Shown: piece after piece, positions 1 to 64,000 of the stretch
How positions within the stretch are numbered: the stretch's first letter is position 1
How the letters are laid out: each line of letters opens with the position of its first letter
Virus record (IMG/VR): IMGVR_UViG_3300032323_000716
Location: 1 to 64,000 of that record
Reading direction: 5' to 3' (one strand)
Length of the DNA: 64,000 nucleotides
Source: a virus
Program-made: the position numbers and the translations under genes
The notes under the pieces: generated by a model
Seen by the model: the letters and a program-made list of their open reading frames with translations, nothing else
What the model was told of the DNA's origin: nothing
Databases searched by the model: none

Positions 1-123
1 AGAGAGCAGTTTGAACGCCGAGTTTTAGAAACAGATGACTATTATAATGGCATTATAAACGTCAGAGTAGGCGGATCAAACATACTTAGACAGCGTCTAG
101 AAGAACATAAAAAGGCAAAATAA
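1..123 (+). CDS. 3' end of a CDS, probably a small GIY-YIG/Seg-like endonuclease-family protein (partial)
   Basis: Frame 1 is open from the window edge: REQFERRVLETDDYYNGIINVRVGGSNILRQRLEEHKKAK*, TAA at 121-123. The E..YYN motif resembles the end of a GIY-YIG domain; the N-terminus is outside the window. Confidence 0.5.
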   Translation, partial: REQFERRVLETDDYYNGIINVRVGGSNILRQRLEEHKKAK

Positions 124-600
124 AAGCGGTTTTTGGCTGGCGCAGGCCTAAGTTCGTGCGCTCTAAACCTGGTCATTTGGTGGTCACAGGGACGGAATTC
201 CATGCCGCAATGGTACTCAACTACTACCCATTTATGGATGAAGATCGCTTAAAACCTGCGATTTAGTTGTTTGAAAAGGATAAACAAAGGTAAAAAGAAG
301 GGAGAAAAACCCTACGTTTACAAAGATGTTAGCGTATTTTTGTAAACTGCCGTCATATAAAGACGTGGCTCGAGGTACCGGATGACCGCCTCTGTAATGC
401 CATAACGCTAGAGTGTACTGTGCAACTCGCATAATGCTCTTATCTTTGCCCGGCCTGGGCAAAGTGTGACTGAACAATCTGCATAATACTTAAATGCTTC
501 GCATTAATAATAACATCACTTGTAAATTCAAAGAAAGAAAAAATGCGCTTGAGCGCAAGCGAAAAGCGCAAACGAGCATATGCTCGTTTCATACGATAAA
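124..600 (+). ncRNA. Candidate large structured non-coding RNA or cis-acting element (family unknown, strand uncertain)
   Basis: ~480 nt with no credible ORF and many stem-loops, e.g. 316-347 GTTTACAAA...TTTGTAAAC, 444-464 CTTTGCCC...GGGCAAAG and the perfect palindrome AAACGAGCATATGCTCGTTT at 570-589. Confidence 0.4.
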
Positions 601-602
601 TA
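597..602 (+). promoter_or_regulatory. T4-like late promoter core (TAAATA)
   Basis: ATAAATA ending 18 nt upstream of the ATG at 621; the same box recurs before most gene blocks. Confidence 0.6.
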
Positions 603-620
603 ATCAATCATAGGTATATC

Positions 621-2117
621 ATGCGTTTAACAACTTTATCAGACAAAACATTACTCGTAGAACAACACCTAAATGCCTCTAGACTATTGCTTAGGGAAAG
701 TTGTGACGGATTAACACTAGACCAACGACGCATAGTCGAAGGCATATATTCAGAATTATCACCTTTAATTGAAGCCAGTTTAACTACTGATCAGATACAA
801 CAACTGTTTGGACAAGTTGAAAAGTCATCTACTGAAGCAGGTGGTAACAGAACACTGTTGGGCAAAGCCGTAGATGTACCTGGTAAAGTAGATGCTGCCA
901 TTAATAAGATTGGCAAGTATCTTCAAAATACAAAACCTGTGCAGGCTTTCGATCAAAAGTTTGATCAATTAAAGAATAAAATCAATACCAAGTTCCCGGA
1001 TAGCAAAATACTAGATGCCATTTCAGAAATGGGCATATGGGCCAAAGAGAATCCCGGAAAGACCGCAGCCATTATTGGTGTGCTGACAACTATCGCAGGT
1101 CTAGCAGGTGGTCCAGTTGGCGGTGCTATCGCTGGTCAAATACTTAGAGGCGCCACAGAATTACTCAAAGGTGAAAAACTTTCAACTGCTATAGGCAAAG
1201 GTATCAAGACTGCTGCCTACGGTGCTATGGCAGGATGGCTAGTAGATGGCATTGGAGATTGGTTAGAAGGACTTAGAGCAGATGTAGTGCCCTATGACAA
1301 GATGCCTGGATTGAAACAGATCAATGTGGGCTTGACCAAAAGCCTAGAAGCACCCGGTATGAGTTTTAAACAGACTGTACACAGTATCCTAGTTCCTGAA
1401 GATTCTGTAGTAGGATTCCAAGCCATAGTTGACAATGCTCGCGGTGGAGATGTCAACGCTTTCAACGATCTAATACAGTTCACAGAACGATTCAGCGCCA
1501 AAGATTATTTGTTACAAAAATCAGTTTCCGATGCGGCTTCACAGGCATTGGCACAGCAGAACGATAAATTTTTACAGGCTATGAAAACAGCCAATGACGT
1601 CATACGTGCTGCTGCACAAGGTGCTGTTGCTGGTAAACTATCTGCTGATCAAGTCAAAGTTGGCGGCAAGCCAATGTCTGACACTGCTGGTAAAAAAGAA
1701 AGTTATTACATACAGACCAAACCGTTATCCGAAGGTCAGGTCTATCTAGTGTTCAATCGTGTACAACAGTTAAACGAAGGTCCTTTAGATTATATCAAAA
1801 AGAAAGCAGCCAACCTAACCACAAAGGTCACTGCTGACAAATTAAATTCTGCTTGGCAAAAAGCAGGATCGCCTACAGATTCAAATGAACTTGCTGCGTT
1901 TTTAAACAAGCAGGGAGTTGACTCGGAACTGGTCAAACAGGTTTATGCTCAAATGAAATTGCCAGATCCTTCAGCAACTGCAAATACAGATCAAGAAACT
2001 CCTCAACAGAGCACAGCATTAAGTCTTGATCAAGTACAGGCTATGATAGCCAAACTGCCCACTGATCGCAAAGTTAGATTGGTAAATTACATGACTAAAC
2101 AACTTAAGGTGGCCTAA
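621..2117 (+). CDS. Hypothetical protein, candidate internal head/ejection protein with a glycine-zipper-like hydrophobic segment
   Basis: 498-aa ORF; hydrophobic GKTAAIIGVLTTIAGLAGGPVGGAIAG segment; several L-x-E sites (LIEA, LSEG, LNEG). Confidence 0.6.
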   Translation: MRLTTLSDKTLLVEQHLNASRLLLRESCDGLTLDQRRIVEGIYSELSPLIEASLTTDQIQQLFGQVEKSSTEAGGNRTLLGKAVDVPGKVDAAINKIGKYLQNTKPVQAFDQKFDQLKNKINTKFPDSKILDAISEMGIWAKENPGKTAAIIGVLTTIAGLAGGPVGGAIAGQILRGATELLKGEKLSTAIGKGIKTAAYGAMAGWLVDGIGDWLEGLRADVVPYDKMPGLKQINVGLTKSLEAPGMSFKQTVHSILVPEDSVVGFQAIVDNARGGDVNAFNDLIQFTERFSAKDYLLQKSVSDAASQALAQQNDKFLQAMKTANDVIRAAAQGAVAGKLSADQVKVGGKPMSDTAGKKESYYIQTKPLSEGQVYLVFNRVQQLNEGPLDYIKKKAANLTTKVTADKLNSAWQKAGSPTDSNELAAFLNKQGVDSELVKQVYAQMKLPDPSATANTDQETPQQSTALSLDQVQAMIAKLPTDRKVRLVNYMTKQLKVA

Positions 2118-3181
2118 TGAGATTAAACGAATTACTCACTGAATCACAGGTACAAGAAGGCCCACTACTGAACAAATTAGGCTCAACAGTGGGCAAGGCT
2201 GCGGGTACCGTGGCCAAGGGTGTTGGTGCAGTAGCCGGCGGCATTGCAGGCATAGGCAAAGCATTTAAAAAGGGCTATCAGGCCGGTAAGACCACTGTGG
2301 GCAGTGGCGGGGACAGCGACAGCGCAGAACCAGCAGCAGCAAACACAGGCAGTGCAGCATCAAGTACTAGCAGCGCACCTTCTGGCTCAAGCACTGCGGC
2401 TCCAGCAACAACATCTAAACCTGCAGCAACTACAACAACTCCTGCAGCACAATCTAAACCTGCTCAGGCAACATCAAAGCCAGCGGCTGCACCTGCCCAA
2501 AGCAGTGAACAGCCTGCAGCAAAAGCAGCCAATGATACGCAGTATGCACAGGCACAGAAAGCCATTGCTGCTTTACAGCCTGCAGATCAAAAAACAATAC
2601 TAACGACATTACAGGCAGATCCTAAAGTTAAATCTGCTATGGCCAAAGCAGCACAACCTCAACAGAAACAACCAGCGGCTGCACCTGCTGCTGAGCTAAC
2701 GGCTGCACCTGCAACTACAGCACCGGCAGCAACCACAACCGAACCTAACAAGCCTGTTAAGAAAGGCGGCCGCAAAAAAGCAGCAGGACCAAGTCAAGCA
2801 GAAATAGATGCTGACCGTGCTAGAATTATGGGACCAACATCGGATTCAGTTATTAGAACAGGTAAATCTATAGTTGAAAATATCAGTGAAGCAGGACTAA
2901 TGGCCAAGTTGGGATCTAAAGTTGGACAGGCTGCTCAAACAGTAGGTAACGTTGCTGGAAAAAATGTAGGTGCTATACAACAGGCCAAAGCAGATCCTGA
3001 GCATGCTAAAAATCTTGTCAAGGCATTTGCCACAGGTAATGCTTCAAAAGATCCTAATGATGCTCCGCCTATACAAGACAAAAGTGGCACAGTGCCTAAA
3101 CAGATCATTGATAAAATCAATCAACTGAATCTAGAACAACGTGCAGAACTGCACAAATTAATTACACAAAAAACTCTATGA
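2117..3181 (+). CDS. Hypothetical Ala/Thr/Pro/Gln-rich protein, candidate processed internal head protein
   Basis: 354 aa; ATG overlaps the upstream stop (TAATG); begins MRLNELLTE; duplicated module VQEGPLLNKLGSTVGKAA / ISEAGLMAKLGSKVGQAA. Confidence 0.65.
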   Translation: MRLNELLTESQVQEGPLLNKLGSTVGKAAGTVAKGVGAVAGGIAGIGKAFKKGYQAGKTTVGSGGDSDSAEPAAANTGSAASSTSSAPSGSSTAAPATTSKPAATTTTPAAQSKPAQATSKPAAAPAQSSEQPAAKAANDTQYAQAQKAIAALQPADQKTILTTLQADPKVKSAMAKAAQPQQKQPAAAPAAELTAAPATTAPAATTTEPNKPVKKGGRKKAAGPSQAEIDADRARIMGPTSDSVIRTGKSIVENISEAGLMAKLGSKVGQAAQTVGNVAGKNVGAIQQAKADPEHAKNLVKAFATGNASKDPNDAPPIQDKSGTVPKQIIDKINQLNLEQRAELHKLITQKTL

Positions 3182-3297
3182 AAGTCAACGAATTATTTGA
3201 ACAAGAAATAGATATCAATGCTTTGGCTGATGAGATAGTCAAAGCAGGTATGCAAGTATCTGAAATAGTCAAACAGTTGATAGCACCTGCTGATTAA
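3178..3297 (+). CDS. Small hypothetical protein (39 aa), not in the ORF track
   Basis: ATGA overlap with the upstream stop; MKVNELFEQEIDINALADEIVKAGMQVSEIVKQLIAPAD*; N-terminus resembles MRLNELLTE of the upstream gene. Confidence 0.55.
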   Translation: MKVNELFEQEIDINALADEIVKAGMQVSEIVKQLIAPAD

Positions 3298-3521
3298 AAG
3301 AACGGTAGTTTAGTTTTTTTAGTAGTTTCTAGATTTTCTTTAATGATCTCGCCTACGATCATTCGCTCATCATAACTTAACATCAGTGCTTCTTGGTAAC
3401 TCATACCACGCATGTACCAACAGATCTTAAGTAGATCTTTTTTGATGTCCCGTTCTTCTCTTTCTAACTGCTTTACGTATTCTTGGATCTCAACCAGAGA
3501 CTGAGTTAAGATCCTCTGTCG
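3294..3521 (-). CDS. -1 frameshift extension of the gp26-like gene (tail assembly chaperone GT/E'-like segment), not in the ORF track
   Basis: Open frame RQRILTQSLVEIQEYVKQLEREERDIKKDLLKICWYMRGMSYQEALMLSYDERMIVGEIIKENLETTKKTKLPFF*. It has no ATG until codon 37 and is entered by a -1 shift at A AAT TTT TTC (3530-3521). Confidence 0.65.
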   Translation of the reverse strand, partial: RQRILTQSLVEIQEYVKQLEREERDIKKDLLKICWYMRGMSYQEALMLSYDERMIVGEIIKENLETTKKTKLPFF

Positions 3522-4384
3522 AAAAAATTTGTTTGATCCATTTCAAGATTCACAGACCATTCGTGACTGCAATTGGTGCATTTGGCCTGTTGTGCCTGTA
3601 ACTTCATAGATTCTTTCATACGATCTACATGATCTTTGATTGTATTAAAAATTTCACTGGTAGTGTTTTCAATAAAGTTTTTAATGATAGCAGCATCTGT
3701 AACAGTGCCTTCGGGAGTAGTGATGCTTTCTATGCAACCGCAGATAACATCTACAGTCATTTCTGTTAGTTTAAGAAAACTAGCACCAAATTTCTCTAGT
3801 TTAAGTTCGTCGCTCATTGATTCGTCATTGACAATAGCAAAGATTTTCTGTTGTTCTAAAGTTTTAATTGCAGCCTTAGAAACTTCTCTGTACGAATAAG
3901 GACGGATCTTAATAACCAATGGATCTATGTGTAAAGTATCTTCGTAGACAAATTGACTAACAGAATCTAGATAACCTAGCAGACTCATAACCAAATCGTT
4001 AATAGTTTGACAGTTTGGACAGGTAGCAGTTACATCCATGTTTTCGCCATAGGTAGCAATACGTATGGCAACTAAACAAGCATCAAGATCCAAACTAGGC
4101 ATGTTCCAAGGATCTTTGATAGCAGGTATACAACTCTTAATCACACTTACAGTGGCCTGTCCGTTCATCAGTGCGTCCGGAGTTTTAAACATAAGTTCAT
4201 CTTTAGCAGTCATGGCAAATACAGGGTATTCGTCTATGGCGCTTTTGTCCAAAGAACCTTCTGGATAGAATCGTCCTTGGCTGGGCAATCTAATAAAAAT
4301 CTTAGGTTGCCTAAAATAATTTGCCAACGGATTACCTGCAGTTTTGACCGCGGTAGCGATTGGATTCACCTGTTGTTCTGACAT
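3506..4384 (-). CDS. T4 gp26-like baseplate hub assembly protein / tail assembly chaperone
   Basis: 292 aa; LPSQGRFY, MTAKDEL, DLDACLVAIRIATYG, two CxxC motifs (CPNC, CTNC), C-terminal NFF; GGAG SD and TATAAATA upstream on the minus strand. Confidence 0.7.
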   Translation of the reverse strand: MSEQQVNPIATAVKTAGNPLANYFRQPKIFIRLPSQGRFYPEGSLDKSAIDEYPVFAMTAKDELMFKTPDALMNGQATVSVIKSCIPAIKDPWNMPSLDLDACLVAIRIATYGENMDVTATCPNCQTINDLVMSLLGYLDSVSQFVYEDTLHIDPLVIKIRPYSYREVSKAAIKTLEQQKIFAIVNDESMSDELKLEKFGASFLKLTEMTVDVICGCIESITTPEGTVTDAAIIKNFIENTTSEIFNTIKDHVDRMKESMKLQAQQAKCTNCSHEWSVNLEMDQTNFFDRGS

Positions 4385-4395
4385 TTTTTTCTCCG

Positions 4396-4425
4396 ATAAA
4401 TATTATATCTACGTAGATATTTATA
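4396..4425. promoter_or_regulatory. Face-to-face late promoter boxes flanking a 16-bp palindrome
   Basis: ATAAATA on + (4396-4402), TATAAATA on - (4425-4418), with ATATCTACGTAGATAT (4405-4420) between them. Confidence 0.6.
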
Positions 4426-4451
4426 TACGCAGTTTTTGGGGTTTTAACTAA

Positions 4452-7400
4452 ATGGCAGAAGTCACCGGAGACCTAGGCGGTCAACCAATTCAATTAAACA
4501 ATGCGGCTACAGAAGCCACACTTAGAGAGATGCTTGCTGCGATCTTAAAACAAGGTGTGACTGGAAAAGGCGGCAAAGCCCAAAAAGAGCTTGAGAAAAA
4601 ACTAGCGGAACTGGCCAAACAAACTGAAGAACTTACAGATGAGCAAAAAGAATCAATAAAACAGTCTCGAGAGGCACAGAAGAAAAAAGACGAAGAGATT
4701 AAACAGGCTGCTGAATTAGGCAAAGCCATGAATGGGTTACTATCTTCTGTAACTAGCGTGATTACTGGTATGACTAATATGATTAGCACTATCAGTAGAT
4801 TGGACAATTCTATGACAGCGGCCGCACAAAGTATGAGTGCTATACCGTTAGTTGGCGGCGCAATGGCCACAGTCTTTGGAGCAGTTACAGGAGCAGCCGA
4901 AAGAACATACAAAGCATTTCAACAAGCAGCCAGTGTAGGTGCAAACTTTGGTGGCAGCATCACAGACATGGTTAATGCTGCATCAGGTGCAGGGTTAACC
5001 TTTGATCAATTTTCTGGCATAGTTTCTAAGACCAGTGCCGATCTAGCACTGTTAGGCGGCAGTACTGCTGAAGGTGCTAAACGTTTATCTGAACTTGGCA
5101 AAGGAATAAGAAATTCTAAACTAGGAGACGACCTTGCTAGATTAGGTTACAGCACAGAACAGATCAACGAAAGCATGGCCAAGTACAGCGGTGTGTTGGC
5201 CAAGACTGGTGCTCTTTCTGGAATGAATAACAGTCAACTGATATCTCAAACTGGGCAATACCTACAGAATTTAGATGCAGTATCTAAACTTACTGGTTTA
5301 AACAAAAAAGATCTAGAAGATCAACGTGCTCAAATGATGCGTGACTCGCAGTTGCGTAACACTTTGAGAAAGATGGATGCTACTAGCCAAGAAGAATTAA
5401 TGGCTTTCTTGCAGACATTACCACCTGAATTACAAGAAGGTGCTAAAGAAGTTATTGCTACAGGTACTGCAACTAGCGAAGCAGGTCGAGCAGCATTGCA
5501 ATATCTACCAGACTCTGGTCGTGCATTTATGCATATGAATGCACAGATTAGACAGACAGGAACGTTTACCAAAGAAAACAACAAAGCGTTAAATGCGTCT
5601 ATACAGGCTGAAGCCAAACGTGTCGCTGACAGCCCATTGGCTGAAAACATGAGATTGTATGGAGACAAGTATGCACAAGGTGTGTTTACAGCCATAGATG
5701 ACGTAGCAGCCAGAGAAAAGTCCATTGGACAAGTTCAAGCAGAAACTGCTAAAGCCGCAGAAGAAAGAAGAAAAAAAGAAAAAGCAGAAATAGATGCTGC
5801 TAATTTAAAACGTTTCCAAGAACAAATAGCAGAAGTCAGCAACACATTTACAAAGTTTCTTGCTAACAGTTCATTATTAGCAGATTTTCAAAAGATATTC
5901 ACTACTACTATAGGATTTGTAGAAACTTTTATATTACCTACATTTAAGTTTCTAGCAGATAATTCGGGCATGTTAGCATTAGTAATGGCACCATTAGTTG
6001 GATTAATTGCTGCTGTTAATGTAGCATGGGGCATTTTAACACTTGCAACTAAAGCACAAATTATTTCTAGCGCATTAGCATCTGGGGCTTTAGGAAAATT
6101 AGCCATAGGAGCATTTGCTGCTTCGTTACCTTTCTTAAAAATTGCACTTCCGGTAATAGCATTAATTGCCGCATTTAAAATGTTGTACAATGCAGGATTT
6201 ACTGTAGGAGATGTATTCGAAGCCATTGGCGATAATATGAAACGTTTGATGATTACGTTGGCTGATGGATTTTTAGGGTTACTGGATAAACTTACATTTG
6301 GTGATGCTAATAAGAAAGTTAAACAGGCACAAAAGGCTCTTGAATTAGAAAGACAAGAACTTGACGAAAAAGAAAAAGCCAGAGATCAACGTAGAAAAGA
6401 CAAACGTGAAGAGCGTGGTATTAAAGAAGAAGAAAATAAATTATCTAAAGAAGCCATTGATCTACAGAAAAAAGAAAACGATGCTAAAAAAGAAGGTCAA
6501 GGAAAAGAAACAACACCTGGCACTGCTTATGATCTAAGTTCGCCTCAGAAGATGTTTGAAAGTGCAATGCGCAGACAACAAGGCGCAGCAGCACAACCAG
6601 GAACAACTGTGTCTCCTGGACTTGGCGGCATGGCAGCCAAATTTGAATCGGGATCTGCTGGCTCTTCGGCAATTGGTTGGGATACCACAGGCGGAACTAG
6701 TTATGGCAAGTATCAGATAGCAGCCAAGACAGGAACCATGAATAGATTCATGGAACACTTAAAAACAAGTAATCCGGAAGCCTACGCAAGATTATCTAAA
6801 GCAGGTCCTGCCGATGCAGGCAAAGACGGCGCATTTGCTCAAGAATGGAAAAAACTTGCCGGCGAAGGCAAACTCCAAACATCAGAACACGAGTTTATTA
6901 AGAAAACACACTTTGATGTTGGAATGAAGGGAACTGGTCAAAGTCTGCAAGACATGATTGGTAAGAGCAAAGCCTTACAAGAAGTTATGTGGTCCACATC
7001 TGTCCAACATGGCGGTAAAGGGGCTAGTAACATATTCAACAAAGTCTTCAAAGAAGGCATGAGCGAAAAAGAACTTATTGATGCAGTGTATGCCGAAAGA
7101 TCTAAGAAATTTGGTTCTAGCACACAACAAGTTCAAGCCAGTGTGATGAGTAGATTCGCACAAGAAAGAGAATTGGCACAAGGAATGGTTGGACAACCAG
7201 GAACTGCAACAGCATCAGCACAATCGCCTGCTACTGCCGCTACACCTTCTTCAACTGCTGCCCAAACTGCTGTGGCTCAAGCGCCGGCAGCACCTGCCAA
7301 ACCATCAACTACACCTGCCCAAACTGCACAAGCAGCAACACAAACTCAAGAAAGTCCCGCAACATTGCTTTCTAGTTTAAATAATAAGATGGATGTTCTA

Positions 7401-7496
7401 ATTGCACTTAACCGACGTGCTAATGACACGAGAGATAGACAATTGAGTGCTGCAAGAACTACTGCCGGTGAAGTTACTGCTTATGCTGCGGCATAA
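4452..7496 (+). CDS. Tape measure protein with a C-terminal lysozyme-like peptidoglycan hydrolase domain
   Basis: 1014 aa; long Ala/Gly-rich helical region, hydrophobic TM-like stretch (~aa 505-580), charged coiled coil, then FESG...GGTSYGKYQI...WSTSVQHG lysozyme-like motif; lies next to the chaperone-like gene. Confidence 0.75.
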   Translation: MAEVTGDLGGQPIQLNNAATEATLREMLAAILKQGVTGKGGKAQKELEKKLAELAKQTEELTDEQKESIKQSREAQKKKDEEIKQAAELGKAMNGLLSSVTSVITGMTNMISTISRLDNSMTAAAQSMSAIPLVGGAMATVFGAVTGAAERTYKAFQQAASVGANFGGSITDMVNAASGAGLTFDQFSGIVSKTSADLALLGGSTAEGAKRLSELGKGIRNSKLGDDLARLGYSTEQINESMAKYSGVLAKTGALSGMNNSQLISQTGQYLQNLDAVSKLTGLNKKDLEDQRAQMMRDSQLRNTLRKMDATSQEELMAFLQTLPPELQEGAKEVIATGTATSEAGRAALQYLPDSGRAFMHMNAQIRQTGTFTKENNKALNASIQAEAKRVADSPLAENMRLYGDKYAQGVFTAIDDVAAREKSIGQVQAETAKAAEERRKKEKAEIDAANLKRFQEQIAEVSNTFTKFLANSSLLADFQKIFTTTIGFVETFILPTFKFLADNSGMLALVMAPLVGLIAAVNVAWGILTLATKAQIISSALASGALGKLAIGAFAASLPFLKIALPVIALIAAFKMLYNAGFTVGDVFEAIGDNMKRLMITLADGFLGLLDKLTFGDANKKVKQAQKALELERQELDEKEKARDQRRKDKREERGIKEEENKLSKEAIDLQKKENDAKKEGQGKETTPGTAYDLSSPQKMFESAMRRQQGAAAQPGTTVSPGLGGMAAKFESGSAGSSAIGWDTTGGTSYGKYQIAAKTGTMNRFMEHLKTSNPEAYARLSKAGPADAGKDGAFAQEWKKLAGEGKLQTSEHEFIKKTHFDVGMKGTGQSLQDMIGKSKALQEVMWSTSVQHGGKGASNIFNKVFKEGMSEKELIDAVYAERSKKFGSSTQQVQASVMSRFAQERELAQGMVGQPGTATASAQSPATAATPSSTAAQTAVAQAPAAPAKPSTTPAQTAQAATQTQESPATLLSSLNNKMDVLIALNRRANDTRDRQLSAARTTAGEVTAYAAA

Positions 7497-7509
7497 AGGA
7501 TAAACTGAA

Positions 7510-9216
7510 ATGAGTTGGAAAAAATATTTTACGCCTGTACAGGTCAATAGTGAAAAAAGGTCGATGAGCCCAATCAGCGGCGGCGGTCGTCCCGGTCCTG
7601 CTCGCGCCAACTATTCGAGTTTCTTACCAGACGTATATGCTGGCGCACCAAATCGTATTGAACGTTATATGCAGTACGATACTATGGATATGGATTCGGA
7701 AGTTAATGCTGCTTTAGACATTTTAACAGAATTTTGTACGCAGAAAGACAAAGAAAATGCCACACCATTCCATACTTTCTTTAGAGGACAACCAACTTCT
7801 ACTGAAGTTAAATTAATCAAAGAGAGTCTACAGAAGTGGAGTAAACAACAGCAGTTTGAAACTAGAATATTTAGAATAGTCCGCAATTCTTTCAAATATG
7901 GCGATTGTTTTTTCATTAGAGATCCGCAAACATTAAAATGGTTGCATGTAGATGCCTCTAAAGTTTCAAAAATTATTGTTAATGAATCTGAAGGTAAGAT
8001 TCCTGAACAGTATACAGTTAGAGATATTAATTTTAACTTTAAAGAAATGATTGCTACAACACCACATGGCACTACTAACACAGCACCAAGTGGTACAAGT
8101 TCATACACTAGCGGTGGCGGATTTGGTAGAGGGTTTGTCGGCGATGCTGCCCGTTCACCGGGTACTAGATTCCAAAATGCTACAAATGAAATCACAGTCG
8201 ACGCTAAACATGTGGTTCATATTTCAATGTCAGAAGGTTTAGATAATAACTATCCTTTTGGTAATTCTTTGTTAGAATCAGTATTCAAAGTCTACAAGCA
8301 GAAAGAATTGCTTGAAGATGCTATTATTATCTATCGTATACAACGTGCTCCAGAAAGACGTATTTTCTATGTGGACGTAGGTAACATGCCAGCGCACATG
8401 GCTATGACATTTGTTGAACGTGTAAAAAATGAAATTCAACAAAGACGAATTCCATCATCAACAGGTGGTGGTCAGAATATGATCGATGCATCGTATAACC
8501 CACTAAGTGTAAACGAAGATTACTTTTTCCCACAGACAGCAGAAGGCCGTGGATCAAAAGTGGAAACACTGCCAGGCGGTACTAACCTAGGCGAAATTAC
8601 TGATCTACGTTACTTTACTAATAAGTTGTTCCGTGCGTTACGTATTCCAAGTTCATACTTGCCTACAGCCATAGATGAGCAGTCAAACACTATATCGGAT
8701 GGTAAAGTTGGTACTGCTTATATTCAAGAATTACGATTTAACAAATACTGCGAAAGACTGCAATCAATGATTGTAGAAGTATTTGATCTTGAATTTAAAT
8801 TATGGTTAAAGAACAACGGTATTAATATTGATTCAAGTTTATTTGAATTAAAATTTAATCCTCCACAAAACTTTGCTGCTTATCGTCAATCAGAATTAGA
8901 TACCGCTAGAGTTCAAACATTTGCATCCTTACAAGAAGTACCGTATCTTAGCAAGCGTTTCTCTATGAAGAGATTCTTAGGACTGACCCAAGAAGAGATC
9001 ACTGAAAACGAACGCCTGTGGAAAGAAGAAAACGGCGGCAAATTAAAACCTGCGTTAGATGCAGGAGCACAAATGAGATCTGCAGGCATTACCCCTGCAA
9101 ATGTACAAGGGGACATGGCAGATCAAACCGCAGAAGCACCCGCAGACATGGCTGCGGCAGCCGAGACAGGCGAGGATGCCGCTGGTGCCGAACCGCCAGC
9201 AACTCCGGCTCAATAA
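7510..9216 (+). CDS. gp20: Portal vertex protein
   Basis: T4 gp20 motifs LLEDAIIIYRIQRAPERRIFYVDVGNMP, EDYFFP..EGRGSKVETLPGG and LFRALRIPSSYL. Confidence 0.95.
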   Translation: MSWKKYFTPVQVNSEKRSMSPISGGGRPGPARANYSSFLPDVYAGAPNRIERYMQYDTMDMDSEVNAALDILTEFCTQKDKENATPFHTFFRGQPTSTEVKLIKESLQKWSKQQQFETRIFRIVRNSFKYGDCFFIRDPQTLKWLHVDASKVSKIIVNESEGKIPEQYTVRDINFNFKEMIATTPHGTTNTAPSGTSSYTSGGGFGRGFVGDAARSPGTRFQNATNEITVDAKHVVHISMSEGLDNNYPFGNSLLESVFKVYKQKELLEDAIIIYRIQRAPERRIFYVDVGNMPAHMAMTFVERVKNEIQQRRIPSSTGGGQNMIDASYNPLSVNEDYFFPQTAEGRGSKVETLPGGTNLGEITDLRYFTNKLFRALRIPSSYLPTAIDEQSNTISDGKVGTAYIQELRFNKYCERLQSMIVEVFDLEFKLWLKNNGINIDSSLFELKFNPPQNFAAYRQSELDTARVQTFASLQEVPYLSKRFSMKRFLGLTQEEITENERLWKEENGGKLKPALDAGAQMRSAGITPANVQGDMADQTAEAPADMAAAAETGEDAAGAEPPATPAQ

Positions 9217-9226
9217 TAAATACACT

Positions 9227-9472
9227 ATGCTTCTACGTGAATTCTTTTATTTCAATGATAACACCAACGACTTTGCCGTTGACCGTCGCTATGACAATAG
9301 CAATGATAAATCGGTATTAAAGCGCGGTGATTCAAGAAAAACCAAACTAACTTTACGTCAAATCAATCAACTTCGTATGCAGGCCGAAGCGCATGAATAT
9401 GAAAGGGAAAGTGAACTAGAGTTTGTAAAACAAATGTACGGAACACCAGTTGAAGCACCAGCAGCCGAGTAA
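9227..9472 (+). CDS. Hypothetical protein (81 aa), start revised to 9227
   Basis: MLLREFF...KTKLTLRQINQLR...VKQMYG; ATG 4 nt after TAAATA (9217-9222); the longer ORF-track start overlaps the portal gene. Confidence 0.7.
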   Translation: MLLREFFYFNDNTNDFAVDRRYDNSNDKSVLKRGDSRKTKLTLRQINQLRMQAEAHEYERESELEFVKQMYGTPVEAPAAE

Positions 9473-10088
9473 CCCTGCATTCGTACTTGGAAACGGAACT
9501 AGCAGGCTTTCATTAAATCATAATAATTTGCTAGATAAAGGCACGGTATATGCTTGTAATGCTATGTACCGCGAATTTGAACCTCACTATCTTATAGCAG
9601 TTGACGTTAAAATGGTCAACGAAATTGTAGCATCTGGCTATCATAAATCACATAGTGTATGGACTAATCCTAATAAAGGAGTAGCCACTAAGCATTATGT
9701 GAATTTTTTTAGTCCGCACAAAGGATGGAGTTCTGGACCAACAGCATTATGGTTTGCCTGCGGTCATGGACACAGAGAAATTTATATCTTTGGTTTTGAT
9801 TATGCAGGTCAAAACGGAAAGTTTAACAACGTTTATGCGGATACCTATAACTATAAAAAGAGTTGCGATGTTGCAACTTTTCACGGAAACTGGCTCAGTC
9901 AAACAGAAAAAACTATACGTGAATACAAGCATACTAAGTTCTATAGAGTAATAAATCCTGGAGATTTTATACCAGATCAACTTGGTATACAACTGCAAAA
10001 TCTTAAACATATTACCTATGATGAATTCTCAAATAGATTTCCGGATTGTGTAAAATCTGTTGAAAATCATCAAAAAACAACTGTTTGA
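9450..10088 (+). CDS. Maf/DUF115 (CstII sialyltransferase-like) putative glycosyltransferase
   Basis: Motifs AFVLGNGTSR, ACNAMYREFEPHYLIAVD, SSGPTAL and IYIFGFD are typical of this fold. Start codon uncertain (TTG). Confidence 0.6.
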   Translation: MKHQQPSNPAFVLGNGTSRLSLNHNNLLDKGTVYACNAMYREFEPHYLIAVDVKMVNEIVASGYHKSHSVWTNPNKGVATKHYVNFFSPHKGWSSGPTALWFACGHGHREIYIFGFDYAGQNGKFNNVYADTYNYKKSCDVATFHGNWLSQTEKTIREYKHTKFYRVINPGDFIPDQLGIQLQNLKHITYDEFSNRFPDCVKSVENHQKTTV

Positions 10089-10149
10089 CACCCTTTTTTA
10101 ATCTACGTAGTAAATAAAACACAGCCTACCATCTTGAGGAGAAAATAAC

Positions 10150-11004
10150 ATGGCAGACAAATCATTGATCGAGCAAATGCTCGAGCGTTTGGTCAACGAA
10201 GACCAAGCCAAAGCAGAAGAATTATTCCACGAGTATGTTGTTGCAAAATCTCGTGAAATCTACGAAGAACTAATCGAATCAGAAATTACTGAAGAAGAAG
10301 ACGAAGACGAAGAAGAAGTCGACGAAGCAGCCAAAGACGAAGATGCTGAAGACGACAAAGTCGACGAGGCTTCCGATGAAGATAAAGATGACGAAAAAAT
10401 GGATGAAGAGTTTGAAGAAATCTCTTTAGAAGCAGACGACGAAATGGATCTAGAACCAGGTGATCCTACTGACGACCTCGCTGGTGAAATTGACGGCGAA
10501 GGCGATGAAGAAGGTGAAAAGTCTGAAGAAGAACTTTTCATGGATCTAGAGTCTATTGTTGATGAATTACAAGCCAAATTCGACGAACTAAAAGGCGACG
10601 AGGGCGGTGAAGAAGGTGGTGAAGAAGGCGAGATGGGCATGAAAGATGCTCTAGATCCAGAACTAGCCACAGTGCGTGAATATGTAGAGAAAGTTGCTCC
10701 AGCAAAAATGGGCGACAACGGTGCAAATGCCAAGTCCGTAGTTGCAGGTAAGAATGACATGGGCGGTACAACTGCTAACATTCTAAGCGGTAAGAACGGT
10801 GCGCCAGGATCAGAAACAGGCGAACTAAAAGGTTCAGGTTTGCTAAAAGGCAAGCCAACAGAAGATAATGCTGGTAATATCAATGTTCCAGGCGGCAAAG
10901 CAGGTAATGCTTTTAGCAAGAAAGAACCAGGTCATGGCGCTGAAAAGAAAGGTGCTGCTGAATCTGCTGATAACAAGCAAAGTCTTTTCCGTGGTCGTAG
11001 ATAA
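10150..11004 (+). CDS. Acidic prohead core/scaffold-like protein
   Basis: 284 aa, very Glu/Asp-rich centre; GAGGAG SD; TAAATA at 10111; lies between the portal and protease genes. Confidence 0.7.
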   Translation: MADKSLIEQMLERLVNEDQAKAEELFHEYVVAKSREIYEELIESEITEEEDEDEEEVDEAAKDEDAEDDKVDEASDEDKDDEKMDEEFEEISLEADDEMDLEPGDPTDDLAGEIDGEGDEEGEKSEEELFMDLESIVDELQAKFDELKGDEGGEEGGEEGEMGMKDALDPELATVREYVEKVAPAKMGDNGANAKSVVAGKNDMGGTTANILSGKNGAPGSETGELKGSGLLKGKPTEDNAGNINVPGGKAGNAFSKKEPGHGAEKKGAAESADNKQSLFRGRR

Positions 11005-11013
11005 TAGGACACA

Positions 11014-11646
11014 ATGGTGAAAAACTACCTATCAGAACATTTGAGTTTCGATCAGGCCAAGATTGTATTGGAGAGCGAAGAAGGACAGGGCGGCAATAAA
11101 ACGCTGCACCTGAACGGTATCTGTATCCAAGGTGATATCAGAAATCAAAACCAACGTGTTTATTCTTCTCAAGAAATTGGCAGGGCTGTCAAAACGCTCA
11201 ACGAACAGATCGCTGGTGGTTATTCAGTTCTAGGCGAAGTCGATCACCCGCAGGATTTAAAAATCAACTTAGATCGTGTTTCACACATGATTACTAAGAT
11301 GTGGATGGATGGTCCTAACGGCTACGGAAAACTTAAAATTCTCCCAACACCTATGGGCAAGTTGATTGAAACTATGCTCACGTCGGGAGTTAAGTTGGGT
11401 GTGAGCAGTAGAGGTTCAGGCGAAGTTGACAATAGCGGTAATGTGCGTGATTTTGAAATCATTACAGTAGACGTTGTTGCACAGCCTTCCGCTCCAGGCG
11501 CTTACCCAACACCAATATATGAACACTTGATGAATCAAGCAGGTGGATATAAGGCATTAAGAATAGCACAAGAAGTTCAAGGCGATACAAAGGCACAGAA
11601 ATACATAGCAGAGAGCCTGAAACGGATTATTTCAGGTCTCAACTAA
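11014..11646 (+). CDS. gp21: Prohead core protease
   Basis: NQNQRVY, LGEVDHP, VSHMI, LGVSSRGSG and DVVAQPSAPGAY match T4 gp21-type proteases. Confidence 0.93.
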   Translation: MVKNYLSEHLSFDQAKIVLESEEGQGGNKTLHLNGICIQGDIRNQNQRVYSSQEIGRAVKTLNEQIAGGYSVLGEVDHPQDLKINLDRVSHMITKMWMDGPNGYGKLKILPTPMGKLIETMLTSGVKLGVSSRGSGEVDNSGNVRDFEIITVDVVAQPSAPGAYPTPIYEHLMNQAGGYKALRIAQEVQGDTKAQKYIAESLKRIISGLN

Positions 11647-11659
11647 AAAGGAGAATCAC

Positions 11660-12751
11660 ATGCTAGATTTCGTTAAACAGTTGTTTGAAAACAATGTGAT
11701 TTCCGAGGAAATGAAATCGGAGATTGAATCTGCTTGGCAAGGTAAGATTCAAGAAAACCGCGATCAAGTTACTGCCGAACTACGTGAAGAGTTTGCACAG
11801 AAATACGAGCACGACAAGACAGCAATGGTGGAAGCCGTTGAATCAATGTTAGCAGATCGTTTGCATTCAGAGTTATCTGAATTAGCAGAAGATCGTCAGG
11901 GCCTCATTGAAGCCCGTGCAAAATATGCTAAGAAAATGAAAGATGATTCAAAAGCAATGGAAGCATTTGTTTTGAATAATCTTAAAAAAGAACTTGCAGA
12001 ACTACACGAAGATCGTAAAGCAGTTGCCAGCAATGTTACAAAATTAGAATCTTTTATTGTGGACGCACTAGCGAAAGAAATCGCAGAATTCCACACTGAC
12101 AAGAAAGACCTAGCCGAGACTAAAGTACGTTTAGTACGTGAGTCTAAGGCCAAGTTTGAACAAGTTAAGAAAGATTTTGTTGCACGTTCAGCAAAAATCA
12201 TTGAAGAAACAGTCGCAAAAGGACTACGTTCTGAGATGACTCAACTGCGTGAAGACATTGAAGCAGCTCGTAAGAATGACTTCGGTCGCAGAATTTTTGA
12301 AAGTTTTGCCAGCGAATACGCTGCGTCTCATCTAAATGAGAAATCTGAAACTGTAAAACTTCTACAAGTCGTTAAGACTAAAGAAGCAGAATTAGAAGAA
12401 GCAGCAAAAGTTGTTGCAGAAACACAAAAACTAGTAGAAAGTCGTGAACAAGAAATCCGTGTTATGAAAGACATGGCTTCTCGCAAAGAAGTAATGAATG
12501 AATTACTAGGTCCCTTAACAGGCGACAAGCGTTCAGTTATGAAAGAATTGCTAGAATCAGTTCAGACAGAAAAACTACGTGGCTCTTTCGACAAGTATCT
12601 ACCAGCCGTAATGGATGGTGGCGTACCGGCGAAGAAAGCACTCACAGAGGCTAAAGAAATTACAGGCGATAAACAGGCACTATCAATCGGCGGAGAGGAA
12701 AAAACCGCTGAAATTTTTGACATCCGCAGGCTTGCGGGACTTAAAGTTTAA
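11660..12751 (+). CDS. gp22: Prohead scaffolding protein
   Basis: 363-aa coiled coil between the protease and major capsid genes; AGGAG SD. Confidence 0.8.
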   Translation: MLDFVKQLFENNVISEEMKSEIESAWQGKIQENRDQVTAELREEFAQKYEHDKTAMVEAVESMLADRLHSELSELAEDRQGLIEARAKYAKKMKDDSKAMEAFVLNNLKKELAELHEDRKAVASNVTKLESFIVDALAKEIAEFHTDKKDLAETKVRLVRESKAKFEQVKKDFVARSAKIIEETVAKGLRSEMTQLREDIEAARKNDFGRRIFESFASEYAASHLNEKSETVKLLQVVKTKEAELEEAAKVVAETQKLVESREQEIRVMKDMASRKEVMNELLGPLTGDKRSVMKELLESVQTEKLRGSFDKYLPAVMDGGVPAKKALTEAKEITGDKQALSIGGEEKTAEIFDIRRLAGLKV

Positions 12752-12761
12752 GGAGAACTAT

Positions 12762-13931
12762 ATGTCACAACTACTCGAGTCACGCTGGTCGGAAACCAAA
12801 GAGGCACTATTAGAAGGCCTACAAGGTACTAAGCGTTCAGTAATGGCAACTACTCTTGAGAATACCCGCAAGTATCTCGCAGAAAGTGCTACTGCTGGTG
12901 CTACATCCGCCGGTAACGTTGCAACCCTAAATCGTGTGATCCTTCCAGTGATCAGACGTGTAATGCCAACAGTCATTGCTAATGAACTAGTTGGTGTACA
13001 ACCATTAACTGGCCCAGTTGGTCAGATCCACACTCTACGTGTTCGCTATGCTGATACATTCAGCGGCGGCACCGGTGGCTCTACCACAGCAGGTGAAGAG
13101 GCACTAAGCCCATTCAAAATTGCAGAAGGCTATTCTGGTGTAAACCCAGGTAAAGCCGATGCTACTGCTGCTAAAGAAGGTGTCGCAGGTAACAAACTGA
13201 ACATTCAAATCTTGAAGCAAACAGTTGAAGCCAAGACACGTAAATTGTCTGCACGTTGGACATTTGAAGCAGCACAAGATGCACAAGCACAACAAGGTAT
13301 CGACATCGAAGCAGAAATCATGGCTGCTCTAGCACAAGAAATTACTGCTGAAATCGATCAAGAAGTCCTACGTAGCTTGGCAACTCTTGCAGGTACACAA
13401 AACCAGATCGCTTACGATCAGGCTACTGTATCTGGTACAGCCACATTCGTTGGTGACGAACACGCAGCATTAGCGGTTGCTATCAACCGTGTTGCTAACG
13501 TAATCGCTCAGCGTACACGTCGTGGTGCTGGTAACTATGCAGTTGTTAGCCCATTGGCATTGACAATTCTTCAAAGTGCTACAACTTCTGCGTTCGCAAG
13601 AACAACAGAAGGCACATTCGAAGCACCTACAAACACTAAGTTTGTTGGTACATTGAACAGCGCAATGAAGATCTATGTTAATACATACGCAGAGAACGAT
13701 ACAGTTCTAGTTGGTTACAAAGGTTCTAGCGAATCTGATGCAGCAGCATTCTATTGCCCATACATTCCATTGATGAGCAGTGGTGTTGTTCTAGATCCAT
13801 CGACCTTCGAACCAGTAGTTAGTTTCATGACACGTTATGGATATGTTGAGTTAACAAACACAGCATCATCTCTAGGTAACGCGGCTGACTACCTAGGTAC
13901 TGTAACTGTTGCTAACAGTTCATTCACCTAA
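12762..13931 (+). CDS. gp23: Major capsid protein (389 aa; start revised to 12762)
   Basis: AAGGAG SD before the ATG; motifs LVGVQPLTGPVGQI, VEAKTRKLSARWTFEAAQD, AFYCPYIPL and FMTRYG; probable maturation site YLAE/S. Confidence 0.95.
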   Translation: MSQLLESRWSETKEALLEGLQGTKRSVMATTLENTRKYLAESATAGATSAGNVATLNRVILPVIRRVMPTVIANELVGVQPLTGPVGQIHTLRVRYADTFSGGTGGSTTAGEEALSPFKIAEGYSGVNPGKADATAAKEGVAGNKLNIQILKQTVEAKTRKLSARWTFEAAQDAQAQQGIDIEAEIMAALAQEITAEIDQEVLRSLATLAGTQNQIAYDQATVSGTATFVGDEHAALAVAINRVANVIAQRTRRGAGNYAVVSPLALTILQSATTSAFARTTEGTFEAPTNTKFVGTLNSAMKIYVNTYAENDTVLVGYKGSSESDAAAFYCPYIPLMSSGVVLDPSTFEPVVSFMTRYGYVELTNTASSLGNAADYLGTVTVANSSFT

Positions 13932-13960
13932 TCAAAGGTACAAACATTTTATAATGTTTC

Positions 13961-13988
13961 AAAAAGCCCCGCAAGGGGCTTTTTGTTT
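13961..13988 (+). terminator. Rho-independent terminator after the capsid gene
   Basis: AAAAAGCCCC-GCAA-GGGGCTTTTT hairpin with a U-tract. Confidence 0.85.
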
Positions 13989-14003
13989 GGCTTAAATATC
14001 TAC

Positions 14004-14273
14004 ATGAAAATAGAAAGCGACAAAGATTTTCCAGAATTAAGAAAACAATTTAATCTGTGGAGAAAACGATTTCCTATGTTCACACATGATGTCTATGCTA
14101 TAGAAAAAATTATAGAACACCACATTGTAAAATATAGCAATCATCTAGTCAAATATAGACAAACACATAGCAGATCTTATCTAGAACAGGCACAAAAAGA
14201 AATAGATGAGATAAACAGAGTCCTTGGTACAGTTGGCAAATTGGAACTAATGGCTATGCTCAGCCAAGCATAA
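14004..14273 (+). CDS. Hypothetical protein (89 aa; start revised)
   Basis: MKIESDKDF...; ATG 5 nt after TAAATA (13993-13998). Confidence 0.65.
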   Translation: MKIESDKDFPELRKQFNLWRKRFPMFTHDVYAIEKIIEHHIVKYSNHLVKYRQTHSRSYLEQAQKEIDEINRVLGTVGKLELMAMLSQA

Positions 14274-14344
14274 ATAAAGTATCTAGAATGATTTATGCGG
14301 TACCCACCGCGTAGACCTAGAACGTCAACATAAGGAGAAAACAA

Positions 14345-14776
14345 ATGGGACGTCCATTACATAAAGATATATTTGGTACATTGGTAACAAGATCATTTCA
14401 AAGTACAGAAGTTGGTATTAAAGTTGCAGGATATTTTGGTGGTACATTAAACACTGACTATCAAATCGTAAAACAACGTGGAAAAAGTACATTCGTTGTT
14501 ATGCGTCAAGCCACTGACAATTTTACAGAAGCAGAAAGTATTCCAGGTTCTATTACTGGAACAAATCTAAGAGTAGGAAAATTGGTATCCGGCACTCCGT
14601 CTGCTAACGGTGAAATTAGAATTGTAGGCTTTACACAACCATATCAAGCAGACGGCAATTCAGTTGCCATTGCTAAACTTACTAAGCGCATTGCTACAGA
14701 TTTCAGCGGAAATCGTTATAAGTGGTATCTAGAAAACGATTCTTCTACAGATGTTATTGTATTAACAGCAGTCTAA
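14345..14776 (+). CDS. Hypothetical virion structural protein (possible head decoration protein)
   Basis: 143 aa; TAAGGAG SD; TAAATA at 14271; leader hairpin at 14294-14313; close to the capsid gene. Confidence 0.6.
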   Translation: MGRPLHKDIFGTLVTRSFQSTEVGIKVAGYFGGTLNTDYQIVKQRGKSTFVVMRQATDNFTEAESIPGSITGTNLRVGKLVSGTPSANGEIRIVGFTQPYQADGNSVAIAKLTKRIATDFSGNRYKWYLENDSSTDVIVLTAV

Positions 14777-14788
14777 TAGGTAAACACA

Positions 14789-15796
14789 ATGGGTCAGTTT
14801 TTACAAGTAAACGGCGATTACAATATTAAAACCGCAGAAGGCGGTAATATAAAGTTCGACACTGGCCCAGGTGTTGGCGAAGTTCGTATCACTGGAGACT
14901 TAGTAGTCGAAGGTGATACTCTCACTGTATCCGCAGAAAATCTGCAAGTACAAGATAATATTATTACATTAAACTTTGGAGAAACTGGTGCAGGAGTAAC
15001 TGAAGGCACTAGTGGTCTCGAAGTTGATAGAGGCACATTAGATAATGCTTATCTTCTATGGCAAGAATCTGACGATTCATGGAATTTCAAAACAGGCACA
15101 GGATACAATCCTAGCAAATTAAGAGTCACTCAAATATTAACCAGCAGCGATGCGGTTAATCCGTTAACTTCTAGAGCAGGCGATTTAACTCTAATTGGAA
15201 CTGGCTCGGGTGTAGTGTCAGTCAAAGGTACAGCAAGTTATGAATTAAATGTCATCGATGATGACGATGTTCCAAATAAAAAGTATGTTGACGACGCTAT
15301 TCAAACTAATCCAACTTTCCAGGTTCTTAGAGGGGATACTCGTGTTTCAGCATTTGACGCCAGCAGTCCGTTAGATCCAGGACTATTTCCTATTGGCCCG
15401 TATGGAGTACAGCCATCGCGCAGTCAGGTTTCTGTAGTCGTTGATAATTCTATTGTTGTTGAAGTTTTTAACAATCAAGTTAAATTTGGCGGCCTTAATT
15501 TCTTCACTGAAGATCCAACAAATACTCTAAGGCCATTTAGTGCAGGCACAGTTATACAAACAGTAAACAGTGGATCAAATTTAAAGTTAGAAACTAATGA
15601 TACTGGAAGAGTAGAAATTACCTATGCTTTACAATTAGACAATCATGGATTAACACCGGGCGCCATATCTGGTACTAGCATTTTATATGCTGGCAACGTT
15701 GGTTCCGGCACTACAGGAATATATTTTACTAATTCGTCTAAAAATGGCGAGTTGATCAGTAAAAACAAAGCCTTATTGTACAGTATGATATTTTAA
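14789..15796 (+). CDS. Fibre-like virion structural protein
   Basis: 335 aa; ITGDLVVEG, DNIITLN..G.TGAG...SGLEVDRG and DVPNKKYVD are fibre-shaft-type motifs. Confidence 0.6.
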   Translation: MGQFLQVNGDYNIKTAEGGNIKFDTGPGVGEVRITGDLVVEGDTLTVSAENLQVQDNIITLNFGETGAGVTEGTSGLEVDRGTLDNAYLLWQESDDSWNFKTGTGYNPSKLRVTQILTSSDAVNPLTSRAGDLTLIGTGSGVVSVKGTASYELNVIDDDDVPNKKYVDDAIQTNPTFQVLRGDTRVSAFDASSPLDPGLFPIGPYGVQPSRSQVSVVVDNSIVVEVFNNQVKFGGLNFFTEDPTNTLRPFSAGTVIQTVNSGSNLKLETNDTGRVEITYALQLDNHGLTPGAISGTSILYAGNVGSGTTGIYFTNSSKNGELISKNKALLYSMIF

Positions 15797-15805
15797 GAGA
15801 TAAAA

Positions 15806-16165
15806 ATGATTAAGAGCACAAAATTAACTACCACAGGTGATACAGAAGTTTTTCGAGCAACTACCACAGGAGATAGTGGCGGAAGCGGAGAGCGCACAGC
15901 AGTTACTAGTATTATAGTTTGTAATACTGGAACTCCAAACTCTACAGACGAAACTGTAAACAACTGCACATTAAGTATTAATCTTGTAAGATTTGGTCAA
16001 GTGGCAAATGATACAAATACCATTGTTAAAAATCTCATAGTTCCTGCAGGCGAAACTGTGTTCTTTTCAGACGAAAAATTTATTCTAGATTCAAGAGACC
16101 AGATCTGGGCCGCAGCATCTGTAGGAAATTTATTAAGTGTAACTGTGAGTTCGTTAGAAGTATGA
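15806..16165 (+). CDS. Small beta-rich virion protein (paralogue of 18977 and 33642)
   Basis: 119 aa; AVTSIIVCN...LIVPAGET...KFILDSRDQIWA. Confidence 0.6.
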   Translation: MIKSTKLTTTGDTEVFRATTTGDSGGSGERTAVTSIIVCNTGTPNSTDETVNNCTLSINLVRFGQVANDTNTIVKNLIVPAGETVFFSDEKFILDSRDQIWAAASVGNLLSVTVSSLEV

Positions 16166-16695
16166 GATTTCTTAAACAAAAAACTATTTCTAAATATAGT
16201 CCTAGCGATAACAGTTTTATCGCAGTGGATACTCGTCCGGACGGACACACTGCAGATGGCAGCAGGGCTATCATGGATCTCACCGGCGGATTAAGACTAC
16301 CTAAAGGTACTACTAATCAACGCCCAGAAATCACAGGTTTAGGAATTAGAACTCCAAACGGTGCCAACGGTTATATTAGATACAATACTACAACTAATAG
16401 TTTAGAAGCATACATTGATAATGTTTGGGAAGTAGTACGTGCTCCTGGAGCAACTAGTATTACTAAACAAACTCTAGGCCCTGGCAATGATGTAGAAACT
16501 ACATTTGGTCCGTTAAGTCAAATACCTAGTTCAGAAAATAACATATTAGTACTTGTAGAAAACGTTTTTCAAATTTCCGATACTAACTTTAATCTAGTAG
16601 ACAACTATCTAGGTTCAGGAAATACCTATATTGTTTTTACAAGCCCAGTTCCTACAGATAAACTTATTACTATATATTTTGGTTTTGCTAATTAA
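16162..16695 (+). CDS. Virion structural protein
   Basis: 177 aa; LRLPKGTTNQRP...GYIRYNTTTNSLEAY fibre motif plus an ILVLVENVFQ baseplate-like repeat. Confidence 0.6.
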   Translation: MRFLKQKTISKYSPSDNSFIAVDTRPDGHTADGSRAIMDLTGGLRLPKGTTNQRPEITGLGIRTPNGANGYIRYNTTTNSLEAYIDNVWEVVRAPGATSITKQTLGPGNDVETTFGPLSQIPSSENNILVLVENVFQISDTNFNLVDNYLGSGNTYIVFTSPVPTDKLITIYFGFAN

Positions 16696-16703
16696 GGAGC
16701 ATT

Positions 16704-17798
16704 ATGAGCGAGAATCCCTACCTAGCACAACTTGGCCGCATAAGCGGTAAATTACTTACAGCCAACTTAGAAAGAAACGGTGCCGACCTTACTTTTAGAG
16801 GCGGCGAGTTAGACGATGATCTGTTATATCTCGATGTCAATAACATGCGAATTGGCATCAATTCAAACCCGCCAACAACAGATTTAGAAATTACCGGAGT
16901 TAGTAAAATAGCCGGTGATGTTTTAGTAACCGGAACTAGTGCAACTATTGACAACATCATAGTTGGTACTAATGGTACATTTTCAACTGTAGTCGGTCCT
17001 ATTAATATAACACCTGTAGGACCGGATGCTTATGTACAGTATAAAAGAGTGTTGACTCCTGAATTTGAAATAGAAACAAATTACATACAGGTCATATCCA
17101 CAAATCAAAATCTTGAATTAGATGCTGCAGGAACTGGTAAAATAGACATACAAAGTCCTACAGACATTGCAGGAAACTTGCAGGTAAACGGTAATATTTC
17201 TGCTACTGGAGATATACAAATAGGCGGACAGTTTTTCATTGGTGATAGTCCACTAGACACTGTAACTGTAAACCCAGATTTTCAACAAGGGTTAGTAACT
17301 GGTGCTACAAATTCCTATGATCTAGGTAGTCCTACAACACGATGGGGAGAAGTTTGGATCACAGGTATCCTAGCAGACTCTTTGGTTACTACTACACTAA
17401 CAGTAGGCGGTCAAATGACATTGACCGGCAATACTTTTACCACAGCACAAAGCAACGATGATTTATTAATTCAGCCAGATACAGGAATATACCACCTAGA
17501 AAATTTAGATATACAAGGTGGAGTAATAAACAATACTTCATTAACTAGTGATCTAATACTACAACATACAGGTGATGGGTATCTTGCATTCACGGATACT
17601 AATGCTATTCGATTGCCTTCAGGTAATAATTCTCAACGTGTGGGAATAGAAATAGGCGAAACTCGTTGGAACAACGAAGAAGGTTATCTAGAATGTTTTG
17701 ACGGTACTGTATGGCAAGTTTCTACTGGTGGCGGTGTGGTTGTAACTCCTGCTATCATGGAAGAATTAAGCCGTCGTTATACTCTCATCTTTGGTTAA
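16704..17798 (+). CDS. Fibre-like virion protein (paralogue of 17920)
   Basis: 364 aa; GRISG.LL.ANL.R.G.DL.F...LLYLDVNN.RIGIN N-terminus, YDLGSPTTRW, LPSGNNSQR. Confidence 0.65.
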   Translation: MSENPYLAQLGRISGKLLTANLERNGADLTFRGGELDDDLLYLDVNNMRIGINSNPPTTDLEITGVSKIAGDVLVTGTSATIDNIIVGTNGTFSTVVGPINITPVGPDAYVQYKRVLTPEFEIETNYIQVISTNQNLELDAAGTGKIDIQSPTDIAGNLQVNGNISATGDIQIGGQFFIGDSPLDTVTVNPDFQQGLVTGATNSYDLGSPTTRWGEVWITGILADSLVTTTLTVGGQMTLTGNTFTTAQSNDDLLIQPDTGIYHLENLDIQGGVINNTSLTSDLILQHTGDGYLAFTDTNAIRLPSGNNSQRVGIEIGETRWNNEEGYLECFDGTVWQVSTGGGVVVTPAIMEELSRRYTLIFG

Positions 17799-17810
17799 AT
17801 TCTCAATCGA

Positions 17811-17919
17811 TATAAATACTACTAATCGCAGTCAGTGACCAACTGTAGCGGGATTCAACTGTGGTAAACCCGCAATGTAAGGTGGTTATCCGTGAAACGC
17901 GGTGTATTGAGGAGAGCTG
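17811..17919 (+). promoter_or_regulatory. Exact T4 late promoter TATAAATA followed by a ~100-nt structured 5' leader
   Basis: TATAAATA at 17811-17818; stems GCAGT/ACTGT, GCGGG/CCCGC and CCGTG/CGCGG; GAGGAG SD. Confidence 0.55.
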
Positions 17920-18972
17920 ATGGCTATTGGTCGCATTTCCGGTCCGCTCTTAAAGGCTAATCTCATCAGAGATGGTGTAGATCTAGCGTTTGAGACAGAC
18001 CTTTTATATCTCGATGTTAATAACTCACGAATCGGCATCAATAATGCCAGTCCTCAATACGATTTAGATGTAATTGGTACAGCACGTACTACAGATCTTG
18101 AAGTAACTAATCAATTAGACGTAGGTAATATTAATATCACAGGCAACACTATTGCCAGTGATTTACCTGTGATTAGTTTTGTAGCGTCCGGCGGTGAAGC
18201 CACTGCCTATCACAGCAGATTAATAGTAGATGATTTAGAGTTTAGCGGAAACACTATCTCAACTACAGTTTCAAACAGCAACTTAGAACTAAGAGCCAAC
18301 GGTACTGGAAAAGTTGATATCTTGTCAAGAACAGATATCACTGGCAATTTAAACGTAAACGGCAATATTGCAGCCACAGGTAATATCACCATTGGCGGAA
18401 ATTTAATTATAGGTGACAGCATCACAGATACTGTTACAGTTAACGCCAGTATTACCAGCGACTTAGTCCCCCAAACAAATGGAGCATATGATCTAGGATC
18501 CAGCAGTTTTCGCTGGAGAAATGTTTATGCACAGGGAATTTTTGGTAGTACTCTAACACTTAATACTTTTAATATTGGCAATTTAGTTTTATCTGATAAT
18601 ATCATATCAACAACTTTAAATCAAGACTTAGTCTTAGATGCCAACGGAACCGGATTTGTTGTCATTGGTAATTTTAGAATCCGCGGCAGTACCATACAGA
18701 ATTATGTAAATGACAGCATAACAGAAATTGATCAAACCGGAACTGGATTTTTTAAAATCTCCGGAACTAATGCTTTTATACCACCAAAAGGCGATACCGG
18801 TCAGAGACCTACTACATATGCTGTAGAAGGTATGACTAGATATAATACAGATTCTAAAGCGTTAGAAATATGGGACGGTATAGCATGGGTAAGCCCTGCA
18901 GGTACTATCGGTGCTGTATCTGAATCCACTGCTAATGAAATTGCTGTGAAATTTGCACTGACTATAGGATAA
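17920..18972 (+). CDS. Fibre-like virion protein (paralogue of 16704)
   Basis: 350 aa; MAIGRISGPLLKANLIRDG..., YDLGSSSFRW, GMTRYNTDSKALEIWDG. Confidence 0.65.
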   Translation: MAIGRISGPLLKANLIRDGVDLAFETDLLYLDVNNSRIGINNASPQYDLDVIGTARTTDLEVTNQLDVGNINITGNTIASDLPVISFVASGGEATAYHSRLIVDDLEFSGNTISTTVSNSNLELRANGTGKVDILSRTDITGNLNVNGNIAATGNITIGGNLIIGDSITDTVTVNASITSDLVPQTNGAYDLGSSSFRWRNVYAQGIFGSTLTLNTFNIGNLVLSDNIISTTLNQDLVLDANGTGFVVIGNFRIRGSTIQNYVNDSITEIDQTGTGFFKISGTNAFIPPKGDTGQRPTTYAVEGMTRYNTDSKALEIWDGIAWVSPAGTIGAVSESTANEIAVKFALTIG

Positions 18973-18976
18973 AGAA

Positions 18977-19309
18977 ATGCCAACAACATTTAAACAAGCA
19001 ACCTCTGGCAGTATAGGAACTCATGTAGTAGATGTATTAACTGTTAATACAGGTTTTACTGTTACTGTGATCGGTTGCAATCTAGCAAACATTACTGATT
19101 ACGACACAGCAAATGTGGACGTTTATGTTAACGGTGTCGACAGTGTCGATATTACGTATATCAAAGGGTTAACAATACCTCCTAATTCTGCAGTTAAAAT
19201 TATTACCAATGGTGAAAAATTGATTATACCTCAAGGCGGCAGTCTAAGAATAGTCAGCGATTTAGCAGACAGTGTCAGCGCAGTAGTTAGTTACGTAGAG
19301 TTATCATAA
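18977..19309 (+). CDS. Small beta-rich virion protein (paralogue of 15806 and 33642)
   Basis: 110 aa; VTVIGCNLAN...LTIPPNSA...KLIIPQGGSLRI. Confidence 0.6.
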   Translation: MPTTFKQATSGSIGTHVVDVLTVNTGFTVTVIGCNLANITDYDTANVDVYVNGVDSVDITYIKGLTIPPNSAVKIITNGEKLIIPQGGSLRIVSDLADSVSAVVSYVELS

Positions 19310-19319
19310 GGAATAGATT

Positions 19320-19691
19320 ATGGCCAATAACAATTATTATCTTGGTACAGATCCGCAGACTAGATTAGGAGATACTCCTAGGTTTTTCTACGGTTTAAGA
19401 AAAAATGAAAATGGTAGTTTATTTCTTACACGCAGCGATCAGATGAAAGATGCAGACGTTATACAACTTAACGAACCCGGCGACGAAGCAGGAAATTACA
19501 CTGACTTTGAAAGCGGAGTAGATTTTTTTGAAGGCATAGATGTAAACCATAATCCAGTTTTTGAAAATTTAAGAATACAGCAGTACCGATGGGACAACAA
19601 AGCTATTTTTTATTATGTCAACGATGACGGAGAATTAGTGATAAGAGTCAACAACGGATATACATACAACGACCTTGATTCAGAGGATTGA
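19320..19691 (+). CDS. Hypothetical virion-associated protein
   Basis: 123 aa; AAGGA SD; RFFYGLR...QYRWD...YYVNDDGELVIRVN. Confidence 0.6.
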   Translation: MANNNYYLGTDPQTRLGDTPRFFYGLRKNENGSLFLTRSDQMKDADVIQLNEPGDEAGNYTDFESGVDFFEGIDVNHNPVFENLRIQQYRWDNKAIFYYVNDDGELVIRVNNGYTYNDLDSED

Positions 19692-19694
19692 TAA

Positions 19695-22600
19695 ATGGCA
19701 GAATTTAAATTAAGTAGATTTAGATATACTTGGCGAGGAGAATGGAGTTCTTTTTCTCGCTATAATCCCGACGATGTTGTTAGTTATGGTGGTAAAGTAT
19801 ACGTAAGTCTTGAATCACACGCAGCCAACTCAAATTTTTATAACGATTTAAATTTCTTTAATAATGATGTTCCTCCCTTGTTGGTTCCTAAATGGGAACT
19901 AATGGCTGACGGAGTTAGTTGGCTAGGAGATTGGCAGACTGATACATTCTATAATGTAGGTGACATAGTAAAATTAGGCGGTACAGTTTATGTTTGTATT
20001 ACAGGACACACATCAGTAGCCAGTGAAAATGACTTTACTAGTCAGATAGCAAATTGGACTGTGCAGATTAATTCGCAAGATTGGAAAATTGCTTGGCAGG
20101 AAAATACCTATTATAAAATTAACGATATAGTACGATATGGCGGCACTGTTTATCGATGCACTGTTTCTCATCAATCCAGCGACCTTTCCCAGGGATTAGA
20201 ATCTAGTGCAGGTTTCTGGACCACAGTTTCTCTAGCAGATGATTGGAAAGGACTGTGGGAAACGTCAACAAGATTTAAGGCTAGAGATCTAGTACAATAC
20301 GGTGCCAGAGTATATAGATGTGAGGTTGGACACACATCGGCTGCATCAACAACAGAAGGATTAGAAGCCGATCTTGCCAAATGGTCTTTGATATACGACG
20401 GCATACGTCATAGAGGCACGTTTGCTCAAGGAACAATCTACCTTGTAGGTGACACAGTCAAGTATGGATCATATCTCTATAAGGCAAATACTTTCCACTT
20501 ATCTACATCTTCTATAGATTTTTCTTATTTTGATGTATACCTACCAGGACAAGAATTTGACGCTGACTGGCAACCATTGGCGCTATACCAACCGGGTGAT
20601 GTAGTAAATTATGGTGGTAATCTTTATTACGCTCTAAATTTAAATACCAACGCAGTTCCTAGTACAGATTCTGTAAATTGGCAGTTATTGTTCCAAGGCA
20701 GCAGAATGCTAGGAGACTGGAACGGCTTAATCAGTTATCGATTAGGCGATGTAGTGCGCAGAGGCGGCAACATATATGCCTGTTTGCTTGATCATATTAA
20801 CCAAGATCCTGATTTCCTAAACGATAACAGCACAACTAACTCAACTTATTGGGATTTAATTGTTCCGGGAGTTCGTTGGAGAGGAGTATGGCAGTCTGGA
20901 GAGTTTTACTATGCAGGTGATACAGTAGTATGGGTATCGAGTTCTTATCGTTGTCTAGACAAACATCTATCTGACAGTGGTAATCGTCCTGATGACGACC
21001 CAGAAGATGGCAGTACCTTAGAAGGAAGATATTGGGCTAAGATTACCGATGGTAATAAGATTAACAGACTAAAAGAAGTCGGTGATATTAGAACATTTGG
21101 TGACACAGGCGACGGTAGTACTATTGGATTTAAAGCACTTACTGTTGGTACACAAGGTAAAGCATTAACAGCAACTAGTTCCGGTGAAGTTTCTTGGGAA
21201 TTATTGCAAAACACAGATAAGGTATATTACGTAGCAGAGTTTGGCGAAGATATTGCAACTGCTGGAACATCTCCACAGAATCCGTGGAGAACTATTAGAT
21301 ATGCTACAGAAAACATTACTGGTTATGCAACTATATTTGTAAGGACCGGCGTCTACGATGAGATATTACCAATCCGTGTTCCTCCATTTGTAGCCATAGT
21401 TGGCGATGAATTACGCAGCACAGAAGTTCGCCCAGCCAATACACTTTTATCTGCATCTTATATAAATTATATCTTATCGGCAGCAGAATATATTCAAGAT
21501 ATTATTGGGTATGTGATTAGAGAAATTCCTGTTGGAGATAGTATTCTTGCTCCAGGTACGGCAGTTTACGGTACTGTACCTCAAAACTTTTCAGGTACAG
21601 CCGCTACTACTAATGAAGCATTGATTTTAGATTCATTGTTAAATCAATTTATTACACGATTAGAAACTCAAAATCCTGCATCAGTTAATGGTTCAGGATC
21701 TTTAACTATTAATACAGATAGATTAAATGCTCGAGCACAAGTCTTAGCAAATAAATCTTTTATTAAAAATGAAGTAACATTGTATATTGAAAATGTTCTT
21801 ACAGATTCTACAGTCACAAATCTTCCTGCAAGATTTGACGGAGATTTAGATAGAATTATTGACAGCATTTATTATGATTTAGGGTATGTAGGTAACTGGA
21901 AAACTATCGAAGCAGCAAATTATTTCTTATGTGCCAGCGACTACGACATAAACAAAACACAGAATATGTTCTTATTAAGAGACGGCACAGGTCTTCGCAA
22001 TATGACATTTACTGGACTTAGCGGTACGCTGTCAGGACTTTCAACATTAGAAGTTACACAAAGACCTACCGCTGGTGCTTACGCCAGTCTTGATCCGGGT
22101 TGGGGACCTTCAGATAGTTCTGCTTGGGTTGGAACAAAATCACCGTACGTACAAAACGTAACTACTTTTGGAGACGGCTGTGTGGGACTTAAGATTGACG
22201 GGGATTTACATTCTGGCGGAAATCAAACTATTGTTGCTAACGACTTTACACAGATTCTTTCAGATGGTATTGGAGTATGGGCCAACGGAACCGGTCGTAC
22301 AGAATGTGTTTCTGTATTCACATATTATAATCACATAGGCTATCTATGTACTAACGGTGGTAAGATACGCGGTACAAACGGTAACTGTTCATATGGACAG
22401 TTTGGCGCAGTGTCCGACGGATTCAACACCACAGAAATACCAATTACTGCATCTGTAAACAACAGATACTATGATGCTACGGTATATCAGGTATTAGCAG
22501 GCGACAATAACGAATTATTAAAATTCTTCTTTTCAAATGGTGGAGTTAATTATACCACAGCAACAGGAACGATTACCGGTTCTGGTATAAATTCAAATGT

Positions 22601-25151
22601 AGTATTTGACGAATTCCGCAGTGGCGGAGTATCAGAAGTAAGGATTACTGATCCGGGTGACTCGTCAGCAGCAGGCGGCTCTGGATATGTGTTCACTACA
22701 AACTCTGCACAAACTGGTGACGCTACTAGAGTACAAATTGCAGGATCAGATGAAAATCTAGCATCTAATTATAGACAGATGAGATTGGTATTAAGTGCAG
22801 GAACAGGCACTGGACAATACGGATATATCGCAGAATATGATGCTACAGGAAAATATGCCTACATAGGTCTAGAAGGTCAACCTCAAGTTACTGTAACATC
22901 ATCAAGTTCTACAGGAAACATTCTAACAACCAGTTCAACAGAGCATTTATCTGTAAACGATCCTGTGATTTTTGTAGGTACAAAATTTGGTAATATACAA
23001 GATAACACAGTCTACTATATTAGAACATTGCCTAGCGGTACACAATTTACAATTAGTGCTAGTTCAGGCGGTCCTGCATTTAATTTAATTAACGGCAGTG
23101 GCACAATGGTTATGCATCGAATAGGATGGCAGCACTTTGTAGAAGGCACACCTATAGAGGCTTCTCTAAATAATACCACAAATTATTTTATTGAGCCAAG
23201 AATTAATTTTAGTAGTCCTGGTTTCAGTTCAACATCAATGGCGTTGCCAGCATCGAGACAATGGACTAGTATTGCTGCCGGACCAAATAATATCGTAGCA
23301 GTGGCTTTAGATTCAAATATTGCTGTCTATAGCGGCGACAACGGTGCAGCATGGAACAATGGAACTTTGCCAGCCACAGCACTTTGGACCAAAGTCAAAT
23401 ATGTTGGTGGAAGATTTATGGCATTTGCCACAGGCGGTCAAGCAGCCTATAGTACTTCAGGAACTTCGTGGACCCCAATGGCTATGCCTAGCACTGCTGA
23501 ATGGAGAGATGTTGCTTACGGTGACGGTAAATGGGTGGCAGTATCTGTAGGCGGAAACAGAGCAGCAATTTCCACAGATGGTGCTACATGGTCAACATCA
23601 ACATTACCCGAAGGTGCAGACTGGAATGCCATAGAGTACGGCAAAGGTAAATTTGTTACTACAGCCTTAAGTGATTCGTCTACAGGTGTTGCTATTGCAT
23701 ACAGCACAAACGGAACTTCGTGGACTTTAGGTTCAATACCTCAAGGGTCGTATGCATTGGCCTACGGTAATAATAGATTCGTAGCATTATCTGGAGGTTA
23801 CGCAGGTGCTACAGAAGTTTCTACAAGTTTTGATGGTATAACATGGACTGAAAGTACTATAGCAGCCGCAGACTGGAGAGCCATTAAGTATGCAGGCGGG
23901 TTATTTGTAGCAGTGGCCAATGGCAGTGCTAATATGGCGCTGTCTATTGATGGTAGAACATGGACTTATCAATCAATGACTACCTCTGCAGAATATTGTG
24001 ACGTTACATATTCTGAAGTAGTCAATCCTGGAAGATTTATTGCCATAGCAGGTCTTGTGGCTAATTCTACAGTTGGTAGAGTAGTAAGAACAGGTAGAAC
24101 TGCAGAAGCCAGAGCCATTGTGGTAGCAGGAAGAATATCTGCTATCAATATTTGGGAACCAGGCAGCGGATATTCCAGTGCACCTGTAATGACAGTTAAT
24201 GATCCAAACAACAGTTCAGAGGTTGCAACTGCTGTAAGGCTAGGCAGTGGAGTAATTGCTGGACCTACAATAATTAGCGGTGGTGCAGGATTTGAAACTT
24301 CAAGTACTAGAGTTACTATCACAGGTGACGGTTACAAAGATGAATATCAAATAGGTACTGAATTAGTAGTTAGTGGTTTAACTCGTATACCGGGACCGGG
24401 AGATAACGTAACTATTTCCGGCATCGATGATTATATCTATAAACTTCTAACAACAACTATTTTAGGTGGTTCTTTAGGTAACTATCTAGCAAGAATCACT
24501 ATTGCTAAAGATCTTGGTAGAGACGAAAGCCCAGAACATGGAACTTTGGTTGAAATTAGACAATTGTATTCACAGGTTAGACTAACTGGACACGATTTGT
24601 TAGATATTGGATTAGGAAATTTCACAGAAACTAATTATCCAGATACATTAAATCCAAATGGTACAGTAATAGCACCTGAAAATGAAATCATTGAGAGGGC
24701 AGGAGGACGAGTATTTTACACCTCAACTGACCAAGATGGTAATTTCCGTGTAGGAGAATTATTTGCTGTTGAGCAGGCCACTGGTACAGTTACACTAAAT
24801 GCACAGTTCTTTGAATTAGAAGGTCTAGAAGAATTGAGATTGGGTGGTGTTACTGTTGGTGGCTCTGGTGTAGTTATTCGTGAGTTTTCTACAGACGCAA
24901 CGTTCACAGCAGATTCAAACAATATTATTCCTACTCAGAGAGCAATCAAAGCATATTTAAATGCTAGAGTATCCGGAGGCGGAGCCGACGCTATTACAGG
25001 TCAATTAACTGCCGGTATTGTACAGATTGGTCCAGAATCATTAGGGACTACAACAGGCGACGAATTGATTTTTGATGCTAAGGTGAATTTTAGAGGCGGT
25101 ATTGACGGTACGTTCCTTGCGCAGGTTTATTATCTAAGTGCTTCGGTATAA
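19695..25151 (+). CDS. Giant modular virion protein/adhesin (CBM5/12-like repeats, pectin-lyase-like beta-helix, Asp-box propeller)
   Basis: 1818 aa; 8 N-terminal W.G.W....Y..GD.V.YGG..Y.C...H repeats; EILPIRVP..VAIVGDELRS and SPYVQNVTTFG beta-helix motifs; S.DG.TW repeats; C-terminus shared with 25207. Confidence 0.75.
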   Translation: MAEFKLSRFRYTWRGEWSSFSRYNPDDVVSYGGKVYVSLESHAANSNFYNDLNFFNNDVPPLLVPKWELMADGVSWLGDWQTDTFYNVGDIVKLGGTVYVCITGHTSVASENDFTSQIANWTVQINSQDWKIAWQENTYYKINDIVRYGGTVYRCTVSHQSSDLSQGLESSAGFWTTVSLADDWKGLWETSTRFKARDLVQYGARVYRCEVGHTSAASTTEGLEADLAKWSLIYDGIRHRGTFAQGTIYLVGDTVKYGSYLYKANTFHLSTSSIDFSYFDVYLPGQEFDADWQPLALYQPGDVVNYGGNLYYALNLNTNAVPSTDSVNWQLLFQGSRMLGDWNGLISYRLGDVVRRGGNIYACLLDHINQDPDFLNDNSTTNSTYWDLIVPGVRWRGVWQSGEFYYAGDTVVWVSSSYRCLDKHLSDSGNRPDDDPEDGSTLEGRYWAKITDGNKINRLKEVGDIRTFGDTGDGSTIGFKALTVGTQGKALTATSSGEVSWELLQNTDKVYYVAEFGEDIATAGTSPQNPWRTIRYATENITGYATIFVRTGVYDEILPIRVPPFVAIVGDELRSTEVRPANTLLSASYINYILSAAEYIQDIIGYVIREIPVGDSILAPGTAVYGTVPQNFSGTAATTNEALILDSLLNQFITRLETQNPASVNGSGSLTINTDRLNARAQVLANKSFIKNEVTLYIENVLTDSTVTNLPARFDGDLDRIIDSIYYDLGYVGNWKTIEAANYFLCASDYDINKTQNMFLLRDGTGLRNMTFTGLSGTLSGLSTLEVTQRPTAGAYASLDPGWGPSDSSAWVGTKSPYVQNVTTFGDGCVGLKIDGDLHSGGNQTIVANDFTQILSDGIGVWANGTGRTECVSVFTYYNHIGYLCTNGGKIRGTNGNCSYGQFGAVSDGFNTTEIPITASVNNRYYDATVYQVLAGDNNELLKFFFSNGGVNYTTATGTITGSGINSNVVFDEFRSGGVSEVRITDPGDSSAAGGSGYVFTTNSAQTGDATRVQIAGSDENLASNYRQMRLVLSAGTGTGQYGYIAEYDATGKYAYIGLEGQPQVTVTSSSSTGNILTTSSTEHLSVNDPVIFVGTKFGNIQDNTVYYIRTLPSGTQFTISASSGGPAFNLINGSGTMVMHRIGWQHFVEGTPIEASLNNTTNYFIEPRINFSSPGFSSTSMALPASRQWTSIAAGPNNIVAVALDSNIAVYSGDNGAAWNNGTLPATALWTKVKYVGGRFMAFATGGQAAYSTSGTSWTPMAMPSTAEWRDVAYGDGKWVAVSVGGNRAAISTDGATWSTSTLPEGADWNAIEYGKGKFVTTALSDSSTGVAIAYSTNGTSWTLGSIPQGSYALAYGNNRFVALSGGYAGATEVSTSFDGITWTESTIAAADWRAIKYAGGLFVAVANGSANMALSIDGRTWTYQSMTTSAEYCDVTYSEVVNPGRFIAIAGLVANSTVGRVVRTGRTAEARAIVVAGRISAINIWEPGSGYSSAPVMTVNDPNNSSEVATAVRLGSGVIAGPTIISGGAGFETSSTRVTITGDGYKDEYQIGTELVVSGLTRIPGPGDNVTISGIDDYIYKLLTTTILGGSLGNYLARITIAKDLGRDESPEHGTLVEIRQLYSQVRLTGHDLLDIGLGNFTETNYPDTLNPNGTVIAPENEIIERAGGRVFYTSTDQDGNFRVGELFAVEQATGTVTLNAQFFELEGLEELRLGGVTVGGSGVVIREFSTDATFTADSNNIIPTQRAIKAYLNARVSGGGADAITGQLTAGIVQIGPESLGTTTGDELIFDAKVNFRGGIDGTFLAQVYYLSASV

Positions 25152-25206
25152 ACCTATGTGTAAGAGATCGAATAAATATTAATTAATGCGAATTATGGAG
25201 CTATAA

Positions 25207-28200
25207 ATGGCTGAATTTAAACTAGGTAGAATTAGATTTGTATGGAAAAATGACTGGGCGACCGGTATAACATACTATAAAGACGACATCGTTGCCTACG
25301 GTGGGCGCACTTATCTATGCGTAGTAGGACATACTGCTGCTGCTGATTTCTATACCGATCTTGATAACGTTCCGACAAAATGGAACCAATTCAGCGACGG
25401 TCAAGACTGGAAAGGAAACTGGGCCAGTACCACACTGTACAAAGAAAATGACATTGTCAAGTACGGTGGTTATGTGTATATTTGTAATAACGGACATACA
25501 TCAAGTTCTACCCTAGAAGCCAATCAAGGTAATTGGGATCTATTTGCAGAAAGTTTCGACTGGAAAGGCAACTGGTCAACTACTACAACTTATAAAGTTA
25601 ACGACGTTGTCAAGTACGGCGGATATGTTTACCTATGTAACGCTGCTCATACTTCAGCAGCCACAGCCGCACTGGGACTTGAGCAAGATCTATCTAATTG
25701 GGACTTATTCAGCAAAGGTGTAGATTGGAAAGGTGCTTGGGCTACATCAACTAGATACAAAATAGGCGATCTAGTTAAAAACGGCGGAAATACATATGTT
25801 TGTAACCTAGGACATACCTCAGCAGCCACAGCCGCTTCTGGACTAGAAGCCGATCAAAGCAAATGGGATTATTTTAATCAAGGTATTGATTACAAAGGCG
25901 TATGGGTTACTGGTACAAGATACAAACACAACGATATTGTTAAGTACGGTGGCGGCATTTATATCTGTATTACTCCACACACTGCTGCGGCAGCATTTGC
26001 CACAGACGAGGCTAATTGGAATCAAATTGTTGAAGGATTTGAATTTGAAGGTGACTGGGTATCAGGAACAGTATATCAACCGGGTGATGTTGTAAGATAC
26101 GGCGGTAATTCTTATATTGCTAAAACAAATCACACAGCAGTTGGCGGCCAAGTTCCGCCAACACAGCCGTTAACTTGGGATTTATTTGCAGAAGGATTTA
26201 GATTACAGGGAGATTGGACTGGTGGTGGCCAACAATATAAGATAGGTGAAATCGTAAGACACGGTGGATTCACTTATGTGGCAATTGCAGACAGTCAAAA
26301 TCAGTCCCCACCAAATCTCACATACTGGAGTAAATTAAACGAAGGTATTGATTGGCAGGGAAATTGGACTGTAGCCGCAGTTTACAAACTAGGCGACGCA
26401 GTTAAGTACGGCCCAAATTCATACATAGCCATTCAAGGTCATACTGCTACTAACGGTTCAGATAGACCAGACAATGACGGTACAGGCACTTACTGGAATT
26501 TATTAACTGCAGGCAATGAAGAATCTGTACTAACCACAATCGGTGACTTGGTATATTATTCAGGCGCAGGCCCAACAAGACTACCAATCGGTGAAGAAGG
26601 TCAAGTATTGACTGTAAGTTCCGGCCAACCTGCTTGGGAATATTTTGGTAAAATCAAGAATACCTTCTATGTAGGTCCTAATGGCACAGACAGCCCAGCA
26701 CCTATATATGGTCAAACTATTGATCAGCCATGGGCTAGTGTTCGTTATGCCTGTGAACAGATCGATCTAGGTACAGAATATCCTAATGCCGCATATCTAT
26801 TAAAACAAAATAGAACATTTATTCAGCGTGAGATTGCTGAGTGGGTCAAGCGTCAAATTACTTTAGGTACAGGAATTTGGTCAGGATTTACCAACGACAA
26901 CGATGCACTATGTGAAAGAGACATGGGTTTGATTTTAGATGCTATCATCTATGACCTCACACATACAGGTAATATCAAATCTATCGAAGCCACTGAATCG
27001 TATTTCAATACTGCTGGTACAGCATTGATCGCTGCTATTGCAGACGAAGACGAACAGTTAGTAGAAGCCATCAATTACGGTGTTACTTTAATTGGTAACG
27101 TCCTTGCTAATACTGCACCAGCAGCCAACTATCAGGCACTAAATGGTATTTCTGCAGGAGATAGAACACTACAGATCATTAACGGTGCTTACACTGCCGA
27201 AACTGGTACATTGGCCATCTGCCAAGGACTGGCAGCAATTATTACAAATGCAGTTACAGCGGGTAATACCTCAGGAGTACCTGGAAGAGATATTCCTAAT
27301 TATACAGTTAATATTAAAACAGGTTTATTTGAAGAAATATTACCAATCCGTGTACCTAGCAATACTGCGCTAGTAGGAGATGAATTACGTTCTGCTAGAG
27401 TAAGTCCAGCAGGAAAGTTAATTGGTAATAATGACACAGCCAAAACTATTGCTACATTAACACACTTAAAATCTATTACTGACAACATTGTTACAAACAG
27501 TGCAGTTACTCCAACTACAGGCAATAGCGAAACACAAGATACAACCAGCCAAAACGAAGGCAACATTGGATCTACAACTGCCGTTTCAAGATTACAAGCA
27601 GGTGTTGCAGAAATCAAAGATATCTTAGCCAATAATACTCCAGATGCGTTTGTATTAACTAATCCAACTAACTGGGGTACTTCATTAACTGATACTGCGT
27701 ATGCAAGTACAGGAAATGTCACAGGAGCCACTACAGGATACGATAATGCTAGAGCACAGATTCTAGCAAACACAGCATTCATCAAAGCAGAAATCACTGC
27801 TTGGATTGCAGTTCAAGTAGCAGGTAATATTGCACCGTTTACTACAGCATTTACTTATGACAGCGCAGCCTGCGCTCGTGACGTTGAATATATTTTAGAT
27901 GCTATGCGCTATGATTTAACTTATGGCGGTAATACACAGACTATGGTGGCTGCTAAAGCATATTATAGTTTTGGTGTTGCTACATTTGGCGATGGCGAAA
28001 AAGATGAAACATTGGCCGCATACGCAAGGTTAAAAACTGTAGTTGGTCAAGTAATCACAGAAGCCGCGGTTTCTATATCTGCAGGTAACGTATTAACACA
28101 AGATGTTAGCGGTACTGCAGGCGGTACATCTAGCAAGAATTTTGGCGAAGAACGCATTCAGAATATCATCGATCTTATCACAGTTGACGGTGTTGACACA

Positions 28201-31200
28201 GCAATTGGTTACCCTGCTACTGTAAATCCAGCAACTGCTTGGGTTTCTTCTGAATTACAAACTGCAGGATCGGCATTGAATACTGCTAAATCAGAAATTC
28301 AAACACATTCTGTAAACTATATCAAGAGAGAATATCCAACATTAGTGTTCAATGAAACAACATGTTCTAGAGATGTTGGCTTGATAGTTGATGCATTACG
28401 TTACGATTTAATGTTTAACAGTAATTTTGCTTCTATCAAAGCAGGTATGAGTTATCGCAGAGGCATTGCATCTGCACAGTTAGTGATAGCAAATCAGTTG
28501 GCTGCTACTCAGACTATATTAGACTTTATCGGTAAGAAAGGCGCTGTTATTGTATCTTATGGTTCGTCTGTGATGTCACAGTTACTATGGGATGATATTA
28601 TTAACTATGCTAACACAGGCACAAGACCTATCATAGTTGGTACAATGGATCCTACTACAGATATTGATCGTTACAATGGTTCTCAGATTCTGTTATTAAA
28701 CAAACAGTTTATGGTAGCAGAAGCCACTGCTTATATTGATCAAACATTCCGTGCTACAGTTTCAGCATCTACAGGTTCAACAACAGATACATTTACATGT
28801 TCATCCCAAACATGGATGGTTGCAGGCGACACTGTAAGATTCAGCGGAACTGTTTTTGGCGGTATTAACACAACAACAACATATTACATCCTAGCATCTG
28901 GATTAACCGCAACGTCATTCCAGGTTAGTTTAACCCCAGGCGGCACAGCAGTTGATTTATCTACTGCTACTGGATCTATGTTGGTTAAATGGTATTACAA
29001 TTCAGCAAGTTGCCAAAACGACGTAGGAAATTATGTAGAAGCCATTGCTCACGATATGAAATACACAGGCAACTATAAGTCTGTGATGGCAGCAAGATTC
29101 TATAGAAATGCCTTAACAGGTTCTAAACTAGAAGATATGTATTATGTCAGCCGCGGTTGCGGTGTACGTAATATGACTCTGTTAGGTCTAGACGGCACTT
29201 CGGACGGTAACACAGCCGGTGCTGGAGATGCGGACGGTCTAACAGTTGCAAATGAGTACGGTACACAACGACCATTAGCAGGTTCATATGTATCGTTGAA
29301 TCCAGGATGGGGACCGAATGATGAAAACGTTTGGGTTACTGATAAATCCACATATATACAAAACGTTACTACATTTGGTACAGCCTGCGTAGGACAAAAG
29401 ATCGACGGTAGTCTGCATGCAGGCGGTGTAGATTCTATTGTTTCCAACGACTTTACACAGGTATTGAGTGACGGTATTGGTGCATGGATCACTAACTTAG
29501 GCCGCGCAGAACTTGTTTCAGTGTTCTCATATTACAACTATATTGGTTATCTAGCAGAAAACGGAGGAAAAATCCGTGCTACTAACGGCAACAACTCCTA
29601 TGGTACATTTGGTTCTGTGTCAGAAGGTGTTGATATCACAGAAACGGCCATTACAGGAGAAATTAACAACAGAGCATCAGAAGCCACTGTAAGAAATGTT
29701 ATCACAGATGGCGACGATGTTTTGATTTATGAATTTGGCAACGCAGGTAATGCATATACTTCGGCTACCTTTACAACATCTGGAGCAGGAACAGGCGTAG
29801 CAACAATCGCTAACGAATTCAGAGATGGCGGTGTGTTTAATATTCGCTTAACAGACCCAGGTGATTCCACCGGAACTGGCGGTGTAGGTTATATTACTGC
29901 GTCAAATAAAGCACAAAGCGGAAACACAACTAGTATTACATTAGCAGCCGCTGACAGCAGAGGCAGTATTGCTTATGTAGGCATGAGTGTTTACCTAGTT
30001 TCTGGAACAGGTGCAGGACAGTATGGATATATTGGAACATACAATGCAGGTTCTAAAGTGGCTACTGTGTTTAGAGAAAGCACAGGAAGTGCAGGTTGGG
30101 ATCATGTAGTACCTGGAACACCTATCGAAGCAGCCTTAGATGTAACAACTGGCTATGAGATTACTCCAAGAATTAACATATCAGCGCCACCGTTTACTAA
30201 AACACAGGCTAATATGCCTGCAAATCGTAACTGGTCAGATGTGGCTTACGGTGATGGCTTTGGCTATTATGCTAATCTATCTGCTACAGGCGGTTCAGGT
30301 TCACTGGCAACATTCCATGTAACTCGCAGATACGGAGTTTATACAGTAGAAATTAACGCAGGCGGCGCATTATACACCGCAGGCAATACTCTAACTATTC
30401 TAGGAACTAGCCTAGGAGGAACTAGTCCTGCTAACGATCTAACATTAACTGTAGACACAGTTACATCACCAAGCGGTGCTATTACATCAGTAACACCAAC
30501 TGGCACAGCAGTAACGCCAAAATACGTAGCAGTGGCCAGTGGCACTATAAATGCTGCATGGTCTTTAGATGGCGTATCTTGGACAGGATTTACTATGCCA
30601 ACTGCTTCAGGTGGTGGCGGTGGCGAGCCAGACAATCAATGGGTGGCTATTGCCTATGACGTTTATCAAAACGTAGGAAGATATGTGGCCGTAGCAAGAG
30701 GATCATCAACCGCAGCATACTCATTTGATGGAGTAAACTGGACAGCAGTTTCATTAGGAGTAGTCGAAGATTGGTGCGATGTTGTGGGTGGTAACGGCAC
30801 ATTTGTTGTTATTGCAGAAAGTGATTCAAGTACCACATGGAGATCAACATCTACTAACGGTGGCTTGACATGGACAGCAGCCACAGTAGGCACAGGAGCC
30901 AAAGCAATTGCTTATGGCGGCGGAAGATTCGTAGCCGTAGAAGGAAACTTCTCAAATTCTGTAGCATGGTCTGCCAATGGAACAACTTGGACAGTGACTA
31001 CATTGCCATCAAATGATGACTCTACAGAAAGTAACTGGCAAGATATTGCTTACGGTAACGGAAGATTCGTAGCAATTTCAGACAGTTCTGCAATGGCAGC
31101 ATACTCATTTAACGGTGCTACATGGTATAAGAGCAACTTACCTAGCATTTCAGAATGGAGTTCTATCAATTACGGTCAAGGCGTGTTTTATGTAACAAGT

Positions 31201-33630
31201 CTTGGAGATGCTGCCGCAAGTTCACCAGACGGTGTAACATGGACAGTTCGTGACGGTAGTTTCTTATCTTTAGATATTACCGCTACAAACGCTGATAGCG
31301 TAGCAACTACAGCATCAGCAAGAACGTTGCCTAGCAGCAGCACTTGGCAAGATGTATTATGGGACGGTAGTAAGTTTGTAGCCGTAGGATATACCACAGC
31401 CTCTTCATTAGGCGCTTACGCTACCAGCACCGACGGTGTTTTATGGTCAGGTGGTACGATTGCACAGTCCGGCACTAACTGGGAATATACAGCATTAGCC
31501 TATAACGGTACAAATCAGTACGTAGCGTTAATTGGAGGCAACGGCGGTACTAACGATCTAGCAACTAGTACAAACGGAACCACATGGGCAACAGTAGCCA
31601 ATGCATTGCCTGCTAATTCATTCTGGAAACAGGTAATTTGGGACGGTTCTAAATACGTGGCTATTAGAGCAGATAGTCCTAATATTGCCACAAGTACTAA
31701 CGGCACTACATGGGCAGGTTCTGCAGTATCGGGAGGTTCTGCAGATGCTACTAGTATTGCAGTAGGCGCTATCGGCGCTACAACTTACCATATTATTGTT
31801 AGTGGCGGTTCAGCAACTAGCCAAGCAGTTTCACATTCTACAAACAGTGCGTCTACTTGGACCACTGCTAACTCTATGCCTTCAGCAGCACTTTGGAGTT
31901 CTGTAGCATATGGTAATAGCAGATTTGTAGCAGTAGCAGGTAATACTGCCACAGCAACTACAACTGCGGCGTTTTCAACTAACGGAACATCTTGGTCATC
32001 TGCAACTATGCCAGGAGCCGCTGCTCGTTGGGTAAAAGTTATTTGGACTGGAACAGCGTTCCTTGCTTTTGCTTATAACAGCACAAGAACTGCTTATTCT
32101 ACTAATGGTTCAACATGGGTAGAAGGTCCTGCACAGCCAAACACTGCTAACTGGTTTACAGCAGCATCAACAGGAACTACTTCTTACACAGTAGCATCTT
32201 TAGCAACCAATACAACAAACACTGCCTCTAGCATGGAATTTGCTATAGGAGTTAACTGGTTGACAACTTCTAGCACTACAACTAATGTCAATGTTGGTGA
32301 TAGAATTAGATTTATTAGAGATTCCAGTGGTTCAGAAATATTTGGTGGAGTTAGAACTGATGTTGGTTTATATTATTTTGTAACCAGCGTTTACGATTCT
32401 ACAAGATTTACAATTTCAACAACAAGCGGAGGCTCTAACTTCTCATTATCAACAGGATCGGGCAGTATGTTGGCATTGACCAGCAAACGTTATGTTCATT
32501 CTGTTCTAGGTAACTATCAAAGCAATCCTCGTTGGGTAGTACTTGGTGCTAACTCGCAGGGCGTTTTGAATATTCGTCAAGGTGCAAAAGCCAGAAGTCG
32601 TTGTCTAGTATCAGGTGAAGGATTAATTACTGAAATTTGGATACACGAACCAGGATCTGGTTATGTAACTGAACCAACATTAACTATTACAGATCCTAAC
32701 AACACCGGAGCAGACGCTACTACACAAGTTAGAATAGGTAATGGTGTAATTGCTCAACCTACATTTACTAACAGAGGTAATAACTACACTGCTGCCGCAG
32801 CAGAAATCACAGGCAACGGTTATGCAGATAACTATCAGACCACAGCGTTTGTAGCATTTAAGAACTTTACTGACATTCCTAAAGCAGGTTCTAATGTTCA
32901 AATTGCTGGAATTGACGATATCTATTATAGATTAGTTAATGTCACGGGACTGTTACCTAACACAGACGGAACTTATAATGCTACATTGCAATTAAGTCCT
33001 GCCTTAGGTGCTGCAGAGTCTCCAGAACATAATACTGCTGTAAATATTCGCAGACGTTATTCACAGGTTCGACTAACAGGTCACGATTTCTTGGATATTG
33101 GTACTGGTAATTTCACAGAATCTAATTACCCAGGATTACCGTTAAACGATCCTATACCTGCTAACGAAACAGTTGGTCAAGGCGGAGGCCGTGTATTCTA
33201 CACAAGTACTGACCAAGACGGTAACTTTAGAGTTGGCGGATTGTTCAACGTTGAACAGAGTACTGGTGTTGCAACATTGAATGCTGACGCATTTAACATT
33301 GCAGGATTGAACGAACTGTCTCTAGGTTCTGTGGCACTTGGCGGAAGCGGTGCTACTATTTCAGAATTCAGTACAGACCCGTTCTTTACACAGGATTCGG
33401 ATACAGTAATACCTACGCAGCGAGCAATCAAAGCCTATATTACTAGCCAGATCGGTGGCGGTGGATCAAGTCTAAACGTAAACACCCTAACAGCAGGTGT
33501 AATTTACGTAGCAGGACAGTCCATTAGCACAACTACAAATGTTCAAATTAACATAAATAGTAAGGTAAACTTCAAAGGCGGTATAGCGGGTGATGCCCTT
33601 GTGTTAAATTACTTTTTACAAGCAAATTGA
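25207..33630 (+). CDS. Giant modular virion protein/adhesin, paralogue of 19695
   Basis: 2807 aa; same MAEFKL N-terminus, 8 CBM-like repeats, beta-helix with four C-x-R/N-D helical inserts, two Asp-box propeller regions and the shared YSQVRLTGHD...GRVFYTSTDQDGNFRVG C-terminus. Confidence 0.75.
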   Translation: MAEFKLGRIRFVWKNDWATGITYYKDDIVAYGGRTYLCVVGHTAAADFYTDLDNVPTKWNQFSDGQDWKGNWASTTLYKENDIVKYGGYVYICNNGHTSSSTLEANQGNWDLFAESFDWKGNWSTTTTYKVNDVVKYGGYVYLCNAAHTSAATAALGLEQDLSNWDLFSKGVDWKGAWATSTRYKIGDLVKNGGNTYVCNLGHTSAATAASGLEADQSKWDYFNQGIDYKGVWVTGTRYKHNDIVKYGGGIYICITPHTAAAAFATDEANWNQIVEGFEFEGDWVSGTVYQPGDVVRYGGNSYIAKTNHTAVGGQVPPTQPLTWDLFAEGFRLQGDWTGGGQQYKIGEIVRHGGFTYVAIADSQNQSPPNLTYWSKLNEGIDWQGNWTVAAVYKLGDAVKYGPNSYIAIQGHTATNGSDRPDNDGTGTYWNLLTAGNEESVLTTIGDLVYYSGAGPTRLPIGEEGQVLTVSSGQPAWEYFGKIKNTFYVGPNGTDSPAPIYGQTIDQPWASVRYACEQIDLGTEYPNAAYLLKQNRTFIQREIAEWVKRQITLGTGIWSGFTNDNDALCERDMGLILDAIIYDLTHTGNIKSIEATESYFNTAGTALIAAIADEDEQLVEAINYGVTLIGNVLANTAPAANYQALNGISAGDRTLQIINGAYTAETGTLAICQGLAAIITNAVTAGNTSGVPGRDIPNYTVNIKTGLFEEILPIRVPSNTALVGDELRSARVSPAGKLIGNNDTAKTIATLTHLKSITDNIVTNSAVTPTTGNSETQDTTSQNEGNIGSTTAVSRLQAGVAEIKDILANNTPDAFVLTNPTNWGTSLTDTAYASTGNVTGATTGYDNARAQILANTAFIKAEITAWIAVQVAGNIAPFTTAFTYDSAACARDVEYILDAMRYDLTYGGNTQTMVAAKAYYSFGVATFGDGEKDETLAAYARLKTVVGQVITEAAVSISAGNVLTQDVSGTAGGTSSKNFGEERIQNIIDLITVDGVDTAIGYPATVNPATAWVSSELQTAGSALNTAKSEIQTHSVNYIKREYPTLVFNETTCSRDVGLIVDALRYDLMFNSNFASIKAGMSYRRGIASAQLVIANQLAATQTILDFIGKKGAVIVSYGSSVMSQLLWDDIINYANTGTRPIIVGTMDPTTDIDRYNGSQILLLNKQFMVAEATAYIDQTFRATVSASTGSTTDTFTCSSQTWMVAGDTVRFSGTVFGGINTTTTYYILASGLTATSFQVSLTPGGTAVDLSTATGSMLVKWYYNSASCQNDVGNYVEAIAHDMKYTGNYKSVMAARFYRNALTGSKLEDMYYVSRGCGVRNMTLLGLDGTSDGNTAGAGDADGLTVANEYGTQRPLAGSYVSLNPGWGPNDENVWVTDKSTYIQNVTTFGTACVGQKIDGSLHAGGVDSIVSNDFTQVLSDGIGAWITNLGRAELVSVFSYYNYIGYLAENGGKIRATNGNNSYGTFGSVSEGVDITETAITGEINNRASEATVRNVITDGDDVLIYEFGNAGNAYTSATFTTSGAGTGVATIANEFRDGGVFNIRLTDPGDSTGTGGVGYITASNKAQSGNTTSITLAAADSRGSIAYVGMSVYLVSGTGAGQYGYIGTYNAGSKVATVFRESTGSAGWDHVVPGTPIEAALDVTTGYEITPRINISAPPFTKTQANMPANRNWSDVAYGDGFGYYANLSATGGSGSLATFHVTRRYGVYTVEINAGGALYTAGNTLTILGTSLGGTSPANDLTLTVDTVTSPSGAITSVTPTGTAVTPKYVAVASGTINAAWSLDGVSWTGFTMPTASGGGGGEPDNQWVAIAYDVYQNVGRYVAVARGSSTAAYSFDGVNWTAVSLGVVEDWCDVVGGNGTFVVIAESDSSTTWRSTSTNGGLTWTAATVGTGAKAIAYGGGRFVAVEGNFSNSVAWSANGTTWTVTTLPSNDDSTESNWQDIAYGNGRFVAISDSSAMAAYSFNGATWYKSNLPSISEWSSINYGQGVFYVTSLGDAAASSPDGVTWTVRDGSFLSLDITATNADSVATTASARTLPSSSTWQDVLWDGSKFVAVGYTTASSLGAYATSTDGVLWSGGTIAQSGTNWEYTALAYNGTNQYVALIGGNGGTNDLATSTNGTTWATVANALPANSFWKQVIWDGSKYVAIRADSPNIATSTNGTTWAGSAVSGGSADATSIAVGAIGATTYHIIVSGGSATSQAVSHSTNSASTWTTANSMPSAALWSSVAYGNSRFVAVAGNTATATTTAAFSTNGTSWSSATMPGAAARWVKVIWTGTAFLAFAYNSTRTAYSTNGSTWVEGPAQPNTANWFTAASTGTTSYTVASLATNTTNTASSMEFAIGVNWLTTSSTTTNVNVGDRIRFIRDSSGSEIFGGVRTDVGLYYFVTSVYDSTRFTISTTSGGSNFSLSTGSGSMLALTSKRYVHSVLGNYQSNPRWVVLGANSQGVLNIRQGAKARSRCLVSGEGLITEIWIHEPGSGYVTEPTLTITDPNNTGADATTQVRIGNGVIAQPTFTNRGNNYTAAAAEITGNGYADNYQTTAFVAFKNFTDIPKAGSNVQIAGIDDIYYRLVNVTGLLPNTDGTYNATLQLSPALGAAESPEHNTAVNIRRRYSQVRLTGHDFLDIGTGNFTESNYPGLPLNDPIPANETVGQGGGRVFYTSTDQDGNFRVGGLFNVEQSTGVATLNADAFNIAGLNELSLGSVALGGSGATISEFSTDPFFTQDSDTVIPTQRAIKAYITSQIGGGGSSLNVNTLTAGVIYVAGQSISTTTNVQININSKVNFKGGIAGDALVLNYFLQAN

Positions 33631-33641
33631 TGGAGAAATAA

Positions 33642-33962
33642 ATGGCTACAGGATTATTAGGTCAATCAGCATTAGCAGCAGCGACGAACACAACGGTGTA
33701 CACCGTGCCTGCCACTACTTTTACGGTTTTGAGTATAAATGTTTTAAACCGTGGAACAACAGCAGTTGCAGTAAGAGTTGCTCTTGCTGCAACAGGTACA
33801 CCGACCAATGCAGAATGGATAGAATTTGATGTTCAAATTGGTTCTAACGGAGTATTAGAAAGAACAGGTATTATGATGGATTCTGGCAAACGTCTCGTAG
33901 TATTTGCCAGCAATGCCAACGTGTCAGTGAGTGCGTTTGGCATAGAGACTTCAACAGTATAA
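33642..33962 (+). CDS. Small beta-rich virion protein (paralogue of 15806 and 18977)
   Basis: 106 aa; TTVYTVPA...SINVLNRG...LERTGIMMDSGKRLVV. Confidence 0.6.
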   Translation: MATGLLGQSALAAATNTTVYTVPATTFTVLSINVLNRGTTAVAVRVALAATGTPTNAEWIEFDVQIGSNGVLERTGIMMDSGKRLVVFASNANVSVSAFGIETSTV

Positions 33963-33975
33963 TTAGGAGAACAAA

Positions 33976-34302
33976 ATGGGACGACAAGTATCATCCTTTG
34001 GAACCGATGCAGTAACAAACAGAACCGTAACAAGTACTGGTAACGTCACTGCTGGCGAAAGAATTTTCGCTAACGCAACAGGAGGAGCATTTACCCTAAC
34101 TCTGCCAGCATCACCTGCGGAAGGTGACACTATTCAGATCATCGACGTTGCCGGTATTTTTACAACAAATAACGTAACGATCGCTAGAAATGGACAAAGA
34201 ATTCAGAACCTAAACGAGAATTTAGTTTTAGATATGAACAATGCAGCAGTTACAATGATTTATTCGGGTGCTACCTTCGGTTGGGTATTCATCGGACCAT
34301 AA
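33976..34302 (+). CDS. T4 gp9/gp10-like fibre connector domain protein
   Basis: 108 aa; TLTLPASPAEGDTIQIID...F.TNNVTIARNG.RI...LVYS-like...GW pattern; AGGAG SD. Confidence 0.55.
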   Translation: MGRQVSSFGTDAVTNRTVTSTGNVTAGERIFANATGGAFTLTLPASPAEGDTIQIIDVAGIFTTNNVTIARNGQRIQNLNENLVLDMNNAAVTMIYSGATFGWVFIGP

Positions 34303-34314
34303 TAGGAAAATAAA

Positions 34315-35334
34315 ATGGCAAGACTTACTGATCTACTGACCACTAGGGAGATCATGGCCAACCAGCAGAATCTGGAGAAGGGCCGGGTATTCACCGTTAC
34401 CCCTAGTACGATGTTTACCTGCATCCGAGATGATATGGGCTGGTGTTGGACCTCTCCCGGATGCGGAGTTTTAGAAATTGAAATGTGGGGAGCAGCGGGC
34501 GGTGGATCTCGTATGTGTTGCTGTGGTGGCGGCCTACCAGGCAATGCTCCCGGTTATACAAGAAAATGCATAGCGGTATTTTGTAATACAGCAATTTGTG
34601 CCTGTCCAGGAATGGCCTGTAACGCACACGATCTATGCTTTAGCGGTTGCGGCTTGCCAAGTTATTTGAGATGGTGTAATGCTCGAGACTTGTGCGGATA
34701 TAGCAACGGCTGTATGTGTGCCCAAGGCGGTAAAGGTGGCAACAGTTTCTGTTCAACATCAACATCTGTCTACTGCTGTTTTGTAGCAGGCGGATTCTGT
34801 CACACACTATTTGCTAACAGTTGCGGTATTGTATGTAATCAATGTCCAGGCGCCTGGATTGGTTGCGGTTATGGCGGCGACACTAATTGCTGCGGATGTA
34901 TCAGTTATATGCACTTCTTCTGTAATACAGGCAATCCTCGCCCTTGCTATGTACATCAATTCGTTGCTTATTCACCAGGAATATTCAGCGATCAAGGCGG
35001 TGTCATAGCATCTATGGCAGAAGAAGATCCAGAATTTACACAATGGAGCGGCGCAGGGCTATTAAATCATCAATATGCTCAAAACGCTCTAAGCAGATCA
35101 CCAATTAGCGGTATATCATGGATGACCTGTCAAGCAAGTACACAGAGTTGCGGCTGTTACGAAATGTATGGCTGTATGCCGTTTAACTCTTATGGCGTAG
35201 GTGGACTTCCACCATATCCATGTCCGGATGTTAGAGATCACGGTAAACGTGGTGGACATGGTGCTATTAGATTAACTTATAGGGGATCAAATATCGCTGG
35301 TCAGAACTGTGCTAAACTAGGAGGCTCGTACTAA
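34315..35334 (+). CDS. Cysteine- and glycine-rich protein 1 (candidate fibre tip/adhesin)
   Basis: 339 aa, 36 Cys by hand count; EMWGAAGGG, MCCCG, CAQGG.GG, CGCYE..GC and PCPDVRD..RGG.G.IR motifs. Confidence 0.7.
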   Translation: MARLTDLLTTREIMANQQNLEKGRVFTVTPSTMFTCIRDDMGWCWTSPGCGVLEIEMWGAAGGGSRMCCCGGGLPGNAPGYTRKCIAVFCNTAICACPGMACNAHDLCFSGCGLPSYLRWCNARDLCGYSNGCMCAQGGKGGNSFCSTSTSVYCCFVAGGFCHTLFANSCGIVCNQCPGAWIGCGYGGDTNCCGCISYMHFFCNTGNPRPCYVHQFVAYSPGIFSDQGGVIASMAEEDPEFTQWSGAGLLNHQYAQNALSRSPISGISWMTCQASTQSCGCYEMYGCMPFNSYGVGGLPPYPCPDVRDHGKRGGHGAIRLTYRGSNIAGQNCAKLGGSY

Positions 35335-35335
35335 A

Positions 35336-36565
35336 ATGGCAAAATTATCAAATCTACTAGGAAACAGAGAACTGGCTTTTGAAGATAACCTAGAAAAAGG
35401 TCGTATCTGGGTCTACCACGACGGCAATATGTATTCAACGTTCTGTAATGGATTCTGTTGGAGATCTCCAGGTACTGGTACTGTGCAAATCGATATGTGG
35501 GGTGCTGCTGGCTCAGGCGCACAGATGTGCTGCTGCGGTGCAGGACTTCCAGGTAACGCACCTGCTTATGTAAGAAAATGTATATGTGTAATCTCAGGAA
35601 ATTATATCTGCGGTTACATCGGTCGTTCATGTAATAACTCATCAGCACTGTGCTTTAGAGGTTGCTCTGAGGCTACCTGCGTATGCTGGTTTGGTTGCTC
35701 ACATCACAATTTAAGCGAAGGTGGCCAACTTTGGAATGAATCCGACGAACGGGTTCCAGCAAACCCATGGGGTTGGGGCGGCCAAGGAGCAGATGCATTA
35801 TCTCAATCTAACAGTCAAATTGAAGGTCGCGGCGATCGTAGTAATCTTAACGGCGCTAATCAAGGCTGTATGTTGTGCTGCGACACAGGAAGATGCTGTA
35901 CTGTTGGCCGTTTAGGCGGTAACTTTACTAGAGGTTGCTTGTGCGCACAAGGCGGTAGAGGTGGTATATCATTCTGTATGGATACCAAGTCTCCTTATTC
36001 ATGCTTTAGAACAGGTTATTTCTGCGGCCAAGGCCTAGGACCTGGACATAACATGTGCGATACAGGTAACTCAGCCTGCGGTATGATCTGTAACTGGTGT
36101 CAGAACGGATTTAACGTGGCCTGCGGCTACGGTGGAGATATCAACTGCTGCGGTCTATGGTCATGCACATCATTCCATGCATGTTTGCAGACTTGCCCAT
36201 GTATGTACCAGTATCACGTACCTACTGCTGCTGGAATATTTGCAGAAGATGGCGGTCAGTTTACCTACACTACATACAGTGACGGAAATCCACAGGGAGA
36301 TTGGTCAGGTGCTCCGTTGGCAGCACAGTTTAATGCATTAAAATCGCTAAGCCGCTGGCCTAGCCATCAAGAGCATTACACCTGTTGGAATAACCAAAGA
36401 TCCTGCGGCTGTTATGAAATGCAAGGTTGTATGAACTTTATGCCTGTAGGCGTACCGGGTTCAGCGGCTCATCCATGTCCTAGCGTTCGTGATCATGCTG
36501 GTCGCGGCGGCTTGGGTGCAGTGCGTGTTAAGTTTATTCCTGCTAGTGGTCAAACTTCTTACTAA
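35336..36565 (+). CDS. Cysteine- and glycine-rich protein 2 (paralogue)
   Basis: 409 aa, 40 Cys; same motifs plus an insert of about 60 aa; AGGAGG SD. Confidence 0.7.
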   Translation: MAKLSNLLGNRELAFEDNLEKGRIWVYHDGNMYSTFCNGFCWRSPGTGTVQIDMWGAAGSGAQMCCCGAGLPGNAPAYVRKCICVISGNYICGYIGRSCNNSSALCFRGCSEATCVCWFGCSHHNLSEGGQLWNESDERVPANPWGWGGQGADALSQSNSQIEGRGDRSNLNGANQGCMLCCDTGRCCTVGRLGGNFTRGCLCAQGGRGGISFCMDTKSPYSCFRTGYFCGQGLGPGHNMCDTGNSACGMICNWCQNGFNVACGYGGDINCCGLWSCTSFHACLQTCPCMYQYHVPTAAGIFAEDGGQFTYTTYSDGNPQGDWSGAPLAAQFNALKSLSRWPSHQEHYTCWNNQRSCGCYEMQGCMNFMPVGVPGSAAHPCPSVRDHAGRGGLGAVRVKFIPASGQTSY

Positions 36566-36612
36566 TATGGATAAATTAACAGTGACAATAATATTAAAAG
36601 GAGGCCTATAAC

Positions 36613-37605
36613 GTGAGCCTTAGAAGATTAGTCGAACAAAAATTAGACCAGATCAACTACGACGAGTACAATCTGGAAAAAGGCCGCGTATGGGCTTATA
36701 CTCCAGGCACAGAATACGCTAACTTCGTTAATGGATTCTGCTGGATTGCCTGTTGTACAGGGCGAGTAATCCTTGATGTTTGGGGAGCAGGCGGCAGCGG
36801 CGCTAGAATGTGCTGCTGTGGAATGGGAATTCCAGGAAATCCCGGTGCTTATGCAAGAAGATGTATTTGCGTAAACGCAGGTGATTTAGTCTGCGGCTTT
36901 GTAGGTCGTTCATGTAACAACGCTGACACATTGTGTTTCAGAGGTTGTTCAGAAGCCACTTGTGTATGTTGGTTTGGACGAAATCCAAATACTGGTGTTG
37001 CTATCAACGGCTGTATTTGTACACAAGGCGGTCGTGGAGGCACAACATGGTGCTCCACAGGCACAGGCGGCTATTGCTGCTTTACATCCGGTAACTTCTG
37101 TAATACTAACTATGGTGGATCACAGGGTATAATCTGTAACTTTGGCTCAGGCACAGGATCATGCTGTGCAGAAGCCTTTGGTGGAGATATTAACAAGCGT
37201 GGTGGATTTAGTTGTGCCACATTCTGGGGAACTAACGGTAGTTCATGCCCATGTGCTACTCACTATCACGTCGGTGTTCCGCCAGGAATGTTTGCCTGTG
37301 ACGGCGGCGTAGTTACATATACAGTAGAAGCAGATAATGGATTCTCAGAATGGAGCGGTATGGGTTATCATCAGTTTACTTCTGCATTGAACGCTATGAG
37401 TCGTTCGCCTGCTAGAGGTATTCCTTGGACAGCCTGCTACTCAGGACACACAAGAGCATGTGGATGCTATGATGTCAACGGATGCCAGCCGTTTATTCCA
37501 CCAGGAATGGGCGGTTTACCAGCACAGCCATGTCCAGATGTTAGAGACAATGGTTACAGGGGCGGATTGGGATTAGTAAGAATTAACTTTATCGAGAGGA
37601 TATAA
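36613..37605 (+). CDS. Cysteine- and glycine-rich protein 3 (paralogue)
   Basis: 330 aa, 32 Cys; GTG start with AGGAGG SD; same motifs. Confidence 0.7.
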   Translation: MSLRRLVEQKLDQINYDEYNLEKGRVWAYTPGTEYANFVNGFCWIACCTGRVILDVWGAGGSGARMCCCGMGIPGNPGAYARRCICVNAGDLVCGFVGRSCNNADTLCFRGCSEATCVCWFGRNPNTGVAINGCICTQGGRGGTTWCSTGTGGYCCFTSGNFCNTNYGGSQGIICNFGSGTGSCCAEAFGGDINKRGGFSCATFWGTNGSSCPCATHYHVGVPPGMFACDGGVVTYTVEADNGFSEWSGMGYHQFTSALNAMSRSPARGIPWTACYSGHTRACGCYDVNGCQPFIPPGMGGLPAQPCPDVRDNGYRGGLGLVRINFIERI

Positions 37606-38249
37606 TGAGAAAAGCATTTAAAGCGGTTCTTCCAGACGAACCATATAAGACAACTACTAAAAAGAACATTACTGTAGATTGCATCTATACCGGAAGACGT
37701 TTCCTGTTGATCCGTTTAAATGGGGATGGTACTATGTTTGCTCTAGAAAGAGCAGCAGAGACAGAAGCAGAATTAGAGCCATTTAAAATGACTCCTGAGC
37801 AATTAGCACTAGATGGAGATACTTTCCAAATTGTGCTAGATGCAGAAGTCAATACTTGGGAAGCAGCACATATTACTCATGACTACGAACACGGTGAAGT
37901 TCCAAATTACAAGGAAACTTTGCCTACTGGAGAAGTCTATGAATATCACTACGATGACTTTTGTGCAGCCTTAGATCAGCCATTCTATGTCAATGATATG
38001 CGTTACGACATTCCAACTAAAACTTGGATACGTCCTCGATACAGAGTTCACGCTGTAACAAGACAAGATTTTCTTGCAGGCATGGCTATTCAGGCTAGAG
38101 TATTCAAAGAAGCATACGATAGCGGAAAATATCTAGCCCAAGATATGGAAAAATTCAAAGAATACTATGAATTTTGCCAATCTGTACCAACTAAGTACGC
38201 TAATGTAGATCATTGGAAGATTAACTGCCCAGCACCTCCAATTATCTAA
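37605..38249 (+). CDS. Putative tail fibre assembly chaperone
   Basis: 214 aa, coupled to the trio (TAATG overlap); C-terminal EYYEFCQSVPTKY...WKINCPAPP resembles the Y...L.D.P...I.WP..P end of tail assembly chaperones. Confidence 0.45.
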   Translation: MRKAFKAVLPDEPYKTTTKKNITVDCIYTGRRFLLIRLNGDGTMFALERAAETEAELEPFKMTPEQLALDGDTFQIVLDAEVNTWEAAHITHDYEHGEVPNYKETLPTGEVYEYHYDDFCAALDQPFYVNDMRYDIPTKTWIRPRYRVHAVTRQDFLAGMAIQARVFKEAYDSGKYLAQDMEKFKEYYEFCQSVPTKYANVDHWKINCPAPPII

Positions 38250-38263
38250 TTAATTTTTAAACC

Positions 38264-38320
38264 AAGAAAGGCCTTGTGCTTATATCCGAGAGGATATATA
38301 ATGCGTACAAGGCCTTTCTT
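38264..38320 (+). promoter_or_regulatory. Long hairpin containing a sigma70-type promoter
   Basis: 14-bp perfect outer stem AAGAAAGGCCTTGT/ACAAGGCCTTTCTT, inner stem TATATCC-GAGA-GGATATA; TTGTGC (38274-79), 17 nt, TATAAT (38297-302). Confidence 0.6.
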
Positions 38321-38332
38321 ATTGGAGTTTAA

Positions 38333-39274
38333 ATGACAAGATCCAAAGCATTTTTTGTAAACGGCGGTGCTGGCCGTATGATTACATCCGTACCTGCTTT
38401 TGAAAAATACGAACAAGAATCTGAAGATAAAGATTTTATTATCGTCTGCGAAGGTGGCACAGACGTATTTAAAGGACACCCAACCTTAGATTCTAGAACC
38501 TACGATGTGTGGCACAAGGGGTTATTCAAAGATTTTCTAAAAAACAGAGAAATCGTAACCACTGAACCTTACAGAATCTGGGAATACTATAATCAACAAT
38601 GTTCCATTGCCCAAGCGTTTGATATACAGATTAATAACAAAGGTATTAGAGAATTACCTAAACCTACATTACGCCTGAGCAAAGACGAACTATTAAATGG
38701 TCGCCAGGTTGTTACTCAAGTTAAAGAAAAATTAAAAAAAGATAAACTTGTGGTTCTTCAACCATTTGGCAGAGGTATCGAGTATATTGACGAAACGCTA
38801 GTAGATAGAACTGCTAGAAGTTTTGAATTAAAAGATGTTAAGCAAATAATTAAAAAATTACAGGAAAACGGATACGCTGTAATATTGATGAGCGAATTTA
38901 AGATTGACCTAGTTGACGCTAAACTCAAAGACGAAGTGGCCATGCCAGAAAATGTATCATTTAGAGTATGGGCTGCTATCGTTAAGTATGCAGATCATTT
39001 CTTAGGTTGCGACAGCCTGGGACAACATCTGTCTTACATTATGGAGACTCCGAGTACTGTGGTTACTGGATCTACATATCCTATTAACGTTTCTTATCCT
39101 GATTGCAAATATTTTGACATTCTAGATATGGGAGAAGTAAGTAGGGAGTACAGTCCTATTAGGATTCTACCAGACGAGCGAGTTGATAGATTGAACGAAA
39201 ATATCATGTCGATGAACGACGACATTACCACACTTATTGTAAATCACGTTTTAGGAAAAAAAGATGACAGTTAA
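38333..39274 (+). CDS. GT9/heptosyltransferase-like glycosyltransferase (GT-B fold)
   Basis: N-terminal NGGAGRMI, VVLQPFG, and C-terminal WAAIVKYADHFLGCDSLGQHLS..P.TVV.GST, matching the GT9 'AD.FIG.DS...H.A' motif. Confidence 0.7.
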   Translation: MTRSKAFFVNGGAGRMITSVPAFEKYEQESEDKDFIIVCEGGTDVFKGHPTLDSRTYDVWHKGLFKDFLKNREIVTTEPYRIWEYYNQQCSIAQAFDIQINNKGIRELPKPTLRLSKDELLNGRQVVTQVKEKLKKDKLVVLQPFGRGIEYIDETLVDRTARSFELKDVKQIIKKLQENGYAVILMSEFKIDLVDAKLKDEVAMPENVSFRVWAAIVKYADHFLGCDSLGQHLSYIMETPSTVVTGSTYPINVSYPDCKYFDILDMGEVSREYSPIRILPDERVDRLNENIMSMNDDITTLIVNHVLGKKDDS

Positions 39275-41096
39275 AACTATCGAATTAAAAAAAGAAAAAA
39301 AGCCTGTTTGGATTGCGGCAATTGCTCGAGGTCACAACAGTGGAGTTTGTCTTCTAAAAGACGGTGAAATAGTATTTGCCATAGAAGAAGAAAGATTCAC
39401 AAGACAAAAATATGACGGTGGTCCGCTTGCATCTATGGTCAAAATCTTAGAATACACGGACAAGTTAGATTATCTAATTATTGCACATACACAAAATCTG
39501 CAAGAAACTGCAGGAAAGATTGATTATACTGGCGACGATATTTACACTGGTTTGGCTAGAAAATTAAACTTGATCGATCGCAAAGTTAAAGATTTGCATC
39601 GCCATCCACAGGTCATTGATCTAAGTTTCATGCATCACAAATTACATTCTGCTTGTGCTTTTTATCGCAGCGGTTTCAAAGATGCTGTTAGCGTAGTAGT
39701 AGATGGCGCAGGTACGTTTTATCAAATGTCTTACAACGAAATGCCAATGTGGGTATGGGAAGTAGAATCTATTGTTAATTGTGATTATCCTGCAGAATTT
39801 AAAACACTTTACAAGCACTACGGAACCAAAGAACCTATTGCAGGTGCTTACATGCCTAACTTCCCGTCCAGCAATCTAGGCGAAGACGGCGAAACACACG
39901 AAGCATGGGTAACTGATCGTGCAGGTATTGTTAAAGCCTACGAAGGAGTTACAGAATACTGTGGTTTTTCAGCAATTGAGGCTGGCAAGACCATGGGACT
40001 ATTTCCTTACGGTAAACCCAACGACAAGATTCCTCCGTTGTTCGACGACACATCAAAGATTCCGTTAACTAACAGAAACTTGTTTGTTCCTAAGTACCCA
40101 ATGAGCAGCATGGTCAACGGAAATCTTTTTGACTTCTTAGACGAAATGCCTCAGAATCCCGGAGACGATGTTACATATCTACAGAGTCGCAGAGACATGG
40201 CCTATGCTGTGCAGACTCAGACACAAGAACAAGTTCTTAAATTGATTAAAGAATCAGTTAAGAGAACTGGTCGTAAGAATGTTGTGCTTAGTGGCGGTTA
40301 CGGTCTAAACTGTGTGGCCAACTATTATTATCTCACAGAACTAAACAAAGAAGGTATTAACCTATACGTCGAACCTATCAGCAATGATGCAGGAACAGCA
40401 ATTGGTGCTGCTCTTATGTTCTGGCACGGTATGCATCACGACGAAACTATTCGTGTACATGACAGTTTGTACCTTGGTCCTAAATATACATATTCTGTTG
40501 AAGAGATTGAAAGCAAAGTTGCTGCTATTAAAGATGCAGTAGTTACTGATGCTGCACACAAAGATGTTGTTAAGTTATTGCGTGAAAAGAATATTGTTAC
40601 TATTTTCCAAGGACGTTCAGAAAATGGTCCAAGAGCATTAGGCAATCGAAGTGTACTGTTTGACCCAACATTCAAAGACGGCAAAGACTTTGTAAACATG
40701 GTCAAGCGTCGTGAATACTTCCGTCCATTTGCTGGCAGTATTCTAGAAGAAGATGTTCATGAATGGTTTGATTTGCGTGGAATGAAAAATAGTCCGTTTA
40801 TGATGTACGCTGTTAACTGCCAACCGGGCGTTGAGGAAAAGATTCCAAGTATTATTCACGAGGATCATACCTGCCGTATTCAAACAGTTAATCGCGAGCA
40901 AAATCCTCACTACTACGATTTGATTAAAACATTCAAAGACGAAACTGGAATTCCTATTGTTTTCAATACCAGTTTTAATCTAGGCGGCGAACCCCTAGTA
41001 GAAACACTAGACGATGCACTATGGACCTTAGAAAAGTCCGATATTGAGTATCTGTATCTTCCTGAATACGGAAAATTAGTTAAAGTTCCTAATTAA
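39264..41096 (+). CDS. Carbamoyltransferase, NodU/CmcH/TobZ family
   Basis: GHNSGVCL..DG..FAIEEERFTRQK, HHKLHSACAFY, VVDGAG, GKTMGL, SGGYGLNCVAN, NDAGTAIG, ENGPRALGNRS, KRREYFRPFA and NTSFNLGGEPLVET. Confidence 0.92.
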   Translation: MTVKTIELKKEKKPVWIAAIARGHNSGVCLLKDGEIVFAIEEERFTRQKYDGGPLASMVKILEYTDKLDYLIIAHTQNLQETAGKIDYTGDDIYTGLARKLNLIDRKVKDLHRHPQVIDLSFMHHKLHSACAFYRSGFKDAVSVVVDGAGTFYQMSYNEMPMWVWEVESIVNCDYPAEFKTLYKHYGTKEPIAGAYMPNFPSSNLGEDGETHEAWVTDRAGIVKAYEGVTEYCGFSAIEAGKTMGLFPYGKPNDKIPPLFDDTSKIPLTNRNLFVPKYPMSSMVNGNLFDFLDEMPQNPGDDVTYLQSRRDMAYAVQTQTQEQVLKLIKESVKRTGRKNVVLSGGYGLNCVANYYYLTELNKEGINLYVEPISNDAGTAIGAALMFWHGMHHDETIRVHDSLYLGPKYTYSVEEIESKVAAIKDAVVTDAAHKDVVKLLREKNIVTIFQGRSENGPRALGNRSVLFDPTFKDGKDFVNMVKRREYFRPFAGSILEEDVHEWFDLRGMKNSPFMMYAVNCQPGVEEKIPSIIHEDHTCRIQTVNREQNPHYYDLIKTFKDETGIPIVFNTSFNLGGEPLVETLDDALWTLEKSDIEYLYLPEYGKLVKVPN

Positions 41097-41101
41097 GGTA
41101 T

Positions 41102-41135
41102 ATCCGATCTATGGTAAATACACTATAGATCGGAT
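41102..41135 (+). promoter_or_regulatory. Inverted repeat with a TAAATA late-promoter box at its apex
   Basis: ATCCGATCTAT...ATAGATCGGAT arms; TAAATA at 41115-41120; the 3' arm ends 5 nt before the ATG at 41141. Confidence 0.6.
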
Positions 41136-41140
41136 TTCTT

Positions 41141-41578
41141 ATGTTAAATTTTGCTAGTTTTTTCTTACAAGGATTAAAAAATACACTGCGTTTACAGAAC
41201 GGAGTGAATTTCTCCTATAAAGGGCCGTGGATGCTCTTTACGGAAAATGCTGTCTTGGACGAATTCTATGTGGGCGATTTTATGGCTGCAGAATATACTA
41301 TCGTTGTAGACGCAGGTAACACAAGAAAAGAAATGATCAAAGCCCTAGTTGTAGCAGGACCAGAATCTGCTACAGTTACAGTCTATGGCAGAACCAATCT
41401 CAGCGAAAATCTAATAGATCTAAACGTTCTAGTTACTGCTTCAAAGTGCTCTGTAACTATTCGTGGAGCCAACAGTCCTACAGACAGTACCTACGATAAT
41501 TCGACTCTGCTGACCGGTGCTAAGGTGATTTACAGTGCTAATTATTATCATACTGTAAACGCTTTGGTACCTTATTAA
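41141..41578 (+). CDS. Hypothetical virion structural protein
   Basis: 145 aa, beta-rich (AAEYTIVVD...KEMIKALVVA....TVYGR). Confidence 0.55.
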   Translation: MLNFASFFLQGLKNTLRLQNGVNFSYKGPWMLFTENAVLDEFYVGDFMAAEYTIVVDAGNTRKEMIKALVVAGPESATVTVYGRTNLSENLIDLNVLVTASKCSVTIRGANSPTDSTYDNSTLLTGAKVIYSANYYHTVNALVPY

Positions 41579-41647
41579 ATATTACCCTGACTAAATACTA
41601 TCATAGTCTTTGTAGTAGTTGTAGTAGGAGTGATAGCGGAGATCTAA

Positions 41648-42244
41648 ATGTCAATCAATTATATACCTTTTGAGTCTAAAAGCGGGTTTCGTAGCCCAGG
41701 GTTCTCAGTAGACGAATTAGGCAATGTGCAGGTCAGGACCCTTGAAGTTGGCGGTCGAGGCGAGGAAAGCATCTTACGTGCCGACCAAATTTATGTAAAA
41801 AATATCCAATTAATAGAAGCCGATTTTGACGAATCGTCTTTGGTTGCGTTAGGCAGCCAAATCATCGGTAGTTCTTTAACAAGACTAGGAACATTAGAAT
41901 TTCTAAATATTGACGGGGATCTACGTATTGCTCAAGGCTCGTCGCCATACTTTAGTGTGGTTAACGGGCATGTTGAAATAGAAAGTTTTGCCGCAGTAGG
42001 CAGAATGGATAACATCGAAATTGGATTACAAAATCCAGCAGCAGGAAATTTTACCACACTTAATGTAGGACCAGGCGATAGCACAGGAGAATTAACTGTG
42101 CAAGGAAATGCCAGTGTAACCAACGATATCAGTATAGGAGGCGATGTATCTATCACCAATGCTCCTTCTTTGAACTCTCACGCTACAAGAAAAGATTATG
42201 TTGATGCAAGAATTTCTGCTTTCGCTATTGCTTTTGGAGCATAA
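41648..42244 (+). CDS. Fibre-like virion protein
   Basis: 198 aa; MDNIEIGLQNPAAGNFTTL, HATRKDYVD, C-terminal SAFAIAFGA. Confidence 0.6.
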   Translation: MSINYIPFESKSGFRSPGFSVDELGNVQVRTLEVGGRGEESILRADQIYVKNIQLIEADFDESSLVALGSQIIGSSLTRLGTLEFLNIDGDLRIAQGSSPYFSVVNGHVEIESFAAVGRMDNIEIGLQNPAAGNFTTLNVGPGDSTGELTVQGNASVTNDISIGGDVSITNAPSLNSHATRKDYVDARISAFAIAFGA

Positions 42245-42256
42245 GGAAAATTATAA

Positions 42257-45200
42257 ATGGCTAAGAAACAATTAAAAAATTATGTATTTGAACCAGGTAT
42301 CAGTAAAAACGATAACCTGTATCCCAGAGCAGTGGCTTTACTATCTGCCAACAAAGCCTTTTTACAGGCACAGGTAGTAGCGTTTATTAATAATCAAATA
42401 ACAAACAACGTTGCTCCGTATGTAAGTTATACATATGCTAGTCAGAAATGTACTAGAGACGTAGGATTTTTTATTGATGCAATATTACACGATCTAAGAT
42501 ACGGTGGAAATGTTAAGTGTCGTCAAGTTGCTGATTATTTCTGGATCGACGGCGAGCCACAGATTCGTGGAGATGTTACTCCTGAAACAACTGCTCAGAC
42601 ATATCTTAGAACCATTATTAATAATTTTATTTTTACAAATACATCAGTATCTCCTAGTTATGGTAACACTGTGTCGCAGGCTTTCATCCTTGGTCAAAAT
42701 GCAGAAACAGGAGCAGATACTAGAAATACTACGCTGTGGAATATTTTTACAGATGTTATTACCAATGGTACTCCTGCTATGCCAGCAAAAATTCCTGGCG
42801 TATCATCCATTCGTTTAGTTGGACAGATAGATATAAGTTCAATTTTGTTAATCACAGATGTTAACAGCGGACAGATACTTTATAATTTTGCCGATGCTAA
42901 CAACTCTGTTACAGTTTCCTATAAACAAGGTCGTAGTAGCAGTGACGGCCAATTGTTAAGTGATGTAGATTTTCAATCTTGGTGGCAGGCTAGCGATTCT
43001 ATCACTGACATGTTCCTTAGCACAGATACTAGCAGTCTTTCATCAGGATCCGAATTACAGATTTTTGTAGAAGAAGAATATCAAACTATTAGACCTTGGC
43101 AATTCGGCACAGATGCTATTGAGCGTATGCGTGTTGCTGCTCCGCAGGCCATGCTTGACGCTGACTTTGAGTACGGACTACAGCCAACTAAGTGGCAGGC
43201 ATTGGGTACTATTCGTATGTACCCGTCAGTTTTTGAAGTTCCTGGCACAGATCTAGGAGTTTCTAACGTTATCACAGATGCTTCAGTAAACACTGGCGGG
43301 TTTGGTTCTTCATTGATCACCGTTACTACTTCTGGAGTACACGGATTTTCAATAGGACAACCTATAACAGTTAAAGGTCTCAATGCAGGACTAAGTGGTT
43401 TTGCTAGAGCAGAAGGATCGTTTTTAATCTATAGTATTCCAAGTTCTGTAAGTTTTACCTATTTTGCCAGTGCTAAGGTTGGTACGAACTCTGGCGATAG
43501 TTTGTTTACTACATTTACACAGATTCGTCAGGCAGGTTTTTATACTGGAGCATCTATTGGCACACCAACATTTTCAGTGTTCAGTAACGGTACTGTCAAT
43601 AACATAACATCTAAGTTTGATACTCCTTCGGGCAGTTTTTCCATAGCCTTTAACGGAACCTCTCCAACAGTTGGCTCTCCTATTTCTGGAAGCCCGAATA
43701 TTGCTGCTGGTACTTCAGTGGCTGGTGTAATTGGATCGGGGACCGTAGTAGCAAGAGTTAAAGAAACTGTAAGTTCAACGTCAGATACTTCTATAAGAAT
43801 AGTAGATTTAACTGGAATACAACAGCAAATGGCTCTTGATGCTGCCGGCGATGCTGTGTTTATTAACTCAATATCAGGAGACCAATTAACACTTTCTGGA
43901 GCAATAGGATCCACTTATACAGGTGCCAACGGTACCAATGCAACAGTAACTGGTACAAATATTACTCCTATTGGCACAGGCGCAACATTTACAGTTTTTA
44001 GAAGTTCAGGATTTTATACAGTTACAGATGCAGGCGACAGTACATGGAACGGAACCAATTATGCCGTAGGTGATAATTTATTAATTTTAGGAACTTCTTT
44101 AGGAGGTGCCTCACCAGCCAACGACGTCACAGTTGTGGTTACTGCCATTGACTCGGGTGGCGCCATTGAAGGTTTTACATCTGCAGGTAATGCAGTTACT
44201 GGCGGTGCTACATATACCAACGTAGCACAATTTTCCAGCACTGGTGGCGGATCAGGATTTTTAATAGACGTTGTTCGAGCAGGCGGAACAGGTATATATA
44301 ATATAACGCTGGCCGCAGGTGGAACTAGTTATAGTCCCGGCGACACTGTAACATTTGCAGGTACAGACTTAGGCGGATCAAGTCCGGCTAACGATATTGT
44401 TATTCAAATTAATGGAGTAGGCTTTCCTAGTCAAAACGTAGTAGACTATGAAATTGTTGGTACTCCAGTAGGCGCATCAGGTGACGCATCATACACATCA
44501 GTGTCTGCTTCTAACATTCCAGCATCTGGTTCTGGCGCTGAGTTTGACATTACTAGAAATAACGGAGTCTATACCGCAGCCATTGCAGTCCTAGGAGACG
44601 GCGGCGGCGGTTATAATATTGGAAACAGAATTAGAATTTTAGGTACAAGTTTAAATGGTGCATCGCCAGCAAATGACTGTATTGTAAGAGTGAGCGGTGC
44701 TACCGGTGGAATTATTACATCTGTAACAGCAGAAGGAACTCCTTATGCAGGTGATACAATTTCTATCTATCCAACATTAAGTATCAGTGAAGCATTAACA
44801 GGAGCAATTTTAGACGGTTCAGTATTGAATACTGGCGCAATTGCTACTATACAGGTAGACTTCAGTTCCCCACACGGACTAGTACCCGGAACTACAGTTC
44901 TTACACAGGTAACTTCACAGCCTGCTCCTGAATTTGCATCACAGTCTAGAACACTACCAGCATCCGGCACATGGACTGGTGCAGCGGGTCTAAACGGAAT
45001 ATTTGTTGCTGTATTATCTGGATCTAGCGTTTCTGCTAGATCTACAGATGGTCAATCATGGGAAGCAGGAGGCAATATGCCTTCTGGAGCAGCATGGAAA
45101 TCAGTGACTGCAGGAACTATAGGATCAACTAATTATTTTGTAGCAGTAGCCAACGGTCCTTCGACCGCAGCAGCATGGTCGGCAAATGGCGGTACCACAT

Positions 45201-48200
45201 GGGCTGCCTCTACACTACCTAGCAATTCGAACTGGAGTTCAATAACATTTGGAGATGGTAGATTTGTAGCAGTTGCTTCTGGCGGAACTGCCACAGCATT
45301 CTCCACAGACGGCGGCCAAACTTGGTCATCAGGCGGTGCATTATCAACATCAACTACATGGACTGATGTAGCAGCGGGTCTAGTAGGTACCAGCGTTTAT
45401 TTTGTAGCCATAGCCTCGGGCGGTACAGTAGCAAACTATTCTGCAGATGGCGGCGTATCTTGGATAGCCACCGGAGCATTGCCAGCAACAGCAACATGGA
45501 CTAGTTTAGCATACGGAAATAACAGATTCTTTGCTGTGGCTTCAGGAGGAACTACTTCTGCATTTTCAACTAACGGTACAACATGGACAGCCGCAACATT
45601 GCCTAGCAGTGCTACTTGGAGTTCAGTGGCCTATGGCGACGATGTGTTTTTAGTTGTGGCTTCTGGTAGCACATCGGCATTAACATCATTTACCGGTGAA
45701 ACAGGTTCGTTCACTGCAAGAACACTGTCTGCTACTTCTAACTGGTCTGAACTTGCATACACCGCTTATACTGGTTTTGGTAGATTTGTTGCAGTAGGAA
45801 ATACTACTGCGGCTCAAAGCATAGACCTTACTTCCGCTAATCACCAATTGGGCACTGGTCCTCACGTAGTTACTGCGGTCCCTGCACCATCTACTATAAG
45901 ATTCCCGGCAAGAACTACTGGTACTATTAATACAGCAACCGCTTCTATGACCGGTGTTGTATATGCAAGACCTGATGCGTTCTTTACTCACAGACCGTTT
46001 GACGGCGGTGTACAATTAGGTACAGGAAACCCGAGTCACGGTGCGCAGGCCATACGTCAAAGTAAAAAATATATCCGTTACCAATCTGGTAAAGGTATGA
46101 TGTATACCACTGGTGGTTTATTTGCTCCTAGTTATAACATTGCCAGTGCTACAGCCGTTGATACTGTGATTAACAGTTTTATCACGGTGACACTAGATGA
46201 CACAGATCATGGTCTACAACCGGGTGCTATTGTTGAAATCATTGGTATGTTGTCATTTGAGTATAACGGAGAATATACAGTTGAAAGTATTGTCGATGCT
46301 CGTAGATTCCGAGTTAGAGCAGGAGTAACTCTAAGTACAACATCGGCACAATTAGGTCCTGATTGTAAAGTATTATTAAAACGTTGGCACGGTGCCACAG
46401 TTCGTATTGGTGCATTTGACGAACAGAATGGTATTTTTTATCAATATGATGGCCAAGAAATGGCAGTTGTTAGAAGATCTAGCACAAATCAATTAACAGG
46501 TACAGTATCTATCTCTGTTGATAGTAACAGTGTATTTGGTACAGGAACTAGATTTACTGAACAATTAAAAGTTGGCGATAAAATTGTTATTAGAGGTATG
46601 AGTCATTTAGTTACTTCTATCACTAATAACACATCTATGACGGTGGCTCCAGACTGGAGGGGTGCTAATACAATTTCCGGTGCTAAGATCTGTGTCACTG
46701 AAGAATTATATATTCCCCAAAGCCAATGGAATCTTGACAAATTAGACGGTACTGGCGCTAGTGGATATAATTTATTACCATGGCGTATGCAGATGTTAGG
46801 TATGCAATATTCATGGTACGCTGCAGGTTTCATTGAATGGATGATGCGTGGCGCAGATGGTAGATTTGTATTCTTACACAAAGTTAGAAATTCAAACGTA
46901 AACACAGAAGCATATATGCGTACTGCTAACTTGCCTGTGCGTTACGAAGTTGAAAACAGATCAGCCGTAGGAAAATTAGCCGAAACTATTAATAGTACAG
47001 CAACTAGTTTAAGAGTTACAGATGCTAGTCGCTTCCCAACATCTGGAACATTGTATATTGACAACGAATTAATTTCTTATTCTGGAAAATCTGGAAATAC
47101 ATTAACCAGTCTAACTAGGGCTGCAACTTTCTTGGCATTTACTGCTGGACAGAATAGAACTTTTTCTGCAGGTTCTGCAGTAACTCACAGTGAAGGCGCA
47201 GGAGTAACACTGGTAAGTTGTACAACTAGTCCAACAATCAGTCACTGGGGTTCTGCTCTGTTAACAGATGGATTATTTGACGAAGATCGAGGCTACATTT
47301 TTAACTATGCTGCAACGGGTTTGAGTATTACTACTGCTAAACAAACAGCATTTATGATTCGATTAGCACCTTCAGTTTCTAACGCTATTGTTGGAGACCT
47401 TGGAGAAAGAGATCTTCTTAACAGAGCGCAGTTATTGTTAAATGAGATTGCTGTTACCAGCGATACTGGTTCAGGAGCCATTGTTGTTGAAGGTATTTTA
47501 AACCCAAGAAACTATCCTGCTAACCCAACTAACATTACTTGGGCGGGATTATCAAGTTCAGCGGCAGGTGGACAACCAAGTTTTGCTCAAATTGCACTAG
47601 GTGGTTCCATTAACTGGGGTGGCGTACCTTTAACCACAACTACCGCAACTATTCAAGGTGCATTAACAACAACAATAACAGCAAGAGGCTTTTCTACAGT
47701 TACTCAAATATTAACTGCTATAGCAAACAGTGGATTTAGAACTCAGGCTTTTCTAAATACTCAAAATGATTTCTATATAACTAACTCTGCATTTGATGGT
47801 ATTCAGGCTGGTGCAACACCTATACGTGTTGGAGATAGACTAAGTCTAACAACATTTATTACTGGTGGTCAGACTATTTCTAATTTTACAAGAAACTTCT
47901 CAAACAGCGGTTTTACTAGAATAGTAATGAGCGCCAATGCCAACGGTAACAGTGCGGCATTTGCCAATCAATCTGTAACCTGCACAAATAGTATTTCAAC
48001 TGGTTATGCCAGTGCGTTTGTTAACGGTAGAACAGATTTCTTGATCGCAGATACAGATCTTACTACATCAAATTTAACAGTTGGTGATACATTAAGTGTG
48101 GCTTCATTCTTGATCAGTAATCAAACAGTGCAATCTATCACATCGTCATTTGCAAGAGTTTCTGGAACTAACTTTACTCGTATAGTTATGAGTTCTGCTG

Positions 48201-48718
48201 CAAACGCTACACAATCGGTCAATACTAACACTTCAACAACTGTAACTGCTTCGGGTACAGGTTCTAGTTATGCTGGTAACTTTATATTCTTTACACAGGC
48301 AACTTGGAACAACTCCGGGGCGTCAGTGGGTACTCGAGTCGCTACTAGTTTTACACAGTTTCCTGCAGGTACTGCTGTATCCGCAGTAAGTACACGAAGA
48401 TTGGGTACTACTACAGTGATACGTGCAACATTTACTCAGACTCTTACTACATCAGTGAATGCTGCAGGAACTGTGACATTCCAGTTTGGTGACCCACAGT
48501 TTGCGCTGCCAGGAGAACAGGTTTTCTCTTTTGTTACTAACCCAGGTAACGTTGCTAGCTTGACCTTAAAAGAACTTAAAGAGTTAACTACTACTGCAAT
48601 TGGTGGTCGAGGTGCGTTCCCAAATGGCCCGGACGTGTTGGCTATTAATATCTTTAAAGTTACAGGTACCGCAACACCCGGAGCGATTATTCTGCGTTGG
48701 GGAGAGGCGCAGGCTTAA
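42257..48718 (+). CDS. Giant modular virion protein (Asp-box propeller, G.GA.F repeats, helical C-x-R-D domain)
   Basis: 2153 aa; KCTRDVGFFIDAILHDLRYGGN, DADFEYGLQPTKW, LGG.SPAND repeats, S.DGG.TW propeller, RQSKKYIRYQSGKG. Confidence 0.7.
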   Translation: MAKKQLKNYVFEPGISKNDNLYPRAVALLSANKAFLQAQVVAFINNQITNNVAPYVSYTYASQKCTRDVGFFIDAILHDLRYGGNVKCRQVADYFWIDGEPQIRGDVTPETTAQTYLRTIINNFIFTNTSVSPSYGNTVSQAFILGQNAETGADTRNTTLWNIFTDVITNGTPAMPAKIPGVSSIRLVGQIDISSILLITDVNSGQILYNFADANNSVTVSYKQGRSSSDGQLLSDVDFQSWWQASDSITDMFLSTDTSSLSSGSELQIFVEEEYQTIRPWQFGTDAIERMRVAAPQAMLDADFEYGLQPTKWQALGTIRMYPSVFEVPGTDLGVSNVITDASVNTGGFGSSLITVTTSGVHGFSIGQPITVKGLNAGLSGFARAEGSFLIYSIPSSVSFTYFASAKVGTNSGDSLFTTFTQIRQAGFYTGASIGTPTFSVFSNGTVNNITSKFDTPSGSFSIAFNGTSPTVGSPISGSPNIAAGTSVAGVIGSGTVVARVKETVSSTSDTSIRIVDLTGIQQQMALDAAGDAVFINSISGDQLTLSGAIGSTYTGANGTNATVTGTNITPIGTGATFTVFRSSGFYTVTDAGDSTWNGTNYAVGDNLLILGTSLGGASPANDVTVVVTAIDSGGAIEGFTSAGNAVTGGATYTNVAQFSSTGGGSGFLIDVVRAGGTGIYNITLAAGGTSYSPGDTVTFAGTDLGGSSPANDIVIQINGVGFPSQNVVDYEIVGTPVGASGDASYTSVSASNIPASGSGAEFDITRNNGVYTAAIAVLGDGGGGYNIGNRIRILGTSLNGASPANDCIVRVSGATGGIITSVTAEGTPYAGDTISIYPTLSISEALTGAILDGSVLNTGAIATIQVDFSSPHGLVPGTTVLTQVTSQPAPEFASQSRTLPASGTWTGAAGLNGIFVAVLSGSSVSARSTDGQSWEAGGNMPSGAAWKSVTAGTIGSTNYFVAVANGPSTAAAWSANGGTTWAASTLPSNSNWSSITFGDGRFVAVASGGTATAFSTDGGQTWSSGGALSTSTTWTDVAAGLVGTSVYFVAIASGGTVANYSADGGVSWIATGALPATATWTSLAYGNNRFFAVASGGTTSAFSTNGTTWTAATLPSSATWSSVAYGDDVFLVVASGSTSALTSFTGETGSFTARTLSATSNWSELAYTAYTGFGRFVAVGNTTAAQSIDLTSANHQLGTGPHVVTAVPAPSTIRFPARTTGTINTATASMTGVVYARPDAFFTHRPFDGGVQLGTGNPSHGAQAIRQSKKYIRYQSGKGMMYTTGGLFAPSYNIASATAVDTVINSFITVTLDDTDHGLQPGAIVEIIGMLSFEYNGEYTVESIVDARRFRVRAGVTLSTTSAQLGPDCKVLLKRWHGATVRIGAFDEQNGIFYQYDGQEMAVVRRSSTNQLTGTVSISVDSNSVFGTGTRFTEQLKVGDKIVIRGMSHLVTSITNNTSMTVAPDWRGANTISGAKICVTEELYIPQSQWNLDKLDGTGASGYNLLPWRMQMLGMQYSWYAAGFIEWMMRGADGRFVFLHKVRNSNVNTEAYMRTANLPVRYEVENRSAVGKLAETINSTATSLRVTDASRFPTSGTLYIDNELISYSGKSGNTLTSLTRAATFLAFTAGQNRTFSAGSAVTHSEGAGVTLVSCTTSPTISHWGSALLTDGLFDEDRGYIFNYAATGLSITTAKQTAFMIRLAPSVSNAIVGDLGERDLLNRAQLLLNEIAVTSDTGSGAIVVEGILNPRNYPANPTNITWAGLSSSAAGGQPSFAQIALGGSINWGGVPLTTTTATIQGALTTTITARGFSTVTQILTAIANSGFRTQAFLNTQNDFYITNSAFDGIQAGATPIRVGDRLSLTTFITGGQTISNFTRNFSNSGFTRIVMSANANGNSAAFANQSVTCTNSISTGYASAFVNGRTDFLIADTDLTTSNLTVGDTLSVASFLISNQTVQSITSSFARVSGTNFTRIVMSSAANATQSVNTNTSTTVTASGTGSSYAGNFIFFTQATWNNSGASVGTRVATSFTQFPAGTAVSAVSTRRLGTTTVIRATFTQTLTTSVNAAGTVTFQFGDPQFALPGEQVFSFVTNPGNVASLTLKELKELTTTAIGGRGAFPNGPDVLAINIFKVTGTATPGAIILRWGEAQA

Positions 48719-48995
48719 CAGCGAACTTGTTACGTTCAAACTGATCTAATTTCGTATCAAGAGTTTTCTTTAACGATACGATATTAGATCGGATATCAGT
48801 AACATCGTCGCCCATCCTGCCGGTTAATACAAGTTGATCGTGACTGCGATCGATATAACCAACCTGTTCTATCAATTGTTTAAAAACTTTAGTCAGTGCG
48901 GCTTTCGATCCCTCGTCAGTGATCGCATCGATCTTTTCTTGATATCTTTTACAGTCTTCTAAAAATCTAGGATTATTTGCTAATTTTGGAATCAT
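48687..48995 (-). CDS. Hypothetical helical protein
   Basis: 102 aa; ATG overlaps the upstream gene's stop (ATGA). Confidence 0.6.
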   Translation of the reverse strand: MIPKLANNPRFLEDCKRYQEKIDAITDEGSKAALTKVFKQLIEQVGYIDRSHDQLVLTGRMGDDVTDIRSNIVSLKKTLDTKLDQFERNKFAVKPAPLPNAE

Positions 48996-49366
48996 TTTTC
49001 TAACACCATTATAGTTTCAATTTTTGCTCTTATCAGCGAATTATTTAACGTCGTTTTAAGGCCAGTATGTAGATTCTTTGGTAACTGATCTATATTGGCC
49101 CAACATATAGTCTCATCCACACCGCCAAAAAATTCGCTATCTACCGAACAGACATATGTGCTGTATTCAAAACCTCTATCTTCTGATAGATAAAGTTCTA
49201 TAGGAATAATTTTTCCCTGCGAATAGTGATCTAATAATTCCTGAGAGTCTTGAATAACTGTAGATACTCTAGCGAATGTAGGCACAGTCCAGCGTTCATC
49301 TTGTAGAATAAGGAACACTCTATTAGTTTTTTTAGAAAGAAAAATCAGTCCGGCACGTTGTTGCAT
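48992..49366 (-). CDS. Hypothetical protein, possibly a degenerate NUDIX fold (start revised to 49366)
   Basis: MQQRAGLIFLS....RVFLIL...W and C-terminal W...DQLPKNLH.GL resemble NUDIX flanks, but no Nudix box is present; ATG 5 nt after TAAGTA. Confidence 0.45.
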   Translation of the reverse strand: MQQRAGLIFLSKKTNRVFLILQDERWTVPTFARVSTVIQDSQELLDHYSQGKIIPIELYLSEDRGFEYSTYVCSVDSEFFGGVDETICWANIDQLPKNLHTGLKTTLNNSLIRAKIETIMVLEK

Positions 49367-49377
49367 GCTGATACTTA

Positions 49378-50961
49378 TCAAGGATTGAGATCTAATCTCC
49401 AATAACCGGCTGCATACTCACCCTCAAACGATTTGAGCCACTGTTCACCATCCCATCTATATTGGATTCCTGTGCGCAGATTTTGAAAGTATGTTGGAAT
49501 AAAATCTTCTCCTGTTAGGCTGGCATCCTCTAGATCATGATCCATAGGGTTCCAAACAGTTATCCAAGCCGAGCCATTCCACTCAATGATAGAATTGGCC
49601 TTGATTACAGGATCATTGCCGTCGAGATTTTTCCATCCGTCAGGACCGTCATAGACTTGACCTAGGCTAGAATCCGAAGGATGACTGGAATCCCAATTTT
49701 GTTGATTAATTAAACCCGTACTAGCACTGTTATTAACATCGTCTAACATTAAGAAACGAGTACCAGAAATAATTGTTTGATCAGTCATTTCACCATTAGG
49801 GCGTTTTGGATTATATTTGTATGGATCTATAATAGCATCTACAGTAGTCCATTGATTGCTTGATCTAGCCGGTCCTTGTATGACAGTGTTACTAGGTTTA
49901 GCATCAACGTCTAAGGTTACTAACAGATATGTAGGATCAAGTTCATTGATAACAAAAGTACCACTTATTTCATTACCGTTGGGTTGTATAAAATATATCT
50001 TACTAATGCCAGGATTATAACCGCCGTATATATCTATTATAGTATTCCAGTCTATGCGTTCACCCTGTTTAACAGGCGGCGTAAATCCTAGAGAAGTTAT
50101 AACTTCTGACTGACGAGTCACTGATAGATCATAGTCTCTATCTTGATTGTTATTGCTCTTGAGCAATAAGACACCAAACTGTCCTGCAGTAACTCGTATT
50201 TGTGCATCGCCAGTTTCTTGATTGTAAATGATATCTTCGAGACTCATGATATCGCCAGAGTCAGTGAATACATTCATAATCATACTGCGTATTACACCTA
50301 GTTTCTTAACCTTGGCAGGAGGAGTAATATAGACAGGAATAGTAAATTCCATAGTAGCAATGTCTATATTAGTATCTGCACCTTGTGGAATAGTTCTAGA
50401 ACTAAAATTAATTGTTTTTAAATCTACTACACTGATACTGGTCCAGTCAATGTAATTGTCTGTGGTTTGAATTTCTAAACTAGGATTGAATAACATCAAT
50501 ATCTGTTCTAGTATCTGCAATTTTTGATCAGTGTTAGACGTCCAAAGTTCTGCCTTCATAGACAGTTTAAACGGAGTAGGCATTAAACGCTCAACTGTAT
50601 AACCACCACCTTGATAATTTTCATAGATAGGAGTACCGCGTAATCTTACATCTGGATGATCAGCAGGATAAAAATCTTCAAAGGCTCTTTCTCGTATTTG
50701 TAATTTGCTAACAAAACTAGCATCTGCTAGCCTACTGGTATCTAACTCTAGTCCGCTAATATAGCAAGCGATCTTGGGCACAGTCTGCATTTTGTTTTCA
50801 GAATTATCTGCAATAATGGATGCTACCTGTCTAGTTAAATCACCGTAGGTAACAGGAATATGTCTTAGAGTTCCATCTCCGGTTTTATATTTGAAACCGA
50901 TAAAGATTCTCATGAATTGTGTTACATATCGGCGTATCTGCCCGTCGTAGAAAAAGTCCAT
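49378..50961 (-). CDS. gp15: Tail sheath stabiliser/tail completion protein with a C-terminal extension
   Basis: FFYDGQIRRYVTQFMRIF, IPVTYG, PTPFKL, QKLQILEQILMLFNP and PPAKVKK are gp15-like; lies next to the neck genes. Confidence 0.75.
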   Translation of the reverse strand: MDFFYDGQIRRYVTQFMRIFIGFKYKTGDGTLRHIPVTYGDLTRQVASIIADNSENKMQTVPKIACYISGLELDTSRLADASFVSKLQIRERAFEDFYPADHPDVRLRGTPIYENYQGGGYTVERLMPTPFKLSMKAELWTSNTDQKLQILEQILMLFNPSLEIQTTDNYIDWTSISVVDLKTINFSSRTIPQGADTNIDIATMEFTIPVYITPPAKVKKLGVIRSMIMNVFTDSGDIMSLEDIIYNQETGDAQIRVTAGQFGVLLLKSNNNQDRDYDLSVTRQSEVITSLGFTPPVKQGERIDWNTIIDIYGGYNPGISKIYFIQPNGNEISGTFVINELDPTYLLVTLDVDAKPSNTVIQGPARSSNQWTTVDAIIDPYKYNPKRPNGEMTDQTIISGTRFLMLDDVNNSASTGLINQQNWDSSHPSDSSLGQVYDGPDGWKNLDGNDPVIKANSIIEWNGSAWITVWNPMDHDLEDASLTGEDFIPTYFQNLRTGIQYRWDGEQWLKSFEGEYAAGYWRLDLNP

Positions 50962-52244
50962 TATTCGTCTGCCTTGGGTCTAAGAGCCTTAGTAAGGCTT
51001 TGTTTCTCTTTTACAGTTTTGCCGTTTATGGTAGTTTGTTTATTGTTATTAACAAAACTGGTTTTCTGTGTTAGTCTTACATCTTTGTCTAAGAATATAT
51101 CATTAGGAGAACCGTTAGCCACAACATCTTCGTAGCCTAGATTGTTCATGGTCATTCTTGTTACATCTTCCACTTTAATCCATCGTGTTCCACTAAAACG
51201 GAACAGCCTCTTGGGGTTGTAATCTGTACGCAAATGATATTGACCAACAGAAGGTTGTAATGGAAAAGAAATACCAGATGAGAACGGAGCACCGTTTGGC
51301 GGAACTCCGTCGCCGTCGCCGATCATTGGGCCATCGTATTCAGGGCTCTGATAGATTGTACTAGAGGTTGAACCAACATATATTGGATCACCGTTCTCAT
51401 CTACTAACGGATTACCTTGAGCATCTGTGGCTTGCGTTTGCATAGAAGCCAGTAATTGTGTAGTATCTACTGTTACTAATTCAACTTTTCCTTCTTGATC
51501 CTTCTGCAACATATAATGTTGAGTAGTATCAAATCCACTCTTAGGAGAATCTGATTCGGCTTGCTCAAGTACTGCCTGAGTAATTTGCATTTCTTTCTCA
51601 TAGGTACTCATGAGATCTCTAAGAGTCGTAGTAGTGTCGTTACTGATACCTTCACTGTCGGCTACTTGATCTAAGATATCTTTGTATTCTTGACTGTCAA
51701 CTAGAGGTTTGCACTTAGCACGATATAGATGCGGATACCAAGTTACAGAAAAACCTTCTGCTGCTCTAGTGACTTCTTCGATGACATAAAATCTTTTCAG
51801 TGCAAATTGAAGATCATTGAGTGCATATTCATCTTTAAGATGCGGCAATTCTATAACATCACCTGAAATTAATTTTCTACCTATTTTTTCTACAGTATCT
51901 TGAATGTGAAAAGTTATGAATATAGTATCATTCTGTAAAAATAAACCAAACTGACTGAGATTAAAATCTGTATCTTGTATGTTATATGCGCCACGAAGTA
52001 TATAAACATCGGGATCGTATTTTCTATCACGATTTTCTAAAAACAATAGATCCTGTATTTGTGTTACATCCGTGGTTGCATAATTAGGAGTAGACGGTGT
52101 GTCCCCCTGCACAGATACACCTGGTCCTAGATACCTGTGTAGAAGCACATCGGTGCCGCCCACTTGGAACATTTCCCAGACAGTTTTATCTATGAATTTA
52201 AAGTCGTTGCCCTTTTGCGGGCGATACAGCGAAAGTCTTGGCAT
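50961..52244 (-). CDS. gp14: Neck protein, gp14-like (start revised to 52244)
   Basis: MPRLSLY..., DLLFLENRDRKY, FNLSQFGLFLQND, GDVIELPH; ATG 7 nt after TAAATA. Confidence 0.65.
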   Translation of the reverse strand: MPRLSLYRPQKGNDFKFIDKTVWEMFQVGGTDVLLHRYLGPGVSVQGDTPSTPNYATTDVTQIQDLLFLENRDRKYDPDVYILRGAYNIQDTDFNLSQFGLFLQNDTIFITFHIQDTVEKIGRKLISGDVIELPHLKDEYALNDLQFALKRFYVIEEVTRAAEGFSVTWYPHLYRAKCKPLVDSQEYKDILDQVADSEGISNDTTTTLRDLMSTYEKEMQITQAVLEQAESDSPKSGFDTTQHYMLQKDQEGKVELVTVDTTQLLASMQTQATDAQGNPLVDENGDPIYVGSTSSTIYQSPEYDGPMIGDGDGVPPNGAPFSSGISFPLQPSVGQYHLRTDYNPKRLFRFSGTRWIKVEDVTRMTMNNLGYEDVVANGSPNDIFLDKDVRLTQKTSFVNNNKQTTINGKTVKEKQSLTKALRPKADE

Positions 52245-52277
52245 AGTAGTATATTTACCGCTACGATAAATACTGTT

Positions 52278-53036
52278 ATGAGCAACATAGATCAAGCCCG
52301 CCAATCCGTATATGACTATTGTAAAACCATGCTGGGCGATGGTATGATAGACATAGAATTAGATCCTGTACATTATGAAACAGCATTAAATAGATCTTTG
52401 GGAGTTTTTCGTCAACGATCTGATAATGCTGTGGAAGAAAGTTACGCTTTTTTGACCCTAACACAGGATCAAAACGACTATATTTTGCCCAAAGAAATAC
52501 AACAGGTCAGACAGATCTATAGACGCAGTATTGGTTCTCGAACTGGAACAGGATCCGGCGGCACAGTATTTGAACCCTTTAACCTAGCCTACACAAATAC
52601 CTATTTGTTAAGTTCAACTAACATGGGTGGTTTGTTGACCTATGAATTATTCGCACAGTATCAAGAACTAGTAGGTAAGATGTTTGGCTCATTTATTAAC
52701 TTCAGTTTCAATCCTCAAACTAGAAAACTTACAATTTTTCAAAGACCTAGAGGAGAAGAAGAAGTCATGCTTTGGGTGTATAATCAACGTCCAGATTTTG
52801 CTATCATTGAAGATACCTATGCAGGACAATGGATCAAAGATTATAGTCTAGCAAACTGCAAAATGATGCTAGGGCAAGCCCGCGAAAAGTTTTCACAGAT
52901 TGCAGGACCCACAGGCGGTTCAAGTCTAAACGGTGCGGCTATGAAATCAGAAGCCACTACTGATTTGGATAGATTAACCAAAGAATTGGAAACACTGGTA
53001 TCTGGTGGTCACGGATATACTTGGATAACCGGTTGA
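52278..53036 (+). CDS. gp13: Neck protein, gp13-like (start revised to 52278)
   Basis: LGDGMIDIELD, WIKDYSLA.CK..LG.AR.KF..IAGP.GG.SLNG; ATG 5 nt after TAAATA. Confidence 0.8.
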   Translation: MSNIDQARQSVYDYCKTMLGDGMIDIELDPVHYETALNRSLGVFRQRSDNAVEESYAFLTLTQDQNDYILPKEIQQVRQIYRRSIGSRTGTGSGGTVFEPFNLAYTNTYLLSSTNMGGLLTYELFAQYQELVGKMFGSFINFSFNPQTRKLTIFQRPRGEEEVMLWVYNQRPDFAIIEDTYAGQWIKDYSLANCKMMLGQAREKFSQIAGPTGGSSLNGAAMKSEATTDLDRLTKELETLVSGGHGYTWITG

Positions 53037-53062
53037 CATAATCTAAAACTATTTGTTATAAT
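53033..53062 (+). promoter_or_regulatory. Consensus sigma70 promoter for the dNMP kinase gene
   Basis: TTGACA (53033-38), 18 nt, TATAAT (53057-62) with an extended -10 TG. Confidence 0.75.
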
Positions 53063-53082
53063 ATCCTTAATCGGAGGATATT

Positions 53083-53736
53083 ATGATCATAGGTATTTGC
53101 GGATTTATCGGCAGCGGCAAAGACACAGTCGCTGACTATCTTGTAAACTTTCACGAATTTAGACGAGAGTCATTTGCTAACACTCTTAAAGATGCTGTGA
53201 GTGCAGTGTTTGGTTGGGACCGAACCATGCTGGAAGGCAGAACTAAAGAAGCCAGAGAGTGGCGAGAGCAGGTAGATCCTTGGTGGGCTGCTAGACTTGA
53301 TATGCCTACACTTACTCCTAGATGGGTACTACAATATTGGGGTACAGAAGTATGCCGCAAAGCATTTCATGATGATATATGGATTGCTTCCCTAGAAAAC
53401 AAAATTCGTAACTCGAAAGATCATGTGGTAATTTCAGACTGCCGATTTCCCAACGAAATTAGTTCTATTAAAAATGCTGGTGGTCAAATAATTTGGGTAC
53501 AGCGTGGTGAATTACCTGATTGGTATGATGTTGCTATAGATGCTAACCGTGGTAGTAATGTAGCGTTGAATGAACTTAAGATGCGTAAGATCCATGCTAG
53601 TGAAACTGCTTGGGTTGGCACAGACTTCGATCATGTTATTGAAAATGACGGTGATATTTCTGATCTCTATACAAAGATTGCTTCAGTAATCAGCAATGAG
53701 GTCTCCTTGACGCCAGGTAATGCCCTCCTTGCCTAG
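53083..53736 (+). CDS. gp1: Deoxynucleoside monophosphate kinase
   Basis: MIIGICGFIGSGKDT P-loop, SFANTLKD, TPRWVLQYWGTE, ISDCRFPNE and HASE; GGAGG SD. Confidence 0.9.
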   Translation: MIIGICGFIGSGKDTVADYLVNFHEFRRESFANTLKDAVSAVFGWDRTMLEGRTKEAREWREQVDPWWAARLDMPTLTPRWVLQYWGTEVCRKAFHDDIWIASLENKIRNSKDHVVISDCRFPNEISSIKNAGGQIIWVQRGELPDWYDVAIDANRGSNVALNELKMRKIHASETAWVGTDFDHVIENDGDISDLYTKIASVISNEVSLTPGNALLA

Positions 53737-54021
53737 AGTTTGGGCGCAGTTAGCACATACAGTTTTTAAGTTACTGGTTCTGCAGTTGTCGAGGTTTCCG
53801 TCTACATGAAACACTCGAAATACCTCTTTGTGCGGACTGCGGAACCCGCATTTATCGCAGGTATTTTTCATCCTATAGCCTGATCTGTACCACCTAGGTA
53901 TACCATGATAATCTCCATGGGTTAAACAGGCTTCGCAGAGACTACGATAATAGATCCTATTGCCTTTTTTATAGTTTATGGCTTTGGGTCTTAGGCTACA
54001 TTTGGCGCAAAGTGGTCTCAT
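53683..54021 (-). CDS. Zn-finger/HNH-like protein (start revised to 54021)
   Basis: CAKC, CEAC, CDKC and FHVDGNLDN...NLKTVCANC; ATG 5 nt after TAAATA. Confidence 0.7.
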   Translation of the reverse strand: MRPLCAKCSLRPKAINYKKGNRIYYRSLCEACLTHGDYHGIPRWYRSGYRMKNTCDKCGFRSPHKEVFRVFHVDGNLDNCRTSNLKTVCANCAQTLGKEGITWRQGDLIADY

Positions 54022-54126
54022 AAAATTATTTACACCTTTTCTTCCCCTTTTTAAATAAGGCATAGACAGCCGTTTTTGGCAATAGCCGCTAAATAATATG
54101 AGCAACTATTACCAGGAGATTAGGGA

Positions 54127-57100
54127 ATGGCACTAACATCACCAGGCGTACAAGTTACGGTAATTGACGAGAGTTTTTATACACCAGCAGAACCTGGTAC
54201 TACTCCTCTTATTGTAATCGCTACAGCACAGGATAAATCAAATGCAGCAGGCACCGGCACTGCTGTAGGCACTACAGCCTCGAATGTCAATAAAGCATTC
54301 AAGATTACTAGCCAGAGGGAACTTGTAGATACCTTTGGTGTTCCATTTTTTGAACAGACTGCATCAGCAAGTCCTGTACACGGTGGAGAACGAAACGAAT
54401 ACGGTTTATTAGCAGCATACAGTTACCTAGGGGTAAGCAATGCAGCATTTATAGTTCGTGCAGACGTTGATCTAGCAGAACTAGCAGGACAAACATCCGC
54501 CCCGGGAGCAGAGCCAGCAAATGGCAAATGGTGGTTAGATACATTGTCAACATCTTGGGGTATCCAAGAGTGGAATGGCGCTGCATCGACTGTGGTTGGC
54601 GGTCAAAAATTCGCTAACAAAGTTCCGTTGGTTTTAACTGACGAAGATTTTAGCAAGTTAGACGGTGATCCTTTTGACCCTTTACCATCAGTAGGATCTG
54701 TGGGAGACTATGCAATAGTAGCACAAACTATTGGCGCCGACTCCCCAGTAGAAACCAAAGAAAATATCAAATTATGGTATAAGAGTGCAGGCAATGGCGG
54801 CCTAGGCGACCGAGGCGTTACTGCAGGTACTTGGGTACTAGTTGGTTCACCAGAATGGAAAGCCAGCCACCCAGCAGTTCAAGGCACTACAGCAGTATCA
54901 AGTGCTGTATCACACGATAATTTAGTTCTTAATGGCACGCCGATCACTGCAGGAAGTAGATCGGCCTCTACGTTGGCCACTGCAATTAATGGTCTAGCAC
55001 CAGTTGGTATTTCTGCACAAGCAGTTAACAACAGATTGTATATCTATTCAGATGGTACTTCAGTATCAGACGGTAGCACAACATCAGTAGACGGAGCATT
55101 AACTTTAGAAGGTAATTGGACACCGTTCGGTATTACCGCAGGTACATATTACTCACCTAAATTACAACAAACTCCTCATACACAGGTTCCTGCATTTAAG
55201 TCAACAGACGGTGCACCAAGACCAACAGGATCAGTTTGGATTAAGACAACAACCCCAAATAGCGGTTCTAGATGGGTAATCAAGCGTTGGAATAGTGCAA
55301 CTCAATTATGGGTAAGTTATTCTGCTCCTTTATATGCAACTACTAATTCTGCATTATACGGTTTAGATCGTAGCGGTGGTGGTATCAATATTGATCAAGA
55401 AGAAATTTTTGTACAAACTAATGCTACTGAAAGCAGCGGCAATGACAACAGTCCAGATACAGCAGAATATAGAATTTGGAGACGTGGCGGCCAAGGTGCT
55501 ACAACTATCGAATCTGGTATTATTACAACAGCCACTTTCGGTACAGTTTCAGGTAATAGTTTTACTTTAAAACAAAGCCATCCTGGCTACGAAAGTTTGA
55601 TTCAAACCACAGTTACTTTTAATTCAGCCAGTGATGCAGAAAGTGATGCACAGGCATTTGCAGCAGCAATTAACTCGGCAAACTTTGGATTTGATAATAC
55701 TGATCCAGCCAGCCCTATTGCTTACACAAATTATATCACAGCAGAAGTTACAGCAACTAACACAGTGATAGTAAGACATACAGCCGGCGGCGACATTAGA
55801 TTCACAGACGGCACTGGAACTCCTATTGTTTCAGCATTTGGAACTGGTTACAGTCTTGAAGACCAAGATGGCACAGTTAACTTTTATGCATCAGGCAACG
55901 GAACAGAGTATATCGCAACTTTGTGGAAACCGTTGGCCACAGAAAACTTTGCTGCTCAAGGAGATCAACCTCTAGCAGAAGCAGCCGACGGACAATTATG
56001 GTACAATCCTAATTTCTCTGAAGTTGATATTATGGTTCATAATGGTAACACATGGGTTGGCTATAAGAACACACATTCATTATACACAGGAACTGATCCA
56101 GAAGGTGCTATTGTAAGTGCCAGCGAACCAACAGCGCAGAGCGACGGCACAGCACTAGTAGATAACGATCTATGGATTAGTACAGCAGATCTTGAAAATT
56201 ATCCTGCTATCTACAGATATACAAATGCAGGAACAACTTCTGCAGCATGGACATTGATTGATAAAACCGATCAAACCACAGAAGACGGTATCCTGTTTGC
56301 AGATGCTCGTTGGAATACTGACGGCGGATCAGGCGATGCAACTATTATTGAATTGCTAACCAGCAATTTCTTAGACTTTGATGCTCCAGATCCTGCACTA
56401 TATCCAAAAGGTATGTTACTATGGAACCTACGTAGAAGCGGTGGTAACGTTAAGCGTTATCAAAACAACTACGTTAATACAGCAGAAAACAATCCAAGAT
56501 TCCAAGCGTCAAGAGCAGCAAATGGTTTAGATCCTATTCTAGGCGATGCAATGACATCTTATTGGTCTGATCGTTGGACTACTGCTTCTCCAAACAACGA
56601 AGACGGTTCAGGATCATTTGGTCGCAAGGCTCAACGTGCTTTAGTTGTACAAAAACTAAAGAGCACAATTGATACAAGTTCAGAGATTCGCGACGAAGAG
56701 CGCAGAAACTTTAACTTAATTGCTTGCCCAGGATATCCAGAGACTCTAAGTAACTTGATTAACTTGAACTTAGATCGTGGCCTAACAGCGTTCGTAGTTG
56801 GTGACACACCATTGCGCTTGCCAGCAGATGCTACAAGCCTAACAGCATGGGGTACTAACGCTAATGGCGCATTAGACAACGGCGATACTGGCATTGTTAG
56901 TTACGATGAATATTGTGCTGTTTATTATCCAAACGGATTTACCACAGACCTAGGCGGTTCAAACGCAGTTGTTCCAGCATCGCACATGATGCTAAGAACA
57001 ATCGCCCTAAGCGATCAAGTTTCTTATCCATGGTTTGCACCAGCAGGCACACGTCGTGGCGGTATTACTAACGCAACAGCAGTTGGTTATATCGATTCTA

Positions 57101-57555
57101 ATACTGGTGAATTCCAAAGCATAGCATTGAATGAAGGTCAACGTGATACATTGTATGATCTAAAGGTAAATCCAATTCCGTTCTTTGTTGGTGTTGGTTT
57201 AGTTGCCTATGGTCAAAAGACTCGTGCAAGAAACGCAAGTGCATTGGATCGTATCAACGTAGCACGTTTGGTAGTATATCTACGCAGCCAATTACAAAAA
57301 CTGGCTCGTCCATATATCTTTGAACCAAATGATAAGATTACCAGAGACGAAATTAAAGGTGCAGTAGAAAGTCTATTGTTAGAATTGGTAGGCTTAAGAG
57401 CACTTTATGACTTTGCTGTGGTCTGCGATGAATCAAACAACACTGATGCTAGAATCGATCGTAATGAATTGTATGTAGATATTGCTATCGAGCCAACCAA
57501 AGCAGTTGAGTTCATCTACATACCATTGCGTATTAAGAACACAGGAGAGATTTAA
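54127..57555 (+). CDS. gp18: Contractile tail sheath protein with a large insertion
   Basis: MALTSPGVQVTVIDES, YPWFAPAGTRRG, RDTLYDLKVNPI, GQKT...SALDRINVARL, FEPND and EFIYIP. Confidence 0.93.
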   Translation: MALTSPGVQVTVIDESFYTPAEPGTTPLIVIATAQDKSNAAGTGTAVGTTASNVNKAFKITSQRELVDTFGVPFFEQTASASPVHGGERNEYGLLAAYSYLGVSNAAFIVRADVDLAELAGQTSAPGAEPANGKWWLDTLSTSWGIQEWNGAASTVVGGQKFANKVPLVLTDEDFSKLDGDPFDPLPSVGSVGDYAIVAQTIGADSPVETKENIKLWYKSAGNGGLGDRGVTAGTWVLVGSPEWKASHPAVQGTTAVSSAVSHDNLVLNGTPITAGSRSASTLATAINGLAPVGISAQAVNNRLYIYSDGTSVSDGSTTSVDGALTLEGNWTPFGITAGTYYSPKLQQTPHTQVPAFKSTDGAPRPTGSVWIKTTTPNSGSRWVIKRWNSATQLWVSYSAPLYATTNSALYGLDRSGGGINIDQEEIFVQTNATESSGNDNSPDTAEYRIWRRGGQGATTIESGIITTATFGTVSGNSFTLKQSHPGYESLIQTTVTFNSASDAESDAQAFAAAINSANFGFDNTDPASPIAYTNYITAEVTATNTVIVRHTAGGDIRFTDGTGTPIVSAFGTGYSLEDQDGTVNFYASGNGTEYIATLWKPLATENFAAQGDQPLAEAADGQLWYNPNFSEVDIMVHNGNTWVGYKNTHSLYTGTDPEGAIVSASEPTAQSDGTALVDNDLWISTADLENYPAIYRYTNAGTTSAAWTLIDKTDQTTEDGILFADARWNTDGGSGDATIIELLTSNFLDFDAPDPALYPKGMLLWNLRRSGGNVKRYQNNYVNTAENNPRFQASRAANGLDPILGDAMTSYWSDRWTTASPNNEDGSGSFGRKAQRALVVQKLKSTIDTSSEIRDEERRNFNLIACPGYPETLSNLINLNLDRGLTAFVVGDTPLRLPADATSLTAWGTNANGALDNGDTGIVSYDEYCAVYYPNGFTTDLGGSNAVVPASHMMLRTIALSDQVSYPWFAPAGTRRGGITNATAVGYIDSNTGEFQSIALNEGQRDTLYDLKVNPIPFFVGVGLVAYGQKTRARNASALDRINVARLVVYLRSQLQKLARPYIFEPNDKITRDEIKGAVESLLLELVGLRALYDFAVVCDESNNTDARIDRNELYVDIAIEPTKAVEFIYIPLRIKNTGEI

Positions 57556-57557
57556 AA

Positions 57558-58199
57558 ATGGCACTAACTTCACTTAATAGAATTTCAGTTCCGACTAGTA
57601 ACGGCAACAGCGGCACCGCGCTGCTGATGCCTAAACTACAGTATCGCTTTAGAGTGATATTGTTAGGTTTCGGAGTAGAGGCCAGCACCGAATTGACCAA
57701 ACAGGTCAGCGATGTAAAACGTCCTACAGTGACTTTTGAAGAGATGGAAATTCCTATCTACAATTCAAAAGTTAAACTAGCAGGTAAACCAAACTGGGAT
57801 GATGTAACCATTAACCTACGTGATGATGCTAACGGCCAAGTTCAGAAACTAGTTGGTCAGCAGATTCAGAAACAATTTGATTTCATGGAACAGGCAAGTG
57901 CTCGTTCAGGTATCGATTATAAGTTCCAAACTAACATTGAAATGTTAGATGGCGGTAACGGTGCTTTAGAACCAAGCATCCTTGAGAAGTGGGAACTATA
58001 TGGTTGTTTCTTATCTAGCGTCGACTACGGTGAGGCTAATTATGCTAACAACGAGCCAATGACTGTCGCACTAACATTGAAATATGATAATGCTGTGCAG
58101 TTTGCTGGTGCAAATGGAGCAGGTCCAGAGCGTGGCATTGGTGCAGTAGTAGGAAGAACACTAGGCGAAGCAGTAACAGGAAGAAGCGGCGCAGCCTAA
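57558..58199 (+). CDS. gp19: Tail tube protein
   Basis: 213 aa directly after the sheath gene; PKLQYRFRV, KLAGKPNWDDV...D, WELYGCF, LTLKYDNA. Confidence 0.85.
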   Translation: MALTSLNRISVPTSNGNSGTALLMPKLQYRFRVILLGFGVEASTELTKQVSDVKRPTVTFEEMEIPIYNSKVKLAGKPNWDDVTINLRDDANGQVQKLVGQQIQKQFDFMEQASARSGIDYKFQTNIEMLDGGNGALEPSILEKWELYGCFLSSVDYGEANYANNEPMTVALTLKYDNAVQFAGANGAGPERGIGAVVGRTLGEAVTGRSGAA

Positions 58200-58217
58200 T
58201 AGTCTTATTGACTAATA

Positions 58218-58245
58218 AAGAACCCGGACTTTTCCGGGTTTTTTT
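58218..58245 (+). terminator. Rho-independent terminator after the tube gene
   Basis: AACCCGGA-CTTT-TCCGGGTT followed by a T-run. Confidence 0.85.
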
Positions 58246-58262
58246 ATGGCATAAATATTTGT

Positions 58263-59345
58263 ATGGCCAATAAATTTACAAGATTTCTTACCGGTGTCGG
58301 CGACGGACTACTTAAACCCAAAGGTGGTCTAGCCGATTGGCGACACGCATCGAGACTGTTTTTAGACAACGGTTATCGATTAGCGCCTCGTACCAAATTT
58401 CTATACTATGTGAGATTTGAAATAGATAAAAATATTCTTACATCTCCGGTGTTTAGCAATAAACACGCAGACGAGATTGGTTATTTGATTAAGACCACAG
58501 ACTTACCTAAATTTAAATTTGAAACTGTAACAAAGAATCAATACAATCGCAAAAAGATTTTCTACAAAAATTTCTCATACGATGCTATCGATATGACGTT
58601 TCATGATGATAGTGCTGGCGTAATAAATGCGTTATGGGCATTGTATATGGGATCATATGTGCAGGATAGACACAATCCAGATAGGGCATTTTTTAAAACA
58701 GCACTAAGGCCCGAAGGCTCAGTGGTTGACAGTTTTCGTTATGGTCTAGACCGACAAGGTCGTAGCACAGACTTTTTTAAATCTATTAGCATCTATACAA
58801 TGAGCCGTAGAAGATTTCTCGGGTACACATTGCTTAATCCAAAAATTACGTCCTGGAATCACGGTAATATGGATTATGCCGCCAGTGAATTTAACGAAAA
58901 TTCTATGACTATAGAATATGAATCTGTAGCATATAGCACAGGTAATGTTTCTAGAAATAGTCCAAAGGGATTCGCTAATCTCTATTATGATAATGTACCT
59001 AGTCCGTTGTCAGTGGCTGGTGGCGGTACAGCCACACTATTAGGCGAAGGCGGCGTACTTGACGGATTAGAATCCATATTCGGCGATGTTGCAGGCGGTG
59101 GAGCATTTGGTAGTGTAGGAGGTTTCTTAGGTACTGCTATTAAAACTATTAATACTGCAAAAAATTTCAAGAGTCTTTCTAAAGAAGGTCTAAGACAAGA
59201 AGCCATCAATGTATTAGCAAGTCCCACAACATTAAGAAACACAGTTAATACTATAGGAGGAGTTGTAGGTGCTGCTTTTCCTAAAAATTCTGGTACTGAA
59301 ACTACTACAACAGCATCTCAGAAAAATCTATTAGGAGGAGATTAA
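58263..59345 (+). CDS. Tube-fold baseplate protein (gp48/gp54-like tube initiator)
   Basis: IKTTDLPKFKF...NQYNRK...YDAIDMTFHDD and MTIEYE echo tail-tube motifs; Gly-rich C-terminus. Confidence 0.6.
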   Translation: MANKFTRFLTGVGDGLLKPKGGLADWRHASRLFLDNGYRLAPRTKFLYYVRFEIDKNILTSPVFSNKHADEIGYLIKTTDLPKFKFETVTKNQYNRKKIFYKNFSYDAIDMTFHDDSAGVINALWALYMGSYVQDRHNPDRAFFKTALRPEGSVVDSFRYGLDRQGRSTDFFKSISIYTMSRRRFLGYTLLNPKITSWNHGNMDYAASEFNENSMTIEYESVAYSTGNVSRNSPKGFANLYYDNVPSPLSVAGGGTATLLGEGGVLDGLESIFGDVAGGGAFGSVGGFLGTAIKTINTAKNFKSLSKEGLRQEAINVLASPTTLRNTVNTIGGVVGAAFPKNSGTETTTTASQKNLLGGD

Positions 59346-59346
59346 T

Positions 59347-59718
59347 ATGGCATTGACCAATCTTCCAATTAAACAAGATGCTGACAGTGCATCCGCCACT
59401 AAAGCATTTTTTGAAACATACGGCAATCTACAATTAGAATTTACAGCCAACGAAGTTTCTGCTGCTATAGCCTTTTTTCAAAGCAGAGGCTTTTCAGACG
59501 ACGCTGCTATAATTACTGCACAGGTATTATTGCAGCAGGCTAAGATTGATGGGGTGTCAGTGTTTAAAATATTAGATACACTAAAAACTTTTGACGGTGT
59601 GCAGATTAGCGCACTGGTAGCCGAAATATTAAATAACAACAGAAACATAACCAGCGTACTAGGTTACAAAGTAGTTTCTGTTGAAAAACAAAATCAAACA
59701 AGAAATATCTATGCCTAA
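59347..59718 (+). CDS. Hypothetical protein
   Basis: 123 aa; AGGAGGAG SD. Confidence 0.65.
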   Translation: MALTNLPIKQDADSASATKAFFETYGNLQLEFTANEVSAAIAFFQSRGFSDDAAIITAQVLLQQAKIDGVSVFKILDTLKTFDGVQISALVAEILNNNRNITSVLGYKVVSVEKQNQTRNIYA

Positions 59719-60151
59719 ATTTGCTCAGGGTCGCTTTGAAATGAAGAACCCTGACAAGTATGTAGGGAAGAAAACTCCACTGGCTCGCAGTAGTTGGGAA
59801 TTTGTTTTCATGCGTATGTTAGATGAACACCCCGGAGTAGAAAATTGGGCTAGTGAAAGTATACAAATACCTTACAGAGATCCGCTGACTGGCAGATATA
59901 CAATTTATGTTCCTGATTTTTTTATAGTATATAAAGATAAAAACGGAAAAAAACATGCAGAAGTAGTAGAAGTTAAACCTAGCAATCAAATGATGTTAGA
60001 ACGTGTGGGTAAGAGTCTTTATAATCAAGAACAATACATAAAAAATATGGCTAAATGGGAAGCCGCAAATGCTTGGTGTAAACAGCAGAGCGTGAAATTT
60101 CGAGTAATTAACGAAGATGACATTTTCCATCAAGGTGGGAAACGCAGATAA
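59711..60151 (+). CDS. gp4: Head completion nuclease (TnsA-like; start revised to 59711)
   Basis: NPDKYVG, RSSWE..FM, W.SESI.IPY, Y.PDF, EVKP, N.AKW.AA..WC and FRVINE match T4 gp4. Confidence 0.85.
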   Translation: MPKFAQGRFEMKNPDKYVGKKTPLARSSWEFVFMRMLDEHPGVENWASESIQIPYRDPLTGRYTIYVPDFFIVYKDKNGKKHAEVVEVKPSNQMMLERVGKSLYNQEQYIKNMAKWEAANAWCKQQSVKFRVINEDDIFHQGGKRR

Positions 60152-60158
60152 GTATAGT

Positions 60159-60638
60159 ATGACTAAAAAATTAGAAGAATTATTTAATCTAGAATCTGAT
60201 GCCGAAAAGCCCACTGAAGTTGTAGAGCCAGTCAAAGAGCATCAGGAAGTTCGAAGCCTTGATGAAAGTTACAAAGCAGTGGCTGAAATAACCAAAGGTT
60301 TACCACAGATTAAAGAATTGGACGAATTAGACGATAAAGAATTAGACAGTCTAGCAAAAAAAGCAGAAGACGCCTATGATGATCTTATGGATTTAGGCAT
60401 GAATGTGGAAGTTAGGTATAGCGGACGTATTTTTGAAGTAGCGGGAACTATGTTAAAAAACGCTATAGATGCTAAATCCGCTAAAATAGAGAAAAAATTA
60501 AAAGCAGTTGATCTTCAGTTGAAAAAGTATAAGATAGATAAAGACAACAACGAAGACCCTAACGATGTTATTAACGGACAGGGTTACATCATAACAGATC
60601 GTAACGAACTGCTGAAAAAACTAGGCAATAAGGAATAA
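60159..60638 (+). CDS. Putative small terminase subunit (gp16-like; start revised to 60159)
   Basis: Helical; DLMDLGMNVE...RIFEVA.TMLK...DRNELLK resembles T4 gp16; lies near gp17; ATG 4 nt after TAAGTA. Confidence 0.55.
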   Translation: MTKKLEELFNLESDAEKPTEVVEPVKEHQEVRSLDESYKAVAEITKGLPQIKELDELDDKELDSLAKKAEDAYDDLMDLGMNVEVRYSGRIFEVAGTMLKNAIDAKSAKIEKKLKAVDLQLKKYKIDKDNNEDPNDVINGQGYIITDRNELLKKLGNKE

Positions 60639-60646
60639 ATACACAT

Positions 60647-61213
60647 ATGAAAAGTTTTAGACAATATCTTGCCGAAAGCCAAAAAGTTTACAGTTTTAAG
60701 GTAAAAGTTGCGGGCGAACTTCCTGAGAAATTTCAAGAAGGCCTAAAAAATCGCCTTGATCGCTGTAAAGTGTTAACACTAGAAAAAATCACTACAACTC
60801 CTATACAAAAGTTGCCTTTAGATTTTCCAGGAATGGAAAACAAAGAAGTACATGTATTCGAAGTAATTTGTGAATATCCTATTACCGGTCCAGAAATCAT
60901 TCAAGACATCAAAGGTATGGGAATAGACGAAGCATGTTTCAGAGTAAGAGGCAGCAGCGAGCCTTCAGAAGAAGAACAAGTTATTGCTACTAGCGAAACA
61001 AAAAGCGAAGCACTATTAAGTGAAACAGATCTTGATAAAAACTCAGGCAAGGTCAAACACAAAGATTATTTTGGTGATGATTTTAATAAGTCATTTCTAA
61101 AAGATTTAGAAAAATCAAGCAAGGCCCGTAAAAAAGATCAGGGACAGGCTGAATATAAACTGCCCAAGGCCAAGATCGACAAAGTAGGTACTAAGAGCCC
61201 AATGGGGAGTTAA
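60647..61213 (+). CDS. Hypothetical protein with a T4 capsid-targeting-like N-terminus
   Basis: Begins MKSFRQYLAE, compared with the T4 internal protein CTS MKTYQEFIAE. Confidence 0.65.
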   Translation: MKSFRQYLAESQKVYSFKVKVAGELPEKFQEGLKNRLDRCKVLTLEKITTTPIQKLPLDFPGMENKEVHVFEVICEYPITGPEIIQDIKGMGIDEACFRVRGSSEPSEEEQVIATSETKSEALLSETDLDKNSGKVKHKDYFGDDFNKSFLKDLEKSSKARKKDQGQAEYKLPKAKIDKVGTKSPMGS

Positions 61214-61215
61214 TT

Positions 61216-61914
61216 ATGAATTTTCAAGAATTATTAGCAAAGATGCAGCAGTTAGATCGACCTGCATCTACAGTAGAACAAATAACAGATGAGATGGGAT
61301 GCGGCGATATGTCATCATCTATGCCACCATCTATGCCACCGGCCAATGAGCCTCCTGTGGCTCCCCCTAGCATGAGCATTAATTTAAATGCTCAAGGTAT
61401 GGACAACATTGAAGATCTAATGAAGTTGGTAACTAAAGTAAATCCAGACATGGATAAGCCTAACCTTCCTCCTTTACCTTCTATGGGCGACATGCCAAGC
61501 ATTGCTTCAATTAAACCTGCTATGCCTCCTTTGAAGATGCTGCCAGATTTAGACAGCGAACCAGAAGGCGATCACCCAGAACCAGATGCAGATAATAAAA
61601 TTGATGTTATTCAGAAGTCTATGGGAGATATCGACGGTGACGGCGACCATGACATGGATGATCATGATGCTGAGAAGAAAGATAAGAAAGACGAAAAAGA
61701 AGCGTTTGGTAACTCACCAATCGGTGGTTCAGAGCCTGAGACAAAAGGGCTTGATGCTGCAATACCCGATGGCGACGATCTAAATAAACCTAAGAAGAGT
61801 TACAGCGATAAACCATATCGCGGTGATAATCCAATGTCTACAGAAAGTGTTGATCTAAGAGCACAGATTCGTGCAGAACTGCAACGTAGATTAAACGAAG
61901 CAAAAAAATCTTAA
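61216..61914 (+). CDS. Hypothetical Pro/Met/Asp-rich protein, candidate head-associated
   Basis: 232 aa, low complexity; DIDGDGDHDMDDHD acidic, EF-hand-like loop. Confidence 0.6.
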   Translation: MNFQELLAKMQQLDRPASTVEQITDEMGCGDMSSSMPPSMPPANEPPVAPPSMSINLNAQGMDNIEDLMKLVTKVNPDMDKPNLPPLPSMGDMPSIASIKPAMPPLKMLPDLDSEPEGDHPEPDADNKIDVIQKSMGDIDGDGDHDMDDHDAEKKDKKDEKEAFGNSPIGGSEPETKGLDAAIPDGDDLNKPKKSYSDKPYRGDNPMSTESVDLRAQIRAELQRRLNEAKKS

Positions 61915-61942
61915 AATAAAAAATGCGTGATACACGCTAATC

Positions 61943-61970
61943 AAATAGGCTCTCCGGGGCCTATTTTTTT
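61943..61970 (+). terminator. Rho-independent terminator
   Basis: AAATAGGCTC-TCCG-GGGCCTATTT followed by a T-run. Confidence 0.75.
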
Positions 61971-61984
61971 CAGTAAATAATTGT

Positions 61985-63571
61985 ATGGCAAAATCATTAG
62001 ACGGTGTATTAATCAAGAAGGCGCATGCCCCACAACGATATACATTAGAAGAAGTAAAACATCTTGAAGCATGCATGGATCCTATTACAGGACCTTTATA
62101 CTTCTGCAAGAATTTTTTAAAAATACAACATCCAGTTCGCGGCGCTATTAAGTTTGAGCCCTACGAATACCAAGAAAGACTAATACAGGCCTATCACGAA
62201 AACAAGCAATGTATTGCTATGTTGCCTCGTCAGATGGGCAAGACTACCTGTGCTACAGGCTATCTATTATGGTACACAATGTTTGTACCAGAAGCGCAGG
62301 TACTAATTGCTGCTCACAAGTATGAAGGTGCGCAGGACATTATGAATCGTTATCGTTATGGCTATGAAAACTTGCCTGACTTTGTTCGTGCTGGTGTCTA
62401 TTCATATAATAGAAACACCATCGAATACGATAACGGAAGTCGTATTCAGGCAACTACTACAACTGAAAATACTGGTCGTGGTAAATCTCTTTCATTGATC
62501 TATTGCGATGAGTTTGCATTTGTGCAGCCGCCAGAGAAAGCCAAAGAGTTCTGGACTGCGTTATCACCAACACTGTCAACAGGCGGTAAGTGTATCATTA
62601 CATCAACACCAAACAGTGACGAAGATCAGTTTGCGCTTATTTGGACAGAAGCCAATAACAGATTTGACGAACATGGTAACGAACAGAAATTAGGTCTAAA
62701 CGGGTTTCATAGTTATTTTGCACATTGGAACGAACACCCAGATAGGGATGAAGAATGGGCAAAAGTAGAACGTGCAAAGATTGGTGAAGAGCGATTCCGT
62801 CGTGAGTTTGATTGTGAGTTCTTGATCTTTGACGAAACGTTAATCAATGCAGTAAAACTAGCAGAACTCAAAGGTGATGAACCTGTAATGACTATGGGTC
62901 AAACACGTTGGTATAAAGATATTGACCCAAGATGCACATACCTAGTGGCTTTAGATCCTAGTCTAGGCACAGGGGGAGACTACGCAGCCATACAGGTTTA
63001 CGAAATGCCTTCGATGGAGCAGGTTGCAGAATGGCGACATAATCTAACTCCAGTGCAGTCACAGACTAAAAACCTTAGAGAAATATGTAATTACATTGTG
63101 AACAGGGGTAAAGAAAAAGGCGGCAATCCTACCATTTATTATTCAGTAGAAAATAATTCTGTAGGTGAAAGTGCTTTAATTTGTATCAGTAATATAGGCG
63201 AAGAAAACTTTCCAGGATTATTTTTGTCAGAACCTATACGTAAAGGTCATGTACGCAGATTCCGTAAAGGTTTTAATACTACTCATAAATCTAAGATCAG
63301 CACTTGCAGCCAACTAAAACACATGTTAGAAACTGGAAAAATGCGTATACACAGCAAGCCGTTAATCAGCGAACTAAAAACTTTTGTGGCTCACGGTATA
63401 GGTTTTGGAGCCAAGACTGGCGAACACGATGACTTAGTTTCTAGCGTTCTATTAATATTACGCATGGCTGCTATCTTAGCAGACTGGGATCCTAAAGTTT
63501 ATGAAAAAATGACAGATAAAATCACAGAAGATCAACTGCCCATGCCAATTTTTGTAAGTACAGGGTTTTGA
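61985..63571 (+). CDS. gp17: Terminase large subunit
   Basis: Walker A PRQMGKTT, Walker B IYCDEFAF, ITSTPN, FRREFDCEF, nuclease motifs ALDPSLG.GGDY and HDDLV; no intein or intron seen. Confidence 0.95.
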   Translation: MAKSLDGVLIKKAHAPQRYTLEEVKHLEACMDPITGPLYFCKNFLKIQHPVRGAIKFEPYEYQERLIQAYHENKQCIAMLPRQMGKTTCATGYLLWYTMFVPEAQVLIAAHKYEGAQDIMNRYRYGYENLPDFVRAGVYSYNRNTIEYDNGSRIQATTTTENTGRGKSLSLIYCDEFAFVQPPEKAKEFWTALSPTLSTGGKCIITSTPNSDEDQFALIWTEANNRFDEHGNEQKLGLNGFHSYFAHWNEHPDRDEEWAKVERAKIGEERFRREFDCEFLIFDETLINAVKLAELKGDEPVMTMGQTRWYKDIDPRCTYLVALDPSLGTGGDYAAIQVYEMPSMEQVAEWRHNLTPVQSQTKNLREICNYIVNRGKEKGGNPTIYYSVENNSVGESALICISNIGEENFPGLFLSEPIRKGHVRRFRKGFNTTHKSKISTCSQLKHMLETGKMRIHSKPLISELKTFVAHGIGFGAKTGEHDDLVSSVLLILRMAAILADWDPKVYEKMTDKITEDQLPMPIFVSTGF

Positions 63572-63582
63572 TAAATACACTT

Positions 63583-64000
63583 ATGAATGCAACTAACAAT
63601 ATTGCCACCGATTTATTCTATAAAATACGCAGCCGTTTTCGCGGTTTAAAATTAGGCGACGAAACCGGACAACTTACCATTAATCCAGAAGAAGCACGTT
63701 TTTTTGATTTTGATTACATGGAAGGCGAAACACCAATCGGACACGTCAGCATCAGCCTAGCCGAAGACAATTCTATGAAAGTGTATTTTAGCACTGGCAT
63801 AACAGAAGGCATGGACGCACCGCAAAAAAATAACTGGTACGGATTTTTAAAAGAATTGCGTACTTTTGCCAAACGTAGATTAATGGCTTTTGATACTAGA
63901 GATATTTCTAAAGATAATTTAGACAAAAGAGATTACGAGTTCTTAAGTCAACATAACAAGCCTAAAGAACAACCAAATACTGTAATAACGCCCGTTGGAG
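63583..64000 (+). CDS. Hypothetical protein, 5' part (runs off the window)
   Basis: ATG 5 nt after TAAATA; MNATNNIATDLFYKIRSRF...WYGFLKELRTFAKRRLMAFDTRDI... stays open to the window end. Confidence 0.75.
   Translation, partial: MNATNNIATDLFYKIRSRFRGLKLGDETGQLTINPEEARFFDFDYMEGETPIGHVSISLAEDNSMKVYFSTGITEGMDAPQKNNWYGFLKELRTFAKRRLMAFDTRDISKDNLDKRDYEFLSQHNKPKEQPNTVITPVG

Follow-up and report, generated by a model that had tools for sequence, protein, structure and literature searches.

The sequence analysed here (the window) comprises positions 1-64,000 of IMG/VR record IMGVR_UViG_3300032323_000716, which stems from an uncultured giant phage; the full record has 115 kb and is estimated to be only 33% complete. 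Close to its left end the window carries, on the minus strand, an open reading frame of 292 codons of the gp26/gp51 type, which is overlapped at its 3′ end by a second open frame and has a divergently oriented neighbour encoding a protein of 1014 aa. The features of the locus are:

3294..3521, minus strand: open frame in the -1 register (75 codons at 3521-3297 and the stop TAA at 3296-3294), predicted C-terminal module of a 363-aa form
3485..3514, minus strand: candidate stimulatory RNA hairpin with a 10-bp stem and a 10-nt loop (5′ arm 3514-3505, 3′ arm 3494-3485)
3506..4384, minus strand: zero-frame open reading frame of the 292-aa short form, PF12322 gp26/gp51-type, from the reading frame and its translation
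3515..3520, minus strand: six-base spacer between heptamer and hairpin, from sequence and folding
3521..3527, minus strand: slippery heptamer U_UUU_UUC in the register X_XXY_YYZ over the codons for Phe287 and Phe288, from sequence and alignment
4418..4425, minus strand: motif TATAAATA, 34 nt upstream of the ATG at 4384
4452..7496, plus strand: divergent gene for the 1014-aa protein, candidate tape measure, from a PF21277 match (2e-32) and sequence features

The motif TATAAATA resembles the T4-type late promoter and is treated as a candidate.

The 292-aa protein matches Pfam PF12322 (T4_baseplate) over residues 57-281 with an E-value of 7.3e-17 and 62.2 bits (cut-off 24.5), and a search of the profile across the genome gave 61.8 bits for the same product; phrog_150 is matched with 2.2e-20. 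These profiles place the body shared by both predicted forms in PF12322 together with gp26 and gp51 of T4, which a T4 review counts among the hub assembly chaperones (Leiman et al. 2010, PMC3004832, Table 2). Two CxxC pairs (C122/C125 and C269/C272) are nearly invariant in an alignment of 71 sequences, and the two residues Phe287-Phe288 are invariant. AlphaFold2 modelled the 292-aa form with a pLDDT of 92.4 and a pTM of 0.86, and the named fold matches in BFVD are mostly baseplate hub or hub-assembly proteins.

The reading frame ends in ACA AAT TTT TTC GAC AGA GGA TCT TAA, with the zero-frame stop four codons past the in-register T_TTT_TTC (3527-3521). In the -1 register the sequence is open from stop to stop between 3542 and 3294 (82 codons), of which five precede the T run and 75 follow the Phe-Phe codons. 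A slip of one base back would thus join 288 residues of the body to 75 residues of the extension, giving a protein of 363 aa with the junction ..TNFF|RQ.. in addition to the 292-aa product. A hidden -1 frameshift at this place had been proposed in the initial annotation; the coordinates and lengths of both frames, the position of the first possible start in the extension (codon 37) and the two products of 292 and about 363 aa with an ..NFFR junction were all reproduced by translation. The extension is predicted by AlphaFold2 to form a three-helix domain (pLDDT 92.2). No Pfam, PHROG or NCBIfam model recognises the 75-aa peptide of this phage, and the CBB copy of the extension defines its own family, phrog_18291.

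For comparison, 25 distinct related loci were aligned, which belong to the phages Phosso, Atu_ph07, PA5oct and CBB and to IMG/VR contigs and have protein identities of about 30-99%. T_TTT_TTC is invariant in all 26 sequences. The overlapping heptamer A_AAT_TTT, from which a slip would yield the identical protein and which had been named as a second site, is missing from PA5oct, L025, L026, L027, Phosso and Atu_ph07; of the two, only T_TTT_TTC is conserved. The same heptamer is found at the same Phe-Phe position in 36 of 37 loci of a separate T4-like clade, and also in LG08 and LPCS28. In a single sequence the heptamer is unremarkable, with 28 copies of TTTTTTC in the AT-rich 64-kb window and 19 expected, so that its significance comes from the comparison. 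Phe codons elsewhere in these genes are TTT in 215 cases and TTC in 76 (26%); the X_XXY_YYZ arrangement has been kept against synonymous drift at 26 of 26 and 36 of 37 loci, including a minority codon.

In all relatives aligned the extension is open over 70-77 codons, and the -1 frame often closes one to three codons 5′ of the heptamer. It is conserved as a protein from the first residue after Phe-Phe, with R1, W35, R38, N63 and P73 invariant, and the differences between loci fall mostly on the third codon position (831/461/1590 for positions 1/2/3). The abundance of TTTTTTC in an AT-rich sequence is what a chance T run next to a chance open frame, with no second product, would lead one to expect. 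This reading has practically no probability left: frame, length, protein and heptamer are conserved in both clades, at more than 40 distinct loci altogether, the substitutions follow a coding-type pattern and the predicted fold is confident, and the comparative data effectively refute it.

The downstream frame might also be a separate small gene, unfused to the gp26-like body and translated by reinitiation, by coupling or from a non-canonical start. Such an arrangement is visible in some relatives. In Phosso, Atu_ph07 and L027 (3 of the 25 loci) an ATG stands at codon 2 of the extension and overlaps the stop as ATGA, so that coupled initiation is possible there. In Cygsa01 the heptamer is lost and the module is a TAATG-coupled frame of its own, annotated as hub assembly catalyst, from which it follows that the module can also work unfused. 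GenBank records, furthermore, give a separate hypothetical protein or nothing at this place. A separate gene is nevertheless very unlikely for the locus in the window. Its extension has no ATG, GTG or TTG before codon 37, although conservation covers residues 1-36, and at the junction one sees no Shine-Dalgarno sequence placed ahead of a start. The relatives share no conserved start codon, their first ATG, GTG or TTG being scattered from codon -19 to codon +60, and PA5oct has none. A separate gene would also leave the invariant T_TTT_TTC, minority codon included, unexplained in two deeply diverged clades, and T4 gp51 shows that the fused architecture occurs in nature. An in-frame fused form was not found among longer proteins with the extension by a word-index search, nor was a C-terminal fusion found in the 150 best phmmer representatives of 1298 matches (E<=0.001), both being weak negatives; 127 of these 150 end with Phe-Phe followed by zero to six residues.

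The sequence 3′ of the heptamer can fold into the hairpin at 3485..3514, whose 5′ arm contains the zero-frame stop TAA (3508-3506). Its minimum free energy is -16.5 kcal/mol (z -2.6), and 2 of 200 shuffled sequences fold equally well. RNAalifold predicted no consensus structure on the 26 loci or on the 16 closer ones, and for this reason pairing was counted for a stem specified by hand (columns 20-29/46-55). In the 16 closer loci 85% of the cells pair, compared to 29-54% in controls with slid positions, and covariation in the same stem is 0.323 against at most 0.168; across all 26 loci pairing amounts to 74% against 33-55%. Hairpins start 3-6 nt past the heptamer, and distant relatives use other stems than the one at 3485..3514. 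The negative RNAalifold result notwithstanding, the 10-bp hairpin of this phage lies at 6 nt, within the 5-9 nt at which a downstream structure was looked for. No Rfam family matched in the frameshift region.

The same two proteins would arise by transcriptional slippage, if RNA polymerase inserted an extra U on the T6 run so that a few mRNAs encode the long form. Programmed transcriptional realignment occurs in bacteria and in mobile elements, and one U inserted into the homopolymeric run yields exactly ..NFFR... Such sites, on the other hand, usually have about nine or more T, and the run has six at every locus and never more. The codon register and the C behind the run do not vary, as a ribosomal X_XXY_YYZ site demands, and the covarying hairpin lies at a spacing typical of ribosomal frameshift stimulators. 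We consider slippage of the polymerase very unlikely, slightly more so than a separate gene.

Ribosomal frameshifting is the reading to which these observations point. It is highly probable, judged from comparative sequence data, that one gene encodes two N-coterminal proteins of 292 and 363 aa by programmed -1 ribosomal frameshifting. The hairpin six bases 3′ of the heptamer would slow ribosomes on U_UUU_UUC at Phe287-Phe288. The majority of them would stay in frame and terminate four codons further on, releasing the short form, and a minority would slip one base back, with both Phe-tRNAs re-pairing on UUU. For the slipped ribosomes the next residue would be Arg, followed by the rest of the 75-residue three-helix module of the long form, which is presumably the minor species. 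The two forms may serve together as chaperones, non-structural or of low copy number, in the assembly of the central hub with the tape measure protein.

In the T4-like clade the -1 peptide can be given a name. The -1 peptides of LPCS28 and LG08 match phrog_634, the gp51 C-terminal family, with 1e-10 and 2e-7, and the Cygsa01 peptide does so with 9e-12. T4 gp51 and gp26 themselves match PF12322 with 3.9e-52 and 8e-65 and are paralogous (BLASTP 2e-6). When aligned with the fusion products of LPCS28 and LG08, gp51 reads in frame over their slip junction; gp26 stops three residues past Phe-Phe and has the C-terminal sequence CPEC...EFFELL. Matches and alignment together identify the -1 peptide of the T4-like clade as the C-terminal module of gp51. 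PF12322 is present in two copies in T4 and in one copy each in LPCS28, LG08, Cygsa01 and CBB. Phages with a single copy would thus obtain both forms from one gene by the slip and T4 from two paralogues, and the phage studied here probably belongs to the former. The suggestion that gp26-like genes of the T4 superfamily and the short frame after them constitute one frameshifted system is accordingly backed by the heptamer and the gp51 module of this clade.

For the phage in the window the relation of the two forms to gp26 (short, 208 aa) and gp51 (long, 249 aa) appears likely from architecture. Shared with T4 are the PF12322 body, the two CxxC pairs and the C-terminal Phe-Phe, a short form that stops one to four residues past it, a long form that adds a helical module of about 50-75 aa, and the location in a tail/baseplate late-gene neighbourhood. 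The T4 forms differ in being separate, divergently transcribed paralogues instead of one gene with a slip; at the gp26 site there is no slippery heptamer, and a stop ends the -1 frame there after four codons. Furthermore, the body studied here has 292 instead of 208 aa, and the gp51 module is not recognisable in its extension. The extensions of this phage, Phosso, PA5oct and CBB had no match to phrog_634 at E<=1. An hhalign comparison of the 25 jumbo-clade extensions with 18 T4-like ones was weak (P 0.0075, probability 5%; common motif S..E...L/M...ER), and T4 gp51 alone also gave a probability of 5%. The extension of the jumbo clade is consequently equated with the gp51 module by position and not by demonstrated homology.

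The small phrog_634 frames of cyanophage-like and T4-like genomes, labelled gp51 or baseplate hub assembly catalyst, resemble the extension in lying in the -1 frame directly after the Phe-Phe of PF12322 and in being helical and of similar size. Databases describe them as free-standing genes starting at internal or overlapping ATGs; the loci of this type that were examined mostly have the heptamer and no conserved start. The extension described here falls into another sequence cluster, to which phrog_18291 of CBB belongs.

Xu, Hendrix and Duda reportedly described in 2004 (Mol Cell) that a -1 frameshift is conserved in the tail assembly chaperone genes of long-tailed phages. T4 is often quoted as the exception. 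The gene in the window shares with lambda gpG/gpGT and P2 gpE/gpE+E′ a -1 slip shortly before the shorter frame ends and two N-coterminal products, both predicted here. The P2 heptamer (NC_001895), T_TTT_TTG, is U-rich as well; the lambda and P2 proteins, like those of the PF12322 family, are tail-assembly factors, and our gene adjoins a tape-measure-like gene. In contrast to those systems, the body common to both forms has two to three times the size and carries a zinc-ribbon-like Cys4 site, and the gene and that of the putative tape measure are divergent, whereas G/GT and E/E′ lie between the tube and tape-measure genes in one operon. A proposed resemblance of the extension to P2 gpE′ was rejected (hhalign probability 0.3%). 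No tail-assembly-chaperone family appeared in the Pfam or NCBIfam searches, no sequence match was obtained in the PDB, and chaperones were absent from the PDB and BFVD fold matches. Membership in a known chaperone family is not supported by these searches. Taken together, the conservation of heptamer, -1 peptide and hairpin and the link to T4 argue that a logic like that of lambda G/GT applies, in a protein family that looks unrelated.

The divergent 1014-aa protein looks like a tape measure, as had been assumed, and is kept as a candidate. Its N-terminus is charged and probably helical; the protein further contains Ala/Gly-rich stretches, hydrophobic stretches of membrane-like character and, at residues 724-906, a VgrG3-like peptidoglycan-hydrolase domain (PF21277, 2e-32), which is also present in a Bacillus phage AR9 protein with the annotation tape measure. 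In PA5oct and CBB, virion structural proteins are encoded at the syntenic neighbouring position; CBB_251, the large neighbour, is present in the virion mass-spectrometry table of CBB with 29 peptides. CBB_250 is absent from that table, and the RefSeq label 'structural protein' of the CBB orthologue of the gp26-like gene is accordingly not taken to mean presence in virions. A complex prediction that combined the gp26-like alignment with the first 700 residues of the tape-measure-like protein scored 0.00 (mark 0.32), which speaks neither for nor against binding. The PF12322 gene is followed by a convergent head-protein-like operon. No PF06841 tube gene was found in the 115-kb record, which is 33% complete; in LG08 the order is tube, PF12322 gene, small frames and large frame.

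In the full-text literature searches and in the GenBank records looked at, no description of the slip was found. In those GenBank records the extension appears as a stray hypothetical protein or a truncated 'gp51', or is left out altogether, and annotation could be corrected on a large scale. The deeply conserved U_UUU_UUC with its hairpin would be an addition to the few -1 recoding sites of bacteria and phages. Several relatives have hosts in culture, namely Pseudomonas for PA5oct, Pectobacterium for CBB, E. coli for 121Q-like phages and Agrobacterium for Atu_ph07.

Few T4 tail-assembly proteins still lack a mechanism, and gp26 and gp51 are two of them. Should they be the counterparts of the short and the long product that hundreds of other phage lineages make from one frameshifted gene, the result is a testable model with two N-coterminal chaperone forms in a set ratio, by which hub assembly in T4 would be linked to the logic of G/GT in lambda and of its P2 counterpart. 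Tentatively, and with the odds somewhat against it, the gp26/gp51 family might be the tail assembly chaperone that has long been missing from T4-like and Rak2-like giant myoviruses, the U_UUU_UUC slip being ancestral and T4 derived by a duplication that left gene 26 for the short and gene 51 for the long form. If this is true, the old genetic finding of a catalytic gp51 would be explained by gp51 being the minor long form, and the G/GT principle of a short and a long product would be valid for essentially all long-tailed phages.

The features of the window (uncultured phage, IMG/VR record) around the predicted slip site are:

3506-4384, minus strand: ORF of the short form of the gp26-like protein, 292 residues, ending ...ACA AAT TTT TTC GAC AGA GGA TCT TAA
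4452-7496, plus strand: tape-measure-like protein of 1014 aa, so called from its composition and a VgrG3-like domain

The −1 frame is open from stop to stop between 3542 and 3294; 5 codons precede the T run and 75 (the extension) follow the Phe-Phe pair. In this frame ATG, GTG or TTG first appears at extension codon 37. A slip on T_TTT_TTC (3527-3521) would join residues 1-288 to 75 more, giving a predicted long form of 363 residues whose junction reads ..TNFF followed by RQ... Frame, coordinates and lengths (292 and about 363 aa) given in the initial annotation all proved correct on re-reading the window. TTTTTTC is present in 28 copies in the AT-rich window versus 19 expected and is unremarkable by itself; the case for frameshifting is based on comparison across genomes. 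The 621-3297 operon closes with a small plus-strand ORF (3181-3297) that runs towards the extension and shares a few bases at its end with the extension stop (3294-3296, minus strand). Neither an intergenic gap nor a terminator was found between this operon and the extension.

Four isolates (Phosso, Atu_ph07, PA5oct, CBB) and 26 IMG/VR loci were compared. All loci reaching the gene end encode x-Phe-Phe plus 1-4 codons with TTTTTTC in identical register, and the seven heptamer columns are invariant in an ungapped alignment of 26 sequences. Two overlapping heptamers had been proposed. T_TTT_TTC is conserved together with the open −1 frame, but A_AAT_TTT is missing in PA5oct, Phosso, Atu_ph07 and the IMG/VR loci L025, L026 and L027. 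Since a slip on either would yield the identical protein, the loss of A_AAT_TTT in these six relatives marks T_TTT_TTC as the constrained site. TTC encodes the second of the two Phe residues without exception, while Phe codons elsewhere in these genes are TTT in 215 and TTC in 76 cases. In a wider search of 1.84 billion proteins (1298 matches, E ≤ 0.001), 127 of the 150 best representatives carry Phe-Phe plus 0-6 residues at the C-terminus, so the arrangement belongs to a very large family.

All loci have an open −1 frame of 70-77 codons, which is frequently closed 1-3 codons upstream of the heptamer. The extension peptide is conserved from its first residue, with invariant Arg1, Trp35, Arg38, Asn63 and Pro73, and is predicted to form a three-helix domain (pLDDT 92). 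Pairwise differences fall mostly on the third position of the −1 frame (1590 versus 831 and 461). These comparative data exclude a chance open frame next to a T run, which we regard as practically out of the question. Separate translation of the extension as a small gene is possible in the three loci that show an ATGA overlap and has clearly evolved in Pseudomonas phage Cygsa01, but it leaves the invariant heptamer and the absent start codons unexplained. The position of the first potential start codon varies between −19 and +60 codons relative to the junction, and in PA5oct there is no such codon; separate initiation thus cannot account for the conserved first half of the extension and is an improbable explanation. 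At its C-terminus (3297-3311, minus strand) the extension carries a conserved Gly/Lys-Leu-Pro-Phe-Phe, an echo of the terminal Phe-Phe of the short-form body; Phe-Phe would then stand at the C-terminus of both forms, possibly as a docking motif that they share.

Six bases past the heptamer, a 10-bp stem (3514-3505/3494-3485) with a 10-nt loop is predicted (−16.5 kcal/mol, z −2.6), and the zero-frame stop codon sits within its 5′ arm. In 16 closer loci the equivalent stem (columns 20-29/46-55 of the ungapped alignment) is paired in 85% of cells versus 29-54% for slid partners, with a covariation of 0.323 versus ≤0.168. Pair 23-52 is never broken: nine loci have A-U, six G-C and one G-U. Over all 26 loci pairing amounts to 74% versus 33-55% with slid partners. 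RNAalifold returned no consensus structure for the aligned loci, distant relatives fold other stems at the same place, and no Rfam family matched the slip region. Support for the hairpin is moderate. The identical protein would arise from transcriptional slippage at the T run, but this is very improbable: the run never deviates from six T, the C after it is fixed, and the hairpin has the spacing of ribosomal frameshift sites. In the T4-like clade (loci L038-L071) a purine-rich AGGA/GGAGG-like element lies about 9-12 nt 5′ of TTTTTTC within Glu/Lys-Gly codons, which by analogy to dnaX may stimulate frameshifting in the manner of a Shine-Dalgarno sequence. The jumbo clade, including the window, is without this element and has the downstream hairpin in its place.

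The gp26-like protein matches PF12322 (T4_baseplate, 7.3e-17) and phrog_150 (baseplate hub, 2.2e-20). By tblastn the window, whose source record comprises 115,830 bp (estimated 33% complete), groups with giant Rak2-, PA5oct- and Atu_ph07-like myoviruses at about 30-35% identity. Four Cys residues (two CxxC pairs) are nearly invariant among 71 relatives, and Phe287-Phe288 is invariant. AlphaFold2 gave a confident model of the protein (pLDDT 92.4); most of the named proteins among the viral structure predictions matching it are baseplate hub or hub-assembly proteins, from many myovirus lineages. An exact TATAAATA at 4418-4425 (minus strand), 34 nt 5′ of the start codon of this gene, is a candidate T4-type late promoter and would agree with late, tail-gene timing.

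As in lambda G/GT and P2 E/E+E′, a −1 slip on a U-rich heptamer (T_TTT_TTG in P2) close to where the short ORF ends would give two N-coterminal forms of a predicted tail-assembly factor, and the gene adjoins a tape-measure-like gene. Unlike in these systems, it is transcribed away from the putative tape measure and not located between tube and tape-measure genes. This neighbour has a charged, probably helical N-terminus, long Ala/Gly-rich and membrane-like stretches, and a VgrG3-like peptidoglycan-hydrolase domain (residues 724-906; PF21277, 2e-32). By tblastn this domain alone was found in other phages, among them Bacillus phage AR9, where it lies in the annotated tape measure, and Erwinia and Dickeya jumbo phages, where it lies in 'VgrG-like' proteins; the syntenic counterparts of the neighbour in PA5oct and CBB are virion proteins. 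The initial annotation had assigned the gene to the G/GT-type tail assembly chaperones. The slip logic indeed matches lambda and P2, but membership in a known chaperone family found no backing: the gp26-like protein had no sequence match to such families in Pfam, NCBIfam or PDB, and chaperones were absent among the fold matches, a test effectively limited to the central helical hairpin. Likewise, the suggested resemblance of the extension to P2 E′ disappeared on comparison. By analogy, the system probably works like G/GT, homology being a separate matter.

GenBank annotation at this locus is erratic. The extension is either missing from the records or entered as a short 'gp51' or an unrelated hypothetical protein, and features under the extension match include 'prohead core scaffolding protein and protease' (CRJP21) and 'RIP and coiled-coil domain-containing 2' (phAPEC6). 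The PF12322 gene of phage WPEC5 is labelled 'portal protein'. No report of the slip was found in the full-text literature, a search that did not cover subscription journals, so an older report is possible.

In T4, gp26 and gp51 are listed as hub assembly chaperones in a review (PMC3004832, Table 2). They are paralogous (BLASTP 2e-6). PF12322 covers residues 1-201 of gp51 (3.9e-52), phrog_150 also matches gp51 (2.6e-84), and its C-terminal hundred residues hit phrog_634, 'baseplate hub assembly catalyst'. At the end of T4 gp26, Phe-Phe is followed by 3 residues and there is no heptamer; the −1 frame is shut after 4 codons, and gene 25 comes next. T4 has two PF12322 genes, while LPCS28, LG08, Cygsa01 and CBB have one apiece, as does the incomplete record of the window. 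The proposal that a gp26-like gene and the downstream short ORF form one system in the T4 superfamily is borne out by LG08 and LPCS28, whose single PF12322 gene has TTTTTTC at its Phe-Phe end and whose −1 peptides match phrog_634 (2e-7 and 1e-10, respectively). Of 37 additional T4-like loci from metagenomes, 36 show the same arrangement. The jumbo-clade extension does not match phrog_634, and hhalign of the two clades' extension profiles gave P 0.0075 and a probability of 5% with a sensible shared motif aligned. As no gp51 module is recognisable in the jumbo clade, equivalence of the window's long form to gp51 rests on the same family, site, heptamer and kind of helical add-on. In an alignment with the conceptual LPCS28 and LG08 long forms, T4 gp51 runs in frame across the slip junction and through the module, whereas gp26 terminates 3 residues beyond it; the two genes of T4 therefore correspond to the one gene plus slip of the single-copy phages. 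In Cygsa01 (1209-1382) the heptamer is gone, the gene ends ..SIFT and the gp51-like module is a free, TAATG-coupled ORF, which is a third solution besides frameshifting in most phages and gene duplication in T4.
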